From positions 1-26,327 of the forward strand of contig JAEOTM010000080.1 in NCBI GenBank assembly GCA_016839815.1: 26,327 nt of DNA, written 5' to 3'. Shown here in pieces: positions 1-26,327 of the stretch (its first letter is position 1; each line of letters starts with the position of its first letter). The translations under genes were made by a program, and so were the position numbers. The notes beneath the pieces are model-generated. The model made no database searches, had not been told where the DNA came from, and was given only the letters and a program-made list of their open reading frames with translations. This stretch comes from Candidatus Hodarchaeota archaeon (GTDB lineage Archaea > Asgardarchaeota > Heimdallarchaeia > Hodarchaeales > Hodarchaeaceae).

Positions 1-219
1 GCAAACGTGGATCGGCCCAATAAAGAGCTAGTAGGTTTTGAGAAAGTTCAGCTAAAACCCAATGAAACAAAATCTGTGCAGATTACGATCAAAGGAAAAG
101 ATCTTGCATATTATGATATTGAAACTCACGATTGGAAATTGGATTCAGGGGATATTACGATACTTGTTGGGAGCTCTTCCCAGGATATACATTTAGAATC
201 AAAAATTCATTACTCCTGA
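1..219 (+). CDS. GH3 beta-glucosidase, C-terminal fibronectin-III-like domain (5' partial, runs in from the window edge)
   Basis: Frame is open from base 1. RPNKELVGFEKVQLKPNETKSV...LAYYD...W...G...ILVGSSSQDI is the typical GH3 Fn3-like C-terminal domain. Confidence 0.9.
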   Translation, partial: ANVDRPNKELVGFEKVQLKPNETKSVQITIKGKDLAYYDIETHDWKLDSGDITILVGSSSQDIHLESKIHYS

Positions 220-251
220 AACTCTTCAAAATTAAATTTGATTTGTCTTTT

Positions 252-1379
252 TTATAATTCTTCAAGTAATCTCTCTGCTGGTACATGTTCTTCCGATTTG
301 ATTACACCTTGAGATGTAATTTGTCCATGTGCAATAAACTGACCAATAATACTAGTGGGATAAGCTGTTGTCCGAGCCATTGCAGAGAAATTAGTTTCTG
401 GCTCATAAAGATCAATTAATTCATATGTATGCTTTATTTCTTTGTTCCCAAAATTCCCAATTATTGTGATTCGGGCCAAAACGGCATCGGGTTGATTCTG
501 GGGCAAATTCTTAACTAAATAATATTCTATTACTTCTCGTGGAGAAAGCGTGGGATTAGGAGGAAATTCTTCACTAGAAAGTAGACCAAATTCTTTCAAA
601 AAAGCGAAAAATTGAGCATGTCCTGGAAATCTGATTGTTTTATACGTTAGCTGTTCAATCCTTCCTTCATATATGTCAGGAAGAGATGAAGTTCCACCTG
701 AGGTGTTAAAAGCTTCTAATTCTCCCCATGGATCAGGAAAGGATAAGCTCTCAATTTCTGTCAGTGAAGGTACGATTGTCAGTTTTCCATCACGTATAAT
801 TCGGGCATTTTCAAGGTATTCATTGGTCAACCCTCTAATAGCAAAAACTTGTTGATAATTAAGTATAGTCTTTGGATCCTGTGGTAATCCTCCTACACGT
901 AAATGACATTCCTTCAGAGAATCAAATTTTCTCATTGCATGAGCAGCTATAATATTGATCATTCCAGGAGCAAGGCCCAAATCAGGTATGATAGTAACTC
1001 CTGCTTTTTTAGCCTCTTTATCCAAAGTTTGTTGTTGTTGAACAACAGTTGGATTACCTCCTAGATCGACGAAACTACACCCTAATTCAATACACATCTG
1101 GGTAAGTTGAAAATTAAACTTATAATCGATAGCACCAAAGACAACAGTCACTTCATTTTCTTTTAGTACATGTTTGAGAAAATCTTGTTCTTTTTGATTA
1201 ATATCTAAATTTTGTATGTGAAAGCGAGTTTTGAATTTTTCAAGGTAAGTTTGTTGTTTTTCTCTTTGAAGTGGATCCTTATCGAATCCATAAACGTGTG
1301 AAGTAGGATCGTGTGTTAATAGATCATAACAGAGAGCTGATCCCATAAGTCCAAGGCCTAAAACTGCGTAATTTACCAT
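252..1379 (-). CDS. Saccharopine dehydrogenase / lysine 6-dehydrogenase family NAD(P)-dependent oxidoreductase (possibly C-terminally truncated, see findings)
   Basis: Rossmann motif GLGLMG, then VDLGG, GLAPG, VGGLPQ, YKTIRFPGH and SAMARTTAYP. Confidence 0.88.
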   Translation of the reverse strand: MVNYAVLGLGLMGSALCYDLLTHDPTSHVYGFDKDPLQREKQQTYLEKFKTRFHIQNLDINQKEQDFLKHVLKENEVTVVFGAIDYKFNFQLTQMCIELGCSFVDLGGNPTVVQQQQTLDKEAKKAGVTIIPDLGLAPGMINIIAAHAMRKFDSLKECHLRVGGLPQDPKTILNYQQVFAIRGLTNEYLENARIIRDGKLTIVPSLTEIESLSFPDPWGELEAFNTSGGTSSLPDIYEGRIEQLTYKTIRFPGHAQFFAFLKEFGLLSSEEFPPNPTLSPREVIEYYLVKNLPQNQPDAVLARITIIGNFGNKEIKHTYELIDLYEPETNFSAMARTTAYPTSIIGQFIAHGQITSQGVIKSEEHVPAERLLEEL

Positions 1380-1448
1380 GAGTACTCATGCAAAGGTGAT
1401 TTTACATTAATTCAAAAATCCCAAGATGGGGGTAATTTCACTGATTCT

Positions 1449-2090
1449 TTAATCAGAATAAAAGAAGACCTGCTTTCCATTCTTAGCCTTGCGGCCAATA
1501 TAACCCATTTTCTGTAAGGAGTTGAGAGATTCTTCAGTTCGGTCTTTACTTTCTCCACTTTCTTTTGATATTTCCTCTAGGGTACCTTCTTCTATTGTTA
1601 TTAATGCTAATGCTGTGGTTTGAAGATCAGAAGGTAAATCAAATATATTTCCCACACTAAAACGCTTCGTTGGCTTTAATTGTCCTGATTCATCAACTAG
1701 ATTTTCTTCCTGAACTATTTCCTGAATTGTCTCCTTAAATGGATCAAAAAGACGAAAATCAACAAGAAAATCCTGTAATATCTCTGTATGATATTCTTTC
1801 ATAAACCGTAAACCAATTGTTTGGAGAAGATTTTCAGGTCCCTTCTGAGTATTCGTTACAATTACAACATTGAAAGGGCCAAAGGATTTTGTATGATAAA
1901 ATAATCGTTCAATCCCGATACTTTTCATTTCCCACGACTTTTGGGCAGTAACATCTGCTGCTAAATCTTTGAATGCTGTGAATAATGCACCGAAAAGTAC
2001 TTCGTTGGGAATATCGTCAGAAGATTGAAAATATTGCGAAATTAAAGGTCTTCCTCCTTCATCTATGATGTAGAGAGCATATACAATCAT
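1449..2090 (-). CDS. Longin/roadblock-like N-terminal domain fused to a C-terminal winged HTH (TrmB-like); putative regulator
   Basis: N-terminus MIVYALYIIDEGGRPLISQYF...LFGALFTAF resembles longin/adaptin-sigma-like domains common in Asgard archaea. C-terminus GTLEEISKESGESKDRTEESLNSLQKMGYIGRK...VFF has a wHTH pattern. ATGA overlap with the upstream ATPase at 2087-2090. Confidence 0.65.
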   Translation of the reverse strand: MIVYALYIIDEGGRPLISQYFQSSDDIPNEVLFGALFTAFKDLAADVTAQKSWEMKSIGIERLFYHTKSFGPFNVVIVTNTQKGPENLLQTIGLRFMKEYHTEILQDFLVDFRLFDPFKETIQEIVQEENLVDESGQLKPTKRFSVGNIFDLPSDLQTTALALITIEEGTLEEISKESGESKDRTEESLNSLQKMGYIGRKAKNGKQVFFYSD

Positions 2091-2932
2091 TTGTCGGAAT
2101 CCCCAAAGATTATTGGGATTAGATCAACCAGAGTAGTAGAAAACGGATGATCTGGTTGTTTCAATGTATAGATAAGTCTTGATGAGTCTTTATTTTGCAG
2201 GGTTTTAACTGCTTCAAGAAACTCGGTTTGTATTAACGATTCATCAATTGGAATCCATCCAATAAAATCTACGTACTTATCTTGAATATCTTTAGTGAAT
2301 TTATCCTCGATAAGGGATTGTAATTGAGAGATGATTGCATCATCTTGAATCACACTTTTGGGAATGAGATTTGCTAGTACCAATGATTTAGTTTTTAATT
2401 GCTTATTCAACCCTGCAATCATCTGTGAAGTGCCTAATAAATCTGCATTGCTGAGTTTTACAATAAAGAGACTTGTTTTTGATGTGATCATTGCATTTAC
2501 AGTACTATATGTCGTTCCAGGAGAACTGTCGAGTATCAGGTAGTTCACTTCATATGGAGGATCTTCAAGCTGTTTACCAATCTTCATTAGATTTTTTAAC
2601 ATTTTGAAGGACATTTTCTCGTTGATTCGAATATTAGTCTCAATAGCTGACGCTGAGGGATCAGCAAAGCCCACAAAAAGCTTCCCTGGGATTTCTAATT
2701 GGGAAGAAATGTCTTCTAAGCAGTTTTCTATAGGTTCATCTCGTAATAAGACATCATTAAGCCATTTAGTGTCTAAACTTTTCTTAAAAAAGGTGATAAT
2801 CGATGGCCCATGAAAATCTGTATCCAATAGACACACATTCTCGCCAACTTTGGCTAGATGTACCGCGATATTCGCTGCGATAGAAGTTTTTCCGACCCCT
2901 CCTTTATGACTTAGAATCGATAGGGATTTCGT
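2087..2932 (-). CDS. MinD/ParA-family P-loop ATPase (start codon uncertain; the ORF track start at 2836 omits the Walker A motif)
   Basis: The frame extends upstream of 2836 as TKSLSILSHKGGVGKTSIAANIAVHLAKVGENVCLLDTD: deviant Walker A KGGVGKT, DxD, and later ILDSSPG. There is no ATG/GTG/TTG between the in-frame TGA (2965-2963) and Walker A; ACG at 2932 is proposed as the start. Confidence 0.85.
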   Translation of the reverse strand, partial: TKSLSILSHKGGVGKTSIAANIAVHLAKVGENVCLLDTDFHGPSIITFFKKSLDTKWLNDVLLRDEPIENCLEDISSQLEIPGKLFVGFADPSASAIETNIRINEKMSFKMLKNLMKIGKQLEDPPYEVNYLILDSSPGTTYSTVNAMITSKTSLFIVKLSNADLLGTSQMIAGLNKQLKTKSLVLANLIPKSVIQDDAIISQLQSLIEDKFTKDIQDKYVDFIGWIPIDESLIQTEFLEAVKTLQNKDSSRLIYTLKQPDHPFSTTLVDLIPIIFGDSDK

Positions 2933-2977
2933 AGAAGCACTTCCTGTGTTACTAGATGTACATCATTGGGACTTTTC

Positions 2978-2985
2978 TTTATAAA
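2978..2985. promoter_or_regulatory. TATA-like box (TTTATAAA) in the divergent MinD / VOC intergenic region
   Basis: Palindromic TTTATAAA, with a more purine-rich (BRE-like) flank on the minus-strand side. Confidence 0.45.
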
Positions 2986-3054
2986 CTTGTATTCCCATCA
3001 AATATTTTCATAAGAATTTGGTCAAAACATCTCGAAATAAGGATTTTGTTTGCT

Positions 3055-3414
3055 ATGGCTGGTATAGTATTTTTAAAGACGGAAAATCTGCAGAAAATAA
3101 AAGATTTCTATTCTGATCTTGATTCAGAGATTTGGATAGATCAAGGAGATTGTATCATATTCAAACACCAGAATTTTTTGTTTGGGTTCTGTGAAAGAGA
3201 TAATATAAGTAAAGATGCACTGTTAACATTTTTCTATGAAAGTGTAGAAGAAGTGGATGACGTTTATCAGAGATTACAAAAATGGACTGCGGGTAAACCT
3301 ACTAAAAATGAAAAATATCAGATCTATAACTTTTTTGCTAAGGATCCTGAGGGAAGGGATTTAGAATTCCAAACTTTTCTCCATAAAATTGATTTTACTT
3401 GGGGAAGATTCTAG
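3055..3414 (+). CDS. VOC / glyoxalase-bleomycin resistance family protein
   Basis: MAGIVFLKTENLQKIKDFY...EEVDDVYQRL...FFAKDPEGRDLEFQ is a single VOC domain. ATG 3055 is preferred over 2956, which would run through the divergent promoter region. Confidence 0.85.
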   Translation: MAGIVFLKTENLQKIKDFYSDLDSEIWIDQGDCIIFKHQNFLFGFCERDNISKDALLTFFYESVEEVDDVYQRLQKWTAGKPTKNEKYQIYNFFAKDPEGRDLEFQTFLHKIDFTWGRF

Positions 3415-3590
3415 ATAATCTGCAAAGCTCCATTTCTTGCTGTTCTATTAAGAAATTTCTTTGTCAAAGTTGTATTATAAAATAAAAAGTAAAATAATAA
3501 TACTTCAAACCCCATTTTGATCAGTGATATTAAACGAATTCCTTTTATAAATAAGTAATTTGAAATCTCTAGTAGTGAAGAGAGATAGAA

Positions 3591-4769
3591 ATGGTAGAAC
3601 GTAAGAATTTTTTGTCACATTTGCTCATTATTGGAATTATAACAATTAATCTTGGTATTACCTCAGGAATCTCGTTACATTCTTTGAAATTTCTCGCTTG
3701 GTCAGAATTTGAAGATATCTCAGACCAATTCCATCTCGAACCGAATCTTCAATTACGTAGCTGGGTTGGAGATCTCGACAATGATACTGATTCAGACGTT
3801 CTAATCGGAACAAATCAAGGAAAACTTCAGTTTTTTCGGAATATTGGTTCAAGTGGAAATGATTTGTGGAATATTGATTCAGATTTTTCTCTCCCTATTC
3901 CCTCCAAACAGGTGAGTCGTGTTGTACCTACTGCTGGAGATCTGGATGGAGATAATGATATTGATATTATTATCGGTTGTGATGATGGACATCTCTATGT
4001 TAGTCTGAATGAGGGAACCTCCCAAATCCCTGCATGGACCGAGTTTTCCATTCTTCGTAATTCAAACAACGAAATCTTTAACTTTACAGGTCATGCTAAT
4101 CCGACACTTATTGATTACGATAATGACACTGAAAATTTACTGGATCTAATCGTTGGTTCGGATGTTGATGCAACCACAGGTAGATATCAAATCTATACTT
4201 ACATGAATGTAGGAAATCTAACTCATTATTCATTTGGAGTTGTTACTTATCCTTGGGCTGGTCGAAAATTGCCCTATGGACCCAAAAACATCACTAAAGA
4301 TCTCTTGGAGATTAATCCATCGGAAGATATTACGGGATCTATGAGAGTTAATTTTGCATTGATAAGTATTGATTTACGTCCAGATATGATTTTAATCTTT
4401 GACTCTGGATATTTTTCCTATTTTTATTCCACTGGGCTTACTGCGGATCCAACATTCTTGTCACTAGACAAGGAAGAAGCTTCCTTTGTATTTAATTTTC
4501 CACCAGCTGAGGAAGAATCCTTTATTGATTTTCAATGGTACGGGTCAACTGATACCAATAATATTACTTCTACTATGCCAGTATCTGGGGGTAACCCAAA
4601 AATTCTATTATTTAGAAATTCTGGTGAAGTCTTATTTTTCCCTCAAAGCAGTAATTTCTCCACAGAAAACACCTCTAAAATATCTCCTTCTTGGCTAATT
4701 GGAATGGAAATTTTTACATTTGGATTAATCTCTCTTCTTTTAAAGAAAAGAAAAAAAAGATTTATCTAG
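3591..4769 (+). CDS. Secreted, C-terminally membrane-anchored FG-GAP/VCBS-repeat (integrin-alpha-like beta-propeller) protein
   Basis: N-terminal hydrophobic signal; Ca-binding loops GDLDNDTDSDVLIG, GDLDGDNDIDIIIG and DYDND..LDLIVG, each followed by N-x-G; S/T-rich linker, TM segment and basic tail KKRKKRFI. Confidence 0.8.
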   Translation: MVERKNFLSHLLIIGIITINLGITSGISLHSLKFLAWSEFEDISDQFHLEPNLQLRSWVGDLDNDTDSDVLIGTNQGKLQFFRNIGSSGNDLWNIDSDFSLPIPSKQVSRVVPTAGDLDGDNDIDIIIGCDDGHLYVSLNEGTSQIPAWTEFSILRNSNNEIFNFTGHANPTLIDYDNDTENLLDLIVGSDVDATTGRYQIYTYMNVGNLTHYSFGVVTYPWAGRKLPYGPKNITKDLLEINPSEDITGSMRVNFALISIDLRPDMILIFDSGYFSYFYSTGLTADPTFLSLDKEEASFVFNFPPAEEESFIDFQWYGSTDTNNITSTMPVSGGNPKILLFRNSGEVLFFPQSSNFSTENTSKISPSWLIGMEIFTFGLISLLLKKRKKRFI

Positions 4770-4918
4770 TGAAGAGATTAGACAATTTTAGCTGAATCTA
4801 AAATTCAGAGAGAATTTTGAATTCTAAAAATTCCTATATCAAATAGACTTTAGCTGGGAAAACTATAGATAATCAACAATAATTTTATTCCAGTTGTTGA
4901 AAAGGAGACTTTCCGAAG

Positions 4919-5563
4919 ATGGATTCTGAAGAAATCTATAAAGAAATGGCGGATTCTATTGTAGAGTTAGATCAAGAGAAAGCTTTGAGTCTAGCAAATC
5001 GTGCTCTCGATGAAAATATGGATCTACTAGCAGTGATTGAAAAAGGATTTGGTGAAGGCATTCGTAGAGTTGGAGACTTATGGGATGAAGGTGAATTTTT
5101 TCTTCCAGAATTAATGTCTGGAGCTCAAATCATGCAGAAATCGGTTGATATTATCACACCGAAACTACAATCATCTGGATCTGAACGTCAATCATTGGGT
5201 AAAATCTTGTTAGCAACTATTGAAGGAGATATTCATTCCATTGGTAAAACCATTGTTGCCACTATGTTACGAGCAAATGGATTTCATGTCATCGATATTG
5301 GTACAGATGTAAAAGCTGAAAAAATTGTTGAAGAAGCAATTAAAGAAGATGTCGATATTATAGGAGTTTCGACATTATTAACAACAACGATGATAAATCA
5401 GAAAAAAGTAATTGAAATCCTTGAGAAGAAAAAGGTTCGAGATAAATTTAAAGTAATCTTTGGTGGAGCACCTGTTACACAAGGTTGGGTTGATGAGTGT
5501 AATGCAGATGGTTACGCCGAAAATGCAGTAGAATCAGTAAAGTTAGCTAAGAATCTATTGTAA
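4919..5563 (+). CDS. Corrinoid (cobalamin-binding) methyl-carrier protein, MttC/MtbC/MetH cap plus B12-binding type
   Basis: Cap domain GIRRVGDLWDEGEFFLPEL; B12 motif GDIHSIGK (DxHxxG); STLLTTT; FGGAPVT. Confidence 0.93.
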   Translation: MDSEEIYKEMADSIVELDQEKALSLANRALDENMDLLAVIEKGFGEGIRRVGDLWDEGEFFLPELMSGAQIMQKSVDIITPKLQSSGSERQSLGKILLATIEGDIHSIGKTIVATMLRANGFHVIDIGTDVKAEKIVEEAIKEDVDIIGVSTLLTTTMINQKKVIEILEKKKVRDKFKVIFGGAPVTQGWVDECNADGYAENAVESVKLAKNLL

Positions 5564-5593
5564 AAGCCAAAAAAACATTGACGAAAAAGTGAT

Positions 5594-6484
5594 TTGAAAA
5601 TGTCTTTTACCCAATTGCTAAATGATGACTCAAGGATCATTCTTTTTGATGGTGCAATGGGTACACAATTGATGGAATCTGATTTAGAACCGGGTAAAAT
5701 TCCTGATTTACTTAATATTGAGAATCCAGAGACGGTTCAAAGAGTTTTGAGGAGTTATTTCGATGCTGGTGCAGATATAGTTCAAACATGTACCTTTAGT
5801 TCAAATTATGTAAACTTAGACAAACAGAATTTAGCTCATCTATTATCAAAGCTAAATTTGGAAGCAATTTCTAATATTAAGGCAATTCAACCTTCCAAAG
5901 ATAGGTTGATTGCTGGGGACATAGGCCCCTCGGGTGAATTTCGGCCCCCTGTCGGAAACGCATCAGAAAATCAGTGGAAAACAGGTTTTCGAAAACAAGT
6001 CAAAATTCTAGAACAGGGAGTTGATTTGTGGCATGTTGAGACAATATCAGACCTTCAGGAAATGTCTGCTGCGATTCATGCTATTCGAGAGGTATCTCAG
6101 AAACCGATCATTGCTTCTATGACTTATCGTAAAACAAAAACAAGAGGTTTTTTCACTATTATGGGGGATTCTTTGGAATCCTGTGTCAATCTTTTGGAAG
6201 AGGAAGAAGTCGATGTGGTTGGCACAAATTGCACATTGGGTTCAGATCAGATGGTTACCTTGGCACAAGAGTTGGTGGAATTGAGTGACAAACCCATTTC
6301 TGTCAAACCCAACGCTGGACAACCACGTCTTGCAGGGGGAAGTACTGTTTACGATCAAACTCCTGAAGAATTTGTTAAAGATATTGAACAAATGATTGAT
6401 TTAGGTGTGAAAATTGTTGGTGGGTGTTGTGGTACGACACCTACTCATATCCAAAAACTTCGATCTATGATTAATAATCGCTAG
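5594..6484 (+). CDS. Homocysteine S-methyltransferase domain protein (standalone MetH Hcy-binding module)
   Basis: FDGAMGTQL, AGADIVQTCTF, AGDIGPSG, Zn ligands GTNC and GGCCGTTP, PNAGQP. No fused pterin-binding domain. TTG start. Confidence 0.92.
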   Translation: MKMSFTQLLNDDSRIILFDGAMGTQLMESDLEPGKIPDLLNIENPETVQRVLRSYFDAGADIVQTCTFSSNYVNLDKQNLAHLLSKLNLEAISNIKAIQPSKDRLIAGDIGPSGEFRPPVGNASENQWKTGFRKQVKILEQGVDLWHVETISDLQEMSAAIHAIREVSQKPIIASMTYRKTKTRGFFTIMGDSLESCVNLLEEEEVDVVGTNCTLGSDQMVTLAQELVELSDKPISVKPNAGQPRLAGGSTVYDQTPEEFVKDIEQMIDLGVKIVGGCCGTTPTHIQKLRSMINNR

Positions 6485-6495
6485 GATGTAATTAA

Positions 6496-7920
6496 ATGGG
6501 AATTTTACGACCAAAAGTAGCTTTATTAAACGAGGAATATAAAAGGAAGATTTTTGAGGAAGCCAAGAATATTCTTGAAACCTTAGGGGTTTTAATTGAA
6601 AATAAAAATGCAGAATCCCTTCTCAGAGAGCAGGGGGTTCCTAACAAAGATCAACGGTACTATTTACCCTCAGATCTTGTTGATAAGTGTCTAACTTCCC
6701 CTCCTCATGAAATAACACTATTTGATAGAGAAGGAAAACAGCATCTTTCTCTTGAAGACGATATCATTCATTTTGACCCTGGTTCTGCTGCAATATTCAT
6801 CCTTGATGAGAAATCTGGAGAGATCAGGGAACCTCTTCATGAGGATTTTATTCGGTTTACTAAGATTGTTGACCAATTAACGAATATAGAAGCTCAGAGT
6901 ACTTCTTTAGTATATTCTGATGTTCCTAAGGAAGCTCAGGATTGGCATAGATTATATACAGCTTTGAAGTACAGTCATAAACCAATTGTGACTGGAACGT
7001 TTAAGAAAGAAAGCTTTACGATAATGAATGAACTACTTTTAACCTGCCGCAATTCCGAAAAAGATTTAGCGGCAAAACCCCTTGCAATCTTTGATGCCTG
7101 TCCTTCTCCTCCCTTATCATGGTCGGATTTAACTACACAATCAGTCATCGATGCTGCAGAAAGGATGATTCCCTCTGAATTTATTAGTATGCCCATGTCA
7201 GGAGCAAATGCTCCAATCACATTAATTGGATCCATCACCCAGCACTGTGCTGAATCTCTTGCTGGAGTAGTAATTTCCCAATTAGTAAAAAAAGGAGCTC
7301 CAATAATTTGGGGAGGTTCCCCTGCAGTTATGGATATGAAACATGGAACAACTCCTATGGGGGCTATTGAAACGATGATGATTGACATTGGAGATGCTGA
7401 AATGGGTAAATTCCTAAACCTTCCTACTCATGCTTATATGAGTCTGAGCGATGCAAAGATACCTGACGCTCAAGCTGGATTAGAGGCAGGGATGGGAGCA
7501 TTATTAGCAGGATTAGCAGGAATCAATATGATTTCAGGTCCAGGAATGCTTGATTTTGAATCTTGTCAGTCAATTGAAAAGCTCTTAATCGATAACGAAA
7601 TTGCAGGGATGGTCAAACGTTTTGTAAGAGGGATTAATGATTATGGATCACCATTTGCTAAAGATATTCTACAAGACTATGATGATACTAATGAACTCTT
7701 ATCTCATCCATCAACCCTTCAACTTTTCCGGAAAGAACTTTTCCTACCTAGTCCCATCCTTGCGAGGATGACTCGAGACGAATGGAAAAGTACAGGTTCT
7801 CATTCTTCAAGGCAGAGAGCCAGAATAGAGATAGACAAATTGCTTGCAGCTTCTACCAAAACAGAACTGGATAGTATAAAAGCAAATGAATTGGATAAAC
7901 TTTCCTCTACATATTTATGA
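6496..7920 (+). CDS. MttB-superfamily (trimethylamine/quaternary amine):corrinoid methyltransferase, non-pyrrolysine type
   Basis: SPPL, PMSGANAPITLIGS, AESLAG..ISQL...GAP, MDMKHG, SDAKIPDAQAGLE, GMLDF, EKLLIDNEI. No in-frame amber codon; Leu immediately before SDAK, where methanogen MttB carries Pyl. Confidence 0.9.
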   Translation: MGILRPKVALLNEEYKRKIFEEAKNILETLGVLIENKNAESLLREQGVPNKDQRYYLPSDLVDKCLTSPPHEITLFDREGKQHLSLEDDIIHFDPGSAAIFILDEKSGEIREPLHEDFIRFTKIVDQLTNIEAQSTSLVYSDVPKEAQDWHRLYTALKYSHKPIVTGTFKKESFTIMNELLLTCRNSEKDLAAKPLAIFDACPSPPLSWSDLTTQSVIDAAERMIPSEFISMPMSGANAPITLIGSITQHCAESLAGVVISQLVKKGAPIIWGGSPAVMDMKHGTTPMGAIETMMIDIGDAEMGKFLNLPTHAYMSLSDAKIPDAQAGLEAGMGALLAGLAGINMISGPGMLDFESCQSIEKLLIDNEIAGMVKRFVRGINDYGSPFAKDILQDYDDTNELLSHPSTLQLFRKELFLPSPILARMTRDEWKSTGSHSSRQRARIEIDKLLAASTKTELDSIKANELDKLSSTYL

Positions 7921-7951
7921 TCAATCCAAAAACAAGTAATCGGTTGTAAGT

Positions 7952-8605
7952 TTGATTCAAAGAAGAAATTACGGGAAGATCGCGATTCAGGAAGAAGATG
8001 TACTTAATTATCTTCAATCTAATAAGAAATCATCATCAAAATCTAATGCAAAGGTGTTCTCCTCTGATATCAAAATTCGAATAGGGGAGTTAAAAAACAT
8101 CGCTATCGACCTTTTTCAACCAAAAGGAATTTTCTACATATTTAAACAGAACGAACTTCCATTTCGTGAATGTTTTGCTGAAGCAGAAAGGGTAGCGCTT
8201 GCTATTGTAACTATAGGAGCTTCTTTACCATTTGAGGTGAGTCGATTAATGAATTCAGGGGAGTACGTTGATGGAGTAGTACTAGATGCCTTTGGTTCGG
8301 CTGGAGTAGAACGAGTAGCTGATAAAATGAACGATGAGATCAACGAAGTAGTTAGAAGCCGGAAACTTGATTATTCGAAAAGATTTAGTCCAGGTTACTG
8401 CAGTTGGAGTGTAAAGGATCAGAAGATAATTTTTGATCGCTTACCTGCTGAAGAAATTGGAGTATCATTGTCAGATGGATACATGATGCATCCAATAAAA
8501 TCTGTGTCTTTTGCAATCAATATCGGGAGTCAGATAAAAAAATCAAAATGGGAATCACGATGTAAAACATGTGAAGATCGTGGCCAATGTACATATCGGA
8601 TGTAG
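7952..8605 (+). CDS. Standalone methionine synthase AdoMet-dependent reactivation domain protein
   Basis: IVTIG, LDAFGSAGVE, RFSPGYC, IGVSLSDGYMMHPIKSVS; C-terminal CxxC-x5-C-x-YR. TTG start. Confidence 0.88.
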   Translation: MIQRRNYGKIAIQEEDVLNYLQSNKKSSSKSNAKVFSSDIKIRIGELKNIAIDLFQPKGIFYIFKQNELPFRECFAEAERVALAIVTIGASLPFEVSRLMNSGEYVDGVVLDAFGSAGVERVADKMNDEINEVVRSRKLDYSKRFSPGYCSWSVKDQKIIFDRLPAEEIGVSLSDGYMMHPIKSVSFAINIGSQIKKSKWESRCKTCEDRGQCTYRM

Positions 8606-8773
8606 TAAAAAAGCATTAACCAAGTCCATCGGTACATTTAAAGCTACAACGTCCTCAAGGGTGTTCTAGACCTACTCTAAAGTATAATTATTAATAACGA
8701 TTTATCTTTAAGTTGAAAGAATCAACCGTAATGACCATACTAGATAAGCTTAATTCTTTCCTAGGTGAAATCA

Positions 8774-10387
8774 GTGGATGCTAATGATCCGTTAGAAACT
8801 AGGTGTGATATTTTAATCATTGGGTCGGGGATTGCAGGATTATCGATGGCACTTAAGGTAGCTAACATAGGTAAAGTTATCGTACTGACAAAAACGAGCC
8901 TTAAAGAATGCGCTACCATATTAGCGCAAGCAGGTATAAGTGCAGCATTGTCTACTGATGATTCATTTGAGATTCATTATCAGGATACGCTTAATGTCGG
9001 GGATGGACTCTGTCATCCTGATGTGGTAAAAAAAATTGTATCAGCTGGTCCAGCACGGATTGGAGAACTGGTAAAATGGGGTGTTCAATTTTCCAAGAGT
9101 GATCCAGACCATTATGATTTAGGGCTAGAAGCTGGCCATTCTCACCGTCGAGTTGTTCACTCCAAGGATATAACTGGCGCTGATATTCAAGAAACTTTAA
9201 TAAATCGAATTTTGGAAGACTCTCGAATTACAGTCCTTGAGAATCATATTGCTCTCAATCTAAAGGTTCGCGCAGGTCGATGTCGTGGAGCTTATGTCCT
9301 CGATAAGTACAAAGACATTGTCAAAAATTTCTCCGCAAAAGTTACAGTACTTGCTACAGGAGGTCTAGGTAAAGCGTTCCTTTATACGAGCAATCCTGAT
9401 ATCTCGAGTGGGGACGGAATTGCAATGGCGTACCGTGCTGGAGCTACAATCATGAATATGGAATTTATCCAATTCCATCCTACCTTACTCTATCATCCCC
9501 ATGCAAAGTCTTTTTTAATTTCAGAGGCTTTAAGAGGAGAAGGAGCAAAATTAATTGACGAGGAGGGTACTCGGTTTATGAAGAATTATGACTCGCGAAT
9601 GGAATTAGCTCCTCGTGATGTTGTTGCACGGGCTATAGATTCGGAGCTTAAACGCTCTGGGAATGATTGTCTATTCTTAGATATTTCTTTTAAAGATCCT
9701 GAATTTATTAAGGGTAGATTTCCTGGGATTCATGCAAAATGCTTGGAACTGGGTATGGATATCACTAAAACACCAATTCCAATCGTTCCTGCTGCACATT
9801 ACGCTATTGGAGGAGTAAAAGCTTCTGTTTCAGGCATTACTGATATTCCTGGATTACTTGCCATTGGAGAAACGGCATGTACTGGTTTCCATGGAGCTAA
9901 TCGTCTTGCTTCAAATTCATTACTAGAATCTAGTGTAATGGCACATTTTGCTGCAAGAGAATGTCGAAATCTTATTGAAAAAGGACCTCCAATTTGTACC
10001 TTTTCTCCTTGGCATTCTGGTGATGCTGTTGACAGTGATGAATCAGTTGTTGTTTCCCAGAATTGGATGGAACTTCGGCTTCTCATGTGGAATTACGTCG
10101 GAGTGGTTAGATCCGATAAACGTTTTCGTCGTGCTCAACAAAGAATTCACCTTTTACAGGATGAAATTAACCAATATTATTGGAATTTTCATATTACATC
10201 AGATTTGATTGAACTACGGAATTTAGCCGAAATTGCACAAATGATCATAGATGCAGGCTTTCATCGAAAGGAAAGTCGTGGTGTTCATTATACAATTGAT
10301 TATCCTAAGAAAAGAAAAACAACTAAAGATACTTTACTCCGAAAATCAGTTCGAAGTGAAATTTTAGATTCTTCCAAGTGTGAGTAA
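8774..10387 (+). CDS. nadB: L-aspartate oxidase (NAD biosynthesis)
   Basis: IGSGIAG, AQAGI, EAGHSHRRVVH, QFHPT, LISEALRGEG, ELAPRDVVARAI, PAAHY, GFHGANRLASNSLLE, ESRGVHY. GTG 8774 follows an AGGTGA SD motif; the ORF track start at 8765 is also possible. Confidence 0.93.
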   Translation: MDANDPLETRCDILIIGSGIAGLSMALKVANIGKVIVLTKTSLKECATILAQAGISAALSTDDSFEIHYQDTLNVGDGLCHPDVVKKIVSAGPARIGELVKWGVQFSKSDPDHYDLGLEAGHSHRRVVHSKDITGADIQETLINRILEDSRITVLENHIALNLKVRAGRCRGAYVLDKYKDIVKNFSAKVTVLATGGLGKAFLYTSNPDISSGDGIAMAYRAGATIMNMEFIQFHPTLLYHPHAKSFLISEALRGEGAKLIDEEGTRFMKNYDSRMELAPRDVVARAIDSELKRSGNDCLFLDISFKDPEFIKGRFPGIHAKCLELGMDITKTPIPIVPAAHYAIGGVKASVSGITDIPGLLAIGETACTGFHGANRLASNSLLESSVMAHFAARECRNLIEKGPPICTFSPWHSGDAVDSDESVVVSQNWMELRLLMWNYVGVVRSDKRFRRAQQRIHLLQDEINQYYWNFHITSDLIELRNLAEIAQMIIDAGFHRKESRGVHYTIDYPKKRKTTKDTLLRKSVRSEILDSSKCE

Positions 10388-10590
10388 CTGTTTTCTTATA
10401 GAGATAGTAGAAATTTGTCTTCATATTGCTGAAGTAGTGAAATCTTAGCTACTAAAGAAATAAAAAACCCTACTCCCCTCATAGAATTTGAAGATCATTC
10501 TGAAGAGAGAGATTTATATTCCCACAAAATTATCATCTGTTCTTTTAAGGGTCTTTACAGCGATATTTCAATGAAAGGATAGAACTCAAT

Positions 10591-10758
10591 ATGTCAATGG
10601 AAGAATTACTAACCCTAGAGATTTATCCAGAACTTGTCAAACCATGGGATTGTCCTTGCCTGATTTGTGATCATCTAGAACGATGTGGGGTAGGTCAGGA
10701 ATTTAACCCCATCGGATGTCCTTGGTTAAACAATTATATATCCTTATTGCTAGAATAA
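10591..10758 (+). CDS. 55-aa Cys-rich protein resembling the RPC34/TFE-beta C-terminal 4Fe-4S domain (absent from the ORF track)
   Basis: Manual translation: MSMEELLTLEIYPELVKPWDCPCLICDHLERCGVGQEFNPIGCPWLNNYISLLLE*; pattern P-C-x2-C-x5-C-x7-P-x2-C. Confidence 0.8.
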   Translation: MSMEELLTLEIYPELVKPWDCPCLICDHLERCGVGQEFNPIGCPWLNNYISLLLE

Positions 10759-10811
10759 AATCGAATTCTAGAAAAGGGAGTTATCTTCGTAAAATCTTAT
10801 CATTTTAACAT

Positions 10812-11651
10812 TTAGTATTCTGCCAAAGTACCACGTTTTCTTGCATGAGTGACGGTTCTTCGAAAGAAACTTATACCCACAAATGGTAATATACACGCGA
10901 AAAAAGCTACAATTCCGAATTCTAGTTCATAGGATAAAAGTTCAGGTGCTGTACCAATCATTGTCGAACGAAACAGATCGACACAATACGAGAGAGGAAT
11001 TAATCGTGATATTATCAAAACTATATCAGGTAGAGCAGAAAAAGGAAAAAACATTGCACATACTATCATAAAAGCAAATTGCAGGAAATTTGTGAGGGTA
11101 TTCATTGATTCTTTGTATTGCAATGCTAGTCCTGCAAAACCAAAAGAGAATCCAAAACAGACAAATAAGCTTAGAATAAGAACAATCATTCCTAACAATA
11201 CATTTTGAACTGGTAATTGACCGAAGACTAGGGACATGAAGAGAAAAGCAATAATTACGTTTAGACTTGTCCAAATCACGTTTGAAAGTATTCGTGAGAC
11301 GAGTGTGGAGAAATAGCTAATCGGAGACATAAATAATGATTCTAGAGTACCTTGATATTGTTCTTCACGAAGAGAATTCCCAATATCCCAAAGTGCAGTA
11401 GAGAAGAACATGAAAAGGATAAATGAATAGAACATAATTCCTGCACCATAACTTTCCTTATCAGGTGGAGCGAGCACCATTGCAGCTGCTGTAAAAACAA
11501 ACATGATTACCATAACTTGAACAAAGCTTAATATGAATGAAAACTTATAGCGAGTTAGAACAATGAATTCCTTTCGGGTCATGGCGATAAACTGTCTCCA
11601 CCAAGACTTTGTTCCGTGTATGCGAACTTCTTCATGTGTAGCAAGTACCAT
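10812..11651 (-). CDS. ABC-2 type exporter permease
   Basis: Six predicted TM segments; EEQYQGTLESLFMSP; FFPFSALP...IPLSY. Confidence 0.9.
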   Translation of the reverse strand: MVLATHEEVRIHGTKSWWRQFIAMTRKEFIVLTRYKFSFILSFVQVMVIMFVFTAAAMVLAPPDKESYGAGIMFYSFILFMFFSTALWDIGNSLREEQYQGTLESLFMSPISYFSTLVSRILSNVIWTSLNVIIAFLFMSLVFGQLPVQNVLLGMIVLILSLFVCFGFSFGFAGLALQYKESMNTLTNFLQFAFMIVCAMFFPFSALPDIVLIISRLIPLSYCVDLFRSTMIGTAPELLSYELEFGIVAFFACILPFVGISFFRRTVTHARKRGTLAEY

Positions 11652-11662
11652 TGTTCTATCTC

Positions 11663-12532
11663 CTAAAATTGTCCAATACCTTCAGCTTTTTTGCTTCGTG
11701 ATTCGGTTCTAGAGAATATTACATAGCCTATCAAGGGACAGGTTAAAGCAAATACAAACAGAACGCCTAAATGAACATAGATATTCACAAAAAACCAGTC
11801 CAATCCCATAAGGGCAGCTTGGATATTATAATTGAGCCAAAATCCAGGAAAGAGGTAAGCCATAATTCGGAAAGTGAATGGTAGGACGGTAATTGGAAAA
11901 AACACTCCCATAAATGCGCCTATTATCCATTGTAGTGTACTTAGCAAGCTATTTGCTTGTTTTACCTTCAAGACGAGTGCTCCTAATAAAAATGATAATC
12001 CATAGATTGGAATTAGGCCAAATAGGAGAATGACGAGTGCTAGGAGGACTTGGCCTTGAATGGGATTAATAGAGAATAATAGACAACCAAACAAATACCC
12101 TCCCAGAAAGGTTATTATTGATCTGATTTGTACATAGAGAGTAAGACCGATTAAAATTGAGATCTGGTGAGCTGGGGACATAAATAATGCCTCTAAAGTA
12201 CCTAGAGTTTGCTCTCGTCTAATGAAAAATCCAAATAACCATAAAGAGGTAGTAACTGTGGCGAATACATTCGCGCCTATGATGATAAATGCAACGTAAT
12301 TTGCACCTATTAATCCCGTATTCTGTTCAAAATTTGCAGACGCAGCAGAAATTGAACCAGATAATGCTTGCCCTAAAAGAATTGGCATAGCAGCTAGCAG
12401 TACAGGAGTCAATATATCCATAAATAGCATCCCTTTATACCGAGAAATGGTTTTTATTCGGACTACAAAGGTTCCCCATATGACACCCCAGTGTCCTCTC
12501 AACGTTAATGCCTGAACTGGAGCATACATCAC
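11663..12532 (-). CDS. ABC-2 type exporter permease
   Basis: REQTLGTLEALFMSP; GVFFPITVLP; hydrophobic multi-TM; overlaps the ATPase stop codon. Confidence 0.9.
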   Translation of the reverse strand: MMYAPVQALTLRGHWGVIWGTFVVRIKTISRYKGMLFMDILTPVLLAAMPILLGQALSGSISAASANFEQNTGLIGANYVAFIIIGANVFATVTTSLWLFGFFIRREQTLGTLEALFMSPAHQISILIGLTLYVQIRSIITFLGGYLFGCLLFSINPIQGQVLLALVILLFGLIPIYGLSFLLGALVLKVKQANSLLSTLQWIIGAFMGVFFPITVLPFTFRIMAYLFPGFWLNYNIQAALMGLDWFFVNIYVHLGVLFVFALTCPLIGYVIFSRTESRSKKAEGIGQF

Positions 12533-13587
12533 TTATCGCTTCCTAATTTTGCTTTAACGACCTGGCTTGTATCATCCATTAATGAGCGCCCAGTAATATT
12601 AACAAAAACGTCTTCAAGTGTGGTTTCTTTTTTATCAATATTTCGGATTATTGCTCCATTCGTCGTCAAAGTTGCTATAATCTCTGGTAAATTTTGATGA
12701 CTATTCTCACAAGTAATATTGAGATAGGGATGTTTCTCTGTGGATCCATTACTACTCTGTTTAACTAGCATTTGAGCTGATAATACCCCTGGAGTTGTAT
12801 TTAATGCCGTTTGAGCGTATTCGGGGATGGTTCCTTCTATAGAAAGAATATCATTTTCTTGTAGACCTTGTTTCAAGTCCATCGGATCATCGAGAGCAAT
12901 TATTTCTCCATGGTCTATTATCCCTACTCTGGCACATAATTCTTCTGCCTCGTGCATAAGATGGGTACAATAGATTATTGTTTTATTATAATCTTCATTT
13001 TGCTCTCTCACTATTTTTCGTAAGCGACGAGCTTCTTTTACATCCAATGTGTTTGTAGGTTCATCTAGCATAAGTATAGGGGCATCATTAATAAGAGCAC
13101 GAGCAAAAACCATTTTCATTTTTTGTCCAGAAGAATAAGTTTCAACCGTCCGATCAGCAATTTTTTCTAATTCCAGTAAATCGATGAGCGATTTAATCCG
13201 TTCTTTTCTAGTAATTTTTGGTACATGATAAAGTGCACCAAAGTACTCTAAATTTTCTCGGCCAGTTAGTTTCCAGTATAATCCTCGTTCTCCCATCAAC
13301 ATCGCACCTATTGAGGATTTAATTTCTTTATCCTCGTCCAAGCTGTAGCCATTAACCTTTGCGATGCCTGAGGTTGGGAGTAATAGAGTTGTTAGTATTT
13401 TAATGAGTGTTGTTTTTCCTGCTCCATTTGGACCGAGTAAACCAAATACTTCTCCTTGATCTACATCGAAAGTAACTCCTTTTAGTGCCTTTACTACATT
13501 TTTCTCGGTTTTGAATATCCCCAAACGCTTTTTTGATGTATAATGCTTCGTTAGCTCTCTTACTTCAATCATTTTATTGGTTACCAT
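12529..13587 (-). CDS. ABC exporter ATP-binding protein (DrrA/NodI-like, with a C-terminal accessory domain)
   Basis: Walker A GPNGAGKTT, signature YSSGQK, Walker B MLDEPT, H-loop THLMHEAE, C-terminal TLEDVF. Confidence 0.95.
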   Translation of the reverse strand: MVTNKMIEVRELTKHYTSKKRLGIFKTEKNVVKALKGVTFDVDQGEVFGLLGPNGAGKTTLIKILTTLLLPTSGIAKVNGYSLDEDKEIKSSIGAMLMGERGLYWKLTGRENLEYFGALYHVPKITRKERIKSLIDLLELEKIADRTVETYSSGQKMKMVFARALINDAPILMLDEPTNTLDVKEARRLRKIVREQNEDYNKTIIYCTHLMHEAEELCARVGIIDHGEIIALDDPMDLKQGLQENDILSIEGTIPEYAQTALNTTPGVLSAQMLVKQSSNGSTEKHPYLNITCENSHQNLPEIIATLTTNGAIIRNIDKKETTLEDVFVNITGRSLMDDTSQVVKAKLGSDK

Positions 13588-13847
13588 GAATTTGATCCAC
13601 TCTTAGTTAGTGTAAGTCACATACATTTTTGTTTATAAGAGGTATTTTTACGGCAACGAATACAGGTAAATTACGGTCCTTATTGTCCCAAAACATATAC
13701 ATTGAGTACGAATGTAGTAGTACGAATATTTTTAACTCTCTATACCATTGAAGTACGTGTAGATACCAAATTAAATTTCCAAACAATAGTTCCAAATAAA
13801 AAATCAAGCTAGAAAGTGTTTTTTGACTATAGAGGAGAATTTTTTTA

Positions 13848-14528
13848 GTGGTCCAACCATTAATCTGGGTAGATGGAATTATCGGAGCAGGTAAAACAAC
13901 AGCTGCTCAAGAAATAGGAAATTCATTAGGTCTAAGGGTTTTTAAAGAACCGTTGAATGAAGATTTGCTCAAAATCTATTACGAAAATCAGACAGAATGG
14001 GGATTTTCATTCCAAATTGACATGTTAAATAAGCGATTTGCTGTTCAATCGGAAGCGGCTTATATCGCTCATTACCAGAGAGGAGTAATAATTGACCGAG
14101 CATTACCTGGAGATCGAGTTTTTGCTCAAATGCTGATGAAAGATAGAAAAATTAATTCAATAAACTGGGAAATCTATGAATATGCCTACAATATGTTTAT
14201 AGAGACTATTAAACCACCAAATCTGTTGATTTTTTTAGATGTTACTCCTAAAGTAGCTTTGCAACGAATAAAGAATAGAAATCGTGAAGCGGAACAATCT
14301 TCATTACTTCCACTTTCATATTTACAACGTCTACACTTAGAATACCGAACTTTACTCTTGCAGCTAGTGAAAGGGCAACATCCCTGGAGTTCGCACATGG
14401 AAATCTGGCTTATTGACTGGAATGAGGACTGGCAATCCTTGAAACCGATAATTGAAAATATAAAAATTCATTTTCGAATATTAGATTTCTTTTATCAAGA
14501 ACAGAAAGAAACACTATTAGTCTACTAG
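13848..14528 (+). CDS. Deoxynucleoside kinase (dNK family)
   Basis: VDGIIGAGKTT, FKEP, FSFQI, IDRALPGDRVFA, lid RIKNRNREAE. Confidence 0.9.
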   Translation: MVQPLIWVDGIIGAGKTTAAQEIGNSLGLRVFKEPLNEDLLKIYYENQTEWGFSFQIDMLNKRFAVQSEAAYIAHYQRGVIIDRALPGDRVFAQMLMKDRKINSINWEIYEYAYNMFIETIKPPNLLIFLDVTPKVALQRIKNRNREAEQSSLLPLSYLQRLHLEYRTLLLQLVKGQHPWSSHMEIWLIDWNEDWQSLKPIIENIKIHFRILDFFYQEQKETLLVY

Positions 14529-14539
14529 ATTCAAAGTGA

Positions 14540-14573
14540 AAAAAGAAAGGAGAACTGAGAGTTCTATCTTTTT
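14540..14573. terminator. Putative bidirectional terminator between the convergent dNK and thiolase genes
   Basis: AGAACT-gag-AGTTCT hairpin (14551-14565) flanked by an A-tract on the left and a T-tract on the right. Confidence 0.5.
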
Positions 14574-14579
14574 ATTTTC

Positions 14580-15758
14580 TTACTTCCTTTCAATAATCAT
14601 GGTCGTCGCTTCTCCACCACCAAGACAAAGAGTTGTTAATCCCTTCTTGCCTTTACGCTTTACCAGTTCGTGGTAGAGTGTGACCAAAATACGAGTACCT
14701 GAGCAACCTAATGGATGTCCAAGGGCTACAGCCCCTCCATTCACATTGAATTTCTCGTCTGGAATATTGAGTTCATTTCTGACTGCACAGCTCGCCGCTG
14801 CAAATGCTTCGTTATGTTCAATCAAATCAAAATTATTGATTGTTTGATTTGTTTTTGCTAGAAGTTGCTTTACTCCTTCAATTGGTGCTTCCATAACCCA
14901 TTCAGGTTTAGTTGCGTTCGTCCCATATGCAGAAATATAAGCGAGAATCGGTATACCTTTTTCTTTAGCTAGTTCCTCTGACATAACAACAACTGCTGCT
15001 GCACCGTCAGATATTTGGGAGGCATTCCCGGCAGTTACTTTGCCTGTTTTCGAAAAAGCAGGCTTTAATTTTGCTAATGCCTCTATTGTTGTATTTGGTC
15101 TAATACCTTCATCCTCTTTGATTGTTAGAGTCTTCTTACGTAATTTTACTTCAACAGGAACTATTTCATCTTTAAATCTTCCATCTTGGGTTGCTTTATG
15201 AGCGCGTTGATGAGACTGAAGAGCAAATTCGTCCATTTCCTTACGACTGATTTTGTATCTCTTCGCAACGATGTCACCTGTATTCCCCATAGCCATATCA
15301 TGGTATATATCATAGAGACCATCATGATACATGGCATCTATGAGCTGGTTGTTCCCGTATCGATATCCCTGTCTGCCCTTTAAGAGCAAATAAGGAGCCA
15401 TTGACATATTTTCGGTACCACCTGCTATAACAGTGCCCATATCTCCCGCTTTGATCATTTGAGCAGCCCAAATAATTGAAGCCATCCCTGAGCCACAGAC
15501 TTTGTTTATAGTAATAGCACCAGTTGAAACTGGAAGGTCTGCATATATTGTCGCTTGTCGAGCGGTATTTTGTGCACATCCTGCAGATATAACTTGTCCC
15601 ATAATGACATGATCGATATCTTTCCCTTCAAGAGTCGATCGTTTGACAGCTTCTTTGACTACTACCGATCCTAAGTTCGCGGCTGAAAAATTAGCGAATG
15701 CACCCATCATTTTCCCCATAGGAGTTCTTGCTAAGCTTACAATTACTGGTTTATTCAA
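14580..15758 (-). CDS. Acetyl-CoA C-acetyltransferase (thiolase)
   Basis: RTPMG, catalytic Cys in [50 protein letters not shown] start preceded by GAGGT. Confidence 0.95.
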
Positions 15759-16104
15759 CGTGTAGACCTCATTTCTGTATAATAGGGTGGGATTTTCTCT
15801 AGATTTTATTTATTGCTAGAAATTCTACTTTCTAGATTCTCTCTTTTCATAATTGGGTGACAAGGTGGGAATTTATTTTTAACTAAGTTTTAACTATTTG
15901 ATTCACATAATAATGAAATACATTAACAATACGCTAATTTCAATCCCGCTCCCTAGAGTGACTCTGGTTACGATTGATTTATAAAGGAGTGTGTCTGTAA
16001 AACTTTTCAAGTATCCTAAACAATGTACTCTGAAATTAATTCGTAACCATGTATAAACAAGTAAAGAGGCTGGGATAAAACAACAGTTTGGGAAAAAAAG
16101 GAAA

Positions 16105-16797
16105 ATGAGACCAGGAGCAACGTCACGTCGAAAACAACCCATCTCAGGCACAAAAATACGTGCTAAGATTGTTCTAATTGGAGACGGAGGAGTTGGAAAA
16201 ACAGCCCTTCGACGTGCATGGTTAGGAGAAGGATTTAAAACAGAGTATCTTATGACTATTGGTGCTGATTTCGCATCCCAAGAAGTTACCTACTATCATT
16301 CCCCTACAAAAACTACTTATGATATCAAATTTCAAGTATGGGATTTAGCAGGTCAACCAAGATTTAAAGCAGTACGAGATCTTTATTATCGGGGTGCTGT
16401 TGGAGCGTTATGCTTTTTTGACGTTACAAACCAGGAATCTTACATGAATCTCGTAGAATGGATCCAGAGTTATTGGAATTTAAACGGGATTGGGAAGAGT
16501 CCACTACTAATCGTCGGTTCTAAATGTGATCTTCGGGATAATCCTGCCTTCCCGCAACAAGTATCCGCACATTATGGAAAGGAATATGCTGCCGAGTTAT
16601 CTAAACTACTGAAAGAAAAATTAGGCTTCTCTGTGCATTATATTGAAACCTCAGCAAAAGAACGAATAAATATTGATAATGCATTCAAAATCTTAGCAGG
16701 TGAAATCATTTCTAGTTATTCATTTCAGGAAAAAAAAAGGAATGATAAATCCACAAGTCAAAAAAAAATGATCTCTGACCAAATTCGCTCTCATTAA
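16105..16797 (+). CDS. Rab-like small GTPase (eukaryotic signature protein)
   Basis: G1 GDGGVGKT, G2 TIG, G3 WDLAGQ, G4 GSKCD, G5 ETSAK; RabF-like motifs IGADF, KFQVW, RFKAV, YYRGA. Confidence 0.93.
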   Translation: MRPGATSRRKQPISGTKIRAKIVLIGDGGVGKTALRRAWLGEGFKTEYLMTIGADFASQEVTYYHSPTKTTYDIKFQVWDLAGQPRFKAVRDLYYRGAVGALCFFDVTNQESYMNLVEWIQSYWNLNGIGKSPLLIVGSKCDLRDNPAFPQQVSAHYGKEYAAELSKLLKEKLGFSVHYIETSAKERINIDNAFKILAGEIISSYSFQEKKRNDKSTSQKKMISDQIRSH

Positions 16798-16913
16798 TCT
16801 TCTTTAATTCTCATTCTTTTCATTTTGCTTGGTCTTCTGTTTATGATAACCCGTACCTTTAAAAACCGCACAACCTATTATTGAGGAAAACATTTTCCAG
16901 AGAGAGATTTCAA

Positions 16914-17711
16914 ATGAGTTTTATAACATCAGACGAAGAAGTAAAGAGGATAAATCAATCTGAATTTACATTATATGGTGCAAAAATCGCGTTTGTTTAT
17001 TGGTTAACAAGAGAGGAGATCATACAGAAACTACTACCTCCACCACTAAAACCGTTTAATGATCCATTGGCTTTAGCTTATATAGCCGATTTCCCACGAA
17101 TAAGCTTTGGTTTACCGTACAAAGAAGGGGCAATTTTCCTTGCCGCGACCTATCAGAATGTTCCCGGATTGTATTGTCTTTCCATGATTGTTACACATGA
17201 CATTGCAATGGCTGGTGGACGGGAATTTATGGGTTTTCCTAAGAAAATTGCGGATATTTCAATGTATATTGATGACACTATGATCAAAGGAAGTATCCGA
17301 AGACACAACATTGAGTTTTTTGGAATCGAGGTTGATTTAACCGCTGATTCTAATGATGAAATAGCAGGAAATATTCTTTTGTCTCTTTGGTCAAATCCTG
17401 CTGGTACTCCGTATTACAATTTTATGCACCCTTATCATCCTGGAACTGCGAAGGTTATTAAACCGGTTAATCTTGTAGAATTTTACCTTGGATCCGCTAA
17501 TGAGGAAGTGTTCAATTATGGTTCAGGTAAGATTTCATTAAAGCCTTCTATGTTTGATCCATGGCATGAAGTTGAGGTTGTTAAAACTTTAGGGAGTGTT
17601 TTCGTTGTTCACGATACTATAATGCGAAAAGGGAATATCCTAACCGAGGTAGACCCCAAAGAGTATGCGCCTTATGCTTATAAAATGTGGGATCCTCTTC
17701 CAGAACAATAA
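16914..17711 (+). CDS. Acetoacetate decarboxylase (ADC) family protein
   Basis: LLPPPL, YKEG, GGREFMGFPKKIA (Schiff-base Lys motif), DPW. ATG 16914 is preferred over TTG 16881. Confidence 0.85.
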   Translation: MSFITSDEEVKRINQSEFTLYGAKIAFVYWLTREEIIQKLLPPPLKPFNDPLALAYIADFPRISFGLPYKEGAIFLAATYQNVPGLYCLSMIVTHDIAMAGGREFMGFPKKIADISMYIDDTMIKGSIRRHNIEFFGIEVDLTADSNDEIAGNILLSLWSNPAGTPYYNFMHPYHPGTAKVIKPVNLVEFYLGSANEEVFNYGSGKISLKPSMFDPWHEVEVVKTLGSVFVVHDTIMRKGNILTEVDPKEYAPYAYKMWDPLPEQ

Positions 17712-17857
17712 ACCAGAAATTTGACTGATTTTTTGAAGGTTTCAAATTTTTGTTAAGATTGAGGAAGTTTTTCAATCTCAATCTACGCACTTTGTAGATC
17801 TTTTGTAGCTACATAACATTCTTCAAATATTTCTTCCTATTTTCTGTGTAAGATATA

Positions 17858-19123
17858 ATGCAGATGGTTCCTGACCATATGGAGGTACACTTCATGAAAC
17901 AGCTGACAAAGATTTTTAAGACATTTAATTTTGATAAAGAAGCTCAAGAACAGAATGAAATGATACTTGAAATGGTTTACGAGCTCGCAATGAATGAAAT
18001 CATTGAAAAAGAGCAAGATTGGGATGAAGAGGGGGCTCATTTTGACCCCACCACAAAAAAGGTTTCTTATCCTTCAGGGATGATGGACCTTTACAAGAAG
18101 TGCCAACAAAGCGATCTTTTCTCAATTATCGTTCCAGAGAAGTATGATGGATATGGTTTGAGCTATACCTTATGGAATGCAGTCATTGAGTTAATGGCTA
18201 GAGCATCTCTAGCATTTTCCATGTTTTTCCCAAGTCAAGGACTGAATATTGAAATAATTAATAATTTTGGCACACCTGAAGCTAAAGATAAATATTTACC
18301 TCTTTTAGCCAGTGGTGATGCGATTGGGGCAATGGCGTTTTCTGAACCAAATGCAGGTTCGGATATTTCGGCCGTAACCACGAAAGCGGAAAAAGAAGGA
18401 GATTCATACTATCTAACGGGTAATAAAATTTGGCTTAGTCACGGAGGGGCTGCTGGAACTTATATTACATTTGCAGTGACGGATAAAACAGCGGGTCCCA
18501 AAGGATTAAGCGCTTTCATTGTTGACCCAAAAATTGCAGGTTCAAATATGGAAGTTGTTGGGATTGAACACAAAATGGGTTTACATGGATCAATCACTTC
18601 CTCAATGGCATTAGATCGGGCTGAAGTTCCCAAAGAAAACCTTTTAGGTAAAGAAAATGATGGTTTCAGGCTTATTCTTGGAAGTCTTGCCTCCAGCAGA
18701 ATAGGAATAGCAGCTCAAGCGGTTGGAATATCAGAAACGGCACTCCAAGAAAGTATTAATTATTCTTTGCAGCGTTCCCAATTTGGAAGGCCCATTGGAA
18801 AGCATCAAGCTATTTCGTTTATGCTGGCTGATATGGCGACGAGAGTTCATCAATCTCGACTACTTTATTTGAATACAGCCCAAATGAAACATGTAGGTGC
18901 TAATACACAGATTGAATCTTCAATGGCAAAGTATTGGGCAACAGAAATGGCACAAAAAGTAACTTATGACGCCGTTCAGGTTCATGGAGGGTATGGGTAT
19001 AGCCAGGATTATTCAGTCTCAAGATTATTTAGAGATGCTCGTGTATTGACCATCTATGAGGGTACATCTGAAATGCAAAAGACCATTATCTCACGAGGCA
19101 CCTTAGCTCGTGCTCAAAAGTAA
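17858..19123 (+). CDS. Acyl-CoA dehydrogenase
   Basis: AFSEPNAGSD, GNKIW, EHKMGLHGS, RIGIAAQAVG, RSQFGRPI, VQVHGGYGY, IYEGTSEMQ. Confidence 0.95.
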   Translation: MQMVPDHMEVHFMKQLTKIFKTFNFDKEAQEQNEMILEMVYELAMNEIIEKEQDWDEEGAHFDPTTKKVSYPSGMMDLYKKCQQSDLFSIIVPEKYDGYGLSYTLWNAVIELMARASLAFSMFFPSQGLNIEIINNFGTPEAKDKYLPLLASGDAIGAMAFSEPNAGSDISAVTTKAEKEGDSYYLTGNKIWLSHGGAAGTYITFAVTDKTAGPKGLSAFIVDPKIAGSNMEVVGIEHKMGLHGSITSSMALDRAEVPKENLLGKENDGFRLILGSLASSRIGIAAQAVGISETALQESINYSLQRSQFGRPIGKHQAISFMLADMATRVHQSRLLYLNTAQMKHVGANTQIESSMAKYWATEMAQKVTYDAVQVHGGYGYSQDYSVSRLFRDARVLTIYEGTSEMQKTIISRGTLARAQK

Positions 19124-19147
19124 AATTTAAAGGTGGATGTCTGAAAA

Positions 19148-19948
19148 TTGAATATTTTAGTTTTTGTAAAAGCAACAATTGATAGAAACGCTCCTTTAGA
19201 TCCTGATGAGACGTTTCCAGGAGATCGGGATGATAAGAGCGATGTTATGACGAATAACTACGATAAAAACGCGATAGAAGCAGCTTTACAGATTGTAGAG
19301 AAGAAAGGTGAAGGTAAAGTTACTGCTGTTTGTCTTGGATCTGATATGGCCGATAAAGTTGTAAAAGAGGCAATTGCAATGGGATGCCACGAAGCAATTC
19401 GGATTGAAAATTCAAAGGCTGAAGTCACTCATTTTTTCTCGGTCGCAAAAATCCTTGCTGCTGCTGCTAAAAAGGTAGGAGAATTTGATTTACTCTTATT
19501 CGGGATGCAAAGTTATGATTACGGAACAGCTACTATGGCCCCTATGGTATCTGAATTTCTTGATCTTCCTCTAGCCTGTTGGGTTGAAAAAGTAGCCTTC
19601 AATAATGGAAAAGTCATTGTTGATAAGGTTATTGAGGGTGGAATCCGTAGAGTTGAACTTCAAATACCCGCTGTTCTGAGTATCGCCAGCTCTGGTGACT
19701 TTGAAGAACCCCGGTATACTAGTGTTCGACGAATCATGAAAGCGAGTAAGACGGCAGTTCCTGTATGGGAAATTGCTGATCTCGGAATCGACGAGAAAAA
19801 ACCCTCTGTTGAATTTGATGATATCGAGGAACCGCCAGCTCGAACCGAAAAATGTGTAGTTCTTGATGATGGTGATGCAAGTGAACTCGTGGGTGAACTA
19901 CTTGAAGCCTTGAAGGAGAAAGGCTTGAATCTAGGAGCTTACAAATAG
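19148..19948 (+). CDS. etfB: Electron transfer flavoprotein beta subunit
   Basis: YDKNAIEAAL, AIAMG, DLLLFGMQSYD, EPRYTS. TTG start. Confidence 0.92.
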   Translation: MNILVFVKATIDRNAPLDPDETFPGDRDDKSDVMTNNYDKNAIEAALQIVEKKGEGKVTAVCLGSDMADKVVKEAIAMGCHEAIRIENSKAEVTHFFSVAKILAAAAKKVGEFDLLLFGMQSYDYGTATMAPMVSEFLDLPLACWVEKVAFNNGKVIVDKVIEGGIRRVELQIPAVLSIASSGDFEEPRYTSVRRIMKASKTAVPVWEIADLGIDEKKPSVEFDDIEEPPARTEKCVVLDDGDASELVGELLEALKEKGLNLGAYK

Positions 19949-19959
19949 GGTGATTCAAA

Positions 19960-20925
19960 ATGGCGAAAATATTAGTAATATTAGAGAATGCAAAAGGAAA
20001 AATTGTCGGACTTACGAGAGAATGTCTGTCTGTGGTACAAAAGCTCGCGGGAGATTTAAGTGCTGAAATTGAAGGAATCATCCTGGGACATGAAATTGGT
20101 AATTTAGCCCAAGAAGCAGGGAAATTTGGAGTAAAGAAAGTCTATAAGGTTGATGATGCTCAATTTGACGGTATAAATATTCTTTATCACGTTCGAACAA
20201 TCGAGGGTTTAATTAAAGAGATCGATCCCTCACTGGTGATTGCAGGTGCAAGTCTCTACGGCCAAGAACTCGTTCCTAGGTTAGCTGCAAGATTTGATAA
20301 AGCCATGTTTGCCTCTGTGAATAGCTTAACGGTGGAAGATGATGAGTATGAAGGAATTCATCCCCTTTTTGAAGAGAAGCTATTCGTTTCAATGGAAGGA
20401 TCAACCGATGAATTAACATTTGCTACGATACTTGGAGGAAATAATCCAGAAGCTGAACCTGATGATAGTTTATCTGCTGAAGTGGTTGACTTTTCCCCCG
20501 TAATTGAAGAATTAGACAAGCGAGAATCTTTTGTTGAGGAAACTGTTGCTAAAGTTTCAGTGGATATAACAAAAGCCAAGCTCCTCGTCAGTGGTGGTCG
20601 TGGAGTTGGTAGTGGGGAAAAATTTGTCGTCATCACTGATGCAGCAAAAGCTCTTGGCGGAGAAGTAGGCGCTAGCAGAGCAGCGGTTGATGCAGGATGG
20701 GTAGCATATGATCATGAAATCGGTCAGACTGGAAAAACGGTTACTCCAGATTTTTACATCGCCTGTGGTATTTCTGGTGCCATTCAACATTTAGTAGGCA
20801 TGAGAAATAGTAAAACTATCATTGTGGTCAACACAGATGAGGAAGCACCAATTATCGAAATTGCGCATTATGCCATCATCGGAGATCTTCACGAAGTTTT
20901 ACCCGAATTAGTAAAAAAGCTCTAA
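19960..20925 (+). CDS. etfA: Electron transfer flavoprotein alpha subunit
   Basis: VSGGRG, GASRAAVDAGW, IGQTGKTV, GISGAIQHLVGM; GGGTGA SD upstream. Confidence 0.95.
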   Translation: MAKILVILENAKGKIVGLTRECLSVVQKLAGDLSAEIEGIILGHEIGNLAQEAGKFGVKKVYKVDDAQFDGINILYHVRTIEGLIKEIDPSLVIAGASLYGQELVPRLAARFDKAMFASVNSLTVEDDEYEGIHPLFEEKLFVSMEGSTDELTFATILGGNNPEAEPDDSLSAEVVDFSPVIEELDKRESFVEETVAKVSVDITKAKLLVSGGRGVGSGEKFVVITDAAKALGGEVGASRAAVDAGWVAYDHEIGQTGKTVTPDFYIACGISGAIQHLVGMRNSKTIIVVNTDEEAPIIEIAHYAIIGDLHEVLPELVKKL

Positions 20926-21015
20926 GCTGTTTTTCCCCAATCTATTTTTATTCCCTACCTTGTAGAGAACAGTTTCCCATATTTGCTCAAAAATAAAAAA
21001 GAGGAGACTAGATAA

Positions 21016-21558
21016 CTAGTCTCTGGAGCCAAACATATTTCCGATGAATAAACCTGCCCAACCGACAACCATTAGGACAAGGGTGATGATGTTAAGATTC
21101 TCAATACCACCTGTAAAGTTATCATCAAGAAGTGCCCCTAACACAATTAGAAGATAGTGTACTACAGTAGCAACTAATCCAAGCAAAAGTCCAATGGTAC
21201 CAAAACCTAGGGGCTCCATACCTGCTAATTTTTGAACTGGAGGCAGTGCAACAAGCAGGAAACCGATGAAACCGACTGCTATGAATACGAACATCCACAG
21301 AGCTGCGATATCCCAAATAATCTGCATGTTTGGAGAAGCAAAGTCAGCAAAGTCCATTGAAGTCCCTGGTACGCCTGTCATTTTTAATCCAGCGCCATCC
21401 CAGAAGAGATCCATGGTGAGTGTTATTCCCATGGCACTTTCACTATCTGTAATAAAACCAAAACCAGTCATCTTTAAAATTGGAACCACTAATGCGCATA
21501 CAGCAAATGCAAGTGCTCCAATTAGTCCTATTATTGCATCATTTTTACTTTCAGCCAT
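21016..21558 (-). CDS. Hypothetical 4-TM membrane protein
   Basis: Four hydrophobic segments with a ~50-aa loop between TM1 and TM2; clean ATG start; fills the gap between etfA and the Fe-S gene. Confidence 0.75.
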   Translation of the reverse strand: MAESKNDAIIGLIGALAFAVCALVVPILKMTGFGFITDSESAMGITLTMDLFWDGAGLKMTGVPGTSMDFADFASPNMQIIWDIAALWMFVFIAVGFIGFLLVALPPVQKLAGMEPLGFGTIGLLLGLVATVVHYLLIVLGALLDDNFTGGIENLNIITLVLMVVGWAGLFIGNMFGSRD

Positions 21559-21821
21559 AATAATTCATCTCAATTTTGAGAACCCATAACATTTAGGTAA
21601 GTCACTTTTAAGTGTTTACATCCCCAGTAATACCTAAGAGCGAACAGTCATATTAACCCTAATATTTGAATTGGATAAATTTGTTTTATAATAAAAGGAT
21701 ATAATTCATCTGATTTGTAATCGGCAAAAATTCAAAAGTCATAATGAGAACCCAATTTTTCAGTTCAGAAAGTTGAGAATAAGGATAAAGTTCTTCATTA
21801 GATTTTCTTTATTACTCACAA

Positions 21822-21850
21822 ATTCACCATAATTGTGAATAAATTGTCAA
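21822..21850. promoter_or_regulatory. Putative operator: overlapping inverted repeats upstream of the membrane Fe-S oxidoreductase
   Basis: ATTCACcAT-a-ATtGTGAAT (21822-21840) overlaps TTGTGAA-taaa-TTGTCAA (21833-21850). Confidence 0.4.
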
Positions 21851-21878
21851 TTACTTATAATAACAAATGGGTGAAACT

Positions 21879-24077
21879 ATGATAGATGCATTATTAACAA
21901 TATCCCAAGATTGGTTTCGAGATGCACGAAGAGAGGCCTACTGGCCTAGTAGTATTGAACTCTACGGTAAACAAATTGGTTTTTTAATATACTTATGTGC
22001 AGCAATAGCTGTTATCGTTTTACTTATTGGTCTTTACAGGAATATGCGCGTTTGGTTTCATGGTAAATATGATCACGAAAAACAGTCACTTTTCTCATTT
22101 ATATTAACTTTAATCAAACGTGGGCTTAAAAATATTTTCTCCCGCTCTTTTCCCAAGCGTTTATATTATGGAATTGGTTCTGGAATCTTAAAACGAGAAG
22201 CTAGGGAACGTTCGAGTTTCATTGTCCATACAATGATTATGCTTGGATTCTTGGGTTCAGCAATAGCAACAATTGCTATTACTATCCATGAATATCTATT
22301 CCATGAAGAACTTCTCGTTGGACCTTTGTATCTTCTTCTTAACATTGGTGCTGATATTGCGGGGGTATTATTATTTTTTGGAGTACTTCTAGCGTTTATG
22401 CGTCGTTTCTTTCAAGAAAAATCATTCTATGAACGAGCAGGACTTGAAGATCTCGTTTTACTCCTTCTCCTCTTCTGGATCAGTATTTCTGGGTTTTTTG
22501 TGGAAGCTTCCAGAATTTTGTATGGCTTAAACAATTTACCCATTGATATTGAAGGAGTATCCTACCCTAACATCGATTTTGAAATTACTTCATTTATCGG
22601 GTTTCCTCTGGCCCTAATACTTGGTATCTTCATTACTACAGATAATATGATTTTTACAGTTCATGCGTTCTTTTATCTCTCACATTTACTATGTGTCCTC
22701 ACATTAGCTATCATTCTAACTTTCAGTAAGTTCTTTCATGTTTTAGCTGGAGTAGGAAATATCATTTTGACTGATGTTGACAAAAAGAAAGGCCAATTAC
22801 ATTTTAGTGAAGATGGAATAAATAAAATTGAAGACTTTTCCTTCTTCCAGCTCTTGGAAGCTTCTGCCTGTATGAAGTGTCATTTTTGTCATAATTATTG
22901 CCCTGCACAAGACTCAGGTGAACCCCTTTCTCCATTGAAAGTCATTCAAGATGTTAAGAATTGGGGAAAACAGCAGTACGGATTGATACAGGCTAATAAA
23001 GATGTTTCGATACTTGGTGATAAATCTGGACTCACTCAAGATGTTTTATGGGCATGTGTTACTTGTTATGCCTGCACCAACGCCTGTCCTCATCTTATTG
23101 GGCATGTAGATATGATTGTCGGTATGAGAGCCTCATTGATAGAAGAGGGTAATGTTCCTGGAACATTTACAACAATGCTAGAAAGTGTGTATCAGTATGG
23201 GAATGTATGGAATCAACCAAAACGAGACCGTACAAATTGGTTGAAAGAGGGAAAACTTCCCAAAATTAAGAAATCAGAGTCCAAATTACTCTGGCTTCCT
23301 GGAGATACACTTGCGTACGATCCACGTAATCAAAAAGTAGCTCGTGCGACCTATGAGATCTTTTCTAAGTCTGAACTTGATTATGGGACCTTTGGTGATG
23401 CAGAAAAGAATGACGGTAATGAAATGCGACGTTTAGGCGAGGAAGCGTTATTTAAAATGCTTGCTGAAGATAATATCAAAATGTACCAGAAAAGAGACGT
23501 TAAACGTATTGTTACCTCCTCACCTCATACATTTAACACCATTAAAAATGAATATCCTGAATATGGTGGTGACTTTGACGTAGTCCATATTACTACTTTC
23601 TTACTCGAATTGATTGAGCATGGTAGAATACAGTTCTCCACTGATTTAAACTATGAAGTTACCTACCACGATCCTTGCTATCTTGGTCGCTACAACGATG
23701 AGTATGAATCTCCCCGTAAAATCATTGAAAAACTTCCTGGTGTTACCTTCCGTGAAATGCCGAATCATGGGCAATTCTCTTATTGCTGTGGTGGTGGTGG
23801 GGGTAATATGTTTCGTGAAACACCTGAATGGGTTGAAACAAGAATCTCAGAGAAACGCATACTCGAAGCAAAGGATACTTTGAGGAGTTCTGAAAAATCA
23901 GGTAATGAAAACGGTCCTAAAAAAGTCTTAATTACCGCCTGTCCCTTCTGTACAAGTATGTTAACTGATGCTTTAAAAACACAACAATTAGAAGAAGAAT
24001 TTGAAGTAAAGGATTTAGTTGAATTAGTAAATGAGGCTATGGGCTCTCCTCCCTCATCAGATGAGAATTCCAGTTAA
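21879..24077 (+). CDS. Membrane-bound heterodisulfide-reductase-like Fe-S oxidoreductase (FadF / ETF:quinone oxidoreductase EMO type): cytochrome-b-like TM domain, 2x[4Fe-4S] and CCG domains
   Basis: TM domain with His residues (IVHTM, SHLL, SKFFHV); CMKCHFCHNYCP and CVTCYACTNACP; YHDPCYLGR, CCGGGGG, TACPFC. ATG 21879 follows GGGTGA; 21867 is also possible. Confidence 0.9.
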   Translation: MIDALLTISQDWFRDARREAYWPSSIELYGKQIGFLIYLCAAIAVIVLLIGLYRNMRVWFHGKYDHEKQSLFSFILTLIKRGLKNIFSRSFPKRLYYGIGSGILKREARERSSFIVHTMIMLGFLGSAIATIAITIHEYLFHEELLVGPLYLLLNIGADIAGVLLFFGVLLAFMRRFFQEKSFYERAGLEDLVLLLLLFWISISGFFVEASRILYGLNNLPIDIEGVSYPNIDFEITSFIGFPLALILGIFITTDNMIFTVHAFFYLSHLLCVLTLAIILTFSKFFHVLAGVGNIILTDVDKKKGQLHFSEDGINKIEDFSFFQLLEASACMKCHFCHNYCPAQDSGEPLSPLKVIQDVKNWGKQQYGLIQANKDVSILGDKSGLTQDVLWACVTCYACTNACPHLIGHVDMIVGMRASLIEEGNVPGTFTTMLESVYQYGNVWNQPKRDRTNWLKEGKLPKIKKSESKLLWLPGDTLAYDPRNQKVARATYEIFSKSELDYGTFGDAEKNDGNEMRRLGEEALFKMLAEDNIKMYQKRDVKRIVTSSPHTFNTIKNEYPEYGGDFDVVHITTFLLELIEHGRIQFSTDLNYEVTYHDPCYLGRYNDEYESPRKIIEKLPGVTFREMPNHGQFSYCCGGGGGNMFRETPEWVETRISEKRILEAKDTLRSSEKSGNENGPKKVLITACPFCTSMLTDALKTQQLEEEFEVKDLVELVNEAMGSPPSSDENSS

Positions 24078-24086
24078 AAATTTTTC

Positions 24087-24133
24087 AGAGGAGAATTAAA
24101 TCTCCTCTCTCATCTTTTTTCTATTTTTATTTT
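24087..24133 (+). terminator. Putative terminator after the Fe-S oxidoreductase gene
   Basis: Perfect 8-bp stem AGAGGAGA-attaaa-TCTCCTCT (24087-24108) followed by T-tracts. Confidence 0.6.
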
Positions 24134-24222
24134 GTGCTCATATGGTAAGAAAGATATCAAGGTAAGCTTCAAAAACTGGGTTTCTACTTTATCTAAATTA
24201 ATTTCAACCATGGGTGTGCTCT

Positions 24223-25176
24223 ATGAAAGAATTTTTTATGGTAGTTAATCCAACAGCTGCTGGTGGTAGGGTAGAAAAGATATGGAAAAAGAAAATCGTG
24301 CCAAAAATTGACTCAAAATTAGAATATGATTTTGAATATACAACAGGTATCGGTCACGCGCTTGAACTAGCTAAACAGAAATCAAATGAAGGGTACAAAG
24401 TCATTTGTTCAGTCGGAGGTGATGGTACAGCAAACGAGGTTATCAACGGTGTACTCAAGGCAGAGAAAAAGAGCATCTTTAGCGCCTTTACTGTTGGAAC
24501 AGGTAATGATATTCCCACAGTATTTGGGATCCCAGAGGGTGATATAGATGCTATCATTGAAAGTCTTATTACTGGCCAAGATAAGAAGTTCGATGTTGGA
24601 TATTGTGTAAACGCCGATCGATATTTTGGGGGTGTTGCCTCAATGGGTTTTGATGCTGAAGTTGCTGACAGATCGAATAGAGGGACAAAGAAGTTAAGTG
24701 GTACGATAAATTATCAACGAGCTGTCTTAACAACATTATTAAAATTTAAACCGTATAATATCATAATAGAACCAAATACTGGGCAAACTGTTGAAGGTCC
24801 AAGAATGCTTGTTGCTATTGGTAATGGAAAGCGATATGGTGGTGGAATGCACATCTGTCCTAATGCTGATCCGCATGATAATCTCTTTAATGGAACTACT
24901 TTAAAGAAAATCAGCCGATTTACGCTTATTCGACTGTTATCGTTAGTCTATGATGGTAAACATTTGAATCATCCAGCGGTTGAGACTTTTGAAGGGAATA
25001 TCATCAAAGTTGATTCTCCCGAGAAAAAATGTCTTTATCAGGTTGATGGGGAAATCTTAGGTCATCTTCCTGAGACTTTTATTACAAAACCAAATTTCAT
25101 CACCGCACGTGTTCCCGACCCATGGATTCCTTACTCTGAAATGTGGGAACAACAACTAAACGAGAAAAAGAAATAA
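24223..25176 (+). CDS. Diacylglycerol/sphingosine kinase family lipid kinase (YegS/BmrU-like)
   Basis: VNPTAAGG, GGDGTANEVING, GTGND, GFDAEV, GNGKRYGGG, QVDGE. ATG 24223 is preferred. Confidence 0.92.
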   Translation: MKEFFMVVNPTAAGGRVEKIWKKKIVPKIDSKLEYDFEYTTGIGHALELAKQKSNEGYKVICSVGGDGTANEVINGVLKAEKKSIFSAFTVGTGNDIPTVFGIPEGDIDAIIESLITGQDKKFDVGYCVNADRYFGGVASMGFDAEVADRSNRGTKKLSGTINYQRAVLTTLLKFKPYNIIIEPNTGQTVEGPRMLVAIGNGKRYGGGMHICPNADPHDNLFNGTTLKKISRFTLIRLLSLVYDGKHLNHPAVETFEGNIIKVDSPEKKCLYQVDGEILGHLPETFITKPNFITARVPDPWIPYSEMWEQQLNEKKK

Positions 25177-25252
25177 TGGTTATATTTTTTGTAATGAAAA
25201 CCTAATACAGATAGAATTTTGAATATTATTGAATTTAAGTAGTGAATTTCTG

Positions 25253-26327
25253 ATGAAAATAGAAAAAATACACGCTCGTGAGATTTTTGATTCTCGCGGC
25301 AATCCTACAGTAGAAGTTGAATGTCATTTAGAAAATGGTGTAGTAACCAGAGGAATGGTACCTTCTGGTGCAAGTACTGGTATTCATGAAGCATTAGAGT
25401 TACGTGATGGCGGTACGCGTCTCATGGGTAAATCGGTATCCAATGCAGTTAGCAATGTTAATCAACTAGCTTCCCAATTAGTTGGTAGAAACCCAGAGAA
25501 CCAAATTGAAATTGATCAGTTTTTATTAGACTTGGATGGGACCAAAAATAAGTCCAAGCTAGGTGCAAACGCAATTTTAGGAGTCTCAATGGCCATAGCT
25601 AAGGCTGGTGCAATCAGTAAGAATGTACCATTATATCAACATCTCGGTGATTTACACGATAATGCTGATTTTTATCTTCCTGTTCCTAGTTTAAATGTCA
25701 TAAACGGTGGGGAACACGGTGGTAATGATATTGCATTCCAAGAGTATATGATAATGCCCGTAGATGCCCAAAATTTCAAAGAAGGCCTTTCTATCGGTGT
25801 TGAAGTATACCATAAACTAAGATCCATCATTAAAAAGAAATATGGAGTTACTGCTATTAATGTCGGAGATGAAGGTGGTTTTGCTCCTCCTCTAGATAAG
25901 GTGGAAGAACCATTAAAACTTTTAATGGCAGCAATTGATGAAGCAGGTCATACTGGCAGATTCCAGATAGCTCTTGATCCAGCGGCTTCTGAATTTTATT
26001 CTGATGGAAAATATAATGTAGATGGAGAAGCTCTTGAGGCTGAGGATTTCATGAGAGTCTATGAAGGTTTTCTTGAAAAGTATCCAATTATTTCAATTGA
26101 AGATGCCTTTGATCAAGATGATTGGAGTACTTTCCAAAAATTTACTTCTCGAAATGGTGATAAACTTCAGATTGTAGGGGATGATCTTCTAGTTACCAAT
26201 GTCGATCGGATTCAAATGGCTATTGATAAAAAAGCTTGTAATGCTCTCCTTCTAAAAGTTAATCAAATCGGTTCAATAACTGAGAGTATAAATGCAGCAA
26301 AGCTTTCTCAGGATAATAATTGGGGAA
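25253..26327 (+). CDS. eno: Enolase (3' partial, runs off the window; absent from the ORF track)
   Basis: Manual translation: MKIEKIHAREIFDSRGNPTVEV...VPSGASTGIHEALELRDG...LGANAILGVS...NVGDEGGFAP...IVGDDLLVTN...LLLKVNQIG. Confidence 0.97.
   Translation, partial: MKIEKIHAREIFDSRGNPTVEVECHLENGVVTRGMVPSGASTGIHEALELRDGGTRLMGKSVSNAVSNVNQLASQLVGRNPENQIEIDQFLLDLDGTKNKSKLGANAILGVSMAIAKAGAISKNVPLYQHLGDLHDNADFYLPVPSLNVINGGEHGGNDIAFQEYMIMPVDAQNFKEGLSIGVEVYHKLRSIIKKKYGVTAINVGDEGGFAPPLDKVEEPLKLLMAAIDEAGHTGRFQIALDPAASEFYSDGKYNVDGEALEAEDFMRVYEGFLEKYPIISIEDAFDQDDWSTFQKFTSRNGDKLQIVGDDLLVTNVDRIQMAIDKKACNALLLKVNQIGSITESINAAKLSQDNNWG

Follow-up and report, generated by a model that had tools for sequence, protein, structure and literature searches.

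We propose that four adjacent genes of the Asgard archaeon Candidatus Hodarchaeota archaeon (Hodarchaeales; assembly GCA_016839815.1) probably encode a multi-subunit methionine synthase that is dependent on cobalamin and independent of pterins. The window, by which we mean the whole stretch of DNA analyzed (26,327 nucleotides; contig JAEOTM010000080.1, positions 1-26,327), carries these genes with gaps of 30, 11, and 31 nt (Table 1). The original prediction of four tightly spaced and co-oriented genes, which together supply every module of MetH except the pterin one, was confirmed from the coordinates of the open reading frames and from family matches. From its sequence, the cassette looks like a MetH-like B12 methionine synthase in pieces, the folate-binding part of which is replaced by an MttB-like enzyme. 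A Shine-Dalgarno-like GGAG at positions 4904-4907 lies 11 nt 5' of the ATG of the first gene, and an Rfam search of positions 4400-8900 found no riboswitch.

Table 1. Operon features, in positions of the window.
Feature	Position	Strand	Basis
Presumed promoter region of the operon	4770..4918	+	AT-rich intergenic region, upstream; read from the sequence
Corrinoid (B12-binding) carrier protein, 214 aa, cap and Rossmann B12 domain	4919..5563	+	PF02607, PF02310, TIGR02370
Stand-alone homocysteine S-methyltransferase (HcyMT), zinc type, 296 aa	5594..6484	+	PF02574, NCBIfam
Pyl-free MttB-superfamily methyltransferase, 474 aa	6496..7920	+	PF06253, 254 bits
Short MetH activation (AdoMet-binding, reductive reactivation) domain protein, 217 aa	7952..8605	+	Family profile, AF2/Foldseek

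Regarding the corrinoid protein, matches to PF02607 (73 bits), PF02310 (101 bits), and TIGR02370 (223.5 bits, cut-off 215.3) were accompanied by an intact His-on motif of the DxHxxG type (D104-I-H106-S-I-G109), and this protein is the sole methyltransferase-type corrinoid protein of the assembly. The HcyMT gene, which is present in a single copy in the genome, starts with TTG and has an ATG two codons downstream; its product covers the whole PF02574 profile (228 bits), aligns in NCBIfam with the YitJ and MetH models over their Hcy halves only, and retains the zinc ligands Cys213 and, within GGCCG, Cys278 and Cys279. The single sequence encoded by the fourth gene scored 24.6 bits against PF02965, just under the cut-off of 25; nevertheless, its identity as a MetH activation-domain protein is secure because a 26-sequence family profile matched 1j6r at 6.5e-17 (MetH activation domains at approximately 1e-4) and an AlphaFold (AF2) model with a pLDDT of 89 was aligned by Foldseek to the same entry (E 9e-13, TM 0.72/0.79), followed by the activation domains of Thermus, human, and E. 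coli MetH. Its RxSPGY motif is intact (R144-F-S-P-G-Y149), and four cysteines (C150, C204, C207, and C213) are invariant in the family. TM0269 of Thermotoga maritima (1J6R), the best match in both sequence and structure, is similar in length and also carries RxSPGY, but lacks these four cysteines.

The cassette thus shares with classical MetH (E. coli, Thermus, and human) the zinc barrel for Hcy, the cap and B12 domains with DxHxxG, and an activation domain with RxxxGY. In contrast to MetH, its parts are separate, an MttB barrel takes the place of the pterin (methyl-THF) barrel, which was found neither in the operon nor elsewhere in the assembled genome, and the activation protein is short, resembles TM0269, and has four additional conserved cysteines. 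In the mechanism that we envisage, the MttB-family protein (MT1) would move a methyl group from a methylated compound, most likely a cationic or neutral methylamine and not an acidic betaine, onto the Co(I) corrinoid of the 214-aa carrier, and the zinc HcyMT (MT2) would then pass it from methyl-Co(III) to homocysteine to yield methionine. Cofactor oxidized to Co(II) would be restored by the activation-domain protein through reductive methylation dependent on AdoMet. The analysis itself shows what the genes are, that their catalytic motifs are intact, that they are linked, and that the assembly holds no rival methionine synthase; we infer which way the methyl group travels, that homocysteine accepts it, and what kind of compound donates it, and hence that the cassette forms methionine from a methylated compound.

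The cassette is the only recognizable methionine synthase in this assembly, which comprises 4.24 Mb and is 89.5% complete with 7.8% contamination. A separate pterin-binding MetH module or MetE was sought in it, and the outcome favored the original prediction: the only PF00809 match was FolP, a dihydropteroate synthase (TIGR01496, 213.6 bits) that adjoins a CofE-like gene; MetE, including the core-MetE type, was not found. Neither MTHFR, MtrH, nor a true Mer was found in the same assembly, and PF14574 (RACo/RamA) had no match there. Because of the completeness and contamination of the genome, such absences are not proof; however, the split-MetE/MTHFR cluster of the closest relative is flanked there by two genes that are immediate neighbors in this assembly, and, therefore, its absence from the syntenic site is not an assembly gap. 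The genome encodes AdoHcy hydrolase, MetK, and a Cys/Met PLP enzyme, which indicates that homocysteine is available and methionine is used. A search of the genome for CobS found none.

The MttB-family protein, the only MttB in the genome, belongs to the same superfamily and has the same fold as MtgB of D. hafniense (2QNE/9YCE) and the Pyl-containing MttB of M. barkeri (7XCL), with identities of approximately 30%; its PDB matches scored 174 bits for MtgB (2qne/9yce), the best, and 166 bits for MttB (7xcl). The claim that it is free of Pyl was borne out: the 474-aa frame contains no internal stop, and CTG/Leu317 (7444-7446) aligns with the Pyl residue, where MtgB also has Leu. A Pyl-dependent trimethylamine MttB was ruled out, as Leu317 stands for Pyl334 (UAG) and Ser347 for the Pyl-supporting Tyr364. 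The Rfam model PYLIS_3 (RF02510) matched within the gene at 40.6 bits (gathering score 38), beginning at the CUG codon. A functional PYLIS element was rejected in view of CUG instead of UAG, several broken model pairs, and a fold z-score of -0.59, and the match reflects the homology of the coding sequence.

The donors originally proposed, namely, glycine betaine, carnitine, and proline betaine, did not fare well against the substrate pocket. The substrate ligands of MtgB are Y97, R312, H348, and F356, and R312 is conserved in every characterized acidic-betaine enzyme (PMC13080624). In an alignment in which native numbering equals the chain index plus 2, these residues correspond to S97, H312, S347, and E355 in the cassette protein, and an acidic betaine appears to be an unlikely donor because none of the four ligands is kept. 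An enzyme of the MtgB, MtcB, or MtpB type acting on glycine betaine or another acidic betaine, such as carnitine or proline betaine, would be in keeping with the Leu in place of Pyl, with MtgB as the top PDB sequence match, and with the coupling of glycine betaine to methionine synthesis in Roseobacters (PMC12478193); we nevertheless consider it very unlikely. The replacements are conserved across the 45 rows of the cassette clade (S at the first position in 45/45, H or Q at the second in 43/45, S at the third in 39/45, and E at the fourth in 36/45), all of which lack Arg at the R312 position, while an acidic Glu occupies the F356 position. Moreover, over 150 representatives of 50%-identity clusters are nearer to the cassette MttB than MtgB is, and no BCCT transporter was found in a search of the genome.

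Phylogeny placed the MttB of the window among HcyMT-linked proteins and apart from MtgB. In a quick FastTree analysis, with gene contexts checked for nine representatives, the HcyMT-linked MttBs formed one clade of 45 rows (SH-like support 97), which includes the cassette MttB and the cassette-linked metagenome representatives P0242, P0249, and P0258. Homologues just outside this clade are neighbored by URO-D-type MT2 enzymes or by a corrinoid protein alone, with no HcyMT. Orthologues are approximately 65-73% identical across Hod, Loki, Thor, Odin, and Hermod genomes, and close homologues on metagenome contigs, at 40-50% identity to the MttB of the window, have the same neighbors.

Heimdallarchaeia and one Loki-type family have conserved the combination of corrinoid protein, HcyMT, and MttB, which also occurs in bacteria with a different gene order. 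When operon conservation was assessed in 80 Asgard loci of other species, the order corrinoid protein, HcyMT, MttB was found in 57, with the activation gene as well in six more; this arrangement is far beyond chance because it recurs in so many loci from other species. PF02574 was detected in 37 of the 151 genomes of a phylum-wide sample, in 34 of them as a gene of approximately 300 aa that mostly lies beside MttB on one contig. All four genes were present in other orders on two metagenome contigs, one of which (L031) is probably bacterial because of an RlmL-type neighbor, and the activation gene adjoins MttB on a third, short one. The activation gene was found in none of the 25 genomes of the Loki-type family, 18 of which have the HcyMT gene, and the four-gene form is thus not a universal unit. 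The occurrence of HcyMT and MttB agreed in 39 of 41 relatives' genomes, and the two exceptions were fragmented assemblies (80 and 75% complete). That HcyMT acts alone with AdoMet or S-methylmethionine in the manner of MmuM/YagD, its corrinoid and MttB neighborhood being coincidental or regulatory, is extremely unlikely: B12-independent enzymes also belong to PF02574, and YitJ-type and BHMT models are among the best NCBIfam matches, but the linkage persists across Asgard classes and bacteria despite shuffled order, the operon includes a B12 reactivation protein, and the HcyMT gene follows MttB genome by genome.

The dependence of these archaea on the cassette appears to vary. In one related family, it was present in seven of eight genomes, with MetE and MTHFR in none of the eight. 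Split MetE was also found in 11 of the 21 genomes of the same genus, which shows that the cassette is not generally indispensable; many relatives have both, much as E. coli has both MetH and MetE, and ten of 41 have no cassette and, mostly, no MetE. A sister Asgard MttB clade adjoins core-MetE, which lies beside a corrinoid protein and MttB, in five of five genomes of one genus, and this is a second, non-homologous link between MttB of this kind and methionine synthesis.

In the literature, MttB-like genes of Asgard archaea are usually viewed as catabolic (PMC11291895). On such an account, which covers methylotrophy as well as use of the demethylated product, MttB would demethylate an abundant sediment osmolyte, and homocysteine and methionine would be just one sink or the methyl group would reach another acceptor through MtaA/CmuA-like enzymes. 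The genome encodes, elsewhere, two distant URO-D proteins of this kind. Their scores with the methylcobalamin:CoM methyltransferase model (150 and 82 bits) fall short of its cut-off of 244, and the single corrinoid protein could have them as additional partners; in addition, the MttBs just outside the clade that accompany URO-D MT2 genes have the same pocket residues. However, at this locus and at more than 60 others, the only methyl-accepting enzyme linked to MttB is HcyMT, and a search of the assembly for an MtrH, pterin methyltransferase, MTHFR, or Mer that would carry the methyl group into C1 oxidation or acetyl-CoA synthesis found none. Because homocysteine is converted to methionine stoichiometrically, this step could dissimilate methyl groups only if a large sink lay downstream of it, and the accompanying activase is of the AdoMet-dependent MetH type and not the ATP-dependent RamA. 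We regard a catabolic role as unlikely.

A further account, to which we assign a low probability, somewhat below that of catabolism, dispenses with environmental methylamines: the MttB-like subunit may bind an endogenous methyl carrier, such as a methylated pterin-like or other cofactor, and be a true stand-in for the folate barrel of MetH. MttB and the folate module of MetH share the TIM-barrel form, and each offers a methyl group to B12 (PMC13080624). The strong conservation of the orthologues is unusual and befits a housekeeping enzyme, the betaine ligands are absent, no methylated-amine uptake system adjoins the operon and the window holds no linked uptake genes, and a sole methionine synthase reliant on an external compound would be risky. 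On the other hand, the enzymes that would make a methylated pterin (MTHFR, true Mer, or MtrH) were not found in the assembly, and all characterized members of the MttB superfamily act on amines (PMC13080624; PMC12478193). In 28 of the 80 Asgard loci, and also at a bacterial one, the cassette has an EamA-family transporter beside it, and this recurrent neighbor hints at an imported substrate.

A split MetH with MtgBCDE is known from the Roseobacters Phaeobacter inhibens and Ruegeria pomeroyi (Mausz et al., 2025, PMC12478193; reportedly also Price et al., 2018). As in the cassette, a corrinoid protein is common to an MttB-family enzyme and a stand-alone HcyMT, and amine demethylation is thereby linked to methionine synthesis (Mausz et al., 2025; PMC12478193). 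In Roseobacters, however, methionine synthesis requires a pterin-binding subunit (MtgD), the MttB homologue acts on glycine betaine and serves growth, reactivation is by RamA/DUF1638, and the genes are scattered (PMC12478193), whereas neither an MtgD-type pterin subunit nor RamA was found in the present assembly and the operon is tight. The MT2 partner also differs, being a homocysteine enzyme here and MtgA (THF) or MtbA (CoM) for MtgB and MttB. The core methionine synthases MesA-D similarly make methionine without folate and, according to a proposal of Price et al. (2021), obtain the methyl group from corrinoid proteins in vivo (PMC7857596); their homocysteine-methylating module has the MetE fold and is unrelated to the PF02574 module of the cassette.

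The closest precedent is bacterial. Williams et al. (2022, Environ Microbiol; PMC9324843) describe a cassette of the same four components in Electryoneota and "diverse bacteria" and advance the same hypothesis of a novel corrinoid-dependent synthesis of methionine, to which they assign no donor. All four components, namely, a non-Pyl MttB, a stand-alone HcyMT, a corrinoid protein, and an activation-domain protein, were encountered here, and the bacterial MttB homologue likewise falls in an uncharacterized clade apart from MtgB and MttB (PMC9324843). The hosts described there are bacteria that also encode full-length MetH (PMC9324843), whereas the present host is an archaeon in the assembly of which no other methionine synthase or MTHFR was found. 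The suggestion that related logic is known in bacteria is in part overstated, as the Roseobacter MtgBCDE system still depends on a pterin module (PMC12478193). Our literature search found no paper describing the cassette in Asgard archaea, as the original note had suspected; its novelty is otherwise overstated, the same cassette and hypothesis having been published for bacteria (PMC9324843). The cassette is a clean archaeal example and not a new kind of system.

The Hodarchaeales/Heimdallarchaeia lineage has been discussed as the nearest archaeal relative of eukaryotes. Tentatively, and with considerable reserve as to the combination of its parts, we suggest that the cassette may be the main B12-dependent methionine synthase in this lineage and in one Loki-type family, and the only methionine synthase of any type in genomes such as this. 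Its methyl groups may come from a donor other than a betaine, which could be a simple methylamine or quaternary ammonium compound or else a methyl carrier made by the cell, and the route may involve neither folate nor methanopterin; the activation protein may have a Cys4 metal or iron-sulfur site of its own through which electrons enter.

Four co-oriented open reading frames separated by gaps of 30, 11 and 31 nt encode a corrinoid protein, a homocysteine S-methyltransferase (HcyMT), an MttB-superfamily protein and a MetH activation-domain protein. Reading frames, family matches and motifs all agree with one another, which bears out the original prediction of a four-gene operon. The operon is real and conserved, and we regard it, with moderate confidence, as most likely representing a predicted pterin-free, B12-dependent methionine synthase, the methyl donor of which is probably not a betaine. 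MttB would methylate the Co(I) carrier, the zinc enzyme HcyMT would hand the methyl group to homocysteine, and the activation protein would repair Co(II) using AdoMet and an electron. The pairs formed by MttB and the corrinoid protein and by the MetH domains resemble solved complexes.

Coordinates of the cassette and of the related features discussed in the text (L, loci or contigs; C, contig of the window's own genome; G, genomes)
Feature	Location	Strand	Evidence or remark
Corrinoid protein	4919-5563	+	PF02607 and PF02310; TIGR02370, 223.5 bits (cut-off 215.3)
HcyMT, 296 aa	5594-6484	+	PF02574, 228 bits
MttB-superfamily protein, 474 aa	6496-7920	+	PF06253, 254 bits
MetH activation-domain protein	7952-8605	+	PF02965, 24.6 bits; family profile; model
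Leu317 codon (CTG) of mttB	7444-7446	+	
PYLIS_3 match within mttB	7444-7543	+	Rfam, 40.6 bits (gathering score 38)
NadB, L-aspartate oxidase	8765-10387	+	NF006567, 708 bits
MtaA/CmuA-like URO-D methyltransferase	L118:1147-2505	-	own genome
MtaA/CmuA-like URO-D methyltransferase	L119:1108-2109	+	own genome
Junction of TrmO-like and periplasmic-binding-protein genes	C182:1888-2176		own genome; 288 bp apart
MetE/MTHFR block	L120:6995-12377		closest relative, G002
EamA-family transporter	L043:2211-3164	-	also in 27 other Asgard loci
EamA-family transporter	L031:5558-6454	+	probably bacterial contig
Corrinoid protein, MttB and convergent core-MetE	L122:3295-6365		G074, closed Asgard genome; PF01717, 120 bits
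MttB homologue, second corrinoid protein and MtmB-family fragment	L127:1-1184		

Regarding the individual products, the corrinoid protein carries a complete His-on motif (D104-I-H106-S-I-G109), and HcyMT has its zinc cysteines at Cys213 and in GGCCG. The best NCBIfam label of HcyMT is that of a bifunctional homocysteine S-methyltransferase/MTHFR; this match is below the cut-off and is limited to the Hcy half (positions 1-286 of the 611 in the model), and an MTHFR domain is absent from the gene product. An Rfam search of positions 4400-8900 revealed no B12 or SAM riboswitch upstream of the operon, the sole match being the PYLIS_3 element within mttB. The nadB gene lies 159 nt downstream of the operon, a position that is retained in the three closest relatives (loci L005-L007) with no obvious functional link, and a Ras-family GTPase is also encoded in the window. 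The names of near-identical proteins assign the window to Hodarchaeales within Heimdallarchaeia (Asgard).

The assembly (4.24 Mb, 206 contigs, 89.5% complete, 7.8% contamination) contains all four cassette genes in a single copy. The original prediction of a route that bypasses the pterin module is consistent with its gene content: neither a separate MetH-type pterin module nor MetE was found, the only PF00809 match being a dihydropteroate synthase (TIGR01496, 213.6 bits), and searches of the same 89.5%-complete assembly for MTHFR, MtrH, RamA/RACo, a true Mer, CobS and a BCCT transporter were likewise negative. AdoHcy hydrolase, MetK and one strong Cys/Met PLP enzyme are encoded, and, thus, homocysteine supply and an AdoMet cycle exist. 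An assembly gap was considered as the cause of the missing MetE and MTHFR and was rejected for the syntenic site, although a copy may lie elsewhere in the approximately 10% of the genome that is unassembled. In G002, the MttB of which is 87% identical to that of the window, a block of genes for an HTH-CBS regulator, MetE-N, MetE-C, a divergent MTHFR-like protein and MetK has a TrmO-like gene on one side and a gene for a periplasmic binding protein on the other. On contig C182 of the window's own genome these two outer genes lie next to each other, and metK is on another contig. An assembly gap therefore does not account for the lack of MetE and MTHFR at this site, and the comparison indicates that the split MetE and its own reductase were gained or lost as one unit within the genus. 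Two distant MtaA/CmuA-like URO-D proteins, both under the NCBIfam family cut-offs, are encoded elsewhere in the genome, on contigs C94 and C29, one of them with a fused thioredoxin-like C-terminal domain and an adjoining gene for a CobW-family GTPase; these proteins may be additional partners for the single corrinoid protein.

The MttB orthologue and HcyMT were co-present or co-absent in 39 of 41 relatives, the two exceptions being fragmented assemblies that are 80 and 75% complete. MetE-like genes (14 of the 41) and MTHFR (16-21) showed a mosaic distribution, and in one related family the cassette occurred in 7/8 genomes and MetE and MTHFR in 0/8. The expected conservation of the operon was confirmed in 80 loci from species other than that of the window, titled Loki/Promethearchaeia, Thor, Odin, Hermod, Hod and Heimdall, 57 of which have the order corrinoid protein, HcyMT, MttB, with six more also carrying the activation gene. 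Of 151 evenly sampled Asgard genomes, 75 had a strong MttB match (E <= 1e-100) and 37 had PF02574, which was limited to Heimdallarchaeia families and one Loki-type family (f14); the PF02574 gene encodes approximately 300 aa in 34 of these 37 genomes and mostly has MttB as a neighbor on its contig. The activation protein was found in 22/151 genomes and in none of the 25 sampled genomes of the Loki-type family; the conserved core thus consists of three genes, and the window carries the full four-gene form. Two unannotated families of 202 and 238 aa that recur as neighbors in Loki-type loci were ruled out as hidden activation proteins by hhalign (probability <1%). Asgard-type MttB proteins nested within the Asgard clade (52-66% identical) were also found on metagenome-assembled contigs titled Nanopelagicaceae (L080, with the order corrinoid protein, HcyMT, MttB) and Spirochaetota (L114 and L117), reflecting either mis-binning or recent transfer.

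The activation protein on its own falls just short of the PF02965 cut-off of 25 bits, and most of its homologues do contain this domain. A profile built from 26 family members matched 1j6r, the stand-alone activation protein TM0269 of Thermotoga maritima (6.5e-17), as well as MetH activation domains (approximately 1e-4), and the structural model (pLDDT 89) also had 1j6r as its best match (E 9e-13), followed by the activation domains of the MetH proteins of Thermus, human and E. coli. The protein has the RxxxGY motif for AdoMet, in the form R144-F-S-P-G-Y149. Four cysteines, C150 (in SPGYC), C204, C207 and C213, are invariant across the 26 archaeal and bacterial homologues, whereas TM0269 lacks them. 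They may form a Zn or Fe-S site, a speculation that involves the low-confidence C terminus of the model, and, because RamA was not found in the genome, this site is perhaps the point of electron entry.

The mttB reading frame has no in-frame stop over its 474 aa, and Leu317 and Ser347 align to Pyl334 and Tyr364 of Methanosarcina barkeri MttB, respectively. The PYLIS_3 match, a pyrrolysine insertion sequence of mttB, begins exactly at the Leu317 codon; it was rejected as a functional element because it starts with CUG rather than UAG, breaks pairs of the model and has a z-score of -0.59 for its fold, and it represents a footprint of coding-sequence homology. The glycine betaine ligands of the characterized methyltransferase MtgB are Y97, R312, H348 and F356, and R312 is kept in every characterized acidic-betaine enzyme (PMC13080624). 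The corresponding residues are S97, H312, S347 and E355 in the cassette protein, and in its clade Ser (45/45), His or Gln (43/45), Ser (39/45) and Glu (36/45), with Arg at the R312 position in none. The loss of R312 and the acidic Glu at the F356 position argue against the donors originally proposed (glycine betaine, carnitine and proline betaine) and would favor a donor with no carboxylate. The same pocket residues are present in adjoining MttB clades with other acceptor enzymes, which suggests that these clades probably share a donor and differ in the acceptor only. A transporter gene of the EamA family (DMT), absent from the window, adjoins the cassette in 28 of the 80 Asgard loci and on contig L031, probably bacterial from its RlmL-type neighbor; it is a candidate importer of the donor, or an exporter.

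Beyond Asgard archaea, the MttB of the window is closer to over 150 cluster representatives (50% identity) than to any characterized enzyme (198 bits for the 150th match vs 174 bits for MtgB and 166 bits for the M. barkeri MttB). Two of them (approximately 40% identity) lie on metagenome contigs, one of which is L031, that carry, in other gene orders, a corrinoid protein, HcyMT and a protein of 226-228 aa with no recorded Pfam match, taken as the activation protein by size and position only; in a third (50% identity, short contig), an activation-domain gene adjoins MttB. Representatives at or below 36% identity or outside the clade neighbor URO-D-type acceptor-side methyltransferases, MtmB-like genes or only a corrinoid protein. 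A homologue on L127 with the same pocket residues adjoins a gene fragment of the MtmB family and a second corrinoid protein, an indication that some relatives form part of larger gene sets for methylamines or quaternary amines. A quick tree placed the HcyMT-linked MttBs in one clade (45 rows, support 97) with Asgard and metagenome members intermixed. In a sister Asgard clade, a 308-aa core-MetE follows convergently within approximately 50 bp of MttB in 5/5 genomes of one genus (G074 and four others having both genes). Core methionine synthases have been proposed to rely on corrinoid proteins in vivo (Price et al., PMC7857596), and this arrangement is a second, non-homologous link between MttB and methionine synthesis, confined to a single genus.

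The same cluster was described in Ca. Electryoneota and "diverse bacteria", for which a novel corrinoid-dependent methionine synthesis, with a donor left unspecified, was proposed (Williams et al. 2022, PMC9324843), and the cassette of the window is a new archaeal member of this proposed kind. In Roseobacters, betaine demethylation shares its corrinoid protein with a split MetH, as Mausz et al. 2025 (PMC12478193) showed; the pterin subunit is essential there, unlike in the pterin-free cassette. In Asgard archaea, MttB-like genes have been interpreted as quaternary-amine methylotrophy (PMC11291895), and a Heimdallarchaeia protein annotated as bifunctional HcyMT/MTHFR was proposed to fill a gap in the Wood-Ljungdahl pathway (PMC11193907). 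Our literature search found no paper on this cassette in Asgard archaea, in line with what was originally suspected. The syntenic absence of MetE and MTHFR, the Asgard phyletic pattern, the core-MetE of the sister clade, the replaced betaine ligands and the four-cysteine signature are new here.

If the proposed function is correct, the cassette would constitute a fourth feed for B12-dependent methionine synthesis, besides methyl-THF, the methyl-corrinoid of the acetyl-CoA pathway and the betaine/THF system of Roseobacters, and would explain methionine formation in genomes that lack MTHFR, MetE and a complete MetH. If the annotated HcyMT/MTHFR protein is the cassette HcyMT, the proposal on the Wood-Ljungdahl gap has no domain support here. 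Asgard "trimethylamine methyltransferase" genes would cease to be evidence for methylotrophic energy metabolism, and the supply of methionine and AdoMet in these archaea would be tied to cobalamin and a methylated compound of the sediment.

Follow-up and report, generated by a model that had tools for sequence, protein, structure and literature searches.

The window considered here is the whole 26,327-nt stretch of Hodarchaeales DNA that was analyzed, and all positions refer to it. At 10591..10758 on the forward strand it holds a short coding sequence that begins with ATG at 10591, ends with TAA at 10756–10758 and specifies a protein of 55 aa. This micro ORF starts 203 nt downstream of a nadB-like gene (8765–10387, + strand) for an L-aspartate oxidase, a flavoprotein with the Pfam domains FAD_binding_2 and Succ_DH_flav_C that we treat as genomic context and not as part of the factor described below. 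It is convergent with a transporter operon encoding ABC-2 permeases and an ATPase (10812–13587, − strand). The nadB gene lies upstream of the micro ORF on the same strand in 15 of the 16 same-genus loci that were fetched, and across orthologues the intergenic length is about 60–240 nt in most cases. Three genus members (L032, L034 and L037) have a gap of ~1–1.9 kb between the two genes, as opposed to 60–240 nt elsewhere. In related MAGs the microprotein is annotated only as 'hypothetical protein'.

Further upstream on the + strand, a 217-aa ORF at 7952–8605 without a Pfam match at E ≤ 1e-5 is 66–72% identical in two close relatives, where it is also located upstream of nadB. It is preceded by a corrinoid methyl-transfer cluster (4919–7920, + strand) composed of a B12-binding corrinoid protein (4919–5563), a homocysteine S-methyltransferase-type protein (5594–6484) and a 474-aa MttB-family methyltransferase (6496–7920; PF06253, 254 bits) encoded by an uninterrupted ORF. 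The Rfam element PYLIS_3, an mttB pyrrolysine insertion element, matches at 7444–7543 (+ strand) with 40.6 bits against a gathering score of 38. Since the MttB-family ORF contains no in-frame TAG it resembles a non-pyrrolysine MttB homologue, and the PYLIS_3 match inside it probably reflects plain gene homology.

The reading frame of the microprotein is closed upstream by TAA at 10546–10548, which is 45 nt before the start codon, confirming the first-pass annotation in its statement that no winged helix is attached. Two TATA-like boxes upstream of the micro ORF are plausible candidates for promoter elements. One is the putative promoter TTTATATT (10513..10520, + strand), which is located 71 nt upstream of the start codon after a purine-rich stretch, and the other is TTTTAAG at 10543–10549. 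Only TTTATATT is partly conserved, and this among the three closest relatives, which have TTTTTATT or TTTTTGTA in the aligned columns. An alignment of 12 upstream regions points to a putative purine-rich Shine-Dalgarno-like motif. In this genome it reads AGGA (10576..10579, + strand) and lies 11 nt upstream of the ATG; in the second clade of the genus it reads GAGG and lies 8 nt upstream of a TTG that takes the place of ATG 10591. Apart from the Shine-Dalgarno-like motif and a codon triplet [A/T]TG-TCA-ATG, whose first codon is ATG in this genome and TTG in half of the genus, the intergenic DNA before the micro ORF is unconserved. The conservation of the start codon together with the Shine-Dalgarno-like motif makes the first codon of the triplet the likely start. 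A scan for sigma-70 promoters and terminators found nothing above shuffled sequences, a result of a bacterial model that is irrelevant for archaea.

The encoded protein begins with a conserved N-terminal segment of 20 residues (MSMEELLT...PW) that precedes a four-cysteine motif, Cx2Cx5Cx10C, with codons at 10657..10719 (+ strand). Written out, the spacing is P22-C23-x2-C26-x5-C32-x10-C43, and a proline, P40, precedes C43 by three residues. All 98 aligned family members have C23, C26, C32 and C43, and conservation of P22 and P40 is 90% or higher, a pattern from which we infer that the four cysteines are the ligands of a cubane [4Fe-4S] cluster. The additional cysteine C21 is replaced by S, V, L, T or I in relatives and, because the position varies, is not a ligand. 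The ORF coordinates, the Cys and Pro spacing, the location in the gap between nadB and the ABC operon and the positions of TTTATATT and TTTTAAG had all been given correctly in the first-pass annotation.

The micro ORF is present at 67–93% identity in 18 of 21 same-genus genomes, and a profile search recovered it in 20 of 24 Hodarchaeales genomes, always as one short, stand-alone ORF. Among 15 orthologues the median pN was 0.16 compared with a median pS of 0.76, with synonymous sites saturated, and the 45 unsaturated pairs that could be corrected gave a dN/dS of ~0.08. The micro ORF is a real gene under strong purifying selection. Four genus genomes gave no match to it. In one of these (G013) a contig end cuts nadB, in a second (G019) a different gene follows nadB in a rearranged locus, and the remaining two (G017 and G006) have no close nadB, so that loss of the micro ORF is unproven in these genomes.

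When used directly as a query, the 55-aa protein has no meaningful match in Pfam, NCBIfam or the PDB sequences. Its sole direct match, to ATX_III at E 0.058, was rejected as chance. It likewise has no match at E ≤ 10 to PF05158 (RNA_pol_Rpc34), a model that spans a whole protein of 332 positions and has a curated cut-off of 28.4 bits. The case for homology therefore depends on profiles. The 92-aa form of a sister family in the order, which also lacks a winged helix, matches the last 62 positions of PF05158 (271–332) with E 4.8e-5 and 23.4 bits, which is below the cut-off of 28.4. Proteins of 138–155 aa from other families of the class have the Cys motif at the C-terminal end and a helix-turn-helix-like part at the N-terminal end, which is, as read from their sequences, the architecture of TFE-beta. 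A profile of the FeS region (29 sequences, 53 positions) run against 1.84 billion representatives detected 87 proteins at E ≤ 1e-3, and PF05158 matched 40 of the 83 profile matches that were scanned. Several of these PF05158 matches score 124–216 bits by way of parts outside the FeS domain, namely the winged helices, and those proteins are therefore true RPC34.

An hhalign comparison of the family with nine Pfam-verified RPC34 proteins gave 98.4% with E 6e-15 over residues 12–55; it is partly circular in that the RPC34 set was drawn from the matches of the family profile itself, while the RPC34 identity of these proteins is independent of that. A wider profile built from 98 FeS domains had a sole match in the PDB, residues 282–315 of human RPC6 (E 1e-10), and the cysteines of the microprotein align with those of human RPC6 285–315. 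AF2 with the 29-sequence alignment yielded a model with a pLDDT of 58.7 that was discarded, and the 98-sequence alignment was used instead, giving a pLDDT above 90 for residues 21–55. A Foldseek search of the PDB with this model returned four rows, all of them human Pol III RPC6 chains, with an rmsd of 1.2–1.3 Å over 30–32 columns for three chains and 2.8 Å for the fourth. The Foldseek E-values are weak (0.045–0.54) because the domain is tiny. The hhalign comparison, the RPC6 match and the fold search, which found RPC6 only, bear out the first-pass assignment and support the view that the microprotein is a stand-alone FeS domain of the TFE-beta/RPC34 type without a winged helix.

We also observed that seven proteins (P0081, P0088, P0091, P0094, P0100, P0084 and P0076), most of them Pfam-verified RPC34 proteins or fragments, stop exactly nine residues past the last Cys and end in ...WLxF, WMKF or FLDF, an ending that the archaeal forms do not have. 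In a bioRxiv paper, a C-terminal [LIM]-[DES]-[WF] tripeptide is proposed to mark clients of the cytosolic Fe-S assembly machinery, and the endings of these seven proteins resemble this tripeptide.

A full-length TFE-beta was sought in the genome by several routes. A PF05158 scan was empty, and a long Heimdall TFE-beta used as query found no full-length TFE-beta. The best E obtained with a profile built from 16 winged helices of TFE-beta was 0.54, to a 36-aa frame with a stop, and a scan with PF02186 (TFIIE_beta) gave a best E of just 0.57. A winged-helix-like candidate on contig C20 (E 0.26) was considered as a split partner and rejected, as it is a small GTPase. The genome is 89.5% complete, so that a second gene could be unassembled. 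No long TFE-beta form was found in any of the 24 Hodarchaeales genomes.

Among Asgard genomes the FeS domain was detected in 144 of 151, nearly always as a single copy. The frames that hold it are 110–230 aa long in other Asgard families as compared with 61–89 aa in the family of the microprotein, the exceptions with short frames being family f10 (56 aa), family f24 (81–87 aa) and single genomes with 82 and 99 aa. At five short-frame loci of 56–99 aa (L049 in G043, L050 in G086, L051 in G079, L052 in G045 and L053 in G092) no winged-helix remnant was found upstream in any frame. Stand-alone forms of 56–71 aa were additionally found among database proteins on long contigs labelled Odin-, Hermod-, 'Asgardarchaeia' and 'Ranarchaeia'; proteins with Odin-, Hermod- and Ran-archaeal labels measure 56–63 aa. 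It thus seems, from these sequences, that the winged helix was lost from TFE-beta more than once in Asgard archaea. In two genomes the FeS domain occurs twice, with frame lengths of 194 and 60 aa in G135 and of 190 and 100 aa in G113; in G113 the long and the short copy are ~400 nt apart on one contig.

With no full-length TFE-beta found and nearly always one copy per Asgard genome, the microprotein is best explained as the orthologue itself in shortened form. It is not a canonical TFE-beta, as the winged helix was tested for and is absent. We propose, with a probability of about 72%, that the microprotein is the sole detectable TFE-beta orthologue of this Hodarchaeales genome, reduced to the C-terminal [4Fe-4S] domain.

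The genome encodes a TFE-alpha of 203 aa on contig C100 (45 bits to PF02002), which is highly conserved in the order and keeps its tail helix. We modeled the complex of TFE-alpha, a 4Fe-4S cluster and the microprotein in three runs alongside controls. The median score of the three runs was 0.80 compared with 0.00 for the best control. Of 80 solved complexes 58 attain this mark, as do 2 of 110 mismatched pairs, counts that are only roughly valid here because our models, unlike the calibration, used their own alignments and included a ligand. Partner pLDDT did not fall below 82, and 91% or more of the contacts were common to the runs. The modeled interface comprises TFE-alpha residues 4–13 and 111–125 and the tail helix 167–182, in agreement with the biochemical map. 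The passing score may in part be a memory of solved RPC3/RPC6 assemblies. The model supports, and does not show, that the microprotein binds TFE-alpha. The first-pass annotation had proposed a modulator that binds TFE-alpha or RNAP, and it is the TFE-alpha part of this proposal that gains support from the model.

Biochemical work on Saccharolobus provides a framework for a function of such a protein. Residues C92, C95, C101 and C112 of Sso TFE-beta hold a [4Fe-4S]2+ cluster (PMC4495717). Dimerization there does without the beta winged helix but requires the FeS domain and, within it, three of the Cys; the FeS domain is necessary for binding of TFE-alpha, and on the other side the winged helix and C-terminal tail of TFE-alpha are required for binding of beta (PMC4495717). 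The core formed by the alpha winged helix and the beta FeS domain can trigger DNA melting, and the beta winged helix adds stability to the pre-initiation complex, its deletion lowering that stability strongly (PMC4495717).

Following this framework, the four Cys of the microprotein would hold a cubane cluster, and the folded FeS domain is predicted to dock on two helices of TFE-alpha, the one that follows the winged helix and the one in the C-terminal tail. By analogy, TFE-alpha and the microprotein would constitute a 'minimal TFE-alpha/beta core' of the kind that in Saccharolobus is enough for dimerization and for stimulating DNA melting, with the DNA-side stabilizing contact of the beta winged helix presumably given up. 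Given the oxygen lability of the Saccharolobus cluster, the microprotein may also make TFE activity redox-dependent. Transcription in this lineage thus seems to be initiated with a pared-down TFE. If Saccharolobus is a guide in this respect as well, the loss of pre-initiation complex stability upon deletion of the beta winged helix would count against such a reduced factor.

The first-pass annotation had described the microprotein as a paralogue, that is, as an extra copy without a winged helix that could compete with the full-length protein for binding to TFE-alpha or RNAP and act as a dominant-negative competitor or redox modulator. Judging from the complex model, the FeS domain would be able to fill the TFE-alpha site, and a few Asgard genomes do have a long and a short copy, such as G135 (194/60 aa) and G113 (190/100 aa), to which the idea could apply. 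In the present genome, in contrast, searches with PF05158, the long Heimdall form and the winged-helix profile detected no full-length TFE-beta, and each of the 20 positive Hodarchaeales genomes gave a single, short hit. The paralogue claim is thus not supported, with no full-length form found in the 24 Hodarchaeales genomes and nearly always one copy in Asgard archaea, nor is the dominant-negative claim, for want of a full-length TFE-beta to compete with; we consider a competing paralogue very improbable in this genome. A decayed remnant of a full-length gene, a possibility that the first-pass annotation had itself raised, or a chance ORF has in its favor that the frame is short, called hypothetical in related MAGs and without a direct Pfam match. 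Neither agrees with a dN/dS of ~0.08 at saturated synonymous sites, with the invariance of all four Cys, or with a conserved start and Shine-Dalgarno-like motif behind upstream DNA that is unconserved and, at about 60–240 nt, too short for a winged helix, and we give this explanation almost no weight.

A different partner has more to recommend it. The microprotein could be a TFE-beta-derived FeS (or Zn) protein that sits on the RNAP clamp or serves as a small redox or cluster-carrier protein, given that the FeS motif of human Pol III RPC6 is positioned directly above the clamp (PMC8837262), that a protein deprived of the winged helix may have taken on a different role and that TFE-alpha is the only partner that was modeled. 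This is countered by the predicted TFE-alpha complex, which passes where controls score 0.00, by the retention in TFE-alpha of the tail helix that is necessary for beta binding in Saccharolobus, and by the one-to-one substitution of this gene for the single canonical copy. We therefore regard another partner as unlikely and favor the reading of the microprotein as a reduced TFE-beta orthologue.

In the general initiation factor TFE-beta, the FeS domain serves as the hinge that keeps the TFE dimer together. A lineage with the hinge alone reproduces in nature the deletion construct that defined the minimal factor and is a case of initiation coping without the beta winged helix; its very small and tractable protein lends itself to the question of whether the cluster is structural glue or a redox sensor. 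Its occurrence in Asgard archaea gives the variant relevance to the divergence of TFIIE-beta and RPC34. Some phylogenies place Hodarchaeales beside eukaryotes. A bolder extension, which we consider doubtful as a whole, is that basal transcription in Hodarchaeales uses a natural minimal TFE made of TFE-alpha and a 55-aa FeS clip, that the winged helix and the FeS domain are separable modules which were independently and repeatedly lost, and that the clip is an oxygen-sensitive on/off switch of global initiation. If this were true, the modularity of TFE-beta would be of the kind needed for the eukaryotic split into a cluster-less TFIIE-beta and a cluster-bearing RPC34. Annotations miss the gene or call it hypothetical, so that surveys could count TFE-beta as absent from Hodarchaeales. 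A 2018 review lists TFE-beta simply as present in Asgard archaea (PMC7289017), and our literature searches turned up no publication on a TFE-beta without a winged helix in these archaea.

A close comparison is TFE-beta of Saccharolobus solfataricus (Sso0944; Blombach et al. 2015, PMC4495717), which has in common with the microprotein the Cx2Cx5Cx10C motif followed by an aromatic helix. Both are present in one copy per genome, and the predicted partner of the microprotein is likewise TFE-alpha, bound by way of its tail helix. Unlike Sso0944, the microprotein has no N-terminal winged helix and is only 55 aa long as compared with the 110–230-aa frames in other Asgard families, which makes it the natural counterpart of the experimental Saccharolobus delta-1-73 construct (PMC4495717). 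The FeS domain of RPC6/RPC34/hRPC39 (PF05158; human POLR3F, PDB 7A6H, 7D58 and 8IUE) is homologous to the microprotein. RPC6 differs from the microprotein in having three winged helices and in being a stable subunit of Pol III, where it is bound to RPC3 and RPC7; the microprotein also falls below the Pfam cut-off.

Haloarchaeal TFE-beta and C34 of S. cerevisiae also represent lineage-specific reductions of the TFE-beta/RPC34 architecture. In those proteins the winged helix or helices are kept and the Cys cluster is lost (PMC4495717, PMC5861453), and the microprotein is thus their mirror image. That archaeal initiation tolerates the loss of TFE-beta parts is illustrated further by the monomeric TFE-alpha systems of group II Euryarchaeota, which have no TFE-beta (PMC7289017). 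The whole of TFE-beta is gone in those organisms, whereas in Hodarchaeales the dimerization domain is retained under strong selection.
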